This document shows positions 1 through 64,000 of a stretch of 64,000 nucleotides of DNA, piece after piece (the first letter of the stretch is position 1; each line of letters begins with the position of its first letter). Under the pieces are notes generated by a model. That model saw nothing but the letters and a program-made list of their open reading frames with translations. It was not told the DNA's origin and made no database searches. A program made the translations under genes and the position numbers. The DNA lies in IMG/VR virus record IMGVR_UViG_3300010399_000032. One strand, written 5' to 3'. The DNA is from a virus.

Positions 1-6930: not shown

Positions 6931-7006
6931 TGGAGGTCTAGCCCAGAATTGAACTGGGTTATACGGGTTTGCAATCCGCTACGTAAATCCGTTCCGCCAC
7001 TAGACC
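6931..7006 (-). tRNA. tRNA-Cys(GCA)
   Basis: Loop TT GCA AA, U73, CCA. Confidence 0.9.
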
Positions 7007-7011
7007 AATTT

Positions 7012-7085
7012 TGGTAGCCAGCGAGGGAGTCAAACCCACGTAACTAGTGTGTAAAACTAGCGTTCTTTCGTTGAACTAGCCGGCC
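7012..7085 (-). tRNA. tRNA-Val(UAC)
   Basis: CTAGT-TT TAC AC-ACTAG, A73, CCA. Confidence 0.88.
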
Positions 7086-7555
7086 ATAATGGCTTTATAA
7101 TGTTTATGCACAATGGTATCAGATACACCTAATGCCCTGGCCATCGCACGATAAGTTCCATATATTTGTTTTAATTCAAGTAAATCTATTGATGACCAAT
7201 CTAATTTTGTAGCCGAAGGTAATTCATATTCGTGTAAATATTGATCGGCAATCGATTGATCAAAACTGGATGTATATATAACATTAAATATATGTGCTTC
7301 TCTATGACAATTTGCACATAATAGAGTACATTTTTTTAGTTCTTCAATTTGCCTAGGTAATGAAGCGTTTTTGAATTCTAATTCCTTAGTATTCATATCC
7401 AAATGATGAAATTCGAGCGCTGCGTTACATTTGTTATAACCACAATTTTGACATTTATTTCCCATAATATGGAGTAATCTAAGTTTAACCTTCCTTCTCC
7501 ATTCAGTCATCTTTTTTGATCTTGGTTTAACTTGTGACATATGTCTATACCTCAA
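7076..7555 (-). CDS. HNH endonuclease, probably a free-standing homing endonuclease
   Basis: CQNCG...LEFHH...LLCANCHREAH motif and C-terminal HTH-like segment; CTAAATA at 7568-7574. Confidence 0.85.
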   Translation of the reverse strand: MRYRHMSQVKPRSKKMTEWRRKVKLRLLHIMGNKCQNCGYNKCNAALEFHHLDMNTKELEFKNASLPRQIEELKKCTLLCANCHREAHIFNVIYTSSFDQSIADQYLHEYELPSATKLDWSSIDLLELKQIYGTYRAMARALGVSDTIVHKHYKAIMAG

Positions 7556-7607
7556 ACATTATATCACTATTTAGTTAACTTTGATCACCTGGCTCAGGGG
7601 GCAAACT

Positions 7608-7880
7608 TTAATCCTGTTGCTCTAACTTTTCCTTGACTTTCTTGGATATCTTAGCAAGTTTTTGTGGGTTAGTCAACTTCTTATCTTTTAAAACATTATC
7701 AATTTCATGAAAAGATCCACGGTACCAATAAAGCCCTGATTCCATTGCATTTGCATGGATCTGAATCCGTTCAATAACCGCAGCAAGCCCAGAATAATCG
7801 CGGGTTTCATGCATTTTCCTGAGTGTTTCCAACTCAGTACAGATATAATCATCAGTCAAAATACGATATTGTTTGGACAT
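7608..7880 (-). CDS. Hypothetical protein
   Basis: AAGGT SD, 90-aa frame. Confidence 0.65.
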   Translation of the reverse strand: MSKQYRILTDDYICTELETLRKMHETRDYSGLAAVIERIQIHANAMESGLYWYRGSFHEIDNVLKDKKLTNPQKLAKISKKVKEKLEQQD

Positions 7881-7897
7881 TACGATAACCTTAAATT

Positions 7898-7972
7898 TGG
7901 TAGGGCCCGGCAGACTCGAACTGCCGTATTGCGGATAACGTTATCTTCCGCCTAAGCTTCCTTGCTTGCCCC
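7898..7972 (-). ncRNA. Degenerate tRNA-like RNA with no readable anticodon
   Basis: Perfect T-arm GGCAG-TTCGAGT-CTGCC and ACCA end; 5-bp acceptor; GCGGA/TCCGC stem with 11-nt loop. Confidence 0.55.
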
Positions 7973-7976
7973 ATAA

Positions 7977-8059
7977 TGGAGGACACGGTGGGACTCGAAC
8001 CCACGGTGTTGTATAGCGGATTAAAAGTCCGCGCCGTTCGCCACTACGGTAACGTGTCC
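7977..8059 (-). tRNA. tRNA-Lys(UUU) with an 11-nt variable region
   Basis: GCGGA-CT TTT AA-TCCGC, U73, CCA. Confidence 0.88.
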
Positions 8060-8108
8060 ATTCTGCATGGCTGGCTACCTCTATGAACTATAAGCTATAC
8101 AACATCAA

Positions 8109-8738
8109 TTAGACTCGACCTTTATACCATCCATCCGGTATGGAGTCAAGCTTTTTAATTTTTCTATTGGTGATACCATCCGTTATCCACATGGTACCAA
8201 ATTGGGAATTTTTTGTTCCAGTTTGGTGAATTGAATTTGCTTCACCAATTTTTCGTTTGGTTTCTAATGAATGGTTTCGGCCAACCCAATGGTGTATATA
8301 ACCAGCTTGATGTGTTTTAATTAATAAAGAATTTGAAATATTTGCAGACCATTCCTGTTTCCAATTAGAATTCTGCATTAATAATTGTAAATTTTTTGTT
8401 CCAATTTTCCTGTTTTCTTTTGCTATTTCAGCATGTTTAGGATAATTCCATAATTCATTTTGGTTAATATATCCAAACCCACCTTTACCACCTTCACAAA
8501 GATTATAACTCTGCTCGGAAATTACTACCAACTCCTTTTCCTTGGCATTCATTTCTTCCTCAGTCTGGAATACATGGAGGATTTCCTTGGTAAAATTGGA
8601 TTTACCGTATTTTTGAATGGCTCTCCTGATTAATCTACCGGAGCCCATATAACCATCGTTGAGGTCTTTGGTTTGATGCTTCCCGATATAGAATTTACCG
8701 TTGAGGTTATTAGTTATTTTATAGATGGTATAAAACAA
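8109..8738 (-). CDS. GIY-YIG (Seg-like) homing endonuclease
   Basis: IYKITN...FYIGKH...YMGSG motif, NUMOD3-like HSLETKRKIG, C-terminal MWITDG...GWYKGR. Confidence 0.9.
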   Translation of the reverse strand: MFYTIYKITNNLNGKFYIGKHQTKDLNDGYMGSGRLIRRAIQKYGKSNFTKEILHVFQTEEEMNAKEKELVVISEQSYNLCEGGKGGFGYINQNELWNYPKHAEIAKENRKIGTKNLQLLMQNSNWKQEWSANISNSLLIKTHQAGYIHHWVGRNHSLETKRKIGEANSIHQTGTKNSQFGTMWITDGITNRKIKKLDSIPDGWYKGRV

Positions 8739-8742
8739 TTAG

Positions 8743-8793
8743 GAAATCTCCGGAAGAAAGGTTTTATACCTTATTTCTACTTCCGGAGATTTC
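8743..8793 (-). promoter_or_regulatory. 14-bp hairpin covering the SD of the GIY-YIG gene
   Basis: GAAATCTCCGGAAG/CTTCCGGAGATTTC inverted repeat; GGAG in the 3' arm; TATAAAA in the loop. Confidence 0.55.
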
Positions 8794-8797
8794 AATG

Positions 8798-8868
8798 TTG
8801 GGGAAACTGGATTCGAACCAATATAGGCGATTCCAAAGACCGCCGTCCTGCCGTTAGACGATTCCCCA
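8798..8868 (-). tRNA. tRNA-Gln(UUG); CCA not encoded
   Basis: GCGGT-CT TTG GA-ATCGC, U1:A72. Confidence 0.88.
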
Positions 8869-9028
8869 TAAAAAATCTGTGGTAGCCCATTGGTTATCAA
8901 GAAACGACCAGGCATATGACCTCCTGGCTACCACCACAATTTGCAAGGCTGGTGTGCATTTACCGCAGCAATCCTCACACCATTTAACAATCAAGTTTTA
9001 TCGCCAGAGGCTTCTTGATTGCACCTAT

Positions 9029-9102
9029 TGGAGCGAGCGGAGGGAATCGAACCCTCGTCTAAACGTTGGCAACGTCTGGCTCTACCATTGAGCTACGCCA
9101 GC
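9029..9102 (-). tRNA. tRNA-Gly(GCC)
   Basis: Loop TT GCC AA, U73, CCA. Confidence 0.92.
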
Positions 9103-9109
9103 ATTAATT

Positions 9110-9183
9110 TGGCACGTCAACTCAGAGTCAAACTGAGGCCCTCGGGTTTGGAGGCCGATGTGCTATCGTAACACTTTTGACGT
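9110..9183 (-). tRNA. tRNA-Trp(CCA)
   Basis: Loop CT CCA AA, A1:U72, G73, CCA; A8 and U11:A24. Confidence 0.88.
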
Positions 9184-9191
9184 GTATAAAC

Positions 9192-9267
9192 TGGTGCCTA
9201 AGGAGGAAATCGAATCCCCGACGCGTGGATCTTCAATCCACCGCTCTACCGACTGAGCTACATAGGC
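9192..9267 (-). tRNA. tRNA-Phe(GAA)
   Basis: GTGGA-TT GAA GA-TCCAC, CCA. Confidence 0.92.
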
Positions 9268-9275
9268 ATAAAATT

Positions 9276-9350
9276 TGGTAGTCCTACACGGCTTCGAACC
9301 GCAGATACACCCCTATCAAGGGCGCGTTTTTCCAACTAAACTATAGGACC
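9276..9350 (-). tRNA. tRNA-Ile(GAU)
   Basis: CGCCC-TT GAT AG-GGGTG, CCA. Confidence 0.88.
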
Positions 9351-9351
9351 A

Positions 9352-9428
9352 TGGCTCCGGTCGCTGGTTTCGAACCAGCCGTACATTGATTAACAGTCAA
9401 TTGCCTCCACCAAGTTGGCTTGACCGGA
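9352..9428 (-). tRNA. tRNA-Asn(GUU)
   Basis: ATTGA-CT GTT AA-TCAAT, G73, CCA. Confidence 0.92.
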
Positions 9429-9439
9429 ATAATTCTTAA

Positions 9440-9468
9440 TTTATATCATAATATGGAAAGAATGGCAA
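9440..9468 (-). promoter_or_regulatory. Sigma70-like promoter ahead of a tRNA block
   Basis: TTGCCA-17 nt-TATAAA with TGn extension, just upstream of tRNA-Asn. Confidence 0.6.
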
Positions 9469-9488
9469 TAGAGTACCTATTATTTATT

Positions 9489-10100
9489 TCAAGTAAGCAC
9501 CAATGAACCATTATTGCCGGGATTGCCGTTTAGACCGCCGTTCTCGCCGGTGCCACCGGCGCCGCCGGAACCGACTGATACGGTTATCGCCACACCAGCC
9601 GAAAAGAGTGAGGCCGTCTTTATAGCCCGACCACCTGTGCCTCCTGCTCCACCTGAGCCGGCGCCAATACCTGCTCCACCTGAGCCGCCGGTACTGCCGC
9701 CGGCCGTGGTGTTAATATCGCCACCCGAGGCCGTGCCGGAAGCGCCGGCCGATCCGTTTGCGGTAGGGTTGCGCTGGCCGCCTTGGCCGCCACCGCCACC
9801 GTTGCCGGTCACGCCGTTTAGACTAGTCTGTCCCCCGGTGCCGCCGGTGCCGGCTATCTGTTGTGTCGAACCACCACTTTCGGAGCCTCCACCACCACCA
9901 CCTCCCGCGGCAATCGCGTCAACTTTGGCGCTAAATGTAAATAGCGGGGTAAGAGTCCATGAGCCGGGCCCGAAGGTGACGGCGCCATTAGCATCAAGGT
10001 CCCATAAGGTTCGCCCTGAAACCGCAGGAGAAATATTAAACTGTCTCGGAGCATATCCGAAACCACCTATAGCAGCGCCAAGCCCTGGTACAATAGTCAT
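9489..10100 (-). CDS. Glycine-rich protein, probably virion or fibre associated
   Basis: GGGGGG and GxGGxGG repeats; CTAAATA late motif at 10131-10137. Confidence 0.75.
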   Translation of the reverse strand: MTIVPGLGAAIGGFGYAPRQFNISPAVSGRTLWDLDANGAVTFGPGSWTLTPLFTFSAKVDAIAAGGGGGGGSESGGSTQQIAGTGGTGGQTSLNGVTGNGGGGGQGGQRNPTANGSAGASGTASGGDINTTAGGSTGGSGGAGIGAGSGGAGGTGGRAIKTASLFSAGVAITVSVGSGGAGGTGENGGLNGNPGNNGSLVLT

Positions 10101-10145
10101 AGAATCTTCCTAAATCGATGAATGATCACCTATTTAGGAAGAATT

Positions 10146-10346
10146 TTAAATGTTTACCCCTGAAAGTGACAGTGGATGAACTAGCAACACAATACCTGCA
10201 ATTGCCCATATCAACCATCCTAGGATGGCTTTAAGCCCACCATCCATGAACGGTGCTGTAGAAATCAACCAATTCAATCCAACTGCAACTGCAATAACGA
10301 CAATAGCAAAAATTGCAAATGTTAATAGTGCTGTGGCTGTAATCAT
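10146..10346 (-). CDS. Small membrane protein with two hydrophobic helices
   Basis: GAGGA SD before MITATALLTF...; the longer listed start overlaps tRNA-Gly. Confidence 0.7.
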   Translation of the reverse strand: MITATALLTFAIFAIVVIAVAVGLNWLISTAPFMDGGLKAILGWLIWAIAGIVLLVHPLSLSGVNI

Positions 10347-10363
10347 TGATTGCTTCCTCTTAT

Positions 10364-10438
10364 TGGAGCGGCCAGGGAGATTCGAACTCCCGACGTATTG
10401 CTTGGAAGGCAATCATTCTACCCCTGAATTATAGCCGC
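10364..10438 (-). tRNA. tRNA-Gly(UCC)
   Basis: ATTGC-CT TCC AA-GCAAT, U73, CCA. Confidence 0.93.
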
Positions 10439-10440
10439 AT

Positions 10441-11133
10441 TTATTTCTTCAAAAGTTTATCAATAGAATCTAATGTGGCAAACCAGGAAATGTTGTTATT
10501 ATCACTCTGGACGAACGATGCTAACCCCACCAAATAGTATTGCCCATTTATATTTGCATATAATCCACCACCTGAATTACCTACATCAAGTGGTACGGAC
10601 GTTCGATAAAATAATCCAGAAATATCTGGAACAGGAGACTTGGTTACTGACCCGAATTCTCCATTAGTCTTTAAAATACCTTCCGCTCTAGGAAAACCTA
10701 CGGTGAATAAAGCATCACCAAATTGTGGGATATATCCTTTTGGGGCCAGTTGAACATATGGTTCTTTAATACTGGTATCTTGTAATTTCAAAATAGCTAT
10801 ATCATTGGATATATCTAATGAAACCAATGATAATTTATAATGAGTTTCAGTTACAACGTTAAGATTGGTATCTACCGAAACGTCATGCAAACTAAATGAG
10901 GTTCCCACCTTTCCATTATCCGCAACACAGTGACCGGCTGTTAAATATTCTGTGGGGCTAATAAATTCACCCGAACAGGTAGCGGATTCTGCATTACCCG
11001 ATGCATCAGCCATACCAGAAGTGTAAAGTTCCTTGGTTGCTGATTGAATGGTGGCTAAACTACTCGCAAAAACAGGGCTCGATAATCCAAGGATTAATCC
11101 AACCCCTATGATAACTGATTTGAAAATATTCAT
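10441..11133 (-). CDS. Exported trypsin-like (S1) serine protease
   Basis: Triad motifs LTAGHCV, DIAIL, GNSGGGL; signal peptide after ATG 11133 with AGGAG SD; ATAAATA at 11157-11163. Confidence 0.88.
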   Translation of the reverse strand: MNIFKSVIIGVGLILGLSSPVFASSLATIQSATKELYTSGMADASGNAESATCSGEFISPTEYLTAGHCVADNGKVGTSFSLHDVSVDTNLNVVTETHYKLSLVSLDISNDIAILKLQDTSIKEPYVQLAPKGYIPQFGDALFTVGFPRAEGILKTNGEFGSVTKSPVPDISGLFYRTSVPLDVGNSGGGLYANINGQYYLVGLASFVQSDNNNISWFATLDSIDKLLKK

Positions 11134-11178
11134 AATGTCTCCTTTCATGGAAACCCTATTTATGAATATTTTCGAAAA

Positions 11179-11268
11179 TGGTGGGTCCCCGAGGACTCGA
11201 ACCTCTCGTCCACCCCCTACCGGTTTCATAGACAGCGGTTTTACAGACCGCAGGCAGGAAAGGGACCC
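11179..11268 (-). tRNA. Non-canonical tRNA-Tyr(GUA) without a conventional D-arm
   Basis: Acceptor GGGTCCC/GGGACCC, 10-nt linker, GCGGT-CT GTA AA-ACCGC, 28-nt extra region, TTCGAGT loop, ACCA. Confidence 0.75.
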
Positions 11269-11272
11269 GAAA

Positions 11273-11366
11273 TGGCGGATAGTGTAGGATTTGAACCCAC
11301 GGAACGGGATGATTACCGTTCAACAGTTTTCAGGACTGCCGGCATAAGCCACTCGCCCAACTATCC
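11273..11366 (-). tRNA. tRNA-Ser(UGA)
   Basis: Long V-arm, G73, loop CC TGA AA (C33), CCA. Confidence 0.92.
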
Positions 11367-11375
11367 ATTAAATTT

Positions 11376-11454
11376 TGGTGGACTCGGTCGGAATCGAACC
11401 GACCTCAGCCTCCTTGCAAGGGAGGCTCGCCTAACCCTTGGTACATTCGAGCCC
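11376..11454 (-). tRNA. tRNA-Ala(UGC) with an irregular D-arm
   Basis: G3:U70, A73, CCTCC-CT TGC AA-GGAGG, CCA. Confidence 0.88.
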
Positions 11455-11531
11455 ATTGAATTTTGGATGACCTCAGGCTTTCCAGTCATCCCGATTGAGA
11501 TTTTACCACCAATGGTACTCAATCATATTTA

Positions 11532-11608
11532 TGGCGTCGGGCGTGGTTCTAACCCACATTCGAGTTTCCGGTTGTTCCTACCGGGCTCAGCATCATGCTA
11601 TACCCAAC
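11532..11608 (-). ncRNA. Degenerate tRNA-like RNA
   Basis: Acceptor GTTGGGT/GCCCGAC plus GCCA; three internal hairpins (AGCA/TGCT, CCGGT/ACCGG, GTGG/CCAC) with non-canonical loops. Confidence 0.5.
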
Positions 11609-11613
11609 AAAAA

Positions 11614-11687
11614 TGGCGGTTCCAAGGGGAATCGAACCCCTGTGACTTGATAGACGGTCAAGCATTCTACCATTGAACTATGGAACC
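11614..11687 (-). tRNA. tRNA-Asp(GUC)
   Basis: CTTGA-CC GTC TA-TCAAG (C33, U37), G73, CCA. Confidence 0.9.
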
Positions 11688-11692
11688 AAAAA

Positions 11693-11864
11693 TGGCACAT
11701 TCCGCGGGATTCGAACCAGTCCACCGTCACAGTGGCTTTTTACGCATCTCCAGGCCCGAAACCAAACAAGCTTTTGACTGACTAGGTCTAATCACTGGGT
11801 ATATTTGGCTGGTTTCCTTACGGCCCAACCGACCTGGTGTTTTACCATTTACTACTAGGAATGT
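11693..11864 (-). ncRNA. 172-nt tRNA-like RNA with an expanded anticodon domain and split T-stem
   Basis: Acceptor ACATTCC/GGAATGT plus GCCA; ATGGTAAAAC D-like strand; CCAGGTC/GGCCTGG stem; GGTTCGAATCC loop. Confidence 0.6.
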
Positions 11865-11867
11865 AAC

Positions 11868-12002
11868 TCGATTACGTCTAAGGTTAATCTTGTGCTGGTC
11901 GGTGTTGAACCGGCATCGAGGCGCTTTCGACACCCCATTTTTCCTTAAACTACATCCAATTTGAGGCCTCGCGATGGCCATGTTAACCTTAGACGTAATC
12001 GA
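11868..12002 (-). ncRNA. Structured RNA closed by a perfect 20-bp inverted repeat around tRNA-like arms
   Basis: TCGATTACGTCTAAGGTTAA (11868-11887) is the reverse complement of 11983-12002; interior has D-like, anticodon-like and GGTTCAAC T-like hairpins. Confidence 0.5.
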
Positions 12003-12321
12003 ATAGAAATTTTCCAGTACCGAAGTCACGCCAACGATTTTGTGACTTTCACCCTTCTCGGGCACATTACCAGGCTCATCCCCATCGCGGTGCCTGTTTC
12101 AAACATACTGGCAGGTAGGGCAATTTTCGACTATCACCACAACCTCAAGCTTACCAGGATTGTTCTAGAATTTGCCTGGTATAGCCTTTGAACTAAATTG
12201 GTGCGGCACTCTCTGCGGGCTTTTACCACACTTATCGCATGTCTGGCCGTTGTGTCGCGGAAAACCAGAAGTGCTTTCTGTGACAGAGGAAGCCAATTGG
12301 TCTTATTTTCCTCTGTCAAAT

Positions 12322-12398
12322 TGGTCTGGCTAGAAAGATTCAAACTTTCGACCCCCTGGTCCCAAGCCAGGTGCTCTATCAAGCTGAGCTATAGCCAG
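12322..12398 (-). tRNA. tRNA-Pro(UGG)
   Basis: CCTGG-CT TGG GA-CCAGG, C1:G72, A73, CCA. Confidence 0.9.
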
Positions 12399-12480
12399 TC
12401 AAGAATTTAATGGGCCAATGTTTTGATAACCGAGAATTGGTCCTTTACACCTTTCGGCGCACCTCTATACTCGGTAGAAA

Positions 12481-12559
12481 TGGTCGGCCCTGTGGGATTC
12501 GAACTCACGATCCCCTGCTCCCAAAGCAGGTGCTTTAAACCACACTAAGCTAAAAGCCG
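12481..12559 (-). tRNA. tRNA-Pro(UGG), second divergent copy
   Basis: CCTGC-TT TGG GA-GCAGG, C1:G72, A73, CCA. Confidence 0.92.
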
Positions 12560-12796
12560 TTTTAAGAATAAGAAATCTGGGTCTGCCCCAACGCCTGAGG
12601 CGCTATCCTCAAGTTCAATTACCATGGCAGATAGGTTGGATTCGTCCTGTGGTCCGCAGACACACCTTCATCCTCGGGCTTTCGTTCCCAGAAACTAAGC
12701 CGGTGCAGTTTATTTAGCCCGCCGGAAGGCTCTACTCTTATATCCTTCTCCTCACCCCTTGGGTACCTGGGTTCGATACGTCCTGATATAAGAAAC

Positions 12797-13156
12797 TTAA
12801 TACTTCTCCCACCGGTCCTTCATCTTTTCGATGTTTTCCTGAGGAACACCATGGAGATTAACATAGGAACCTTCCATAGTCAAGACCGTTTTGGGGTTGG
12901 GTAAATTCAGATACTTCTGGAATTCCCAAATTCGTGAAAAGGTGTTAGCTACTGCAACATCCGTATTCCTTAACCACCAAAGTACCTCATTATAGCACCA
13001 TTCGTGGGCCTGTGGCAACTTCGATGGATTGAACTGATATTCGCCAGCATTCTCAAAAAACTGGTCGGACTCAACTACCTTGACTCCGAGTTTGTGGGCA
13101 AAAGTACTCTTACCAGAGCCAGGAAGCCCACGAATGATATAAAGATGGTTCATCAT
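12797..13156 (-). CDS. Small P-loop kinase (AAA_33 / polynucleotide-kinase-like)
   Basis: RGLPGSGKST Walker A, VANTF, HGVP motifs. Confidence 0.85.
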   Translation of the reverse strand: MMNHLYIIRGLPGSGKSTFAHKLGVKVVESDQFFENAGEYQFNPSKLPQAHEWCYNEVLWWLRNTDVAVANTFSRIWEFQKYLNLPNPKTVLTMEGSYVNLHGVPQENIEKMKDRWEKY

Positions 13157-13380
13157 TTATCCATATAAGTGTCAACCCAAAGGGACCAGACACCCCGCGC
13201 TTCCTTCTCGGTCAACCCGTAGGTATCAGCCAGAATAGGAGCAGCACCAAACATATTCACCAGACCCGACTCGCGGAGAGCATCGAGGAAGCCATAGAAC
13301 TTCTTAAGCTCATCCTGGGTAAAAACACGGGTACTATTCGAGGTATTCTTGGTCATCACGACCTCGTTCTCTAAACTCAT
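13153..13380 (-). CDS. Hypothetical phage protein
   Basis: FLDALRESGLVNMFGAAP segment; coupled to the kinase gene. Confidence 0.65.
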   Translation of the reverse strand: MSLENEVVMTKNTSNSTRVFTQDELKKFYGFLDALRESGLVNMFGAAPILADTYGLTEKEARGVWSLWVDTYMDK

Positions 13381-14155
13381 AATGGAGATATAATGCTTAT
13401 CCTCAGATTTTCAATGGTCAGAATTTGAAATATTTTTGCGTTGTTTTTGCTTTTCAGAGAATTCTTTTGTATGTTTCATCGCCTGATCAATGGCTTTTTG
13501 CAAGTTAACGATTTTAAGGTATAACATCAAACCATCTTGCCAACCATCTTCCTTACATCCGGCTAATGCATAAGTCACTAATTCTGTTTGCATTTCGCTT
13601 GCAGTTTTAGCGATATAACTCAAATCAGACTTATAAAACTTAGTCATATCACCGATTCATCTTTTAATATACATCAAACCCAATTCACTTACAGGTTTAT
13701 AACCGTTAGATAATAATTCCTCTTTGGTCTTGGAATTCTCATATAATAGTTTTACCGCGTTATTACTAATTGGTTGAACGCCAATTAATTCCTGCGCAAT
13801 TTTATTTGGGCCGTTTTCCCGTATTTTTCGTAATTCATCCGGATTTAGCATTAAACACCATCACCCAGGTGCAAATCATGTATCATCTTGGCTGCCATAA
13901 TAATCCCAAATAGGATTAAACCAATGACAAAAACTAACTCGGTGTAAAAGATGATCTGGCTCATTTAATATTTAGAATACGAATAAATCATAACAAAAAT
14001 CAATGTAAGTACAGCCGAGAATATTGCTGTAATGAAAAATCTATTTTGAATGTCTGGATATGGAAGCCAAATGGCCAATAACCCGGTAACAATCACTATA
14101 ATTCCCGTGACCCAAAACATCCAAGCTTTAATCATCATATTCTCATTATTTAATG

Positions 14156-14231
14156 TGGTGCGCAAGGTGGGGGTTGAACCCACGCTACCAGCGTTTTGAG
14201 GGCTGCGACTCTACCTTTGGTCTACTTGCGC
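14156..14231 (-). tRNA. tRNA-Leu(CAA), short variable loop
   Basis: Loop CT CAA AA, A73, CCA; body nearly identical to tRNA-Leu(UAG) at 2817. Confidence 0.88.
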
Positions 14232-14459
14232 TTAAAATCCGTGAGTATCATATGGTTCGCGAACCCTGGTATCACCCAAAAATGAACTATACATACCAGA
14301 CGCGAGAGAAATTATAACCAACACAATGGCGGTTGCTATCATACTTGATTGAGTGTCACCCGATTCCCAACAAGCAATAAGGGCACCTAACCCAGCCGAA
14401 ATTGCTGCAAATAAAGAAACAATACCCCAGAATAATCGATAACCTTCACTCTTATGCAT
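14232..14459 (-). CDS. Small membrane protein
   Basis: Two hydrophobic helices, AGGA SD. Confidence 0.6.
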   Translation of the reverse strand: MHKSEGYRLFWGIVSLFAAISAGLGALIACWESGDTQSSMIATAIVLVIISLASGMYSSFLGDTRVREPYDTHGF

Positions 14460-14473
14460 TTTATATCCTATTA

Positions 14474-14551
14474 TGGTGCTCCCACTGGGATTCGAACCCA
14501 GACTGGGCGGGATTTAAATCCGCTGCCTCCTACCGGTTGGGCTATGAGAGC
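14474..14551 (-). tRNA. tRNA-Leu(UAA), short variable loop
   Basis: Loop TT TAA AT, A73, CCA. Confidence 0.87.
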
Positions 14552-14563
14552 AATTTCTAAAAC

Positions 14564-14640
14564 TGGTGCTCCTGGAGGAACTCGAATCCTCACTTGACAC
14601 CTCCTCAAGGTGGTTCCTCTACCTATTGGGATACAGGAGC
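14564..14640 (-). tRNA. tRNA-Leu(GAG), short variable loop
   Basis: Loop TT GAG GA, A73, CCA. Confidence 0.87.
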
Positions 14641-15359
14641 TAATTTATTCATGTATTCTATACCAGAATTGGTGATCTTGGCAAGAGTAACTTTTTTACG
14701 AACACCATCACCAATTCGGCACAATGTCATATATTTATGACTCAAAAGGAATTTCATTGCTGGTTCTTGCACCAGGGCGAAGCACCATTTGATATTCACA
14801 GAAACTCCATCAAGTGCATGGGCCCTATGAAGGATTTCCAGTTTTCTCTTTGCAGAATTGGAAATCCTATTACTCATGTCGTATACCTAAACACAAAATC
14901 CTTCTTAGGACCACGTTTTGTACTAGCATATGGATAAAACTTACCCTTGATCCTCTTCCTTATAGTCACCACAAAAGCCCTCATGGAACCAATATGCCAA
15001 TGATCAACACCAGGTTGCTTTACATTGTAGAGACGCCAAGGTACCTTCACCTCACCGGCTGAATTTGCATCGCGCCAGGCATTCCGACGTTCGGCGCGAT
15101 ATGTACTCGAATCTCTAATCATTCCACTTTCTCCAATTCAGGTCCTTTTAGGAAGGTATTGAAATCGAAATCCTTACCTTTTTGGACAATCCTAGCTCGG
15201 GTAAATCCCTCATAGAAATTTGGAGAGATTTCCTTGGCCTGTGGTAGAGTTGAAATGAAAACTCGACCGGCGATCTGATTTTCTACGGGTTCCTCGAAAC
15301 GGGCTCGACCATAGAAATATTCAACAAAAAATTCAGGGGTTTCCATGACAATTCCAAAA

Positions 15360-15441
15360 TGGTGATCCTGGCCGGGCTCGAACCGACATACTCCACTTAC
15401 GCTATTAACGACCGCTTAGAAGGCGGTGGCGATACAGGACC
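15360..15441 (-). tRNA. Non-canonical tRNA-Arg(UCU) without a conventional D-arm
   Basis: Same 82-nt layout as 4333-4414; ACCGC-CT TCT AA-GCGGT, ACCA. Confidence 0.75.
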
Positions 15442-16044
15442 ATGAGTTATTATTTATACGATATACACTGTCTTTTTATCATCCACAGGGTTTTCTCGTG
15501 GAATATAGACGTGATCAACTGGGTCATAAATGACCTCGACACCATCGATGGTCAACTTTCCGGTATACTTATCACGAGTTGCTACAGTAGTTTCTGGCCA
15601 AATGAACCGACCAATGCCAGCACCGGCCATCACAAGATCAATTGGTCCTTTACGCAATCCAAGTTTCCGAGCCATTTTTTTCTCCAGATAAGTTACCGTC
15701 GGGAAGGTCATGATAGGATTTCTAGTCTAGCTTAAGAACTAGCCCTCTGGTTCCCCGTTTCCTTCCCGACGGCATTCGCCTTTTCATATGCACCATCCAA
15801 TATAAGCTTTTCCCTTAGGAATTCAAGAGCATTTTTAAACTTTCTGCATCAGGGGCGAAAGTTTCCTGCCCCTCGCGAATAGCCAAGAAACCATGAACCA
15901 TTGCATGAGAGAAATCTACCTCGCGACTCTCATATATCACATCCCAACCACCATCAAAATGGAAAACTGGCTTAAAACTACCATCCGGGTGTGTCTTAAA
16001 TGTCACACTCCGAAAACCAGTCAGATTGCGAATATTAAACGTGT

Positions 16045-16617
16045 TCATGGAGTTTTCCCTTCCCACTCCATATGGTGATTGACGTAAATATCTTCAACCC
16101 TTTTCCAGACATACCAGGCATGATCTTCTGTACCGGTAGTAGGACCTGAGAACCATTTGATACGATCTAGCAGCGCTATCTTTCCCCAGAACCGTCGATT
16201 ATCTCGAAATAGGTGGGTCCTGGATTTACCAAAATCAAACTTAGCAGTCAGGAGTAAGGCAACCGTTCCTGGGCACCTGGAGAGCGCCAATTCAGCAAAC
16301 TTAACCGCATCCCGGTTACCTTTACCGTAGGGCGGATTGGTTATGATCATATCGAATTTTTGTTCGATGGTCGAATTATTAGCATTCAAAAAATTATAGG
16401 TGAAATTATGCTCTCGATTATAGGTCTTGATATCGGATGATATAACCGTGGCCCCATTATCTCGCAATACATCCGCCAATAAATGATTCCCGGCAGCCGG
16501 TTCCCATACTGTTCGGCCTTGAATTTCAATATGACGGAGCAAAGCTTCGGTTGCCCAAGGCTCTGTTTGATAGAGGTCATTTTCTTTTCGGGCATAATTC
16601 GACGCCACTACGGTCAA
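16045..16617 (-). CDS. DNA amino-methyltransferase (likely N6-adenine)
   Basis: D-x-Y-x-T, WEPAAG SAM motif, ITNPPY catalytic motif. Confidence 0.85.
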   Translation of the reverse strand: MTVVASNYARKENDLYQTEPWATEALLRHIEIQGRTVWEPAAGNHLLADVLRDNGATVISSDIKTYNREHNFTYNFLNANNSTIEQKFDMIITNPPYGKGNRDAVKFAELALSRCPGTVALLLTAKFDFGKSRTHLFRDNRRFWGKIALLDRIKWFSGPTTGTEDHAWYVWKRVEDIYVNHHMEWEGKTP

Positions 16618-16725
16618 GAGGGCACCTTATGAAGTGGAGGTCCTCCACATTTCTCAATAAATGCAATTATCATTACAGCACCACAAATGACTAAGTTACA
16701 TAACATGAATAGATCAGTCAAAGAA

Positions 16726-17058
16726 TTAAGCACCATTTGCAATAATCCTATGAACTCCAGATTTCGAAACTCCCATTTGACGTGCGATTTCGGCCCCATT
16801 TAAAGTCTTAGCAAGCTTTAGAACCTCGGCATGATTAATAGGGCGCCGAATTCTTTTTGTGACGATTTCATTATGTTTTAGATGTGATTTAATATTCACA
16901 TCCTCCAACTGTTGGATGTAATTCATCAACGGTTGAATCGTACCAAACGCCAAATATCGGTCCGTCATAAAACTTGCATCTGAAACCAATGCTATTGGTT
17001 TGACAAGGCGTTCCTGAACCGCGGTAACCGACTTCATAAATTGCTTATTCATTTTCAC
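16726..17058 (-). CDS. HTH DNA-binding protein
   Basis: C-terminal AEIARQMGVSKSGVHRII. Confidence 0.7.
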   Translation of the reverse strand: MKMNKQFMKSVTAVQERLVKPIALVSDASFMTDRYLAFGTIQPLMNYIQQLEDVNIKSHLKHNEIVTKRIRRPINHAEVLKLAKTLNGAEIARQMGVSKSGVHRIIANGA

Positions 17059-17090
17059 TTCACCTTTTCATTCTCTAGATAGAATAGAAA

Positions 17091-19597
17091 TTATAGCCGT
17101 TCCGAATAAACGTGGAAAACCAAACCGTCCGTCTGAATGGTACCAAGGAAATCACCTGATCCCTGAGGATCCATCGGATGACCGGTACCATAGATATGGA
17201 TAGCATACTTAAATGGATCGGTATCAGGTAGTACCTCTGCCCACAGACAGAGGGTTTCATTCCCAGCAAAATCCTTCTGAATAGCTACAGAGATAGGATG
17301 CCCAGATGGAATCTCAAGCTCCTGGTACTCAATTGGCTTGAGCGGGTACTTCCAAATCGTGCGAGTATGCATAATAACTCCTTAGAACCAACCCAGCACA
17401 GCGCCGAGCGGAAAGAAGAAAATACCAATACCACGCAATACTTCAATTGCGGTAATGGCAGTTGAATCCTGGACTTCACCCACCAACTTGATGATATTAT
17501 CGACCCAGCCGATGCCACCAATGAACAGGAAGCTTACCCAGCTAAGGATCATGAATAGACCCGCACCAGCACCAAGAGTGGTATTACCACCCACATTAGA
17601 CTTAGACATATTTTAATTCCCTATTTCAGTTGTTTTTCGGTGGAGAAAGTTAACCATTTCAACCACTACTGGAGTACCACCACCGTTTCGGTACTTCGCC
17701 AGGTAGCTTGCCAAATCGCTATTTCCCACAATAAGGGCCTGATCGGGTTCACTAACCCAATCGGCATTAGGTCCCAAGAAATAGAGATTATTCTCAGTCT
17801 TATATCCGGCGGCATACCGGAATTGCCCATAATTATGTAGGCGAGTTTCTGTCTTTGTGTCAGTCATTCATTTTATCCCGCAAAGGCATAGTAAATTCAA
17901 CATAGGTTTTTCCAGGAGTTGGATCTGGACCATTATCGGTAAACCATAAAACGGCTTTACCGGCTTCGGTGATCTTTTTATCTTCGGTCACCAAGCCTTG
18001 GAGGACCAGATCCCATCCACAATTAGGATAGACGAATTTACCATCCCATTCACCAGTTTCCGTAAACTTTGCGCAAGTTTTGAGCAAAGCCAACTGGTCC
18101 GACTGTTTAAGTTTATCATCATTATTGTTAATTTTTGAACTCCTGATCTTCAAGATCCGTTGTGATAACCGTTTGTTTGTTGTAAAAATAAACCCGGATA
18201 CTTTCCGGCTTTAAATCCCAGGACGGCCCATAAGGGGTTAAACGGCCGGCAGCCTGTAACGCTTCATCCGGTGTTTCATACAAAATTCTGTAATTGCCAT
18301 CATAGGTCGTCCATGCCGGATATCGATTATTATCCGTCATACCACCATCAATTGTGCCAGCGTAAAGCGTTAAACCGGTCTTGGTTTTGGCCCGGCAATA
18401 ATAACCAGTCACACAAGAAGTCTGCACATCCTTAGTCATGTCACACCAGATATTGGATCGGAGCCTTGAGAAGGAAACAAGTTCCTTCCAAGTCCATTGT
18501 CTCAAGATAATCGAAGTTTGCCTTCGGGAACTTCTCGGGGTTGGTCAGGATATTTCGAGCACAGAGGACATTATTCCTCAGGATACCCCAATTAACATCC
18601 TCTAAGGTATCCCATCCAAATTCGCGACCAATCCAGGTCTGAGTAATACGCTCAGTCATTCTTAGTCTCCTTTGCCGGAACCAAGTTAATGGTGACAGGA
18701 ATCAACTTACATCCATAAGAAGTCCAACGATCTTGAGACTTCTTAGTCCATCCAATAACCTCAGCCTCTTGGATATTATCTGTTTGACTTCCACCAAGCT
18801 TGGCATAGGTTCCATCACGGAATTGGACAATGTACCTTTGATTATTGGCCATTCCAACCTCACTGATTACACATAGGATATAGTGATTATTGGCCCTCCG
18901 GCAAGAAAGAAAATGTAGAAAATCCTACTCTATTTCAAAGGAAACGCGAAAATCATCATCAAGATTGAGCGGTTTGTAGTTTTTCCTTGTCATAAAGGAA
19001 GGGGTCCACCCATTAAAAGCACCACCGTTGCTCGCAAACTTCTTAAATTTAAGGGCATCCTCCTCAAAAACAAAGGTTTCGACTATCTGTTCCGATGCAT
19101 TTTCATAGACAGACCAGAGGAAATCACCTTCGGCAGACTGCCCGACAATAACATCATACATTTTCATAGTTTATCGCTCCATAATCTTGAGTATAATTAT
19201 AAGTATAGTTATGTTTTGGATAAGGAACTACAACTTCAACGGTTGCATGTAAGCGTTTAGGAGTATGATATAATGTTTCATCACCAATAACAACTAAACC
19301 TTTTTCATGTAATTCGAAAGCAAGTTCTTTAATGAGTAAATCTATATATGATTTTTTGATTTCAGTTTGATCGGTTACATTCATGGCATCATATGCATAA
19401 TCTAATTGAACATGATTGGTTAGTGTTTTGGTGTCACGGTAAAAAGGTTTTGGTTGATAAATTACTTGATTTTGTGCAGTTTTCTCACCATGGTCCTTGA
19501 GATAGTTCTTGCAAAATTCTATTCTATCACTGGAACTATTACATTTTCCAGCCTTATATTCGAATTTAGTCTGTTCTATTAAATCATCTTCAAACAT
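17091..19597 (-). other. Run of tightly coupled small hypothetical ORFs (17091-17372, 17382-17609, 17613-17867, 17860-18153, 18128-~18438, ~18441-18659, 18652-18852, 18925-19167, 19154-19597)
   Basis: Abutting or overlapping minus-strand frames, several with SD motifs; no recognisable domains. Confidence 0.55.
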
Positions 19598-20961
19598 TAT
19601 ACTTTCAAACCAGAGAATTTGTTCCTATGCTCGGGCTCCTCCTGACCGGAATCTGAAATGTTTTCCTGTGCCGACTGATCTACATCATACAACCTCATCT
19701 TAGCCCTGTCAATCCCAATGACAAACTTACGATCTAAGGAAACATCACGATATCGATTCTTAAGTTGTTTTATTTGAATTTGATTTAGGTCCTGGAGTTC
19801 GGGGGAATTGATGATGGCAACCATGAAATCTGCCGTGGCAGGAAGACCAAAGGATTCTGAGACATCCTCCATACCAACATCGGAATTAATTGAGCCGGAC
19901 CTAGTTGTCTGTGTTGCCGTAATGATTGGTACGGCAAATTCAACGGCCAAACCGCGAAGTTCTTCGGCAATAGCCTTAATATATGAATAGGAGTTAACAT
20001 TGGCACCTTGCTTTAATCGAGCCGATGCGCAGATATTGAGATAGTCAATAATGATAACATCGGGAGTGAAATTCTTCTTAAGTAGTAGTTCATTCAATAA
20101 TGCTTTGAAATGAATAGATGAAGCTGTTGCTGTTGGATATTCCTTAACAACTAATTTACCTTGGGCCTTGGTCTTAACCATCTGAGCCCGTTTCATGTAC
20201 ATATCCATGGATAGAGCCATCAGGTCATCCATGGTTAAATTCATCAGATTGGCATCAATACGGCGGGCAACTTCTTCTTCGGCCAATTCAAGGGTAATAT
20301 ATAAAACATTTTTACCTTGCACGAGAAAGGACGCAGCCATATGACACATGGTCAATGACTTACCTACACCCACACCAGCCATAATGACATTAAGTGTTTT
20401 CTTTGGTAACCCGCCCTTGGTGATACGATTGAAGTATTCTATATCGAAAGGAATACGATCTTCAACCTTATGGTAATATTCATATCTCTCTTGGAATAAT
20501 TCCATATAGTCATGGCCAACATTCGGATCAAAGGTCATGCCTACGGCTTTGGCCATTAGGTCAGGAATTGCACTTTTGGATAAAGAATGATGAGTGCCTT
20601 TGGTAATTTCAATAGACTTCATCAAGGCAAGATAGATGGCCTTATCCTGACAAAAGGTCTCGGTTGAATCTATCAACCAACCTTGATTTTCCTTTTCTTC
20701 TGAATCCCTAAATGATTGGAGCGTAGTAAGCGCGGTTTTTACCTGATCATCAGATAGATCAGGGGTATTTTTGATTTCAACTTCCAATGCTTCCACATTT
20801 GGGAGAGCATTATATTTGATCGTAAAATTCTTTATTTGTTGGAAAAGACTCCGTTCCTCAGGAACGGTGAAGTATTCATCTAGAAGAAATGGCAGGACCT
20901 TCTTGGAATAATCCTCATTTGTTATCAGGTTCCTCAGAATAATGGTCTCTATCGTTTTCAT
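19597..20961 (-). CDS. 41: Replicative DnaB-like helicase (T4 gp41)
   Basis: AGVGVGKS Walker A, YITLE, IIIDYL, SESFGLPATAD. Confidence 0.96.
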   Translation of the reverse strand: MKTIETIILRNLITNEDYSKKVLPFLLDEYFTVPEERSLFQQIKNFTIKYNALPNVEALEVEIKNTPDLSDDQVKTALTTLQSFRDSEEKENQGWLIDSTETFCQDKAIYLALMKSIEITKGTHHSLSKSAIPDLMAKAVGMTFDPNVGHDYMELFQERYEYYHKVEDRIPFDIEYFNRITKGGLPKKTLNVIMAGVGVGKSLTMCHMAASFLVQGKNVLYITLELAEEEVARRIDANLMNLTMDDLMALSMDMYMKRAQMVKTKAQGKLVVKEYPTATASSIHFKALLNELLLKKNFTPDVIIIDYLNICASARLKQGANVNSYSYIKAIAEELRGLAVEFAVPIITATQTTRSGSINSDVGMEDVSESFGLPATADFMVAIINSPELQDLNQIQIKQLKNRYRDVSLDRKFVIGIDRAKMRLYDVDQSAQENISDSGQEEPEHRNKFSGLKV

Positions 20962-21268
20962 CGTCTTCCTTTATTCCTACACTGTCTAGAATTAATTGAT
21001 TCAAGATCACCCCGGCAACCTTATTAAATAAATGATCACTCTTTAGATCATCCGAATCAGGAGTGTGGTCACCATCATATGGTATATGCAAAATATGATA
21101 ACCAAATTTAAGTTTGGCTGTACCATCCTTTTCTTCCGAAATCTTAACCTCGGTATATCGGTAAATAATCCCTCGATATTTACCCAGGAGTAATTCAACC
21201 GGAACAGTTTCCGGAGAATTCGCATCAGCCAAATCGTCCCGAAATCTATAATCAACACCAAAGATCAT
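20915..21268 (-). CDS. Probable gp40-like head assembly chaperone
   Basis: Size and position between uvsX and 41 as in T4; sequence identity not confirmed. Confidence 0.5.
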   Translation of the reverse strand: MIFGVDYRFRDDLADANSPETVPVELLLGKYRGIIYRYTEVKISEEKDGTAKLKFGYHILHIPYDGDHTPDSDDLKSDHLFNKVAGVILNQLILDSVGIKEDDENDRDHYSEEPDNK

Positions 21269-22356
21269 TCATCAACCTCCTCTATTTCAGCCATCTCCTT
21301 TTCCTTAGCCAGGAGGTCTCCAGTGCCAAGGGCATAGGTAGACTTGAGATAATCCTTAAATTCTTGTTTAGAAAGAACGGTTTCCCAAATCTCATCCGAA
21401 TGAGAGATTTCATCTTCGGAATATTCTTCTCCAAAGAATTCACCATTTTCATCAATCTGTTGGAAGACACCTTTCTTAACCTTGGCAATCAATCCAAAAT
21501 CTATTGCATTACTTAGAAGACCCGACCAACGATTAATACCACCATCAAAAGTCACATTAATAGGAATCTTGGATTTCTCTTTAACATACCGAGATTTTTC
21601 GATAGTTATATTGAAATTATAACCGGTGACCTGAGTACCTTCCTTTTCCTGTTCACGCCCAATAAACCAAATGGTTGAAGATGAATAAACCGCACCTAAA
21701 CCACCTGACATAACCTGTTTAGGAAATAAACCCATTTCTTTATAGGTATGATTGATAGCAACAAGAGGAATATCCTTAATGGTTAGGATCGGAGTTACCA
21801 TTCGGAATAATGATTTAAGAGCCCTAGCCCTGGTCATATCAGCTACATGCTTATCCGATAATGCATCTTCAATTTCCTTGATCGATGGTACATTACCAAT
21901 CGAATCAATAATGATGAATACCTTATCACCTCGATCTAATCCTTCTAATTGAACCATCATATCCGTCTTAAGTTTTTCGATATTCTCAATAGGGGTATGG
22001 AGAATTCTCTTAGGATCGATATCAAGGCTTTCAAAATATTTCTTGGGTGTACCAAACTCATTATCATAAAATAGTAAGATACCTTCAGGATACTGGTCTA
22101 AAAATGCCTTGGCCATAACCAAGGCAAACAGAGATTTGAAATGCTTAGGAGGGCCAGCAATTGTAGTAAGACCGGGAATAACACCACCATCTGGATCAGC
22201 CGACAAAGCAACATTCATCATAGGAATTGTTGTTGGGATCATTTCAGCTTTATCATATATCTTTGATTGGTCAAGGACTGCGGCATCTTTGATTGTACTC
22301 CGAGCGAGCAATTTCTCCATCAAGGGAGACTTTTTTGATTTATCAGATTTCGACAT
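21265..22356 (-). CDS. uvsX: RecA-like recombinase UvsX
   Basis: AGPPKHFKS, FYDNEFG, IDSIGN, ADMTRA, INHTY. Confidence 0.96.
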   Translation of the reverse strand: MSKSDKSKKSPLMEKLLARSTIKDAAVLDQSKIYDKAEMIPTTIPMMNVALSADPDGGVIPGLTTIAGPPKHFKSLFALVMAKAFLDQYPEGILLFYDNEFGTPKKYFESLDIDPKRILHTPIENIEKLKTDMMVQLEGLDRGDKVFIIIDSIGNVPSIKEIEDALSDKHVADMTRARALKSLFRMVTPILTIKDIPLVAINHTYKEMGLFPKQVMSGGLGAVYSSSTIWFIGREQEKEGTQVTGYNFNITIEKSRYVKEKSKIPINVTFDGGINRWSGLLSNAIDFGLIAKVKKGVFQQIDENGEFFGEEYSEDEISHSDEIWETVLSKQEFKDYLKSTYALGTGDLLAKEKEMAEIEEVDE

Positions 22357-24911
22357 TAGATTTCTTTCTTTTTCATAAAACGCGACAAGGAACTAACTTT
22401 TTCTGTCTTCCATCCAATCGAATCCAAAATAATCTTAAGTGGTTCAACGAAAGACTTTTCATATTGAATATTATAATCTATATATCGATCCATGTCAAGT
22501 TCCTTTGGCAGGTTATTATGACAGGCAATAATATTACTCTTGGCTAGATTAGGTTCCTTAAGATAAATGAACTTAATCTTTTCACCTTCCTTAATCATAG
22601 GATATTTCTTTGTGAGACCGTATTCGGATAGGAGGCGATTATAAACAATCGATCCTCGGACATGGATGGGAGTATGGAGAGGTTCTGCCATATATTTCTT
22701 GATACCATTCACCCCACGTGGGAATGCAATATCGGAAACTGGCAAGGTTTTGAATTCTTCTCGGAAATCTTTGATGAATCCAATAATATCGGCCTCGGTA
22801 CCAGACAGGATAAGCTTAATTGCTTCATTAAGTTTGGTTCGGCAGGCCTTAGGAGTACTAGATTTCTTCACCTCTAGACCCATAACCTTGATTTCGGGTT
22901 CGGCATATTCTACGCCTTCATTATCCCACACATTCAGGATATAACGTTTCTTAGCTGTCCAAATTGCTCGGTCAGCCAAGGCTTCACGTTTCATTATCAT
23001 TTTTTGGGAATAAGCGTTTACATACGCAGCAAGGTCTTGATAAGATTTATCAATATAAGGTTGAATTTTATCCTTACAAATACGATCCATGAATCGGATA
23101 CGATCCCGAGTACTCTTAGCCGAGTACGTTTCGCCAAGAGATTCTTTAACCAATCGATCAAGAGAGAGGTAAATTGAGTCCGTATCCGAAGCAATAACAT
23201 AATCCACATCCGTGGTTTTGAGTATCCTATTCATATATAGGTTTACTTTATTTTGTATCCACTGGATTGAGAATTGACCACCTGTCGTAACTCCGATCGC
23301 AATACGTAGATCGAAGAATCTGAAATAAGGGGTTCCCATTGCTCCATAGAGGGAGTTGAGACATACTTTCTTTGAAAGTTGGAGATTTTTAAAACGGGAG
23401 ATTCTTTTTTTGATATCAAATTTTTTAGTTGGATCGGTCTCATGTTGAAGTTCCTCCTGAGCCTTAAGCATTAGTTTCTTATATCTCTGTCGGTCATCAA
23501 ACATCTTTTCCGTCATTTCAGGCATAAACCCTTTCTTGATGGTGGAAAAGAATTGACCATTAGGGGTAATTGTAACGTGGTCGGTCGCCAATCCAGATAA
23601 ATCACAACCCTGCGCCAAGAATTTCTCAACAGAAACACCTTGCGCAATAATTCGACGCATATTAGGGGTATAATTCGAAGGATCCACTAAGGTTTCAGGG
23701 CTTAGATTATACATCATGATCAGGCTAGGATACAGTGATGTTAAGTCAAATCCAGCAACATTTTCATGCTGCCCGATCAGAGGATCTTTAACATATGCAC
23801 CTTCATATCTCTCCGACTTAGAATGATCCTCGGCCATAGGCATGACTTTATTTTGCTTTTTGAGGTGATTATAGCAAAGTGTATGCCACATTCTCACCTG
23901 AGAGAAAGCATCCTCAAAATTACTCTTAGAGTCATATGCCAAAGTCAAGGCAAGTTCAATTAACCTGAGTTTATCCTCAAGTTTCTCAACTAGTTCCACG
24001 TCTTGGATATTATATTCAATAAACTTTTGGTAATTGGTTTTATAGAGGAGATAAAGTGTGCCTTCATCCTCATACGATAGCTTACCGATGTTTAATTCAA
24101 AATTACCAATAGCATCAAGTTTATATGACTCTTGAGATTTTCCTTCAGGAGCATATCTTTGGTAAAGATCGATATAATCTAGAGCAGAAATACCCAGAAG
24201 GGTATAGGTCTTGAATTCTCGCCCAGGCCCAAAATCAATCTGTTTATCATTGATCACGCCCCAAGGGGAAAGTTTTTTTGACCATTCATCACCAAACAAG
24301 TTATTAATACGATTAACAAGATAAGGAATATCAAAGAAACGTATATTCCAGCCGGTCACCACATCAGGATAATCAGACATCCACCAAGAAATAAAGCCCT
24401 TAAGCATAGCCAATTCATCAAGGAATTTATGATACATTACATCGGGTCGGGTTGTGGTGAAATCACCATACCCAAATACATGTATTTTACCTCGCGATTT
24501 TGTGGTGATTGCGGTTACAGGCCAGGTGGCGATAGAGGCCTCGGGAAATCCATCATCGGACCCCACCTCAATATCGATATCGGCAATATTCAGGTGAGAA
24601 ATATCCCACTGAATATCTTCCTCAGGGTGCTCATCAGCAATGAAGTTGTACTCATAAGAGGTATACCCAAATATACGAAAATTGGCCGTATCCTTATACT
24701 TCTCAATAAATTCACGACAATCCTTGATGCTGCCTGGCTTGATTGGAGCCACATGTTCACCAAAGATTGTCGTGATACCCGTCGCGGAAGGAGACGGTAA
24801 GTAAAGGGTTGGTTGGTAATCTATCTTATATCGTACTGGATGACCGTTTTCAATGCCTCTATAGAGAACCTTACCGCCCCAATTGGTAACGTTCGTATAA
24901 TATTTGACCAT
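22356..24911 (-). CDS. 43: Family B DNA polymerase (T4 gp43)
   Basis: DIEV exonuclease, FDLTSLYPS, KVCLNSLYG, SDTDS, KKRY. Confidence 0.97.
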   Translation of the reverse strand: MVKYYTNVTNWGGKVLYRGIENGHPVRYKIDYQPTLYLPSPSATGITTIFGEHVAPIKPGSIKDCREFIEKYKDTANFRIFGYTSYEYNFIADEHPEEDIQWDISHLNIADIDIEVGSDDGFPEASIATWPVTAITTKSRGKIHVFGYGDFTTTRPDVMYHKFLDELAMLKGFISWWMSDYPDVVTGWNIRFFDIPYLVNRINNLFGDEWSKKLSPWGVINDKQIDFGPGREFKTYTLLGISALDYIDLYQRYAPEGKSQESYKLDAIGNFELNIGKLSYEDEGTLYLLYKTNYQKFIEYNIQDVELVEKLEDKLRLIELALTLAYDSKSNFEDAFSQVRMWHTLCYNHLKKQNKVMPMAEDHSKSERYEGAYVKDPLIGQHENVAGFDLTSLYPSLIMMYNLSPETLVDPSNYTPNMRRIIAQGVSVEKFLAQGCDLSGLATDHVTITPNGQFFSTIKKGFMPEMTEKMFDDRQRYKKLMLKAQEELQHETDPTKKFDIKKRISRFKNLQLSKKVCLNSLYGAMGTPYFRFFDLRIAIGVTTGGQFSIQWIQNKVNLYMNRILKTTDVDYVIASDTDSIYLSLDRLVKESLGETYSAKSTRDRIRFMDRICKDKIQPYIDKSYQDLAAYVNAYSQKMIMKREALADRAIWTAKKRYILNVWDNEGVEYAEPEIKVMGLEVKKSSTPKACRTKLNEAIKLILSGTEADIIGFIKDFREEFKTLPVSDIAFPRGVNGIKKYMAEPLHTPIHVRGSIVYNRLLSEYGLTKKYPMIKEGEKIKFIYLKEPNLAKSNIIACHNNLPKELDMDRYIDYNIQYEKSFVEPLKIILDSIGWKTEKVSSLSRFMKKKEI

Positions 24912-24918
24912 TTAAACC

Positions 24919-25302
24919 TTAGTTATTGTTAGAACCTCGTGGCAAAACAATAGGTGGAGAAGAAGATTGGATAATCGTAGAAAAAATCGATTTATACTGA
25001 TCCACAAATTGTTTTGTAGGGTTCATTATAGCAATAACCGAGGTTTTGTCAATGTTAATTTGTGTATCATCAGTGAATTGGGCCCAAGGAAGTAAACCAA
25101 CTTGTGGGCTCTTAGGATTAGTTGGATTAGGAAACATTACAATCCTGACAGGATTGAATAAGTTAATTACCATTGAAACGGTATTGGTATTTGTTTCGGC
25201 AATAATTTCATCACCATTCACCAACTTAAGGTATTTGATCGGTTTAACTTGTTTTGCTGGTTCTGGTTGACGCTCACGGTCTCTATTTGATACTAAATCC
25301 AT
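24919..25302 (-). CDS. Conserved T4-like phage protein, possibly Sm-like fold
   Basis: LKLVNGDEIIAE motif, shared with 59961-60440. Confidence 0.55.
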   Translation of the reverse strand: MDLVSNRDRERQPEPAKQVKPIKYLKLVNGDEIIAETNTNTVSMVINLFNPVRIVMFPNPTNPKSPQVGLLPWAQFTDDTQINIDKTSVIAIMNPTKQFVDQYKSIFSTIIQSSSPPIVLPRGSNNN

Positions 25303-26197
25303 GGATTTGGTCCTATCTGTACTTTCTTAAGTTTTCCACATTTATCACAAACCTGGGCATATAATTTTCCCGATGGAATTTCCTTGCCGGGGGCCCATAT
25401 TTCAATTTCTTCCTTGATAGACCATTTATGTATATGCCCAAGGAATAACCATTGCAAAAGCCTAATCATTATACATCCAAATCAAAAAGGTAATCATAAA
25501 CTCCGAGAATTATCCACTTGAATGGAATAACCGAAACAGGATTACCGCTTTCGGATTTATAGACATAGGCATTCGCCTCGTCCCTGATCTTTCCCAATCT
25601 CTCCCATTTGCCATCGAAGGCGCGTTGCTTAAAGGCGGTTTCTAAAATTTGCATTTCTTTTTTCCTTTTCTTTCAGTGCAAAATTACGAATAAAAGGTGG
25701 TAATGGAACTTTGAAATAATCAAGCCAGTTCAACATTAACTGGAGTGGCCAGAAAATGACTATACTTAAATAATGGAAGGTGTTGTATTGATGATAGATA
25801 AATCGGTTCGATTCTGCAACCACCACCCCCAATGCTATCCAGAGGAAAATCCAATCAAACATGTATAAAATTTCCAACTACAATATTAACATTGGATATG
25901 GCTGCACTAGCGCGGTTCAATGGTTCCCTCGCTGATATTTGGGCCCACTGAGCCTTTCGAAGCCCCAATGTGATTTTAGTATCAACCTTATATGATACAC
26001 CCAATCTAACTTGTTTACTGAGAGGAATAATTGTGTCAAACATTTAATATTATGGCCAGATTCACGTCCAAAACCTCGCGAGGTTTTGCGTCCATTGCAA
26101 TATATTTCGACCATACTTTATGGGTATTTCCTACCACCTTTACTTTAATAGGTCGGTGATCAAACGTAATTTGTTTTGCTGTATTCATGATTTTAAT

Positions 26198-26273
26198 TGG
26201 AGCGGGAGAGGCTAGTTCGAATAACCATCTTCCCAGGGGGTACCTGGGCGCTCTACCTTTAAGCTATCCCCGC
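26198..26273 (-). tRNA. Solitary tRNA-Gly-like gene with an aberrant anticodon loop (GT ACC CC)
   Basis: GCG...CGC-U73-CCA Gly acceptor, canonical D-arm, T-arm GGTTA-TTCGAAC-TAGCC. Confidence 0.7.
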
Positions 26274-26705
26274 AATGTAATTCATTACTTTTAGTATAAG
26301 AATTGGGCCAATCGAGTCTTGATTTAATCCTACTGTTATTCTGAATGGATCTAATATTCTACCGTAAGCATATCCTGTTAATATACATTTTGACCATATA
26401 TCAGAATCTAGCCGGGTGATTATATGTTTGACAGATTTCATAGCGTAGTAAGTTTTTTCTGAAATTGACTTTCATATTTAGCTAATTCAGGATGCAACTT
26501 TACTAATTCATGAAAGGCTGAATCTAGTTTACCCATTCGCATATATGTTTCAAACCAGGAAAAATTCGAGACAAAATCAGTCTCACCTCGGGCCAACAAT
26601 TCTTCCTTCAATTCCTTGGTAGAAAAATCGGTGATATCCTTATCATCATATTCATCATTATAATATGTAGCACCCATGACCTATTCCTTTAATTATTATA
26701 TTATA

Positions 26706-27731
26706 TCAGATATTTTTAGTGTTTACAATCATTCCTTCTGTATTTTCCGTAGTAATAGTTTGCAAATAATCAAGACATTCAAAAATGCTATGCTTAAGGG
26801 GGGTTGAAGCCACCCAATTCAACTTATTCTTTGCCTTATCCACATTAGGAATTCTCACCTGTACATCATTAGGAAATCTTCGAATTGTCGTAAATTCAAG
26901 TTCATGACCACCTTCCAGCATTCCCATATCCGTAGCAGTCTCATATATGAGGTTAGCCAATTGTTTCATGGTAACCTGCTCAGTATTTCCTAAATTGAAT
27001 GTTTCATTCAGAGTTGCATCCGTAAATGAATGATCAGCAATTGCAGTAGCCACATCATTAATCCAGGTAAAACACCTAATCTGTGAACCATCACCAATAA
27101 TAGGCAAAGGATTCAACTTGTTAATGGCTATATTTTGAATGAAATCAGCAAAAACGTGGGAAGTACCTTGTTCTCTTTCACGAGGCTCATAAGGAGTAAT
27201 AATATTGAATGGGCGCCAGATGGTATAATTAACACCATATTGATCTAGGAAGGCTTGAGATAATCTTTCACCCACAAGCTTAGATAGGCCATAATCTGTT
27301 TTAGGAATGGCAATGTTTACCGTATCCAATTCCTTTACCCCGGGAACTTGTAATGTTTCATACACCATAGAGGATGAAACATACACTACTCGGTCGACCG
27401 TATAATCGGAAGAAGCTTTTAATATATTATTATGGAGAGTTACATCTTCACCTAAAATATCGGCCTTATACTTATTAAATCCACCTATACCATATATGCG
27501 AGCCGCGGCATTAATCACGGCGTCTGGGCGGGCCTGATCAAATACATCATCCACAACCAAAGGATCAGCTAAATCTCCACGTAGGAATTTATAATTCCAA
27601 GGAATCAAATGCCGTCTTTGCCCATATCTTTGAAGATTATCAACTCCAAAAATTTCATGCCCATTGGCAATAAGTTTAGGAATAACGGCCTGCATAAGGC
27701 TACCTTCTGATCCGGCTACCAAAATTCTCAT
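26706..27731 (-). CDS. NAD-dependent nucleotide-sugar epimerase/dehydratase
   Basis: Extended SDR motifs NAAA, SSSMVY, YGLSK, GDGSQIRCF. Confidence 0.92.
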   Translation of the reverse strand: MRILVAGSEGSLMQAVIPKLIANGHEIFGVDNLQRYGQRRHLIPWNYKFLRGDLADPLVVDDVFDQARPDAVINAAARIYGIGGFNKYKADILGEDVTLHNNILKASSDYTVDRVVYVSSSMVYETLQVPGVKELDTVNIAIPKTDYGLSKLVGERLSQAFLDQYGVNYTIWRPFNIITPYEPREREQGTSHVFADFIQNIAINKLNPLPIIGDGSQIRCFTWINDVATAIADHSFTDATLNETFNLGNTEQVTMKQLANLIYETATDMGMLEGGHELEFTTIRRFPNDVQVRIPNVDKAKNKLNWVASTPLKHSIFECLDYLQTITTENTEGMIVNTKNI

Positions 27732-27732
27732 A

Positions 27733-29037
27733 TTATTCTCCTTGCATTGCCAATCTTACATTATTTGAAAATTTTATATCTTCAAATATCCAATCATTAA
27801 CTCGATAGATGCCATTGATCTTGTTTTTGCTAATATTCATTTTCTTCCAAACATCCACAATGATCGTATCACCCATTACCGAATTGGCATTATTTTCCAA
27901 CCAATCTTCGAAAATATCATGTGGTGTCATGACAACTACCGCATCAAATTTTCCTTGAGGCATCACATTATGTACATATTTATGGTTCACCAATGGATCA
28001 TAGAGTTGTACATTCACACCATGCTTAATACAAACCTTACGGAATTTAAAAGCCAGGCTATTCCGCGTATCATCATTATTAGCCTTGAAGGCCGCTCCTA
28101 GTACTAGGATATTATTAACTGATTTATCCTGAGTTTTGATGAGATTGTAAATGTAATCCGGCATACCTTCATTGATTTCAAAGGAAGCCCTGATCATGTC
28201 CACATATGGAACATCATCTAAAAGAAACTTTCCATCCTTGTATAAGCAAGGACCACCCACATTAGCACCAGGAAGAGGTAAAGCCATGCGAGAATAATGG
28301 TTATTTGACGCTTTGATAACCTTTTCAACATCTATACCTTTCTTTTGGCCAATCATATAGAATTCATTGGCCAAGGCAAATGTTACATAACGATACATAT
28401 TTGTAATCAATTTACCAAATTCGGCTTCCTCAGGAGTCAATTTAATGCATGAGGTAATACCTCTGAAAAATTCTACAGCCTTATCAAAACTCACATCACC
28501 AAATACACCCACCAATTGTGGATGCTCCATGGCTTCATTAATACTTCTTCCTTGTACTACACGTTCCGGAGCAAAGACCAGATAGTAATCTTTTCCTTCA
28601 ACCAATCGAGTAGCCTTTTCAATTCGATCCTTTAACAATTTGGTTGTACCAGGTGAAACGGTCGATCTAAGGAGAACAAGGGTACCTAGATGTGTTTCCA
28701 GATAAGATGTAAGTTGATCAATGACCTTAATGATACCTGTAAGATTAGGATTTCCTTCCTCATCTACAGGAGTTCCAATCATTATTGCAATTGCATTTGG
28801 GCTAAAAGCCCTAACATCTTCAAAATTTGAGGTGAATTGGAGAGTATGTAGGTTAAAGCATTCTTTAAGATATATTTCACCATTTTCTTCAATAAAGGGG
28901 ATCTTTCCTTCCTTTATTGAATTGATCGCGGGTTCATTGATATCATATCCAATAACCTGGTGTGCTCGGCTTAAGCTGCATACAATAGCAAACGGTAATC
29001 CAACATGCCCGGCTGCACCAATAACTGCTACCTTCAT
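27733..29037 (-). CDS. Nucleotide-sugar 6-dehydrogenase (UDP-Glc/UDP-ManNAc family)
   Basis: GHVGLP, IGTP, RSTVSPG, PER, GGPCLYKD, AFKANNDDTRNS. Confidence 0.93.
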   Translation of the reverse strand: MKVAVIGAAGHVGLPFAIVCSLSRAHQVIGYDINEPAINSIKEGKIPFIEENGEIYLKECFNLHTLQFTSNFEDVRAFSPNAIAIMIGTPVDEEGNPNLTGIIKVIDQLTSYLETHLGTLVLLRSTVSPGTTKLLKDRIEKATRLVEGKDYYLVFAPERVVQGRSINEAMEHPQLVGVFGDVSFDKAVEFFRGITSCIKLTPEEAEFGKLITNMYRYVTFALANEFYMIGQKKGIDVEKVIKASNNHYSRMALPLPGANVGGPCLYKDGKFLLDDVPYVDMIRASFEINEGMPDYIYNLIKTQDKSVNNILVLGAAFKANNDDTRNSLAFKFRKVCIKHGVNVQLYDPLVNHKYVHNVMPQGKFDAVVVMTPHDIFEDWLENNANSVMGDTIIVDVWKKMNISKNKINGIYRVNDWIFEDIKFSNNVRLAMQGE

Positions 29038-29537
29038 ATAGTTGTTCCCATTCCCCTGTTATGAAACTCTCGTATAAGCGCTACATTGTCCGAACACACA
29101 CCATTAAAATTATTCCAACAAAAATTCCAAGCTTCGGAGCTAGGAACATCGAGAGGAAAAGCCTTTTCAGGCATAACCGCAATAGCATCATATCGATTTT
29201 TGATTTCTAAGATATTATTTGGATGTACCCATATCTCACCAGAATTAGCTACAATAGCCATAGGATCCGCATCATGAATAAAAGTCTTATACCCATTATC
29301 TCGCAACTTGAAATAGGTTTCAAGTGATTTGGCGTGCCAATATATGTTTGGTTCCAGCAATAACTCAGCCGGTACAAGAGTTTCACAGTAATCATGCCCC
29401 AACCAAAGCTGGCCATTTTTAATTCGGACATCCGTTTCAATGGCATAATTCTTAAGAGCCAGTTTTAGATAATCTGGAGTGTTTTCATTTTTAAAATCTC
29501 GGCCATTGGTATTACCACGATGTGCGATAAATTTCAT
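29034..29537 (-). CDS. Short glycerophosphodiester-phosphodiesterase-like protein
   Basis: IAHRGN...EN...IETDV...LGHD...HAK...CSD. Confidence 0.75.
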   Translation of the reverse strand: MKFIAHRGNTNGRDFKNENTPDYLKLALKNYAIETDVRIKNGQLWLGHDYCETLVPAELLLEPNIYWHAKSLETYFKLRDNGYKTFIHDADPMAIVANSGEIWVHPNNILEIKNRYDAIAVMPEKAFPLDVPSSEAWNFCWNNFNGVCSDNVALIREFHNRGMGTTI

Positions 29538-29539
29538 TA

Positions 29540-30322
29540 TTAATTCCTGTTAAAATCGTGTTTTTGACTGAACCAAGGATACCAATCAATATCCGGGAAT
29601 TGTCGAGCTACCGAATTGACAACTGGATGACCGTTATCCAATTCAACTCCCCATTTAGCTCGGAAGTGATCTTGACTATGTTTGAGTGTTGGATTATCTT
29701 TGCAACGCCTTTCAAATTCCCAATGTTGGTTGTCATAATTTGGATCTATGGTTTTGGATTGATAGGTTGTGATAATGTGTTTCGAAATTCCCGATTCATT
29801 CCATCTAAAACCCCAATTGTGACTGTCCTCCACAGAGATTCGACTTCTATCCCACGCAATCCAGACCCTCTTAAGAAAGTCCGCGTCAGCACAGTAGCAC
29901 CCAATATAGCGCTCATCCCACCAACCGACGTGCTGTAAGACACTTTTCCTAAGGAAAAACCACTGGTCTCCGGCGGGGCCCCACATAAAATCAAATTTTG
30001 GCTTTGTGGTCTCAAACCAGTCATAGAAATCCTCCGATATATCAGTATCATCTTGGATACAAATAAGTTCGTTTATTCCTTCGGTATCGAAGGCTTTCAT
30101 CATGATAGTATTCCATGACCTGGCGCACCATGAATTACTTTCTTCTGAATTTAGAGTATTGATCACCACCTGGTTGACAAACCCCTTATTGAGAGGAGCA
30201 ATTTGAACCTTAGGATGATTTGATAGAATGTTGACCATATATCCGTTAACGCCAAAATTATGAATAAGGCGGTTAAGGGCATCTGGTCGGTTAAACGTTA
30301 GTATCCAAATTTGGAGTGACAT
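29540..30322 (-). CDS. GT-A fold glycosyltransferase (GT2-like)
   Basis: LTFNR, QDD, GWWDERY...D. Confidence 0.8.
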   Translation of the reverse strand: MSLQIWILTFNRPDALNRLIHNFGVNGYMVNILSNHPKVQIAPLNKGFVNQVVINTLNSEESNSWCARSWNTIMMKAFDTEGINELICIQDDTDISEDFYDWFETTKPKFDFMWGPAGDQWFFLRKSVLQHVGWWDERYIGCYCADADFLKRVWIAWDRSRISVEDSHNWGFRWNESGISKHIITTYQSKTIDPNYDNQHWEFERRCKDNPTLKHSQDHFRAKWGVELDNGHPVVNSVARQFPDIDWYPWFSQKHDFNRN

Positions 30323-30346
30323 GTAATTGGTTTCCTATAAATGTTT

Positions 30347-30952
30347 TCATCGATAAAATCTCAAATCAATTTCGGAAAAGTTTTCGTGAGTATAAACCAC
30401 ATCAACATGGAAACCATTATTTGCCAAGAAATATCGGGCTTCCATATGATTATTTTGAGCACCTTCATATAATGGAATGTCCAAAGTACATTCAAGTTGC
30501 CCAGCTTTAACTCTTTCTATCGCCGAATGTAATGATTTTAGCACATTCAAATCCGATCCTTGAGCATCAATATGCAAATAATCTATATCTCCAACAGGAT
30601 AGTACAAATTCAAGAAACTGTCAAGTCTAATACACGGAACCGTTTCAACCCATGCAGGAGGAGTAGTGAATTCCTTGGCTTTTCCGATAACCGAGTTCTG
30701 TAAATCATGATGGAAATCATAAAGACTTCCAACACCTAGATCACCTACACTCGAAACATTGAAACTCTTAAATCCATTCTCAATATCCACAGCGAATGTG
30801 AAAATATGAATGTTCTTATTTCCTCGGAATTTTTCCTTAAGTAAGGGATAAAGCAGGGGGGATGGTTCAAAGGCAAAAATCTCCGAACCATCCTCGGCCA
30901 ATTTTATTGTCGTTGATCCTGTGTTTGCACCAACATCAAATTTAACAGTCAT
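30347..30952 (-). CDS. FkbM-family methyltransferase
   Basis: DVGANTG, AFEP, LHIDAQGSD. Confidence 0.9.
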   Translation of the reverse strand: MTVKFDVGANTGSTTIKLAEDGSEIFAFEPSPLLYPLLKEKFRGNKNIHIFTFAVDIENGFKSFNVSSVGDLGVGSLYDFHHDLQNSVIGKAKEFTTPPAWVETVPCIRLDSFLNLYYPVGDIDYLHIDAQGSDLNVLKSLHSAIERVKAGQLECTLDIPLYEGAQNNHMEARYFLANNGFHVDVVYTHENFSEIDLRFYR

Positions 30953-31339
30953 ATGTAGTATCAGCAATAGCAACTTCTAAATGGCGTCTAATATCTACCA
31001 TCTGATCGCCCAAAATATGAAACGCTTGAACTTGAGACAAACCTAACACACTTATATCAACATGTCGCATCATTACTTCATTAAAATCGAACATATCAGG
31101 CTCAGTCTCAGGATCACTTAAAATCCAAGCCAAAAATATCTGGGAAGATTTGGAAAGTTTAGATTTTACTTGACTGACCAATTTTTTCTCCTATTCCTCG
31201 TTTTATATCATCAAATCGCCCATTAGCATTTATAGCTGTAATAAATAGCGATATTTTCACATTTTCGGCTTGTATGTTAGTTTCAAATGGTTTCGAGACG
31301 TTGATATCTAAATTTTTAATCAATTCATATAATGGTAAC

Positions 31340-32164
31340 TTATGCATCATGTTTCTTTGCTTGAATGAATAACCAATCACTTGCCCAATAAGGAGCATGG
31401 TATTGCCCATTGAGATTGGCATAGAGTTTATTTACATTGACCAATCTAAGGTCAACCTTATCAAAAATCTTCTCAAGGTCCTTCTTGACATTAGGTAAAT
31501 CATTCTGATTGATCACCATATCAGCATGACCATTGGTCGCCTTGGCATTCCAGAAATCGGAATCATAATTTGCGTGTTCGGTATCATTTGACCAGACGCC
31601 CGCCTGATAAGTTGCATTATAAGCCACTTGAATGGACATATACCCACCTGGCTTAAGAGTATTATAAAGACCCTTGAAAATATTCTCGCGGATGGTCTTG
31701 CAAGGAATATGCTGGATTGCAATGGTAGAAAATGCAATATCATAGGTATCTACCGGTGCAGAACCAACATCAATTCCAGATGACACAAAGAAATCTGACC
31801 CCTTTAAGTGTTCCCGAGCGAAATCAATAGCATATTCGGAAATATCTATACCATCAACCTTAGGAAATAATTTTAGGGCCCTGTTCACCATCCTCCCAGG
31901 TCCACACCCAAAATCGATCACCTTCGATGATGAAAAATCGACTAAAGGGTTGCCCTGCTCATCATAAAAGAGGTATTGTTCATAAGGAAAGGCTTCGTGC
32001 CAACCATAGTTTCCCACGATATCCAATGGGCTATTGAATGGCTTATTCATAAAGCGTTTCGACATTTGCGCGTAGGCAATCATCTGATCGGTATATTCAG
32101 TGTCAATATAGAAATTGTACACATGCCCATCAGAAATTTTAGAAATAGTTTGGAAATTCATCAT
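31340..32164 (-). CDS. Class I SAM-dependent methyltransferase
   Basis: IDFGCGPG, GIDIS, LKPGG. Confidence 0.9.
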   Translation of the reverse strand: MMNFQTISKISDGHVYNFYIDTEYTDQMIAYAQMSKRFMNKPFNSPLDIVGNYGWHEAFPYEQYLFYDEQGNPLVDFSSSKVIDFGCGPGRMVNRALKLFPKVDGIDISEYAIDFAREHLKGSDFFVSSGIDVGSAPVDTYDIAFSTIAIQHIPCKTIRENIFKGLYNTLKPGGYMSIQVAYNATYQAGVWSNDTEHANYDSDFWNAKATNGHADMVINQNDLPNVKKDLEKIFDKVDLRLVNVNKLYANLNGQYHAPYWASDWLFIQAKKHDA

Positions 32165-32406
32165 ATTGTTCTCGGTTAATTGTTAATAATATGTATCATG
32201 AATGGTATTGAAAAGAGCAAGAGTAATAGGTCCAATGAATCGACTTTGTTGAGCATTAACATTTCGAATCACATCATTACTCACATCGGCGGTTACATAT
32301 CTCCGTGCCGAATCACCATAATCTGTCAAAATATGTTTGATCTTGCGTATAAATGAGTAGGCATTATATTCCGTTGAATTGTTAATATTATCTGGTCCCT
32401 GGTATA

Positions 32407-33783
32407 TCATGGGTGTTCCTGCAAAAAGTAATTCAAATCTTCGGGAGTTCCTAGACTCCAGAATTTGTCCACCTGTTTGATCCTAAATTTCTCACCTCGG
32501 TCGATTGCCTCTTGATATACTGGAGCAATATAAAATTCATCAAGATACCTATGGTTCTTGGCTATCATTTCTTCGGCAGATTCAACAAAATCGTGGCCCT
32601 TAGCCCAATAATAAAAACCAACGGTTGCCATATTAGATATAACCTGTTTCTCGACAACTCTTGTAACGAATCTATCTTCTCCGAGACCAACATATGAGAA
32701 TTTTGGATGGATAGACTCAAATGTGACAATGCCGCCATCTATGTTCTCCGCAGCAAAGGCATACATAACTTCGTTTGAATTCCACTCCACATATTGATCC
32801 GAATTGACGATCAGAAGCCGGTCATCATTGTTGATATGTTCCTTGGCTTTCAAGACTGTGCAAGCCGCACCTTCGGTTATTCCGTCAACTTGGACTATTT
32901 TACAACCTGGCTTCAAGGCATTCAACATATATTTTAGGTTATATTGCACATAATGGTCTTTTTGAACAAGGAAAATATAGTTAGCTTCAATATTCAAGTT
33001 TTCCAAAACAACCTGAATCATTGGTTTACCCTTAACCTCGATCAATGGTTTAGGAAACTTATAACCAGCATGAGAAAATCGAGACCCCGCACCAGCCATA
33101 GGAATAACCACATTCAATCTGGAATCTCTCCAAGGAATGTTTTCCTTTTTAGTCTGGGTCAGATGTTGTTGGATATTCTCAAATGTAATATCATGGGTTG
33201 ATTCAACACCCATTAATTTTGCTCCCGAATCTAATGCTCCCTGACGCCCAATATGCGAATCTTCAATAATCAAGGTTGTTGCAGGTATAGCCTTGCAAGC
33301 AACCATGCAATTCCAATACATTTGAGGATAAGGTTTGTTGTATTTGACATCCTCGTTGGATTGATAGTAATCAACAAAATCCATAAGCCCTAGGCGAGAA
33401 AGAGATATTTTAACCGTATTTCGGATACTATTTGATGCTACGGCAATCTGGTAGCCTTGGGATTTTAAGGTCTTAAATATGTCAATTAAAGTCTCATTGG
33501 GTGTCATATATGACAACCTACGGAAGGTGGCATCTTGTTTATATTGCCATATGGTATCATAAAGGTTCGTAGGCAGCCCACATTCCTCGGTCAATTTCTT
33601 GAGTTTTGCGGTGGTAGGTAGGCCATCATAAGTCGATAGGTGGTGATCTTTTGAAATTGGCTCCCATCCAACTTGGATCAGGGCATCATTCAGAGCATTA
33701 TAATGCAGTTCACGAGAATCTATTAAAACACCGTCAAGATCAAAGATGATCAGGTTATTATATTCAGTCAAAATCCACCTCAC
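32407..33783 (-). CDS. HAD phosphatase / sugar nucleotidyltransferase fusion
   Basis: FDLDGVLID...KP...IEDS followed by IPMAGAGSRF...PKPLI...LGTPEDL. Confidence 0.9.
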   Translation of the reverse strand: MRWILTEYNNLIIFDLDGVLIDSRELHYNALNDALIQVGWEPISKDHHLSTYDGLPTTAKLKKLTEECGLPTNLYDTIWQYKQDATFRRLSYMTPNETLIDIFKTLKSQGYQIAVASNSIRNTVKISLSRLGLMDFVDYYQSNEDVKYNKPYPQMYWNCMVACKAIPATTLIIEDSHIGRQGALDSGAKLMGVESTHDITFENIQQHLTQTKKENIPWRDSRLNVVIPMAGAGSRFSHAGYKFPKPLIEVKGKPMIQVVLENLNIEANYIFLVQKDHYVQYNLKYMLNALKPGCKIVQVDGITEGAACTVLKAKEHINNDDRLLIVNSDQYVEWNSNEVMYAFAAENIDGGIVTFESIHPKFSYVGLGEDRFVTRVVEKQVISNMATVGFYYWAKGHDFVESAEEMIAKNHRYLDEFYIAPVYQEAIDRGEKFRIKQVDKFWSLGTPEDLNYFLQEHP

Positions 33784-34501
33784 GCATAATTTGTAAGCCT
33801 TCCTCAGGAATTTGAGTTACTGCCCATTTACCCGGTTTTAATGTCTGAGCCATACTATAACGATTGAAATGTGGAGCATTATCTGAATTAAAAAACACTC
33901 GTTCCGACCAATCGATATCTTCCGCAGAACCGGGAAGAAATGTTTCATTAAAAGGTCGATCCCTCAATATATGCTTCCTACAGATTATATATCCACCGGA
34001 AATGTATTGGAGGTGTGTAAAATCCTCACAATCATAGGGAAGTGCATTAATAAATTCTGGTCCATTTTCCTTTGGATTAGCTGCCATGAGAATTCTGGCC
34101 AACTCAGGGCGTTGATTAATAGCCTTAGCCATATGCCAAGGATTCATCATCCAATCGGTATGACGTTTTCCTTCTAAGGTCAAAATCTGATTTGTACAAA
34201 CTTTCCATTGAGGAGTTTCTTCATCAAATGCATTCAATCCTACCAACCAACCGGGATGCAATTGGTAGTAATCATGTAAGATAACCAAAGTATCATACTT
34301 AGCTTTCGATGCTATCCAATTTTTTTTGGTAGTAATCCATTGATCTGGGTTTGCTGCCAATAGGATTTCAAAATTACCTTTTGGTTCATTCATTGACGTA
34401 TATTGGGAATAGATAGAATCTAAAGTCTGAGACAAATATTGAGGATCAGATCCAACACAGATTCCGTAAGTAATATCAAGGCTCATTCCGTGATACCCCA
34501 T
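33764..34501 (-). CDS. Putative GT-A glycosyltransferase
   Basis: ITTKKN, LHDY, AEDIDW motifs. Confidence 0.65.
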   Translation of the reverse strand: MGYHGMSLDITYGICVGSDPQYLSQTLDSIYSQYTSMNEPKGNFEILLAANPDQWITTKKNWIASKAKYDTLVILHDYYQLHPGWLVGLNAFDEETPQWKVCTNQILTLEGKRHTDWMMNPWHMAKAINQRPELARILMAANPKENGPEFINALPYDCEDFTHLQYISGGYIICRKHILRDRPFNETFLPGSAEDIDWSERVFFNSDNAPHFNRYSMAQTLKPGKWAVTQIPEEGLQIMREVDFD

Positions 34502-34515
34502 ATTTTACATAGATG

Positions 34516-34563
34516 GTGGTTACAATTCCCATTCGCATAGTGGTTACAATTCCCACTCGCATA
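34516..34563. repeat. 24-bp tandem duplication (2 copies, 1 mismatch)
   Basis: gtggttacaattcccattcgcata followed by gtggttacaattcccactcgcata. Confidence 0.85.
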
Positions 34564-35185
34564 TTTTCAATATCATCAGGAATTCTGCTAATTGCTTTGG
34601 TATATTGATCAACAGTATTAGCAATAACATTGTGGGTTTCCATCGTACACCTATCAACAAATAGTCGATATTTGCTAAAAGAACTCAATTTTCATTCTCC
34701 GAATCATTTATTGGCTCTCCTCACCCTTTATTCCACGATTATCATATAAAAATTTCCATTTTTCCTGTGGAACGTTCATTATAGCTCTAACCCTATTTAT
34801 AACTATGACCGGAATTCGACGGGAAGTATTTAACCCATCCGAACTAGTTAATCCTCTTCGGATGGTTCCATACCAAAGATCCTGCTTGAGTTTAACAGGA
34901 ATACCATCATTTATCTTATCTAAAAATATAGGATTCATTTTAAGCGCCTATCAATCATGTTTAACCTTTGAAACTATGTGCCTAAACAATGGGCTAAAAG
35001 GTGAAATTCTAAAACAATAAAACCTAAATTGTTCGATATTCCTTTCAAGATTTTGTGGGCTATGCCGATCAGAGCGGGCCCGCCATCGTCTCTCTCTTTC
35101 AATATTATGGAGAGTATCCCAATCATTCAACACCAAACTATGTGAATATTTACTATATTTCATGTCAGGGGTTAAGCTAAGAGCC

Positions 35186-36151
35186 TTAAGTAGAATTGGT
35201 TTCATCCAAAATATCCTCAATATCATTACATGTCTGAGAAATGGTATGGTTAGCCATTACATAATCATACCCCGCATATATCTTATCTTGTACATCCATA
35301 TTCAATCGATTAAAGGCTTTCAATTTCTCGATCAAATCTTTACCATCTTTATATGGATGCCCATAAGGTGATAATTCATCCACAGCACCAACATCAGCCC
35401 GCCCAAACCAAGGAGTTTGGTTCATCATGGCTTCAAGTAGAACTAACCCGTATCCTTCTTCGGTTGAATTAAGAATATAGGCCGAGGCAGACTTAATTGC
35501 AGCCATAACCTCATCCTTAGCACAACCTTTAAACACCTTGACCGAGGCACTTTCCGATGGGGCATTTTCAAACATTCCATATCCATATAAATGGAGTTCT
35601 CCTGCAATACCAGATTGATCATATAAATCCGCCAATTCGGTCATTGCCTTATTTGGATAAAACCCACCCGCCGATACAAAAATAGGAGTATTCGAGGCCT
35701 TAAAATGACCTATGGTTCTTTCAGGCACAATACCATGACGAATTCTCCGGGCCTTGAATAGCTTGTTCTGATCCTTAAGGAAATCAATATCCAATTGACT
35801 GGAATAGGATAGGAACTTATTATTCTCTAATCCCATTTTGGAGATTTCGCTTAGGGAAGGCTTGATGATCATATAGACCACCGGGCTAACGGTATTAATG
35901 TACTGAGAATTGAAATGGATGGTATTTTGGGCAGTCACATCCGATCCATGCACCAAGATCAAATCATAGTGCTGGTTAAGGAGATTGAAATTGGAGGTCA
36001 CCTTAACCCCATTCTGGGAGCCCTGGTGTGTACCACATAAGACGGTTACATCATGCCCTCGCCGGAGAAGTTCCTCAGCCATGTCTCGGACAAAATACTC
36101 CGATCCACCTTCATAAGGAACATAGCGATGGACAACAAACATAATTTTCAT
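35186..36151 (-). CDS. GT-B fold glycosyltransferase (GT4)
   Basis: GGSE...GHDVTV, EEGYGLVLLEAM. Confidence 0.92.
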   Translation of the reverse strand: MKIMFVVHRYVPYEGGSEYFVRDMAEELLRRGHDVTVLCGTHQGSQNGVKVTSNFNLLNQHYDLILVHGSDVTAQNTIHFNSQYINTVSPVVYMIIKPSLSEISKMGLENNKFLSYSSQLDIDFLKDQNKLFKARRIRHGIVPERTIGHFKASNTPIFVSAGGFYPNKAMTELADLYDQSGIAGELHLYGYGMFENAPSESASVKVFKGCAKDEVMAAIKSASAYILNSTEEGYGLVLLEAMMNQTPWFGRADVGAVDELSPYGHPYKDGKDLIEKLKAFNRLNMDVQDKIYAGYDYVMANHTISQTCNDIEDILDETNST

Positions 36152-36155
36152 TGCT

Positions 36156-36596
36156 TTATCCTACCCTATATGCAATAATGTGTGTCTTTGGATTATAATT
36201 GGCATTCCGCTTTCTCCAATATTCCACGGGATCGGTAAATTGTTCAAATTCACCAGTAGGATCACCTAGGTATTCATAGATTTCTCTCATTGCTTCGATA
36301 ATATCAGTTTTCATACCCATTCCACCAGTGAAACATAATTTATTGTATTTCCATGTCTCGGGAATTCTAGGGTCAATCACTACAGCCGAATTTTCATGAA
36401 CAAAGGCCTTCATGGTGTCACCAAGCTTGAATTCAACCGTAGCTGTTTCAATATTTTCTGCCCACATATTCAAGACACGAATTTGAGGTGCAACCCAACA
36501 ATAATTTCCCCAACTAACGGGGCGAGAACGGCCTGTGCCTATGAGACTGTGACCTGTGACATGGGTGGATATATCCTGTTCTTGCCAGTATTTCAT
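36156..36596 (-). CDS. Hypothetical protein
   Basis: 146-aa frame coupled to its neighbours. Confidence 0.65.
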   Translation of the reverse strand: MKYWQEQDISTHVTGHSLIGTGRSRPVSWGNYCWVAPQIRVLNMWAENIETATVEFKLGDTMKAFVHENSAVVIDPRIPETWKYNKLCFTGGMGMKTDIIEAMREIYEYLGDPTGEFEQFTDPVEYWRKRNANYNPKTHIIAYRVG

Positions 36597-37498
36597 ATCA
36601 CAAAGTTATCCCACCAGTTAAGGAAATTATCAATATACGCTACATCAGGTAACCTGTTATCGGTAAATGCCGGTTGACCTAATATATCTAGGTATCGGTT
36701 TTTGTTGTCCCAGATATTGGTGCATTCGTTCCAAAAAGCATGGAAGTCATACCCCTGTTCAGAGATTCGAAAATCGTTGAGATTGAGGAAGCTTCGGGGA
36801 TTAAAATCTTGTTGAACCTTATTCGATCCCCAATAAAGTGGGATGGTATTAGAATAATAGGCGTCGATAAGTTTCTCAGTGACATAACCAGGATAACTCC
36901 CATTTTCAAAAGCCATACCAAAGGCATGTTTATGATAAAATTGAATTTTTAACTCACGGTCTCTCGGAATAACAAATGTGTTATTATTCATATGTGGTCC
37001 GGCCGCGTCTAGTTGATGATAGTTATTAATAAATTCAACAAATCGCGTCCTGATAGAACAGTGAGGATTAGACTGGACATACGCTATCATAGGCAGATTT
37101 TTCTCATGCTTATATTCCCATTCAAATTCAAGATCGATGGGTTTTTCAACCAAATAGTTAAATGGGCGATCACCGAAAGGATTATTGTCCTTGGTAATCG
37201 CCCACATTTCTAAAACGTATAAGGGTAAACGATAATGTCGGGGAGAATTTTCATGATCAAAGGAAATGGCATGATCACATTCTAACCAATTAGGGCGTAC
37301 ATTCTCACCAGTAAAGAAAATCTTCTTTTGGGCTGGGATACGGAGGTGACTTTGGCCAAAATTACCATCACCGAAAATGAGATAATCAGGATATTTGTCA
37401 TCCCTCTCAATATGATATCTTGTGCCTAGCACATTCTCGAAAAAGAGGATAGCATTTTCGTATGTATCTGCAAACCCTAATCTTAAAACTTTGTCCAA
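36593..37498 (-). CDS. GT10 alpha-1,3-fucosyltransferase-like protein
   Basis: FTGEN, AFENGSYPGYVTEKL, IPLYWG. Confidence 0.9.
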   Translation of the reverse strand: MDKVLRLGFADTYENAILFFENVLGTRYHIERDDKYPDYLIFGDGNFGQSHLRIPAQKKIFFTGENVRPNWLECDHAISFDHENSPRHYRLPLYVLEMWAITKDNNPFGDRPFNYLVEKPIDLEFEWEYKHEKNLPMIAYVQSNPHCSIRTRFVEFINNYHQLDAAGPHMNNNTFVIPRDRELKIQFYHKHAFGMAFENGSYPGYVTEKLIDAYYSNTIPLYWGSNKVQQDFNPRSFLNLNDFRISEQGYDFHAFWNECTNIWDNKNRYLDILGQPAFTDNRLPDVAYIDNFLNWWDNFVI

Positions 37499-38109
37499 AA
37501 CACTACCCCATTCTGTAACCGATTCAAAGGTTGTCTGATCTTATTTTCAGCCATAAATTCCTTTAGACCATCGGATACAGTATTCAACATCATGTCATGA
37601 ATGGCAATAAGCCCACCTGACTTTATTTTTGGATAATAGTTTTTAAGGTCTAGTTTAACATGTTCCTTAGTATGATCACCATCCACAAAAAGGAAATCAT
37701 ACGTTCCGTCAACAAAATAATCGGAAACATTCTCAGCTTTATCATTTATCAAAAAGGCTCGATCCGGATAAAGGGAAAAATTGGTCTGAGCAATCACCTT
37801 GAACTTATCCATAGTATCCTGTTCAAGCTTACCAATCCAATCATCATATTCAAGGAAAGGATCAATAGTTGTCATAACCATACCGGAGCATGATTCGAGG
37901 ATTAAACAGGTTGATTCTCCGCGGGCCGTACCAATTTCAATACCACGGGCTGAACCCTTGCGTTTCAGATATGGAATCAATCCTTTGACAGGAATATAAT
38001 CCAGGGGCCATTCACCTTCATCAGTGAGTTCCCGTATTGTCATAAAATCACTGGGTGTAGGAATAAAGCCCTTGGGCTTAGTCACGATATCGTTTGTCGA
38101 TAATTGCAT
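37483..38109 (-). CDS. SAM methyltransferase (Methyltransf_24-like)
   Basis: IEIGTARG, FVDGDH, GGLIAIHD. Confidence 0.88.
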   Translation of the reverse strand: MQLSTNDIVTKPKGFIPTPSDFMTIRELTDEGEWPLDYIPVKGLIPYLKRKGSARGIEIGTARGESTCLILESCSGMVMTTIDPFLEYDDWIGKLEQDTMDKFKVIAQTNFSLYPDRAFLINDKAENVSDYFVDGTYDFLFVDGDHTKEHVKLDLKNYYPKIKSGGLIAIHDMMLNTVSDGLKEFMAENKIRQPLNRLQNGVVFWTKF

Positions 38110-38977
38110 TTAATTCTCGGATTCTGTTATATTGATGGACGATGGTATATGGTTGCCCATTGGGATTATAGACTGTTCCTTCTTCATCCCAGGAAATTTC
38201 ACCTTGATTGACAAAGTTGTCCTTATAGGGGATTTTATTTCTAAGATATTGCGCTCCAACCTCACCTGAACCTTGTTCAATGGCTTGAGAGGATGTTCCT
38301 ATATGAACAGCCCAATCCGATCCTAATCCAAGGTATTGGGTATTGAGCGACCAAGGAAGTTGCGAAATGGTGATATTAAGAGCCGCTTGATCCGGACCAC
38401 CTCCACCAGGAACATAAGCAGGAGTCCCACGGCAAAGAAGATAGGTATTGAGACACAGGTCCATAAAAACCTCATAATCCCCACCAATAACACCAGCACA
38501 ATAGATTTCATAGTCCTTTACCTTATCAAAAATTACAGGACCAAAAGCCTGAATCATATTGTTCTTTGACCAAGGTTCATCCTTATATCGGAAATTTTCT
38601 GAGCCCAAAACCACAGCACCCATATACAATTCATTTTGAAATGGATCCTTCTGGAAAACTACATCCCTCACATCAGTCATGACAACATAATCAGGTTTCT
38701 CATCCATTTCCTTGAGGAAGTACCATGCATGGATGAACCGTTCAACCACGATATTAAATCCGTCATTGGTTGGATATTTTAGGTCGCCGTTGGCTTCCCT
38801 AGAAAAAGCAAAAATTGAAACACCATGTTTTTCCAGTAACTCCACATCCTTATGATCCATGTTATAAACGATCAATCCGATTGTGCCGGTAAACCCCGTT
38901 CTCTTGATTGATACCAACCAAGGTTCGATTTGTGCATAAGTATAATTCGTTACTGCACCTAAAATCATATCAGTCAT
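38078..38977 (-). CDS. Putative GT-A glycosyltransferase
   Basis: TDVRDVVFQ, DQAALN, IVHQY. Confidence 0.75.
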   Translation of the reverse strand: MTDMILGAVTNYTYAQIEPWLVSIKRTGFTGTIGLIVYNMDHKDVELLEKHGVSIFAFSREANGDLKYPTNDGFNIVVERFIHAWYFLKEMDEKPDYVVMTDVRDVVFQKDPFQNELYMGAVVLGSENFRYKDEPWSKNNMIQAFGPVIFDKVKDYEIYCAGVIGGDYEVFMDLCLNTYLLCRGTPAYVPGGGGPDQAALNITISQLPWSLNTQYLGLGSDWAVHIGTSSQAIEQGSGEVGAQYLRNKIPYKDNFVNQGEISWDEEGTVYNPNGQPYTIVHQYNRIRELNAIIDKRYRD

Positions 38978-39167
38978 TTATTATTTTCCTTATACATTTT
39001 ATGCAATAATTGTTTAACATCTGGGATCCCACTAACACCATATCGATGCAATAAAGAAGCCACTCTAGGATGAAAATAATCCGTAACAGGCGAATATGTT
39101 ACCCTATCATGAGTATGATAAAATCTTACCTTGTACCATTCAGGGAAAAAATTAATAGGTTTCATGA

Positions 39168-39902
39168 TCAATCATTCCTGATATAGAAATCGTCCCATCG
39201 GCTAATCATTTCAAATTTTCTGTAATATCCCTGGGACGTTAACAAATTATATAGCTTTTGTCTAGTTACCTGATTATAATTATGCTCGACCGTTATGCAA
39301 TGTATGTAATATTTCTTGCTCTTGCGGTTTTTAAAAAATGCCTCAAGAATGTCAAATTCCGAACCTTCGGTATCCACTGACATATAATCGATATAGTTTG
39401 TGGATTTAAGCGCCAGAAGATCAACCAAGGAAATGGTAGGAATTTTTAAGATTGACCCATGAGTTCTCTTTTCGGCATGTTCATCATCCTGCCCATAACC
39501 AGAAATAGTTGAAAGATCAAGTTCATCGGTTTGGATAAAATCAATAGTTTCATCCGATTTAGTCCATACACACTTATTGACTATTCTAGATGTTTTGCGG
39601 ATAGAAACAAGTTGAGCAATGTGATTTGGTAATGGTTCTGCGAGAAGGCCTTTCCATGCATATTCAGATTCGAGCAAATATGTGTTCGAACCGGCAATTC
39701 CATCCGCGGCACCAAATTCCACAAAGGTTCCCTGTCTTTTAAAACCGGATTCATAGAGGGCCCACACATCTTGGAGATTTTGAGACTTGGTTTTATCAAA
39801 GTTATAAAGTACCGCGCCCACAAATTTAACGGCTTCGGGATCATCGCTACTTTTTGCATAATTCAAAAACTCATTTAGTTCGTAACCAAAGTTTTGTTCC
39901 AT
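39168..39902 (-). CDS. FkbM-family methyltransferase
   Basis: FVEFGAADG...SNT, SVDTEGSE, TVEHN. Confidence 0.9.
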   Translation of the reverse strand: MEQNFGYELNEFLNYAKSSDDPEAVKFVGAVLYNFDKTKSQNLQDVWALYESGFKRQGTFVEFGAADGIAGSNTYLLESEYAWKGLLAEPLPNHIAQLVSIRKTSRIVNKCVWTKSDETIDFIQTDELDLSTISGYGQDDEHAEKRTHGSILKIPTISLVDLLALKSTNYIDYMSVDTEGSEFDILEAFFKNRKSKKYYIHCITVEHNYNQVTRQKLYNLLTSQGYYRKFEMISRWDDFYIRND

Positions 39903-40660
39903 GGGAAATTATCTCCGTATTGTTTTTTATAATGTTCATTACCTTGGAGGAAGAAATCTTTGGTAACAGAGTTTGGATTACCATCAAGGCGATAGCATAA
40001 GGTATGTAATCCCGAGCAGGCATAATTCTTATTTTGGGTCGGATTACTCAAATCCACAACAGAGGATAACCATCGCCTATCACCACCCCATCCTGAATGC
40101 CATTTATGCCCCATTAATTCTAAAATGCTTCGATGGAAAATAAATGATGATGTATCAATGAGATAGCTGGGAGATTTATTCTGGGTGAACCAAATAGGCC
40201 ATTTTCCCAGGCTCTCACAATTATCATCTAGGAGATAATTTCCATCTACATCATGAATGCTGCGGAGAGAGTAAGCAAATGAAGCATCTGAGTTAGTTTC
40301 CAGTGTTTCAACAAGAGATTCGATGTGATTTGGTTCATACCAGTTGTCCTCATCTAAAAACATAGCATAATCAGTATCTAGGAGGTGTGAAAAAGCCGCA
40401 TAGATACGATGCCCATAATAACCATTCTTTCCTGTATTCCAAGGTAAAGCACAAATAGTCAAACGACCAGAGGATCGCTCAATTTCATAATTTGATAGTT
40501 CATCAGCTACCTTAGAATCAAACTCATTTCCATCAATAACCACAAGGTGTTTGACATTGGTATAAGTTTGTTGTGCAACTGAGAGAACCGCCTTATTAAG
40601 TGTTTCCTTACCTATGGTAGGGGTAATTACCGTAACAGGCTTATTGATCTTTAGTTTCAT
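39875..40660 (-). CDS. GT2 glycosyltransferase
   Basis: VTVITPT, SVAQQTY, FLDEDN. Confidence 0.88.
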   Translation of the reverse strand: MKLKINKPVTVITPTIGKETLNKAVLSVAQQTYTNVKHLVVIDGNEFDSKVADELSNYEIERSSGRLTICALPWNTGKNGYYGHRIYAAFSHLLDTDYAMFLDEDNWYEPNHIESLVETLETNSDASFAYSLRSIHDVDGNYLLDDNCESLGKWPIWFTQNKSPSYLIDTSSFIFHRSILELMGHKWHSGWGGDRRWLSSVVDLSNPTQNKNYACSGLHTLCYRLDGNPNSVTKDFFLQGNEHYKKQYGDNFPWNKTLVTN

Positions 40661-40963
40661 TAAAACTGACCATCACCATCTAGAATAGTTGGGTCCCAAC
40701 CTCCATTACCACTATTTCCCAGGTAATTAATAGATTCTCGATTAAGTTCGGCAGTAACAATACCGGCACACCATGCATTAATTTCATTGATATCTTCCGT
40801 TTCGAAGTTACGATTATACTTATTGGTTATAACATGCAACTCATATATTGGTGCACTTCTCTGTATAATTTCAAGACCGACCACATCTTCGGTTCGGCTT
40901 TTTTTATAGAAACTTTCAATATCTTCTACTCGCAGATATGTATCTTTAATTTTTACAAACATT

Positions 40964-41518
40964 TTATTTCCCCGTTGATCCATGACCACCAATTCGATTC
41001 GTTTTCTGTGCTGGTGGAAAAGCAGTTTCATCCAACTTATATTCAAGCATCTTAACCAATTCACCTTGGGCCAAGCGATCACCAGGTGAAACAGTATATG
41101 CTTCCTCTGTCACATTTAATAGCATAATCACAAACTCGTCCGTATAATCCCAATCAATAACACCCTCACAGTTTGGTAAGGTGATGCCTTTCTTAAGGGA
41201 AATGCCAGAACGAGGATGGATACGGACAGAATATCCCTCCGGAATATCAAAAATCAGTCCGGTTGGAGCCAAAACTCTTTCACCTGGCATAATAGAAAAT
41301 ACACCAGAAGTTCCGATAATTCGATTAATCGGAGCATTATGGGCATCAAATCCCTTGACCTCATTTAATCCTTGCATAGGTTGATAAGACAAGTCAAAGC
41401 AAGCCGAACCTTCGGTGGCGAAGGTCGGCAAGTTAATTGATGGATGTTTTTTGAAGAATTTTAAGGTAGGAACGTTAGGTGTATCTTCGTTTGAAGTTTG
41501 GGTTTTCACTTTTGTCAT
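40964..41518 (-). CDS. dut: Trimeric dUTPase
   Basis: ACFDL, PRSG, GVIDWDY, RLAQ, RIGGHGSTG. Confidence 0.95.
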   Translation of the reverse strand: MTKVKTQTSNEDTPNVPTLKFFKKHPSINLPTFATEGSACFDLSYQPMQGLNEVKGFDAHNAPINRIIGTSGVFSIMPGERVLAPTGLIFDIPEGYSVRIHPRSGISLKKGITLPNCEGVIDWDYTDEFVIMLLNVTEEAYTVSPGDRLAQGELVKMLEYKLDETAFPPAQKTNRIGGHGSTGK

Positions 41519-41533
41519 AATATAACCTTTCGT

Positions 41534-41971
41534 TTATTTGTTTTTTTGCCCTATAGTGTACTTAGCCACCAAATTCCAATCACCTTTCTCTTTGTGAGAG
41601 AGAACTTTGATTTGACTCATTGGTGCCACTGGGCTTGCACTTTTACTCTCATCAACCAAATCATATAACTCCCAATCATGGAGAAGATTTGCGATGGTAT
41701 TTCGTCGGGCCTTATCGTCTTCCGAGAAATCTGCGGCCTTACCATCTAATAAGAACATTTCCTTGAAATGCATAATGGCATATTCGCCTTGTTTATGCAA
41801 AATATGGCATGACTGATAGAGGGTTTTATCCTTTTTTGACGCTATTCCTATTCTGGTGAGAGTTTCCTTGATTTTAAGGAAATCCTCGGGATCAATCAAT
41901 GTGATTTTGAGCCCAAGCCCACGGAATTTATCTGGTTGACCCCCGCTTTCGTTCTGATTTATATTTGTCAT
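41534..41971 (-). CDS. regA: Translational repressor RegA
   Basis: DFLKIKETLTRIGIAS...LYQSCHILHKQG...HFKE. Confidence 0.96.
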   Translation of the reverse strand: MTNINQNESGGQPDKFRGLGLKITLIDPEDFLKIKETLTRIGIASKKDKTLYQSCHILHKQGEYAIMHFKEMFLLDGKAADFSEDDKARRNTIANLLHDWELYDLVDESKSASPVAPMSQIKVLSHKEKGDWNLVAKYTIGQKNK

Positions 41972-42350
41972 TCAATCCACCTTTATCTAGGCGCTTCTTA
42001 ATGTCGCCAATTTGTTCATCTGATAGGAGCCTGAATGCTTCTTTTGCCTTATCCATTGAATACCCATAATACTCTGAAATAGCGTCTAGATCGTCATTGG
42101 ATTCAAGTTTCTGCCATTTTTGAAATGGTCGCCTCCATGCTCGGACGGTATTTAGTAGGTAATGATTTTGCATTACCCCATCTACATTTGGGCGCATATT
42201 CATCTGGTTGGCATAAAAAATACAGTCTCGGTGATAGGATAACGCGCGGTTGACGATATAAGGCACATAATCCTTCTCATTTTCCGGACCAATGACCACT
42301 TCCTTGGTCTGGAGAATAGCCGGAATAATATCTTTAAATAGTTCGGCCAT
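41928..42350 (-). CDS. 62: Clamp loader small subunit (gp62)
   Basis: PYIVNRALS, YYGYS..KA motifs; position before regA. Confidence 0.9.
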   Translation of the reverse strand: MAELFKDIIPAILQTKEVVIGPENEKDYVPYIVNRALSYHRDCIFYANQMNMRPNVDGVMQNHYLLNTVRAWRRPFQKWQKLESNDDLDAISEYYGYSMDKAKEAFRLLSDEQIGDIKKRLDKGGLNDKYKSERKRGSTR

Positions 42351-42739
42351 TATTTCCAACTTACCAAAATGTAACATTGTACATCTTTATTCCCAAATTC
42401 TGATTGGGATATAACACTGTGGTCAAATATATTCCATTGGAATTTGTTGTCCGAATCTGCATTAATTCGGTTCATAACATCCCTTATATGATTATAAAAT
42501 TCCTGATTAGACCATTCGGGGGTCTTATCATCCGTATAAAGGACAATTTCTACATCATCTTTACCGGCCCGAGCCGCCATCATTATATTTAATTTAATAT
42601 ATCCTTCGGAAAATACTTCGATATCTTCCTTAACCTTTCTAGAAATGGTTTGTTCCTTTAATTTTCTTTCCCGTTCTTTTTCAGCCTTAGCTTTCTTGGC
42701 ATTAGCGGTTAAAGCTTTCACATCATCAATAAACATCAT
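42350..42739 (-). CDS. Hypothetical protein inserted between genes 44 and 62
   Basis: 129-aa frame overlapping both neighbours. Confidence 0.6.
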   Translation of the reverse strand: MMFIDDVKALTANAKKAKAEKERERKLKEQTISRKVKEDIEVFSEGYIKLNIMMAARAGKDDVEIVLYTDDKTPEWSNQEFYNHIRDVMNRINADSDNKFQWNIFDHSVISQSEFGNKDVQCYILVSWK

Positions 42740-43677
42740 ATAAACTCACAATCTACCATGATTTCGGTTAACATGGCCACAGTATTAATTTCCTGATCAG
42801 CCACAAAAGCCGCTTGGTATTGGTACTTAGAAATGATAACCACGGCCTGTGGTATGCTGGTCGGCTTGACATATTGATATAATGCGTCATAGATCGACCT
42901 GAAAACCCTGGATTGGTCAACATCAGAATTCAGGACAACCCATTTCCTCATTGATGAGAAATCCTTATTCTTAAGGTTCTCAATCAATTCATTGAGGTTT
43001 TTAATCTCTGAAACTTGGGTAAGAGCACCGGAGTTAAGAGGACCAGAAGCCGCCAACCGTTGAAGTTCATTCAAAGCCCGACGATAATCAGGGAAATACC
43101 TGGTTACCAGTTTAACCAATACATCTTCTTGGTACTCAACATTTTCAAGGTTAAGGATTTCCTTGATACGGTCATAAAAAGCTTTGGCCATTTTAGGTTT
43201 GTCCTTAGATTCCAATCGGAATTCAAAGACAGCCATACGAGAAATGATGGCATCGATCAATTTTGACTTAAAGTTGCATGTCAGAATAAACGTGCAATGT
43301 TTGGTAAACTCATCGATCACCCCACGGAAAGAATTCTGGGCCTCAGGAGTTAGACCATCGACCTCATCCAAGATAATAACCTTGCGCCCACCAGCCTTTA
43401 AGGACATGGATGATGCATAAGAAGAAATCTTGGTTCGGAAGGTATCAACACCACGTTCCTTAGATGCATTGATCTTGATATAACTTAGACCAATTTCATC
43501 ACACATGGCTAGAGCCGCCGTGGTCTTACCTGACCCCGGCGGTCCTGAGAATAGGATATTCGGTATCTGTTTATTTGTTACATATGACTGGAAGGCCGAT
43601 TTCAAGCCAGGAGGTAATATACACTCCTCAACAGTATGAGGTCGGTATTTCTCAGCCCAAAGGAATTCTTCATTCAT
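42736..43677 (-). CDS. 44: Clamp loader large subunit (gp44)
   Basis: LWAEKYRP, GPPGSGKTT, ILDEVD, FPDYRR. Confidence 0.96.
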   Translation of the reverse strand: MNEEFLWAEKYRPHTVEECILPPGLKSAFQSYVTNKQIPNILFSGPPGSGKTTAALAMCDEIGLSYIKINASKERGVDTFRTKISSYASSMSLKAGGRKVIILDEVDGLTPEAQNSFRGVIDEFTKHCTFILTCNFKSKLIDAIISRMAVFEFRLESKDKPKMAKAFYDRIKEILNLENVEYQEDVLVKLVTRYFPDYRRALNELQRLAASGPLNSGALTQVSEIKNLNELIENLKNKDFSSMRKWVVLNSDVDQSRVFRSIYDALYQYVKPTSIPQAVVIISKYQYQAAFVADQEINTVAMLTEIMVDCEFI

Positions 43678-43957
43678 GTTTCACCACAGTATCATAAAAT
43701 TCTTCAAATGTCTCAGAGGCTTCTTTTTCCTCTTGGAAACTGTTTTTATGATATACCTTGGCGATACGTCTGACAAGCTTTTTCTCTACACCCAATTCAT
43801 TGAATAGGTCTTCAAGTATTTGCTTTTGTGCATCGCGTTCGGCTTCCACTCTCAGGAAACTATCCGATAGACTCTGGATACCATCCATTAATTCCTTACG
43901 GGCTTCGTCCGTAAGGTTACTTGGATCAATCGTATGATTGGTGTTTTGCTGGTTCAT
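43670..43957 (-). CDS. T4 DsbA-like double-stranded DNA-binding protein
   Basis: Helical 95-aa protein with AKVYHKNSFQEE motif typical of the family. Confidence 0.65.
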   Translation of the reverse strand: MNQQNTNHTIDPSNLTDEARKELMDGIQSLSDSFLRVEAERDAQKQILEDLFNELGVEKKLVRRIAKVYHKNSFQEEKEASETFEEFYDTVVKHE

Positions 43958-43970
43958 AATTTCCTACCTA

Positions 43971-44429
43971 TTAAAATCGGTTCAGAAAGGTACCTAAATC
44001 CATTTCCTTCATAAATGTCTTAATGAAATCTTTGGCTTCTTCACCACGAAGTTCAACGACCTTGACTTTATCCTTATCAACTTCCTGAGTTGCCTCAGTA
44101 GTTTTAACTACGGTCGCTCCAACTTGACCACCTAAACCCAAGGTATCATATGTTCCAGCCGAAACATCACTGGTCTTCGGGAAGTTAATTTCCTGATCTT
44201 CAACCAGTTCCCAATCCCAAGTTAATAGATCAGCCTGTGAAGCAAGCCAAGGTACCAAATCCCCCTGTGCTGTTTGCATATAGATATATGGCAGGCTCAT
44301 CTTCGAATAAGCATCAGGTCTCTGGATGGCAATCCACATCCCTTTACCATTCCAATTCCTGCGGCGAACCTTGTACCCATCTTCAAGTTGGTCCAATGCC
44401 CATCCAAAATCTTGTTTAAATAGTGTCAT
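43971..44429 (-). CDS. DUF2829 / Tad2-like anti-defence protein with a C-terminal extension
   Basis: FGWAL...G.KVRR.NWNGKGMW...PYI...VPWLASQADLL.DW signature. Confidence 0.8.
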   Translation of the reverse strand: MTLFKQDFGWALDQLEDGYKVRRRNWNGKGMWIAIQRPDAYSKMSLPYIYMQTAQGDLVPWLASQADLLTWDWELVEDQEINFPKTSDVSAGTYDTLGLGGQVGATVVKTTEATQEVDKDKVKVVELRGEEAKDFIKTFMKEMDLGTFLNRF

Positions 44430-44443
44430 AATATATTCCTTTC

Positions 44444-45094
44444 TTACGCGGCGGCCGCCGGATCAGAGGCCTTACCCTTTTCGGATGAATTTTCATCTGA
44501 ACCAGCTTTAATCTTATCTTGTTCCGAGAATCCCATAACTATACCACGAGTAGCATAATCGGCAGAACTTTGAGCCAAGGAGAACATAGTTTCCCGTAGA
44601 TTTCTCTGAGTGCTATTCAGCCACTTATCTGCACCCAGACCATAATCCTTTGCCACATCACCAACCTTGTCAAAATTAGCTCCCAGGAAGATAACTTCCC
44701 AGGCCTTACTCTTGAATTTTTCTACAAGGGTTTTAACCTCATGTTTGTTATATTTCTGGGATGCATTTTCAATTCCGTCGGTCATGACCACGAAAATTGC
44801 CCGGTCCGGATTATCATCCAAAGCCGTCTGCATCATTCGAGCAGATGCATCATAAAGTGGAGTAGTTCCACGCGGTGTTACTTCCTCCAAATTGATATTC
44901 TTCCAATCATCCGTCTTACAATTCCGAATGACCTGATAATCAAATTCATTATTGGCCATATCAAAAATGGCCAATCTGATTTTGGTGTTATGTGGAAGCC
45001 TCTCCGCATAAGCATTAATTGATCCGATGGCTTCTTTTATGAGCCCATTATCATTCATGGATCCAGATCGGTCCAAAAGCATATATACATTCAT
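44444..45094 (-). CDS. von Willebrand factor A domain protein
   Basis: LDRSGSM, GTTPLYDA, TDGIENAS, FLGAN. Confidence 0.9.
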   Translation of the reverse strand: MNVYMLLDRSGSMNDNGLIKEAIGSINAYAERLPHNTKIRLAIFDMANNEFDYQVIRNCKTDDWKNINLEEVTPRGTTPLYDASARMMQTALDDNPDRAIFVVMTDGIENASQKYNKHEVKTLVEKFKSKAWEVIFLGANFDKVGDVAKDYGLGADKWLNSTQRNLRETMFSLAQSSADYATRGIVMGFSEQDKIKAGSDENSSEKGKASDPAAAA

Positions 45095-45750
45095 TTCGTT
45101 TCTTCCTCTAAAGCTATAAAATATCTAAGTGTTTTATCCGTATTTTCGAATGTAGCATAACCCTGCAATGAAATCTTAACATCATAATCAGCCGGAGCCA
45201 ATCTAATGTTATTCATCTTGAAAACAGCTTGGAAATCCTTACCATTATAATTCTCGATAATATATTCCGCTGCATTCGAAAGATCATTTGTCGGATCATA
45301 GACCTTCAATACCAAATTACCCTCCTTACCAATTACGGTAAGATGGGTAAATGTATTAAGATTACCAAGTTTGGTTAATTGTTGGAAAATACTCTGAGTA
45401 AGAGTAAATTCAGCATCAGGAAGGTCAATTGTATTCACCTCATCTGACTTAGTGTGCACAATTGCAGGGTTGCAATAGCCATACTTAAGCTGGAGATTTT
45501 TATCCTTCATGGTTAGATAAGAATCCTGGAAAGTTAGATCAGGATCATTGAATGATGAATAGTTGGCCAAGAATTGGGGCAGATCATAGATAGCAAAAGC
45601 CTTAGGAAAACTATCCTTGAGTACGGCTTGACAGTAAATAAAGTCTTCCGGATGGATGGTTTCCTGTTCATTTCCTTCCTTGATTATCAAGGAATCGTTG
45701 ATGGTTGCAAAATTCTTTAGTACAGCTACAGTTGATTCATGTAATTTCAT
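45091..45750 (-). CDS. 45: Sliding clamp (gp45)
   Basis: LKNFATIN, FAIYDL..FL, YFIALE; synteny with 44/62. Confidence 0.93.
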   Translation of the reverse strand: MKLHESTVAVLKNFATINDSLIIKEGNEQETIHPEDFIYCQAVLKDSFPKAFAIYDLPQFLANYSSFNDPDLTFQDSYLTMKDKNLQLKYGYCNPAIVHTKSDEVNTIDLPDAEFTLTQSIFQQLTKLGNLNTFTHLTVIGKEGNLVLKVYDPTNDLSNAAEYIIENYNGKDFQAVFKMNNIRLAPADYDVKISLQGYATFENTDKTLRYFIALEEETK

Positions 45751-45782
45751 GTCACATCCTCATATTATTTAAACATTATAGA

Positions 45783-46214
45783 TTATTTCTTTTCGGATGT
45801 CAAGCTTGCTTTGCGCGCTCGGTGATCCTTTACCGCTTTTTCAAGCAAATCTGGATTTTCTTTCAGTAATTCATGTAGATATCCAGAAGCATTGAAAATA
45901 ACCCCACATAACGCCCAAACAATTCCTTCATGGACCTTTTCCTCAAACCCACGGTGGAACGCCCACCAGTCAAAAAAGTGCCGCCAACCCGATTTCATAT
46001 AACTAGACAAAGGAATTCCTTGTTGCCAGTTATCAGACTCTCGGAGACCAGCGGCGGTATGGCGATTTTCATTCATATATGTGCCAAAGGCTTCTACCAC
46101 CAGGGGTGAATAGAAGCCTTCATAATCAATTTTGGTAACGTCTATATTCCTGGTGGCACCTGTTCCAAAATCTCGCATTCCGTTTTTAATTTCTACATTG
46201 GTAGATTTTGCCAT
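45783..46214 (-). CDS. dATP/dGTP diphosphohydrolase-domain protein (DUF5664-like)
   Basis: FGTGATR...K.DY...DNWQQGIP...S..RH pattern. Confidence 0.65.
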   Translation of the reverse strand: MAKSTNVEIKNGMRDFGTGATRNIDVTKIDYEGFYSPLVVEAFGTYMNENRHTAAGLRESDNWQQGIPLSSYMKSGWRHFFDWWAFHRGFEEKVHEGIVWALCGVIFNASGYLHELLKENPDLLEKAVKDHRARKASLTSEKK

Positions 46215-46437
46215 TGTTTAATATCTCCTATAAATCATAAATTTGTCAAAACTATTCGGCTAATGGTTTACCTATATTTTCCATTATCAACATCCTCTAA
46301 GTTCCGGGCTATAGCCATACGTATAGGAAAGGTAATAATGGCGGGGCGGCCGCCTGGATTCAGGTCATCCGTTAAAGGTTGCTTATATGCCTCCGCAAAA
46401 AGAGAAACAGATGATCGTAAATTACCCCACAATTTCT

Positions 46438-47232
46438 TTACAATTTTCCTGTCCATCTTGCCACGGCTTCCATATTGCCTTCAAATCCATAGGTACCTAT
46501 GTGAGTGGTTTTCATCCATGGGCAGAGCCAGATAGAACCACCAATTGCTCTCCAATACTGGCAGAACATATAATCTTCCGATAGATAACGATGAGACACT
46601 GGATCAATCACCGTATCAAAATACGCATGAATGGTTCGGCTTCCATCAAAATTCTGTTGCCCAGCATGATCAGGCTTATATTCAAGGTGTGGATACTCCT
46701 CTTTGAATTTAAGGAATACATTCCTCTTGATCAACATAAATCCAGTACCAATCTCCATAACCTCTAAAGGTTCATGCACGGAAAACTTGGTTGTTCCAGG
46801 AACAGGGTTAAACACATAATCACCTGTCACCTTTTGGATTTCCTCCGGAGTAATGTCAGGTTTACTCATTGCTTCCTGTACATTCTTCCAGTTAATTGAC
46901 TTTTTAGGATATGGTCCACCGATAATGTCCTTATCAAGAGCAATGAGGGCTAAAACATCCTGAGGGTCAAATCCTATATCAGAATCAATGAAAAGTAAAT
47001 GGGTAAATTGCTCATTTCTCAAAAATTCATCCACAAGGTAATTACGGGCTCGTGTAATTAAGGATTCATTGAAAAGGAAAGAAAAACGACTTTCGACACC
47101 ATATGCCTGGAAAAGGGTTTGAAGGTCTAAAACCGATTTAGTATAAAGCCCGGCACACTGGCCGCCATACATCGGAGTACATACGAATATCTTGTTTTTA
47201 CGAAGGTCCTCAATATTGATTTTAAGTTCCAT
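46438..47232 (-). CDS. GT-A fold glycosyltransferase-like protein
   Basis: TPMYGG, ESLITRARN, FIDSDI, GTGFMLI, SEDYMFC. Confidence 0.8.
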   Translation of the reverse strand: MELKINIEDLRKNKIFVCTPMYGGQCAGLYTKSVLDLQTLFQAYGVESRFSFLFNESLITRARNYLVDEFLRNEQFTHLLFIDSDIGFDPQDVLALIALDKDIIGGPYPKKSINWKNVQEAMSKPDITPEEIQKVTGDYVFNPVPGTTKFSVHEPLEVMEIGTGFMLIKRNVFLKFKEEYPHLEYKPDHAGQQNFDGSRTIHAYFDTVIDPVSHRYLSEDYMFCQYWRAIGGSIWLCPWMKTTHIGTYGFEGNMEAVARWTGKL

Positions 47233-47316
47233 TATTAATTCACCTATGGTATGGGCGCTCCACGACGCCTTCTCTCTTTATATAGGTGCCCGGGACACCA
47301 TTTATGGAGGTGAACT

Positions 47317-48560
47317 TTATATGTTTATCATATCCAACTTTATACTCTCCCTAACGTTCCAATCACGATTATAAATATGTAAATCGGTTTCATATATTCG
47401 AGATTTTACCGTATGGAAAATTTGAATATTGGGGATTTCTTGCATCCTTTCAATATGACTAAAAATGCCGGAAAACGTATGTTCAATTTTTTTGGAAACT
47501 GGAGTTATTGTCATTTTTCAACCATATATTCTTGTACGGAAGGTCTCAACATTCGGCCATCAGTGCTATAAGGTAGTAATGTCCGCCTTCTTTCTGCAAA
47601 ACATCGGGCAATTTCACCTTTTTGTTTGTTAACAGTAATGAAATTATCATAATCATGCTCAAAAATTTCATGTAGTCTATCAACCAAATTTGTGTGTAAT
47701 ACCGAATGTAGGGGCGTCATCTTTACCTTCCTTTAAAATATTGGACATAGACTGTGTTTGCCATATGGTGTGGCGGATATTATCTATGAGAAATTGTGCG
47801 CGCAGAGCGGCTATTCCTATGGGAGAACAAAATGGGAGTTCGGTATTCGCCTTGACACGAATGATCCTATCTAAGTTAATTGGGCGCAATTATGCAATCC
47901 ATCTTCCAATTCACGCCGTATATTGAAAATAATATCCACTTTGTCGCGGCGGGCCCGGCACGCATTCATATAAGGTTCATTTTTCTGGGAATAATATATG
48001 TAAGTAGGAAATTTTACGCGAAAAAAGCGAGATAATCTTTCCTTCTGTAACTTTCTAAAATTCACTCGTTCCATTTTACACCATTTTTTGCTTAATTTGG
48101 TTTTTAATGTTAATAACCAACCATACTACGGTTGATCGACCTAGACTCTCAGTCCTGGCAGTCCTGGCTCGGTCGAGCTTTACAAGACCCTCGAAGCCGA
48201 GACCGGCCGGCCCACCATCCAATGTTTCTCGTACAGCCATTATTATACCATTGGTATTTTTCTTTAATTGCTCCGGTAAAATCGATTTCATATTTCACCA
48301 CCATATCCATATAGGTGTTTATAATCTGTTGCATCGGAAATTGTGTTATGGAGACCTGAGTTCATTCGTAATATAGGAAGACTTTGGCTATGAAAATAAG
48401 TCGCTATACGAAAAATCTTCCGGTCTTTATCATCAAATTGATCGATCAATTGCCCAATATGATTTCCCGGGAACTTATAAGATTCGGGGAAAGGGAAAAT
48501 ATAAAACAAACGATCAGAAACCTGCTTCATCATTATCTCCAATAAAAAACCGGAGGCCAT
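47317..48560 (-). other. Tandem run of six small basic ORFs with similar N-termini
   Basis: 47317-47514, 47511-47720, 47680-47889, 47871-48074, 48076-48291, 48288-~48533, abutting or overlapping. Confidence 0.55.
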
Positions 48561-48573
48561 AGACCTCCGGTTT
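48543..48573 (-). terminator. Rho-independent terminator
   Basis: AAACCGGAGG-TCTATGG-CCTCCGGTTT followed by a T-run. Confidence 0.8.
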
Positions 48574-48606
48574 CGGCTTGTTCCCTAGACGGACGACGGA
48601 ACCAGC

Positions 48607-49491
48607 TTACGAACAGACTTCCTCATTGAACTTCTCGGGATTAAAGCCAAATGATGCAGCGATAACCTCATGAGGAGTACTTCCTGGCATTGCACCAAGA
48701 TGGAACTTACGGCGAGTACCATCTGGTTCTAGAGTGCTATTATTGACCTCGATGATCCGCACCGGCTGGCCAGCAACCTGCATTTCAATGAGCCGGCGTG
48801 GATTACCAGCGCCATCAACGTCCTCGGAAATCACCTTGCTATTACGTTCCGAGAGATAACGGTCAAAACCATAAATCTCCAACATAATACGACGGAGCTC
48901 CGCGTTGGTTTCCTTCTCAATCACATCTGGATTGAGACGGTCCTTGTCGGTGATGATCCAGGTATTCTCATTCGGAATGGTATAACCATGCCAAGAATAG
49001 AGACCATTTCCATCAAAATACTTGATGGCCATACCATTTTCGGCATGGAGGCGACCCGCGGCATCACGGTGGAGTTCCTCAGGGCGCTCGGTGATAATCG
49101 CCAACTCATCATAAGCCCACCACCAACCAGCATTCGCAGCAATGGTCATCATGGGGTGCAACTTCTTGATTTCGGGAATATCAACCGAATCAATCTGGTC
49201 AAAGAAATCATAGAATGAAAGGAAATAGATATCGTGCTGACCATAAATCACGTTATCAAACACACCGCCAATATTCTTGTGAATATAGGCCGCCGCTGCA
49301 AACGGCGAATCAAACCACATAAACTTACCAGGAGGCGGAAGATCAGCCACCTTGTAAGCTTCATTCACGGCTTCCTCAACCAACTTTCGGTCGGAGCGCC
49401 CAGTTGCCAGCCCAATCTTGACCCACTTGTCAACGACCTTGGGCATAAGGGCAATTTCATCATCAGTGAGTTTCGTAAGCTTCTCAGCCAT
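48607..49491 (-). CDS. Conserved phage protein (DUF6745-like C-terminal domain)
   Basis: GWWW...ERP..LH....RLH...G.AI...DG..LYSWHG, NAELRR pattern. Confidence 0.75.
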   Translation of the reverse strand: MAEKLTKLTDDEIALMPKVVDKWVKIGLATGRSDRKLVEEAVNEAYKVADLPPPGKFMWFDSPFAAAAYIHKNIGGVFDNVIYGQHDIYFLSFYDFFDQIDSVDIPEIKKLHPMMTIAANAGWWWAYDELAIITERPEELHRDAAGRLHAENGMAIKYFDGNGLYSWHGYTIPNENTWIITDKDRLNPDVIEKETNAELRRIMLEIYGFDRYLSERNSKVISEDVDGAGNPRRLIEMQVAGQPVRIIEVNNSTLEPDGTRRKFHLGAMPGSTPHEVIAASFGFNPEKFNEEVCS

Positions 49492-49540
49492 AATATAGAC
49501 TCTTTTCAGTTTCCGTTATGATCTAGAAGTAGTGCAGGAA

Positions 49541-50053
49541 TTAATCCTGCACCACGCGCTCCTCAGCACCGGCGCTTTCAATCTGGCGACCGATGTAGTA
49601 ATTACCAGCCTTGAGGCGGATGGCATCATGCTCCTGGTGACCCAGGACAACACCAACATCACCACCGCCTTCGACGGTAAGCGTACCAATATAAAGATCG
49701 GTACGGGTGATAACCTTGGCCTTCATCAACTGCTCGGTGACGCCAGGGTCCTTAAACATACGGACCACAGCGGCCTTGACATTCTGAGCACCGGCGAGGA
49801 GTTCCTCAACGGCCCGATCAGTCTTAACAGGCTGAGAGGCCTGTACACGGTCCATCACATCGATGGAGTGGTGATGCCCGGTCATTTCACCTTCCAGTAC
49901 AACCAAACGGCCGTCCTTGGGTTCAATTTCACTGACTGGATTCACCTTGATAGTATCTGGAAGGCGGAAAATCAACACGTCACCCTGGCGTGCCACACCC
50001 GTCTTACCATCGTAATCATGAACACTCATAATAGTTTCCTTTGTTTGTTTCAT
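49541..50053 (-). CDS. Histidine-motif protein, partner of the adjacent gene
   Basis: RQGDV, GEMTGHHH, HQEH, RQ.E motifs. Confidence 0.75.
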   Translation of the reverse strand: MKQTKETIMSVHDYDGKTGVARQGDVLIFRLPDTIKVNPVSEIEPKDGRLVVLEGEMTGHHHSIDVMDRVQASQPVKTDRAVEELLAGAQNVKAAVVRMFKDPGVTEQLMKAKVITRTDLYIGTLTVEGGGDVGVVLGHQEHDAIRLKAGNYYIGRQIESAGAEERVVQD

Positions 50054-50114
50054 TCCTTAGTATGGAAGATAGTCTAGCAAAATCGGGGGCGTTTGTCTAC
50101 CTCCGATTTTATAT

Positions 50115-50330
50115 TTAGACGGCTAAACGATAAAAAGCCGTACGGTCACCGTTTACATTACGGTAATTGGTGAAGATATCAAAACCTTCCTGACGGAGGT
50201 CATAAATGCGCTTTGAAATTGCATCCGATGGCACCTTCGTAACTCTGGAAAGACGGCGGCTCGTAATACCGGGGGTCTCAGTGTTATCATATAGTGCGGA
50301 AAGAATGCGGTCAATCTGTGAATTTCTCAT
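50115..50330 (-). CDS. Small winged-HTH protein
   Basis: ISKRIYDLRQEGFDI...YRL; AAGGA SD. Confidence 0.7.
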   Translation of the reverse strand: MRNSQIDRILSALYDNTETPGITSRRLSRVTKVPSDAISKRIYDLRQEGFDIFTNYRNVNGDRTAFYRLAV

Positions 50331-50406
50331 TATTTAATCCTTTATCTGGGGCTAGAACCGACCAAAAATTATAATCAGCCCTAGCGCAATAATTACTGAC
50401 CCTATG

Positions 50407-50435
50407 ATTATAGAGATTAGTTTAAGGAATGGCAA
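50407..50435 (-). promoter_or_regulatory. Sigma70-like early promoter
   Basis: TTGCCA-17 nt-TATAAT. Confidence 0.7.
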
Positions 50436-50530
50436 GATGAGTATGAAAGCCACCAACATAAACAAGAAAAGGAACATAATCCCCCAGGAAATCTCAATAG
50501 TATCCATGGTTTATCTATTCCTTTTCAGTA

Positions 50531-51736
50531 TTAGAAAGTTTGCTCGGCATTTTCGGCCGGCGGCGATGGCTCCGGTGCAGGAGGAACAATTTCCGCGTCG
50601 ACCTTCTGGTAGAGTTCAAGGAACCCCTTCTTCATTTCATTATCGAAGCGGTTCAGACAAAGGGTAATTGCCTTCATCTTATCATATCCGAAGATCATAT
50701 ACGCCTCAGCAATATGCACAAGCCGGCGAGTGGAAATCAAATCATTGATTGCACCCTGTTCAAAACTCTTACGAGTAATGTTGGCCCATTGAACGAGATT
50801 TCCGACAAAGGCATCATTCTCATAATCATGCATTGCAAACACGTTACGGAGGATCTTTTCCTCAATCTTGATAGGTGGATAATCCTGTTCAAAGGTGATG
50901 GGGAAACGCTCTAGGAACGCCTCATTAAGCACATTGGTTCCGATGAACCGACCATCAGATGAACCCTTACCCTTGGTATTAGCCGTTGCAATGATGGTAA
51001 AACCAGGTGCTGGATAGACCACGCGGTTGATTGGCTTAAGGAAAATAGGCTTTCCTTCCAGGACAGGCTGGAGGCACATCAACTTGGAATCACCCAGATC
51101 GATTTCATCCAGGAGCAGGACAGCGCCTCGCTCCATAGCGATAACAACCGCTCGGTCACGCCAAACAGTCTGACCATTGGCCAATTCGAAACCACCAATC
51201 AGGTCATCCTCATCCGTCTCACGGGTAATATTCACCCGGATCAATTCTCGCCCAGTCTGGGCGCAAACTTCCTCAGGGGTAATGGTCTTGCCGTTACCGG
51301 ACAGACCCGTGATAAAGATTGGATAAAACTTACGGGAAGCAACGATTGACTTGATATCCCCATAATTGCCAAAGGGCACATAACCCGGCAATGGCTTAGG
51401 AATATAGGAAATCGCGGGAGGAGCCTCAGTACTCGGGTTCATTGCAGGGGCCTGAACCGACACCGGCTCAGGTGCGATATTGACCACGGGCTGAGGAGAC
51501 TGTACGGGAACAATACGATCCTGCCGGGATCGCTTGGCAGGACCTGCAACTGGTCCGGTCAGTGAATAAACACCACGAGCAACGCGCAACTTAGGATCAT
51601 TAGTCAGCCAGGCCGGCAACTTGATCTTGAGCGCCGAGGAAACATTAATAACCTGGGCCCGGTTGACGGTCTTAACGTCACCATAAAATTCCTTAATCTT
51701 ATCAAGGAATTCTTGACGGTCTACATGCTTAGGCAT
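50531..51736 (-). CDS. CobS/MoxR-like AAA+ ATPase
   Basis: GLSGNGKT, LLDEID, TANTKGKG, NEAFLERF, ISTRRL. Confidence 0.93.
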   Translation of the reverse strand: MPKHVDRQEFLDKIKEFYGDVKTVNRAQVINVSSALKIKLPAWLTNDPKLRVARGVYSLTGPVAGPAKRSRQDRIVPVQSPQPVVNIAPEPVSVQAPAMNPSTEAPPAISYIPKPLPGYVPFGNYGDIKSIVASRKFYPIFITGLSGNGKTITPEEVCAQTGRELIRVNITRETDEDDLIGGFELANGQTVWRDRAVVIAMERGAVLLLDEIDLGDSKLMCLQPVLEGKPIFLKPINRVVYPAPGFTIIATANTKGKGSSDGRFIGTNVLNEAFLERFPITFEQDYPPIKIEEKILRNVFAMHDYENDAFVGNLVQWANITRKSFEQGAINDLISTRRLVHIAEAYMIFGYDKMKAITLCLNRFDNEMKKGFLELYQKVDAEIVPPAPEPSPPAENAEQTF

Positions 51737-51805
51737 GGCATATCCTTTTAAATGTCACAATAGGAAGGTAATAACGGTTGCCTCGGTTTTCAAGGCAACC
51801 GGGTT

Positions 51806-54130
51806 CTATTCTCCAGTGATTACAGAAATAAATTTCTGCAAAACCACTCGGTTCAGTTTCTTAGATTCATACATCTTCTGGAAGGCCTTAGCGAGACCGG
51901 CCTTGGACTCCTTCTTTACAACCATTCCTTCCATTCCCAATTCGTTCATGAACTTAGGATTCACAAGGTATTCCAGATCGTAACCGGAATTGACCGTCTG
52001 CACATAACCATCCTTGATATAGGTATCTCGCATTTGAGTGGCCTTGGTATAATCAACCTTATACCGACTTGAAATATAATCGGCCAGCTTAACCCGGTGA
52101 CCGGCATCATAGATGTGGAAATTGATCAGATTGACACCGCAACGATCCCGCAAACGCACCAAAAGAGGATTGGTCACCGTAAACTTGGAATTATATCCAT
52201 ATCCATATCCATTTCCAATTTCCATGGGATAGACCTTACGAGTCTCATTATCTTGCATATAACCTTCATCAGGAGCATACATGCCCTTGTTTTCCTGCTG
52301 GAATTCACTCCAGGTCGGGTAAGATGCATTGGAATCACCATCAGTCAAGAAAATAACATTGGTTACCTCAATCTTATACTTGGCCTGGAAAGCCTTAATA
52401 ATTTCCTCAGAAGCCACGATAGCTTCATTAAGAGGAGTACCAGGCATAGTATCCCTCTCACACCGGAAACCATTCGCCATACCCCACAAATACACCAGCA
52501 TGGTATTATACTCACTTTGGGTCATTCGCGAGGATAGGAAATTACGGAACTTAAGATTGCCGAATTGAATGGTATTAGCCTTTCTGGTTTGTTGGTCATA
52601 AACCTTAGGCCATATTTGATTAATGTTATTATAATCAGCCCCATTAACATCCCGGAAACTATATACATCAAACGGAACATTAATCTGCCGACAAAACATC
52701 GACAAAGAAATCAATTGCTTAACCGTGGCGCGCAACTTGTTAGCCATTGAACCGGACCAATCAATAAACATGATAAATCCATGGTTCTTACCCTCTTGCA
52801 CCGTTTCACGGCGAAGGAACAAGTCATTATGATAAGCATAGGCATGAACCTTGCCCATATCAAGCTTACCGGACCGAGAAATTGAGGTCCTCAACTGCTC
52901 CTCAGCCGCCTTGCGCATTTCAAATTCCTTAACCAAGTAAGCGACGGTCGCTTGCTCAGTCTGCCGGAACTGATTAAATTCATTGGTGATTACTTCCAAT
53001 GTCTGGTATGGTCGATTCGGATACTTGCTATTTCGCAGATTATTCCAATAAGTATTATAATCTTGGATGACAACCTTATAATCATCAATGGACTTAAGGG
53101 CTGCACCAGGGTTAACCTTAGGAATTTCACTATAACCAATCAGAGGCGCGTCATTCTTGACCATATCCTCCAGAACCTTATTACCCGACTCAATGGTCGA
53201 AGCCTCAGGCAAAGACAGAGGGTCGTGATCCTCATCCTCAGATTTAGGTTCAGGATTTTCGTCACCAGATCCACCACCTTCATCAGAAGGCGAGGTCTCA
53301 TCATCCTCTGAGGTATCCTCCGATTCAGGTTCGGGAGTATCATCTTCAAATTCAACGGGAGTAGAAGGAGGAGGAGTCGGCATTTCCTCCTCCTCCTCAT
53401 CAAGAAGGTCCTCGATTTCCTCAGTGTCCGGAGTTTCCGGCTCAGGAAGATCATCCTCCTCAAATGTACCTTCACCACCGCCGGTGGGCTTAATCTTCAA
53501 AGTAGAAATGGGAGAAAGCTTTTGCTTTGACAATGCACAAAACTTTACGATTTCCTTGGTCAGGGCAACGGTGTCCTCCCAAGTCTTAAGATCATAAGCC
53601 TTATCGATAAAGACTTGCTCCTTGGGGCTAAACTTAATCAACATCCCGCGAGCAAGCCCGGCCTTGAAATAAACATTCATACGGTCGATGAAGGGCATCT
53701 TGTTGACCTTAGCATCATCCGTCGTACCAAAAAAACCACGATACCAGAGTTCCTGGTATCCCTTGGCATAGTCAATACGGCACCCAGGATAACGAATCTT
53801 CTGGAGCATGTCATTACGGACATCCTCCACCACATTCAAATAACCCTTGATACTGCCCACCCGCGTAGGATCACCAAAAGTGTCCTGGGCGATGGATTCC
53901 ATATCCTCAAGCCAACCTCCAGCAGGGGTGACTAGAGCATGACCCACCTCATGGATCAGCAACATATCATACAAGTGATCCGAAATATCATCCCAGACAG
54001 GGAGATTAAGGACACGGTGGAGCAAATCAAAAGACGCGGTCTTGGCCCCGGGGACATGGCGAACCAAAATGTCCTCGGTGGCCAACATCCGCGCCAACGA
54101 TGCTTTGATTGTGTGGTGATTAGTCGGCAT
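51806..54130 (-). CDS. CobT-like protein: HExxH domain, acidic linker and vWA domain
   Basis: HEVGH, NVVED.R, long D/E/P-rich tract, DWSGSM, GTPL, LTDG. Confidence 0.88.
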   Translation of the reverse strand: MPTNHHTIKASLARMLATEDILVRHVPGAKTASFDLLHRVLNLPVWDDISDHLYDMLLIHEVGHALVTPAGGWLEDMESIAQDTFGDPTRVGSIKGYLNVVEDVRNDMLQKIRYPGCRIDYAKGYQELWYRGFFGTTDDAKVNKMPFIDRMNVYFKAGLARGMLIKFSPKEQVFIDKAYDLKTWEDTVALTKEIVKFCALSKQKLSPISTLKIKPTGGGEGTFEEDDLPEPETPDTEEIEDLLDEEEEEMPTPPPSTPVEFEDDTPEPESEDTSEDDETSPSDEGGGSGDENPEPKSEDEDHDPLSLPEASTIESGNKVLEDMVKNDAPLIGYSEIPKVNPGAALKSIDDYKVVIQDYNTYWNNLRNSKYPNRPYQTLEVITNEFNQFRQTEQATVAYLVKEFEMRKAAEEQLRTSISRSGKLDMGKVHAYAYHNDLFLRRETVQEGKNHGFIMFIDWSGSMANKLRATVKQLISLSMFCRQINVPFDVYSFRDVNGADYNNINQIWPKVYDQQTRKANTIQFGNLKFRNFLSSRMTQSEYNTMLVYLWGMANGFRCERDTMPGTPLNEAIVASEEIIKAFQAKYKIEVTNVIFLTDGDSNASYPTWSEFQQENKGMYAPDEGYMQDNETRKVYPMEIGNGYGYGYNSKFTVTNPLLVRLRDRCGVNLINFHIYDAGHRVKLADYISSRYKVDYTKATQMRDTYIKDGYVQTVNSGYDLEYLVNPKFMNELGMEGMVVKKESKAGLAKAFQKMYESKKLNRVVLQKFISVITGE

Positions 54131-54153
54131 TTCTTCTCTCTAATTACACATCC

Positions 54154-54182
54154 AATATAATGTATGGAAATCAGAGTTTCAA
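54154..54182 (-). promoter_or_regulatory. Sigma70-like early promoter
   Basis: TTGAAA-17 nt-TATATT upstream of the CobT-like gene. Confidence 0.55.
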
Positions 54183-54234
54183 CCGTTCATATGGAAAATC
54201 TGTGCATACCAGCTATGCATCCAGAGCATAGCTA

Positions 54235-55524
54235 TTATCTACCAACTTGGTCGAGATATTTTGCCTTGGTCTCATCCCATGACATATAGATCAAATCATC
54301 ATAGAAAAGCGTCTCAGAGGACACTCTCCCCTGCTCCTGGAGAGACTTAATACGTTTAGCTGCATACTTGGTCTTCCAAATATCCGAGAGGTCCTGGTAG
54401 CTTGTAGGAAACGCCTTAACCAATTGAGATTCATGTATTTCTCCTCTTAGAAATTCTCGGGAATTATTATAGAGAGGAGAAAAATAGATTCCTCTTTGGT
54501 GTTCCGATCTAATAAGGTCTTTAGGAATACTTAGCTTTGAATAAACAAAATTGTAAGAACGGTTCTTATGATCACGTTTATATGGTTGACCTGATGGTTT
54601 CTTTGCTACATACCATTCGAAATACTTGCGAGGATATTCAGCCATCAACCATTTTTGTAACATTTTCACAGTAGGTCTTGTAGCTTCATAGGAAACCGAG
54701 CCGGATGAATATCCCATTTTCTGCCAATACTTTAATCCATCATATTGACTTAAACCTCCTTGCTTGTCCTTACCATATAAGGAAGTTGTAGTGACACCGA
54801 TAAGAGTATCTCCGTACTCGGCTTTCCATCTTTGCTGTACTTCATCTGATAAGCACAATAAAGCCAGCAGTTTTCCGCCCACATAATTGTATCCTAATGG
54901 TTGTAGAGGAACAATCGTTGAGCCAATTGCAGTATAATTGATCATATGACCTTGAGTTTTGTTGGTTCTTTCCCATCCAATATATTGGTCACGAGGGGTC
55001 AAATCAAGAAAATCGGATGAAATACAAATAACACCCAGATATTTTCCTGTTACAGAATCTTCAACAATATAATTAAGATTTCGACCAATATTTGAATTAT
55101 TCTTCATAGTCGAAGTAAAAGTTCGGATACAATTCCAAGTCTCGGAGAGGTCTGCTTCCTTTGTATAGACTAGTCGAGGTTGGATATTAAGGAAATCATT
55201 AACTTCATTAGGAATCCAAAGATTAGATTTGACTTGCCTGATCAATTTATCTTGTTCGGGATCAATCAACTTGGTCTTTTTACCAAATAAAGTCATGACT
55301 GTATGAGTTGGATATTTGTTATGTATTTCGTGCCACTTCTGAAATAAAGTATATTCTCCTACACTCATTTGTGAGGCGTAAGTCAAATCCATCACTAATG
55401 CATTATATAGAGCATCCTGGTTAATTTTCTCAAAACTATCAGGATTGTTGTCTTTAACCCATTGATTATATTGTGCTTCTAACAGAGGGTCGGTGTCATC
55501 CTCAAGAATTTCAGTATCGGTCAT
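54235..55524 (-). CDS. DUF4338 / Druantia DruA-like protein
   Basis: GR.L...V.D..TGKYLGVI...RD.YIGW, GGKLLALL, TTTSLYG, SQY. Confidence 0.7.
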   Translation of the reverse strand: MTDTEILEDDTDPLLEAQYNQWVKDNNPDSFEKINQDALYNALVMDLTYASQMSVGEYTLFQKWHEIHNKYPTHTVMTLFGKKTKLIDPEQDKLIRQVKSNLWIPNEVNDFLNIQPRLVYTKEADLSETWNCIRTFTSTMKNNSNIGRNLNYIVEDSVTGKYLGVICISSDFLDLTPRDQYIGWERTNKTQGHMINYTAIGSTIVPLQPLGYNYVGGKLLALLCLSDEVQQRWKAEYGDTLIGVTTTSLYGKDKQGGLSQYDGLKYWQKMGYSSGSVSYEATRPTVKMLQKWLMAEYPRKYFEWYVAKKPSGQPYKRDHKNRSYNFVYSKLSIPKDLIRSEHQRGIYFSPLYNNSREFLRGEIHESQLVKAFPTSYQDLSDIWKTKYAAKRIKSLQEQGRVSSETLFYDDLIYMSWDETKAKYLDQVGR

Positions 55525-55713
55525 TTACATATCCCTGTACCGGCTGCAAAAAAGGTATAAGTATCAAGGTTAAAAGTCTGCCAGAACCCACATTGGGAAA
55601 CCGTATATATTTCAGAAAAAAAACCGAAAATCATACATATCAGTACAACGACCCATAACATAATAGCCGAGTTCATTTATCTGTTCCTTCCAGGATGGAC
55701 TCTCTATCAATGA

Positions 55714-56172
55714 TCACGTAATGCATTCCTTTAAATATTGATCAAATTTAGTTTGCATATTTTCATATATTCCTAATCCCATATTACAAACACCACATAA
55801 TAACCCACGAACTTTACCGGTAAAATGATCATGATCTACATGTAAGATATCGTAATGTTCTTTGCATATTTTACAATTACCGTGTTGGTCATCATATAAT
55901 TTTATATAATCATCAAAGGTAAAATCTATGATACCTCGGTTAATCCATTGTTTTTCCATAAATTTAGGTCGATATTGTTTTCTATATTCAGCAGCTTTGA
56001 TCGGATCATAACGTTCTTTAAAAATATTAGGATTATCAGAAATCATTTTATTATATCGATTCTTAGCCATCATTTTCAATCGATCTTTATGTTTAGCTGT
56101 ATAAAGCTTCATATAATTTGGATCACTCCTAGGTGGCAAATCTGAATAAATTTCTCGTTTCTTTCGAGCCAT
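55714..56172 (-). CDS. Endonuclease VII-type nuclease, probably homing
   Basis: CKIC...VDHDH.TGKVRGLLC..CN; AT-rich; CTAAATA at 56198-56204. Confidence 0.85.
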   Translation of the reverse strand: MARKKREIYSDLPPRSDPNYMKLYTAKHKDRLKMMAKNRYNKMISDNPNIFKERYDPIKAAEYRKQYRPKFMEKQWINRGIIDFTFDDYIKLYDDQHGNCKICKEHYDILHVDHDHFTGKVRGLLCGVCNMGLGIYENMQTKFDQYLKECIT

Positions 56173-56212
56173 ATTAATTTCCTAAATTATGTATGGCTAT
56201 TTAGTAAACGCA

Positions 56213-57946
56213 TTATTTAATTTCTTGCTGATCTTCTATTATAGAGGAAAAATTTCCTTTTTTATGAAAACGAATTATTTTCTCAAACTTATCTAATAAT
56301 GCATCTGTCTTATGACTAATAACAATTGTATTAGTTCCATCAAGTAAGTCAAGCATTATTTTAAGGAAATCATCAACACCATTACCATCTAGGGATGAAT
56401 CAAAAATTTCATCCAATATCAATAGGTTAGTATTAACAGAATTCTTGAGGCGAGCCACTTTTCTCCATGTAAAGAGTATTGCTAGGTCAATTCGCATCTT
56501 TTCTCCCTCGGAAAAGTTCTGATAGGAAAATTCATCCCTATACCTAGACCTTATTGTTTCCTCAAAATTTTCGTTCATATTAAAATCAACAAAGAAACCC
56601 ATATCGGTAAGGTATTTGTTGACTTGCTTATTGATAATGGGAATATATTGCTTAATGATTTTAGATTTGATACCACCATCCTTAAGGAGATTGACGGCAA
56701 CCTCTAGGTATTGCCGATCATCAAGTAAGTCAGATTTCTTAGCTTCCAGTTCACGGAGTTCCCTACGTTTATTTTGGAGGGCTTCTGTGTTCTGGGCAAT
56801 TAACTGGTCATCAGATTGGAATCTGGTGATTGTTTGGGTTAGAGATTGGATGTTTTCAGAATAGCTTTGGATGACGGACTGTTTGGAAATGATTTCTTCT
56901 GCCAATTTTTGAGCAGCCGATTGCGATCCCACCAAATTGGTAATGTTCCGTTGAGTTTGGTCGATTTTGGTATGAAGGTCAGACAAGGCGGAGGAAATTG
57001 TGGTAATTTTCCGCCCGGCCTCAAATAATGCCGTAGCCTTAAATTCTCCATCGATAGTCTGTTTACACGTAGGGCAAGTGTCACTGTGATCATAGAATTC
57101 AACATCCTTTTTATGCCTCGTAATGTTATGTTCAATTTTAACTTGGAGAGCAAGGAGTTCCTTGTTCTTTGCCAAAAGATTTGGTAGGTCCTTGGTTGTA
57201 TCAAGGAGTGCATTCTTCTTATTGGTCAGAACTTCTATTTCCTTGGTCAATCTATCAATATCGACCTGGTATTGGGTCTTATTGGCTTCCAGCCCTGCAA
57301 CTTTCTCAGCCACATTTTCCTTGGAACTTTTGAGATTCTTGACCAGGAGTTCTTCGGTTTCAATAGTTGAAGCTAATTTAATTGCATTCTGTTGAAATTG
57401 TTCCTTGTTTTCCTGGAGTTTGGTCTTTGCTATACCACCCATAACCGAGAATACCTGGATATCCAGAAGGTCTTCAATTACAATACGCCGGTCAGCAGGA
57501 GTTAATTGCATGAATGGCACAAAAGAAGCTGAACCTAAAATAACAATCTGGGAGAATGATTTAGGTGTCATTTTAAGGATATGAGAATTCACAAAATCCT
57601 GGTAATCAAGAGTTGTTGAATTCTGATCGATTAAGCGACCATCCTTATATACCTCAAAGATATTAGGCTTCATTCCTCGAATGATCTTATAGTTATGATT
57701 ATCCGCAAAGAATTTTAATTCAACCAATAGGTCGCGCCCATTAACAGAATTTAATAATTGTGGCTTATTGATTTTCCTAAAAGGTTTTCCAAATAGAGCA
57801 AAGGTCAGGGCATCCAGAATTGTGGATTTCCCTGACCCATTTTCACCAATCATGAGTGTGGTTTTGGTCGTATTGAGCTTAACTTCCGTCCATACGTTGC
57901 CTGTTGAAAGCAGGTTTTTCCATCTAATCGTTTTGAATGTGATCAA
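56213..57946 (-). CDS. 46: Rad50/SbcC-like recombination ATPase (gp46)
   Basis: GENGSGKST, CPTC hook, FSEGEK, LILDE. Confidence 0.96.
   Translation of the reverse strand: MITFKTIRWKNLLSTGNVWTEVKLNTTKTTLMIGENGSGKSTILDALTFALFGKPFRKINKPQLLNSVNGRDLLVELKFFADNHNYKIIRGMKPNIFEVYKDGRLIDQNSTTLDYQDFVNSHILKMTPKSFSQIVILGSASFVPFMQLTPADRRIVIEDLLDIQVFSVMGGIAKTKLQENKEQFQQNAIKLASTIETEELLVKNLKSSKENVAEKVAGLEANKTQYQVDIDRLTKEIEVLTNKKNALLDTTKDLPNLLAKNKELLALQVKIEHNITRHKKDVEFYDHSDTCPTCKQTIDGEFKATALFEAGRKITTISSALSDLHTKIDQTQRNITNLVGSQSAAQKLAEEIISKQSVIQSYSENIQSLTQTITRFQSDDQLIAQNTEALQNKRRELRELEAKKSDLLDDRQYLEVAVNLLKDGGIKSKIIKQYIPIINKQVNKYLTDMGFFVDFNMNENFEETIRSRYRDEFSYQNFSEGEKMRIDLAILFTWRKVARLKNSVNTNLLILDEIFDSSLDGNGVDDFLKIMLDLLDGTNTIVISHKTDALLDKFEKIIRFHKKGNFSSIIEDQQEIK

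Positions 57947-64000: not shown

Follow-up and report, generated by a model that had tools for sequence, protein, structure and literature searches.

A probable tyrosine tRNA with a rewired, pseudoknotted core in phages and bacterial tRNA arrays

Background

Can an RNA that lacks the D hairpin of the cloverleaf still act as a tyrosine tRNA? This question is raised by a short locus at positions 11179-11268 of a viral DNA (IMG/VR record IMGVR_UViG_3300010399_000032), of which a stretch of 64,000 nucleotides, referred to here as the window, was analysed. Several parts of the locus agree with the canonical description of a tRNA. The anticodon arm has a 5-bp stem and a 7-nt loop with U33 and a purine at position 37, the acceptor stem is closed by A73 and an encoded CCA, and the T arm carries a TTCRA-type loop. 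The linker between the acceptor and anticodon stems is only 9-10 nt long, where about 20 nt including a D hairpin would be expected. The D stem-loop hairpin is absent from this interval and the linker bases pair with a distant strand instead.

The commonly used tRNA finders do not report the gene. In the window, ARAGORN called no tRNA at 11179-11268, and Rfam at its gathering score returned neither a tRNA nor a match to RF00005 at this position. When matches with E values up to 10 were allowed, the best Rfam match at the gene was tRNA-Sec, with 24.1 bits against a cut-off of 47. A literature search found no description of an 8/4 tRNA-Tyr fold that lacks the D hairpin and has a pseudoknotted core.

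Results

Elements of the gene

The gene can be divided into the following elements.

11179..11268, minus strand: rewired tRNA-Tyr(GUA), whole gene, 90 nt, with the encoded CCA at 11179-11181 and A73 at 11182
11261..11268, minus strand: 5′ strand of the acceptor stem, GGGUCCCU, 8 nt; partner GGGGACCC at 11183-11190; pair 8 is U-G
11253..11258, minus strand: 5′ strand of the D helix, CCUGCC, with UU (11259-11260) before it and a single U (11252) after it; partner at 11216-11221
11235..11251, minus strand: anticodon arm, with the 5-bp stem GCGGU/ACCGC and the 7-nt loop CUGUAAA; GUA at 11242-11244
11231..11234, minus strand: 5′ strand of the V helix, UGUC, directly 3′ of the anticodon stem; partner GACG at 11207-11210
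11222..11230, minus strand: connecting loop UAUGAAACC, A/U-rich, between the 5′ strand of the V helix and the 3′ strand of the D helix
11216..11221, minus strand: 3′ strand of the D helix, GGUAGG; partner at 11253-11258
11211..11215, minus strand: GGGUG, with a conserved GG right after the D strand; GG columns at least 90 % conserved in the alignment of 79 viral sequences
11207..11210, minus strand: 3′ strand of the V helix, GACG, crossing the D helix
11191..11205, minus strand: T arm, with the 4-bp stem GAGG/CCUC (11202-11205 with 11191-11194) and the loop UUCGAGU; A 11206 is unpaired

All five helices of the family described below form in the window's sequence. With 8 bp in the acceptor stem and 4 bp in the T stem, the linker proper consists of UU, CCUGCC and U. 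A preliminary description, made from the sequence of the window alone, had proposed a 10-nt linker, TTT-CCTGCC-T, pairing over 6 bp with GGTAGG. The pairing, in which one of the six base pairs is G-U, is borne out by covariation in relatives, and the extent of the linker is to be corrected. The GGUAGG strand lies inside the 28 nt between the anticodon arm and the T arm. At the position of a variable arm the 4-bp stem UGUC/GACG starts, and its enlarged loop contains the D-helix strand. Across the family the connecting loop is A/U-rich and of variable length, about 7-12 nt.

A GTGGA motif just before the T stem had also been singled out. It is not conserved in the alignment of the Tyr family and corresponds to an overlap between the GG 3′ of the D strand (in this gene GGGUG, in most members UGG) and the first bases of GACG; what is conserved is the GG. 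From sequence comparison we propose that this GG is the equivalent of G18 G19 in a normal D-loop.

Taken singly, the sequence says little about the pairing. A 6-bp match is given equally by 69 % of composition-preserving shuffles of the linker and variable region, and it is the pyrimidine-rich linker and the G-rich variable region that underlie such chance matches. The fold energy is unremarkable (z-score -1.29), although the ensemble centroid does contain the 6-bp helix. With neither measure significant, both were dropped as single-sequence evidence. Since the pairing within one sequence is not beyond chance, comparison with relatives was needed.

Relatives in phages and bacterial arrays

A first search pattern, built on GTGGA, gave a few clear relatives. 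The main pattern omitted GTGGA and imposed TTCC, the Tyr anticodon loop and the T loop; the invariance of these three elements in the viral and bacterial sets is thus by construction. In viral contigs the main pattern matched 106 stretches, from which 79 distinct sequences with a perfect acceptor stem were obtained. These 79, including the window's own, constitute alignment A2 and family model R1, the columns of the V helix being left out of the model. The gene scores 85.4 bits on R1 (E 4e-28) over the full model length, part of this score being by construction because its own sequence is among the 79, and it is the sole R1 match in the window.

In bacterial genome contigs the same pattern matched 92 stretches, of which 48 score 72-91 bits on R1. 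As they were absent from the set used to build R1, these 48 sequences serve as an independent check. Alcaligenaceae matches and others from the bacterial search lack stems and were rejected as members. Family RNAs range in size from 85 to 96 nt.

Among cultured phages, BLAST located an unannotated copy in one, the 45-kb Pseudomonas phage Rembedalsseter; queries with other family members returned Rembedalsseter only. The rewired Tyr gene is the sole tRNA-like gene of this phage and has a CGUC/GACG pair in its V helix. A set of 80 loci, collected as PolB relatives, contained one further rewired tRNA gene, an Arg(UCU) gene in L002. A further odd tRNA-like layout was noted in three viral contigs (L152, L154 and L162), where a T-arm-like hairpin is followed by a CCGUAAUUGGAGCUC element and another T arm.

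Five helices and a crossed core

Pair counting over the 79 viral sequences reveals five helices: an acceptor stem of 8 bp, a D helix of 6 bp, the anticodon stem, a V helix of 4 bp and a T stem of 4 bp. The D helix, which has the form CCNNNN with NNNNGG, encloses the anticodon arm. The V helix joins the four bases right after the anticodon stem to the four just before the T stem. A pseudoknotted core results, as the V helix crosses the D helix.

The helices are maintained through sequence change. In the viral set 93.8 % of cells are paired compared to 69.1 % in shuffles, and the covariation score is 0.672 compared to 0.183 for shuffled data; none of 500 shuffles reaches the observed score, and slid controls stay at or below 0.13. 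For the 48 bacterial sequences the paired fraction is 98.1 %. The D helix is paired at 96.8 % in the viral and 98.3 % in the bacterial set, with changes on both sides at four of its six pairs. When each D strand is matched with its own partner, 70 of the 79 sequences form all six pairs, whereas only 13 % do so when partners are swapped between members. Although it was not modelled, the V helix is paired at 94.8 % in the bacterial set, where one of its pairs occurs as CG (24 sequences), UA (20) and GC (3). Pair 8 of the acceptor stem is GC in 43, UG in 18, AU in 8, UA in 8 and CG in one of the viral sequences, and GC in 38, UG in 8, AU in one and UA in one of the bacterial ones. The anticodon stem covaries in both sets. 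Of the T-stem pairs, the inner two never change and the outer two change without loss of pairing, again in both sets.

A reading of the locus as an intron-containing or permuted gene was tried and rejected: the acceptor halves lie at both ends of the gene, and no removal of a single segment restores the cloverleaf order. The gene shows every feature that defines the R1 family and, judged on sequence, is a member of a rewired 8/4 pseudoknotted tRNA-Tyr family. The earlier suggestion of a general alternative tRNA class is supported by the occurrence of the Tyr fold in 79 viral sequences and 48 from bacterial arrays, where each helix shows compensatory changes, and by the existence of a related Arg class.

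Tyrosine identity

Tyr identity in bacteria depends on A73, U35 and G1-C72 (PMC9976931). The anticodon loop CT GTA AA and A73, previously put forward as fitting Tyr identity, are both present in the gene, and so is G1-C72. Across the family A73, G1-C72 and CCA can be counted as features outside the search pattern. A73 is found in 77 of 79 viral and all 48 bacterial sequences, and G1 in 78 of 79 and again all 48; pair 1-72 is GC in 78 viral sequences, UA in one, and GC throughout the bacterial set. The CCA is encoded in 63 of the 79 viral copies but in only 10 of the 48 copies from bacterial arrays.

With the anticodon left free in the pattern, GUA was present in 16 of 17 true members and UCU in the remaining one. 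The member with UCU (Arg) is the viral sequence L433:6409-6470 (minus strand), which has the Tyr-type fold (TTCC linker, CCCGAC/GUUGGG helix, GG) together with U73, so that the fold does not go strictly with Tyr.

A related arginine class

Three rewired tRNA-Arg genes occur on the same contig and were missed by both ARAGORN and Rfam.

Window 4333-4414, minus strand: rewired tRNA-Arg(ACG)
Window 15360-15441, minus strand: rewired tRNA-Arg(UCU)
L313:12158-12236, plus strand: rewired tRNA-Arg(UCG), just outside the window

The only ordinary Arg gene on the contig is Arg(CCU). Among the three rewired copies a 3-bp linker pairing covaries (CGG/CCG, CGC/GCG, CUG/CAG). A search with an Arg pattern gave 111 viral stretches comprising 74 distinct sequences, the window's copies included, with the anticodons UCU, ACG, UCG and CCU and a single CUU (Lys). 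One linker position in this class covaries as G-C (28 sequences), A-U (25) and U-A (1) against 4 mismatches. On this comparative evidence we regard the Arg class as real. An exact 22-mer of the Arg type, following the GTGGA idea, had no match in viral contigs.

The Tyr gene had been described as sharing the architecture of the Arg genes, and this holds in part: both lack the D hairpin and pair the 5′ linker with bases 3′ of the anticodon arm that have a GG element after or within them, but the split of the stems and the continuity of the helix differ. The Arg class has 7/5 stems, a linker of the form UA-N-C(C)G.. and a helix split by a bulged UAANUGGA; no candidate for a second crossing helix was noticed in it. 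In contrast, the Tyr class is 8/4, has a contiguous 6-bp helix without UAANUGGA and possesses the second, crossing helix. On the Tyr model R1 the Arg genes reach only 28-30 bits.

Genomic context

The gene is located in a dense tRNA cluster on the minus strand, extending from 787 to 15441, in which ARAGORN finds 29 tRNAs and Rfam 26. It starts 4 nt downstream of tRNA-Ser(UGA) on the same strand. Directly downstream of it lies a gene for a trypsin-like protease, for which no relatives were found in viral contigs. A perfect inverted repeat, GAAAATATTCATAA ... TTATGAATATTTTC (window 11114-11182), surrounds the ribosome-binding site and start codon of the protease gene and could occlude translation or be a processing site.

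Other genes of the cluster are unusual in their own ways. A tRNA with a CUA anticodon (5495-5572, minus strand), labelled 'Pyl' by ARAGORN, is a possible amber suppressor. A tRNA-like sequence at 7898-7972 (minus strand) has an acceptor stem, a D arm, a T arm and CCA and is called by no finder; its anticodon region can be drawn with an 11-nt loop or with an extended stem and a 3-nt loop. The tRNA-Trp(CCA) at 9113-9183 (minus strand) has an unusual T loop, UUUGACU, and is scored at 45 bits by Rfam and not called by ARAGORN. Three ARAGORN predictions, Ile(UAU) at 2604-2697, Met(CAU) at 2698-2789 and Lys(UUU) at 7977-8059 (minus strand), are unusually long for class I (94, 92 and 83 nt) and may have long variable arms or insertions.

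The window is part of a 120,180-bp ENA contig, with 1 mismatch in 10,764 bases and none in 13,500 over the two stretches compared. The contig belongs to a T4-like phage, encoding gp23, a T4-type portal, UvsW and UvsY. It also carries an ADP-ribosyltransferase-like gene next to the portal gene, and the window encodes, at 54235-55524 (minus strand), a phage protein matching Druantia DruA (PF14236, E 2.5e-21).

In the window no other gene with a GUA anticodon was detected by ARAGORN, Rfam or the R1 scan, in agreement with the gene being the sole Tyr tRNA there. The whole contig was then read as overlapping loci and scanned with ARAGORN and Rfam. Outside the window it adds Thr(UGU), Thr(CGU), Arg(CCU) and Ser(GCU). 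A canonical tRNA-Tyr elsewhere, which would have spoken against the proposal, is absent from the 120,180 bp of the contig, which may be less than the whole phage genome. The tRNAs of the contig cover the other 19 amino acids, so that Tyr alone is missing without the rewired gene and all 20 are served with it.

This pattern recurs in other large sets. Fifteen viral loci combine a rewired Tyr gene with 20 or more tRNAs called by ARAGORN. In 13 of them Tyr is absent from the ordinary calls, and any other amino acid is absent from 3 loci at most. Both forms are present in some genomes, and the rewired gene is therefore not always needed for Tyr codons. A complete 364-kb phage has an ordinary and a rewired Tyr gene, and Lacipirellula limnantheis has an ordinary one in its native Thr-Tyr-Gly-Thr cluster and a rewired copy, flanked by Leu(CAA) and Glu(CUC), in a separate array of 27 low-scoring tRNAs. 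The idea that the rewired gene is the native tRNA-Tyr of Planctomycetota was rejected on that one complete bacterial genome, where the ordinary gene occupies the Thr-Tyr-Gly-Thr cluster and the rewired gene a separate, low-scoring array. In five Planctomycetota chromosomes (L385, L327, L377, L338, L359) each array packs 22-31 tRNA genes into about 4 kb, with the rewired Tyr gene in a fixed position between Leu(CAA) and Glu(CUC). In the one genome compared, the array tRNAs have much lower Rfam scores than the dispersed ones. Thus, given the genomes that hold both forms, the fold pertains to accessory tRNA sets of phages and arrays and not to core bacterial sets.

Discussion

We consider it probable that the product of the gene is a functional tyrosine tRNA whose core departs from the cloverleaf. 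EF-Tu recognises a 12-bp acceptor/T branch (PMC5389517), a length that stems of 8 and 4 bp preserve. In the core, CCUGCC would take the place of cloverleaf positions 22-25, because just one nucleotide lies between it and the 5′ strand of the anticodon stem. The GGUAGG strand would run away from the anticodon like positions 10-13 and then lead into GG, as in a D-loop. We envisage the 6-bp D helix as stacked on the anticodon stem, where it would replace the 4-bp D stem and, above this, two tertiary layers. In tRNA-Sec a D stem of 6 bp likewise replaces a 4-bp stem plus tertiary layers. If the equivalence in three dimensions holds, the GG after the D helix would contact the T loop as G18 G19 do and produce the L shape. 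As the V stem appears to begin where the variable arm of a class II tRNA begins, the molecule may be seen as a class II tRNA whose variable-arm loop contributes the GG element and one strand of the D stem. The host TyrRS would then charge the RNA by way of G1-C72, A73 and the GUA anticodon, and the RNA would decode UAY for the phage.

How this fold relates to known tRNAs can be assessed at several levels. Ordinary class II tRNA-Tyr(GUA) (RF00005; L311:7641-7727, L415:1975-2057) shares with it the CUGUAAA-type loop, G1-C72, A73, the TTCGA-type T loop, a long stretch from the anticodon arm to the T arm and a location in tRNA clusters. The rewired form differs by having no D hairpin, 8/4 instead of 7/5 stems and a pseudoknotted core in which a 6-bp D helix is made with a strand from the variable-arm loop; it also scores below the Rfam cut-off. 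The D-arm-lacking tRNAs of animal mitochondria are reduced in size, carry a short unpaired loop in place of the arm and act together with mitochondrial factors that have co-evolved with them. Like the rewired Tyr genes they lack the D hairpin and are missed by general-purpose finders; in the rewired Tyr RNAs, by contrast, the D helix is rebuilt at full length, the size is 85-96 nt and the occurrence is in phages and bacteria. The (8/4) and (9/3) tRNAs include allo-tRNAs, 8/4 tRNA-Ser and tRNA-His of phages and bacteria, and tRNA-Sec (Mukai et al., PMC5389517). They share with the rewired Tyr class the 12-bp branch, a 6-bp D helix, what may be taken as a long variable arm and presence in phage clusters. 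However, they stay cloverleaves, with a long D stem capped by a tetraloop and a plain variable hairpin, and Tyr is not included among them (PMC5389517). The rewired form is a real structural variant of tRNA, and apparently an undescribed one.

The coexistence of both Tyr forms in the complete 364-kb phage and in a bacterium lends some weight to the view that the RNA is a tRNA-like decoy, occupying a host factor (a tRNA-Tyr-cutting nuclease or TyrRS) and delivering no tyrosine to the ribosome. The 45-kb Pseudomonas phage, moreover, has no tRNA-like gene besides the rewired Tyr, a situation that would suit an anti-defence gene, and decoy or supplement roles for phage tRNA-Tyr have been discussed (PMC13096335). 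We nevertheless judge a decoy unlikely: the features of translation are all conserved, namely the 12-bp branch, the T loop, the 7-nt loop with GUA, A73 and CCA, and in most large arrays, as on this phage's contig, the rewired gene provides for the single amino acid otherwise lacking. It is quite improbable that an RNA of this fold accepts an amino acid other than tyrosine or serves some special decoding purpose, as G1-C72, A73 and G34 U35 A36, which constitute the Tyr identity set of bacteria (PMC9976931), are conserved and most arrays have nothing else to fill the Tyr slot. This is so even though the core normally read by synthetases and modification enzymes is rebuilt, one member (L433) has a UCU (Arg) anticodon and some 8/4 tRNAs have been proposed to be missense or nonsense suppressors (PMC5389517).

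A decayed tRNA-Tyr pseudogene, with its D arm deleted and an accidental 6-bp complementarity, would be compatible with a pairing expected by chance in the single sequence, with a fold energy that is not unusual and with rejection of the gene by tRNA finders. However, 127 distinct relatives from unrelated phages and bacteria share this layout and show compensatory changes in five helices. No covariation would be seen in a pseudogene, and this reading is contradicted to the point of being very hard to believe.

If a functional tyrosine tRNA is indeed encoded, why would its core be rewired? The Septu and retron-Eco7 PtuAB systems stop phages by cutting the variable arm of tRNA-Tyr, and the tRNA-Tyr of T5 escapes through a different variable loop (PMC13096335, PMC11555353). 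tRNA arrays have likewise been discussed as possible anti-defence sets (PMC12803027). Because Septu and retron-Eco7 PtuAB cleave the variable arm of tRNA-Tyr, it is plausible that a variable arm locked in a pseudoknot could evade tRNA-Tyr-cutting defences, as the preliminary description had supposed in more general terms. The stronger version, in which the non-cloverleaf tRNA-Tyr of phages and mobile arrays is fully active in translation and has been selected since its core can be neither recognised nor cut by nucleases of the Septu/retron PtuAB type, is a tentative proposal by analogy that we think may well be wrong. Speculatively, the rebuilt variable-arm/D region may be kept as a poor substrate for defence nucleases that cut this arm in ordinary tRNA-Tyr.

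Conclusions

The genes of this class are missed by ARAGORN and Rfam, and phage and array inventories are therefore wrongly without Tyr, often also without Arg. Such omissions distort analyses of codon usage and of anti-defence functions. In a survey of tRNA arrays Tyr is among the rarest isotypes (PMC4758250); as a speculation, missed rewired genes could contribute to this rarity. Since the variable arm of tRNA-Tyr is a known target of defence, the class also bears on the arms race centred on tRNA.

The cloverleaf is treated as near-universal for elongator tRNAs outside organelles, and the class described here would show the L shape reached through another topology. It would also offer a natural system in which to ask what a tRNA must provide to TyrRS, EF-Tu, RNase P, modification enzymes and the ribosome, with Pseudomonas phage Rembedalsseter on P. 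trivialis as a cultured pair for experiments.

What the first reader, a model, noticed from the sequence alone, without database searches (positions are those of the whole stretch)
15360..15441. Second rewired tRNA-Arg(UCU) shows a compensatory change in the proposed stem
Seen: the same 82-nt layout 11 kb away. The linker changes CGG to CGC and the partner changes CCG to GCG, keeping the pair. TAAGTGGAGTATGTCGGTTCGAG is invariant, while acceptor and anticodon stems differ yet stay paired, and both anticodons specify Arg. Inference: selection on this unusual fold.
Basis: seen in the sequence. Interest (0 to 1): 0.8.

Follow-up and report, generated by a model that had tools for sequence, protein, structure and literature searches.

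The report
Rewired phage arginine tRNA, second copy
This 82-base phage gene is very probably a working arginine tRNA (reading AGA) that is not a cloverleaf: it has no D hairpin, and a short covarying helix wraps around the anticodon arm instead, a design shared by about ninety distinct phage sequences, missed by gene finders and absent from the papers I could search.

Summary
On the minus strand, 15441..15360 is an 82-nt tRNA-like gene with a 7-bp acceptor stem, normal anticodon arm (UCU), normal T arm, A73 and an encoded CCA, but only 5 nt where the D hairpin should be. Its twin (4414..4333, ACG) has the same layout. The proposed helix is CGC:GCG here and CGG:CCG in the twin.

Among 66 distinct 82-nt homologues from phage contigs the helix is paired in every sequence. 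It has nine haplotypes and no one-sided change. A shorter subfamily (23 sequences) behaves the same. All 89 anticodons read arginine.

In phage tRNA arrays the gene usually fills the otherwise empty Arg(UCU) slot. In Felix O1 it is the AGA tRNA that the genome paper said was missing.

My structural reading is inferred, not shown: the D/anticodon domain is internally permuted, the helix stacks on the anticodon stem, and the D-loop-like UAAKUGGAGUAU reaches the T loop.

No expression or charging data exist.

This scan has already reported the same design: the twin in this window and at least 17 findings in other genomes. I found no paper that describes it.

The parts
15360..15441 (-). whole 82-nt tRNA-Arg(UCU) gene, non-cloverleaf layout
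   Evidence: Own covariance model R1 gives 96.8 bits, against 31 bits or less for the ordinary tRNAs of the window. Rfam tRNA gives 27.6 bits with the D arm deleted.
15435..15441 (-). acceptor stem, 5' strand (RNA 1-7)
   Evidence: Pairs 7/7 with 15364-15370. In the family all 7 pairs covary and 99% of cells are paired.
15432..15434 (-). U8 A9 U10, invariant connector
   Evidence: Invariant in 66 of 66 sequences, although U8-C11 were part of the second search anchor.
15429..15431 (-). 5' strand of the extra helix (RNA 11-13, CGC)
   Evidence: Pairs with 15400-15402. Covariation shown.
15411..15427 (-). anticodon arm (5-bp stem, loop CUUCUAA; anticodon UCU at 15418-15420)
   Evidence: Sequence. 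All 5 stem pairs covary in the family.
15403..15410 (-). 8-nt bulge CGUUAAUA between the anticodon stem and the 3' strand of the helix
   Evidence: The consensus C-R-U-Y-A-A-N-N holds in a scan that left this stretch free. The short subfamily has 3 nt here instead.
15400..15402 (-). 3' strand of the extra helix (RNA 40-42, GCG)
15388..15399 (-). D-loop-like single strand UAAGUGGAGUAU (candidate A14, R15, G18 G19, A20, A21, Y48)
   Evidence: G48 G49 A50 G51 U52 A53 are invariant in the 24 new sequences of a scan that did not require them. The assignment to D-loop positions is my inference.
15371..15387 (-). T arm (5-bp stem, loop UUCGAGC)
   Evidence: Sequence. Family stem is 99% paired and 4 of 5 pairs covary.
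15360..15370 (-). acceptor 3' strand, discriminator A, encoded CCA
   Evidence: Sequence. CCA is encoded in 48 of 66 family members; the discriminator is G in 35 and A in 26.
4333..4414 (-). paralogue with the same layout, tRNA-Arg(ACG), helix CGG:CCG
   Evidence: R1 gives 88.8 bits. It is sister to the UCU copy, SH-aLRT 96.

Best explanation
The gene encodes a functional phage tRNA-Arg with anticodon UCU. It decodes AGA, and probably AGG by wobble, during infection, and its secondary structure is a three-way junction rather than the four-way cloverleaf.

Shown:
- The acceptor, anticodon and T arms are normal.
- There is no D hairpin.
- A 3-bp helix (RNA 11-13 with 40-42) encloses the anticodon arm and is kept by compensatory change.

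Inferred:
- The helix, capped by the invariant U10.U43 and continued through N14/N39, stacks on the anticodon stem. This gives the same ten layers as D stem + 26:44 + anticodon stem in an ordinary tRNA.
- The strand leaving the helix (U A A K U G G A G U A U) takes the place of the D loop. It would offer G18 G19 to the T loop and A20 to arginyl-tRNA synthetase, and then run straight into the T stem.
- In effect the D/anticodon domain is internally circularly permuted: the order is [1-9][22-47][10-21][48-76].
- The host's RNase P, ArgRS, EF-Tu and ribosome would then see a normal L shape.

The ACG twin arose by duplication in this phage lineage and would read CGU/CGC/CGA after A34 deamination.
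For: 1. Anatomy at the stated coordinates is as described.

2. Family size and spread. Two scans of viral contigs, one genome scan and one metagenome scan gave 66 distinct 82-nt members. They score 82-103 bits with model R1, against 37 or less for ordinary tRNAs.

3. Covariation of the extra helix. It is 100% paired, with nine haplotypes, no one-sided change and no mismatch. Slid controls give 16-41% paired, and 0 of 500 shuffles reach the observed score. Its mutual information ranks with pairs of the canonical stems. Well-supported sister pairs differ by double changes: the window pair, L004/L038 and L229/L213.

4. A short-bulge subfamily of 23 distinct sequences (76-81 nt) also has the helix paired 3/3 in every member, with 7 haplotypes; 0 of 2000 shuffles reach this.

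5. Arginine identity. All 89 anticodons are Arg: UCU, CCU, ACG, CCG, UCG. C35 and the A after GG (candidate A20) are invariant, and the discriminator is mostly G or A.

6. Slot filling. In 61 loci that carry the 82-nt gene, other Arg tRNAs found by ARAGORN are mostly ACG, and only 2 loci hold another UCU. In loci with the short type, co-resident canonical Arg tRNAs mostly carry other anticodons.

7. This window has 29 ordinary tRNAs and none for Arg. It uses AGA at 6.7 and AGG at 5.9 per 1000 codons.

8. Felix O1. The genome paper lists no tRNA between 25584 and 26975 and only Arg(ACG). It states that AGA is over-represented and that a tRNA for it 'might have been expected' (PMC3185647). The member lies at 25951-26032.

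9. Plausibility. An engineered D-armless tRNA is accepted by E. coli EF-Tu and the ribosome (PMC11551756).
Against: - No expression, processing, modification or aminoacylation data exist for any member.
- The helix is only 3 bp. It adds about 0.3 kcal/mol in the nearest-neighbour model, and RNAalifold does not predict it.
- The proposed fold of this copy (-21.1 kcal/mol) is slightly above its minimum free energy fold (-22.6). For the ACG twin the gap is large (-19.9 against -31.4).
- One relative (L051:13348-13429) keeps only 2 pairs of the helix.
- The tertiary assignment (A14, R15:Y48, G18 G19, A20) rests on analogy. The one candidate tertiary pair I could test, 45:54, is weak: one G:C, one G.U, and one A.C in the short family.
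- No 3D model could be computed.
- Several invariant positions were required by the search patterns.
Confidence: 0.75

Rival explanations
1. A tRNA-like RNA that is folded and conserved but not used for decoding. It could be a decoy or sponge for a host factor that recognises tRNA-Arg (an anticodon nuclease, a toxin or a modification enzyme), or a processing or regulatory element of the tRNA operon.
For: - The anticodon loop stays strictly Arg-like while the body is remodelled, which a decoy would also need.
- Some members lack an encoded CCA and sit inside a 16-18 bp leader/trailer stem: Bas93 and SSBI34.
- The design is invisible to ordinary tRNA models.
Against: - The acceptor stem, discriminator and T loop are all kept as for a chargeable tRNA. 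CCA is encoded in 48 of 66 members.
- The gene complements rather than duplicates the Arg anticodons of the same arrays.
- It fills the AGA gap that the Felix O1 authors noted.
- Five different Arg anticodons occur, as expected of decoders.
Confidence: 0.12
2. A functional D-armless tRNA of the mitochondrial kind. The region after the anticodon arm is merely a long floppy variable loop, the 3-bp pairing has little structural role, and the molecule is not a normal L shape.
For: - Rfam aligns this copy as a tRNA with the D arm deleted and a 20-nt insertion in the variable region.
- The energy gain of the helix is negligible.
- D-armless tRNAs can work in E. coli (PMC11551756).
Against: - Perfect covariation at 12:41 and 13:40 in two subfamilies.
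- Near-invariance of 12 nt containing GG and the following A, also where the search did not require them.
- A floppy loop would not be conserved like this. Mitochondrial D-armless tRNAs have lost the G18 G19 element.
Confidence: 0.07
3. A decayed tRNA pseudogene or a chance tRNA-like sequence.
For: It scores below Rfam's gathering threshold, ARAGORN does not call it, and tRNAscan-SE did not list it in Felix O1.
Against: There are 89 distinct relatives in unrelated phage contigs, with compensatory changes in all four helices and fixed length classes.
Confidence: 0.02
4. An ordinary cloverleaf reached through another pairing register or after RNA processing such as splicing or permutation repair.
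For: For the ACG twin, Rfam can force a cloverleaf with a different anticodon arm.
Against: - That alternative needs a mismatch and G33.
- It gives the non-Arg anticodon UUA and is not available in this copy or in the family.
- The segment order cannot be restored by removing one intron.
- The gene's ends are in normal order, unlike permuted tRNA genes.
Confidence: 0.02

Closest known systems
Canonical class I bacterial and phage tRNA-Arg (Rfam RF00005), e.g. Felix O1 tRNA-Arg(ACG) at 28168-28243
   Same: The 7-bp acceptor stem, A/G73, CCA, the anticodon arm with C32 U33 ... A37 A38, the 5-bp T stem with its UUCGA loop, the GG-A motif and the Arg anticodons.
   Different: There is no D hairpin. 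One strand of a 3-bp helix lies before the anticodon arm and the other after it. The D-loop-like strand follows the anticodon arm, there is no ordinary variable loop, and the junction is three-way instead of four-way.
D-armless mitochondrial tRNAs (metazoan mt-tRNA-Ser(AGY); nematode mt tRNAs), reviewed in PMC7609411
   Same: No D hairpin, and only a few nucleotides between the acceptor and anticodon stems.
   Different: Those have lost the D-loop/T-loop contact and work with co-evolved mitochondrial factors. Here a D-loop-like GG-A element and a covarying helix are kept, and the partners would be ordinary bacterial enzymes.
Engineered 'mini HisT' D-armless tRNA working in E. coli (Edelmann et al. 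2024, PMC11551756)
   Same: It shows that bacterial EF-Tu and the ribosome tolerate a tRNA without a D arm.
   Different: It is man-made, lacks any relocated D element and is poorly stable in vivo. That paper states that all known bacterial tRNAs are cloverleaves.
Circularly permuted tRNA genes of Cyanidioschyzon merolae (from my own knowledge, not checked here)
   Same: The idea of a changed order of tRNA segments in the gene.
   Different: There the gene halves are permuted and the mature tRNA is a normal cloverleaf after circularisation and cleavage. Here the ends are normal and the permutation is internal and would persist in the mature RNA.

Membership tests
tRNA (Rfam RF00005 cloverleaf) | Score at or above the gathering threshold of 29 bits | tested here: not met
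   27.6 bits for this copy and 28.9 for the twin.
tRNA (Rfam RF00005 cloverleaf) | D stem-loop between positions 10 and 25 | tested here: not met
   Only 5 nt (UCGCC) lie between A9 and the anticodon stem, and Rfam deletes the D arm in its alignment.
tRNA (Rfam RF00005 cloverleaf) | 7-bp acceptor stem, discriminator, 5-bp anticodon stem with 7-nt loop (U33, purine 37), 5-bp T stem with UUCRA loop | tested here: met
   Sequence. These helices are 95-99% paired with many double changes in 41 homologues.
tRNA-Arg identity (E. coli-type ArgRS; identity set from my knowledge of the field and the review PMC9976931, which I did not read here) | C35 with U36 or G36 | tested here: met
   The anticodon is UCU here. 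C35 is invariant, and all 89 family anticodons are Arg.
tRNA-Arg identity (E. coli-type ArgRS; identity set from my knowledge of the field and the review PMC9976931, which I did not read here) | A20 in the D loop | tested here: inconclusive
   An invariant A follows the invariant GG (RNA 48-50) in the relocated D-loop-like strand. Whether it sits where A20 sits needs a structure.
tRNA-Arg identity (E. coli-type ArgRS; identity set from my knowledge of the field and the review PMC9976931, which I did not read here) | Aminoacylation with arginine | not testable with these tools
   No charging data are available.
   96.8 bits over the full model length. The helix here is CGC:GCG, a haplotype shared by 5 members.
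D-armless mitochondrial-type tRNA | Loss of the D-loop/T-loop elbow elements (no G18 G19) | tested here: not met
   GG and the canonical T loop are both invariant.
Permuted tRNA gene (3' half upstream of 5' half) | Acceptor strands in reversed gene order, joined by an intervening sequence | tested here: not met
   The 5' and 3' acceptor strands lie at the gene's two ends in normal order, with CCA at the 3' end.

The most novel reading that the evidence does not exclude
A general, natural alternative to the cloverleaf exists in phages. Its D/anticodon domain is internally permuted, yet it still folds to an L shape and is used by unmodified bacterial ArgRS, EF-Tu and ribosomes. An unrelated Tyr version with a covarying 6-bp helix uses the same topology. 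The design persists because it makes these phage tRNAs blind spots for host or rival factors that read the normal D arm of tRNA-Arg or tRNA-Tyr, such as tRNA-targeting nucleases or toxins. The evasion part is pure speculation; nothing here tests it.
Probability: 0.2. Interest if true: 0.95.

Novelty: new variant of a known kind. Interest (0 to 1): 0.8.

Why it matters
Textbooks and recent papers state that all bacterial-type tRNAs are cloverleaves (PMC11551756). The 2020 review of natural non-canonical tRNAs lists no phage case and no such fold (PMC7609411).

If these genes are charged and used, several things follow:
- The bacterial translation apparatus naturally accepts a tRNA with a different strand topology.
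- Phage tRNA inventories and codon-usage analyses are systematically missing Arg decoders. Felix O1's 'missing' AGA tRNA is one example.
- tRNA finders need a new model.
- The scaffold could serve for orthogonal tRNA design.

The question is directly testable in cultured phages: Felixounavirus, Bas93, SSBI34 and Limnohabitans phage DC31.

Tried and rejected
- Megablast of the surrounding 4 kb against known phages found no match, so the phage itself is not a close relative of any cultured one.
- No whole genome is held for this window. The source is a 120,180-nt ENA metagenome contig whose DNA could not be fetched.
- A scan for 82-nt ACG-type relatives returned only chance matches in coding DNA. 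The only other ACG member found is a 78-nt short-bulge form, L234:2689-2766.
- The genome-collection scan gave 93 motif hits, but only 3 are real members, all on MAG contigs.
- The test of a Levitt-like pair 45:54 by a metagenome scan gave a single G.U case. Together with one G:C and one A.C this is inconclusive.
- RNAfold and RNAalifold do not recover the extra helix.
- Flanking small ORFs have no Pfam or PHROG hits; only a DNA methyltransferase at 16045-16617 was identified.
- The promoter/terminator scan gave nothing above chance.
- Nine literature searches found no description of the fold.
- The Nature 2023 paper on the REP phages, which could hold tRNA-seq of a Felixounavirus, is not in the library.

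Full report
**What is there**

Read on the minus strand, 15441..15360 is an 82-nt RNA gene. In order it has:
- a 7-bp acceptor stem (GGUCCUG with CAGGAUC, one G.U);
- U8 A9;
- the five bases UCGCC;
- a 5-bp anticodon stem with loop CUUCUAA (anticodon UCU, U33, A37);
- 23 unpaired-looking bases;
- a 5-bp T stem with loop UUCGAGC;
- discriminator A and an encoded CCA.

There is no room for a D hairpin. ARAGORN finds 29 tRNAs in the window, all on the minus strand and none for arginine, and it does not call this gene. Rfam's tRNA model scores it 27.6 bits against a threshold of 29. It aligns the gene with the D arm deleted and a 20-nt insertion in the variable region.

The twin at 4414..4333 has the same 82-nt layout with anticodon ACG. 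The two share an identical 23-mer, with none expected by chance.

The linker/partner pairing is CGC with GCG here and CGG with CCG in the twin. The copies differ at 13 of 82 positions:
- eight differences form four fully compensated pairs (two in the acceptor stem, one in the anticodon stem, one in the proposed helix);
- one turns G:C into G.U;
- two are the anticodon;
- two lie in unpaired positions.

On a tree built without the helix columns the two copies are sisters (SH-aLRT 96). The difference is therefore a real double substitution after a duplication in this lineage.

**Homologues**

A distant blastn search hit Felixounavirus phages and E. coli phage Bas93.
- In Felix O1 the element lies at 25951-26032 and is unannotated.
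- REP8 labels it 'tRNA-OTHER'.
- VpaE1_ev78 labels it as an unnamed 82-nt 'tRNA'.

I then ran two scans of viral contigs. The first anchored on the bulge and D-loop-like motifs. The second anchored only on GUAUC, the anticodon loop, C32 and the T loop, which left the middle free. With three MAG contigs and one metagenome contig, they gave 66 distinct 82-nt sequences that align without gaps.

A covariance model built from the first 41 sequences separates members (82-103 bits) cleanly from ordinary tRNAs (37 bits or less) in 830 kb of phage loci.

**Covariation**

Across the 66 sequences the helix 11-13/40-42 is paired in every one.
- 11:42 is always C:G.
- 12:41 is U:A 43, A:U 12, G:C 10, C:G 1.
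- 13:40 is C:G 51, U:A 8, G:C 7.

There are nine haplotypes, with no one-sided change and no mismatch. Partners slid by 1-3 columns give 16-41% paired. None of 500 shuffles reaches the observed covariation score. The mutual information of these two pairs ranks among the pairs of the three canonical stems.

The haplotype changes at least 8 times. It changes 21 times on a poorly resolved tree, and three well-supported sister pairs differ by a double change.

Position 14 with 39 behaves like a 26:44 pair: a mix of A.C, C:G, C.A, A:U and U.G.

In the anchor-free scan the stretch U43 A44 R45 N46 Y47 G48 G49 A50 G51 U52 A53 Y54 and the bulge C-R-U-Y-A-A stay conserved.

**A second subfamily**

Model R1 also picked up a 78-nt Arg(ACG) form with a 3-nt bulge, L234:2689-2766. 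A scan for that layout gave 23 distinct members of 76-81 nt. Their anticodons are UCU (15), CCU (4), CCG (2), UCG (1) and ACG (1). The helix is paired 3/3 in all of them, with seven haplotypes, and 0 of 2000 shuffles reach this.

The pattern fixed C35 only. Ten of the sixteen NCN anticodons are not Arg, yet every real member is Arg. ARAGORN of 61 loci of the long type and 1 of 24 of the short type.

**Function**

The gene complements the arrays it sits in.
- In loci with the 82-nt UCU gene, the other Arg tRNAs are mostly ACG, and only two loci have another UCU.
- In loci with short-type genes, the canonical Arg tRNAs mostly carry other anticodons.
- In several loci it is the only tRNA.
- This window's 41 long ORFs, all on the minus strand, use AGA 6.7 and AGG 5.9 per 1000 codons.

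The Felix O1 genome paper lists nothing between its Ile (25509-25584) and Leu (26975-) tRNAs and lists only Arg(ACG). It reports AGA as over-represented and remarks that a tRNA for it might have been expected (PMC3185647). The 82-nt gene is that decoder.

**How it probably folds (inference)**

The helix encloses the anticodon arm, so the junction is three-way. If the helix stacks on the anticodon stem, the stack is 5 bp, then N14/N39, then 3 bp, then the invariant U10.U43. That is ten layers, as in anticodon stem + 26:44 + D stem.

The strand that continues from the 3' side of the helix runs in the direction of positions 13 to 21 of a normal tRNA. Its sequence (A A K U G G A ... A) resembles an Arg D loop with A14, R15, G18 G19, A20 and A21. 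It then enters the T stem directly through a U that could stand for Y48.

Formally the segment order is [1-9][22-47][10-21][48-76]. This is an internal circular permutation of the D/anticodon domain, in which the new junctions join residues that are neighbours in the L shape.

The only tertiary pair I could test (45:54) gave one G:C, one G.U and one A.C, which decides nothing.

Energy models neither favour nor exclude the fold for this copy (-21.1 against an MFE of -22.6). They favour a competitor for the ACG twin.

**Comparison and novelty**

It works like a tRNA-Arg but fails two defining tests of the cloverleaf family: the D hairpin and the Rfam threshold. It is not of the mitochondrial D-armless type, because the GG and T-loop elements are kept. 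It is not a permuted tRNA gene, because the ends are in normal order.

[quoted passage not shown] The 2020 review of natural non-canonical tRNAs has no phage case (PMC7609411). Nine full-text searches found no description of the fold.

Within this scan the design is not new. The twin was followed up, and at least 17 findings in other genomes reached the same reading. I treated those as leads and re-derived the evidence here.

**Verdict**

This is very probably a functional, non-cloverleaf phage tRNA-Arg(UCU). The helix is shown by covariation. The permuted L-shape and the charging are inferred and need experiment.

Noticed in passing
window 11179-11268 (-); L236:513-600 (Pseudomonas phage Rembedalsseter); L238 (IMG/VR contig, minus strand near 2167-2198): A tRNA-Tyr(GUA)-like gene has the same topology but an unrelated sequence. 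It has no D hairpin, and a 6-bp helix encloses the anticodon arm. The helix reads CCUGCC/GGUAGG, CCCCAC/GUGGGG and CCCCGC/GCGGGG in three unrelated phages, so three positions covary. The T stem has an odd 49:65 pair (A.G, U.G, G.G).
   Followed up: partly
L240-L273 and L234:2689-2766; L275 (Limnohabitans phage DC31): A short-bulge subfamily of the rewired Arg tRNA (76-81 nt, 3-4 nt bulge) carries five different Arg anticodons. ARAGORN called only one of 24.
   Followed up: partly
L001:1495-1576 = Felix O1 NC_005282 25951-26032: This is an unannotated 82-nt tRNA-Arg(UCU). The RefSeq record places the start of an HNH endonuclease CDS inside it. The genome paper noted a missing AGA tRNA.
   Followed up: yes
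L002:1478-1595 (Bas93) and L274:34-133 (Salmonella phage SSBI34): Members without an encoded CCA sit inside a perfect 16-18 bp leader/trailer stem that extends the acceptor stem. An HNH endonuclease gene lies next door in Felix O1, Bas93 and SSBI34. This could be a processing signal or a trace of mobility.
   Followed up: no
L051:13348-13429: An 82-nt Arg(UCU) relative (55 bits) has a shorter bulge, a longer D-loop-like strand and only 2 pairs of the helix. It sits in a locus that also has a regular rewired Arg(CCU) and canonical Arg tRNAs.
   Followed up: no
window 2817-2892, 14156-14231, 14474-14551, 14564-14640 (-); 2604-2697 and 2698-2789 (-): All four Leu tRNAs are of class I length (76-78 nt, no long variable arm). 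The tRNAs with Ile(UAU) and Met(CAU) anticodons carry long variable arms (94 and 92 nt).
   Followed up: no
window 9113-9183 (-): Rfam finds this tRNA and ARAGORN does not. It reads as tRNA-Trp(CCA) with a C31.C39 mismatch, i.e. a 4-bp anticodon stem. A 2026 paper (PMC13092985, abstract seen) links that feature to UGA reading. Earlier notes report a release-factor gene with an in-frame UGA in this window.
   Followed up: no
window 5495-5572 (-): A tRNA with anticodon CUA (amber suppressor; ARAGORN labels it 'Pyl').
   Followed up: no
window 7898-7972 (-): A T arm, CCA and a 5-bp acceptor-like stem, but no recognisable anticodon arm (13 bits with model R1). Unexplained tRNA-like remnant or another odd tRNA.
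   Followed up: no
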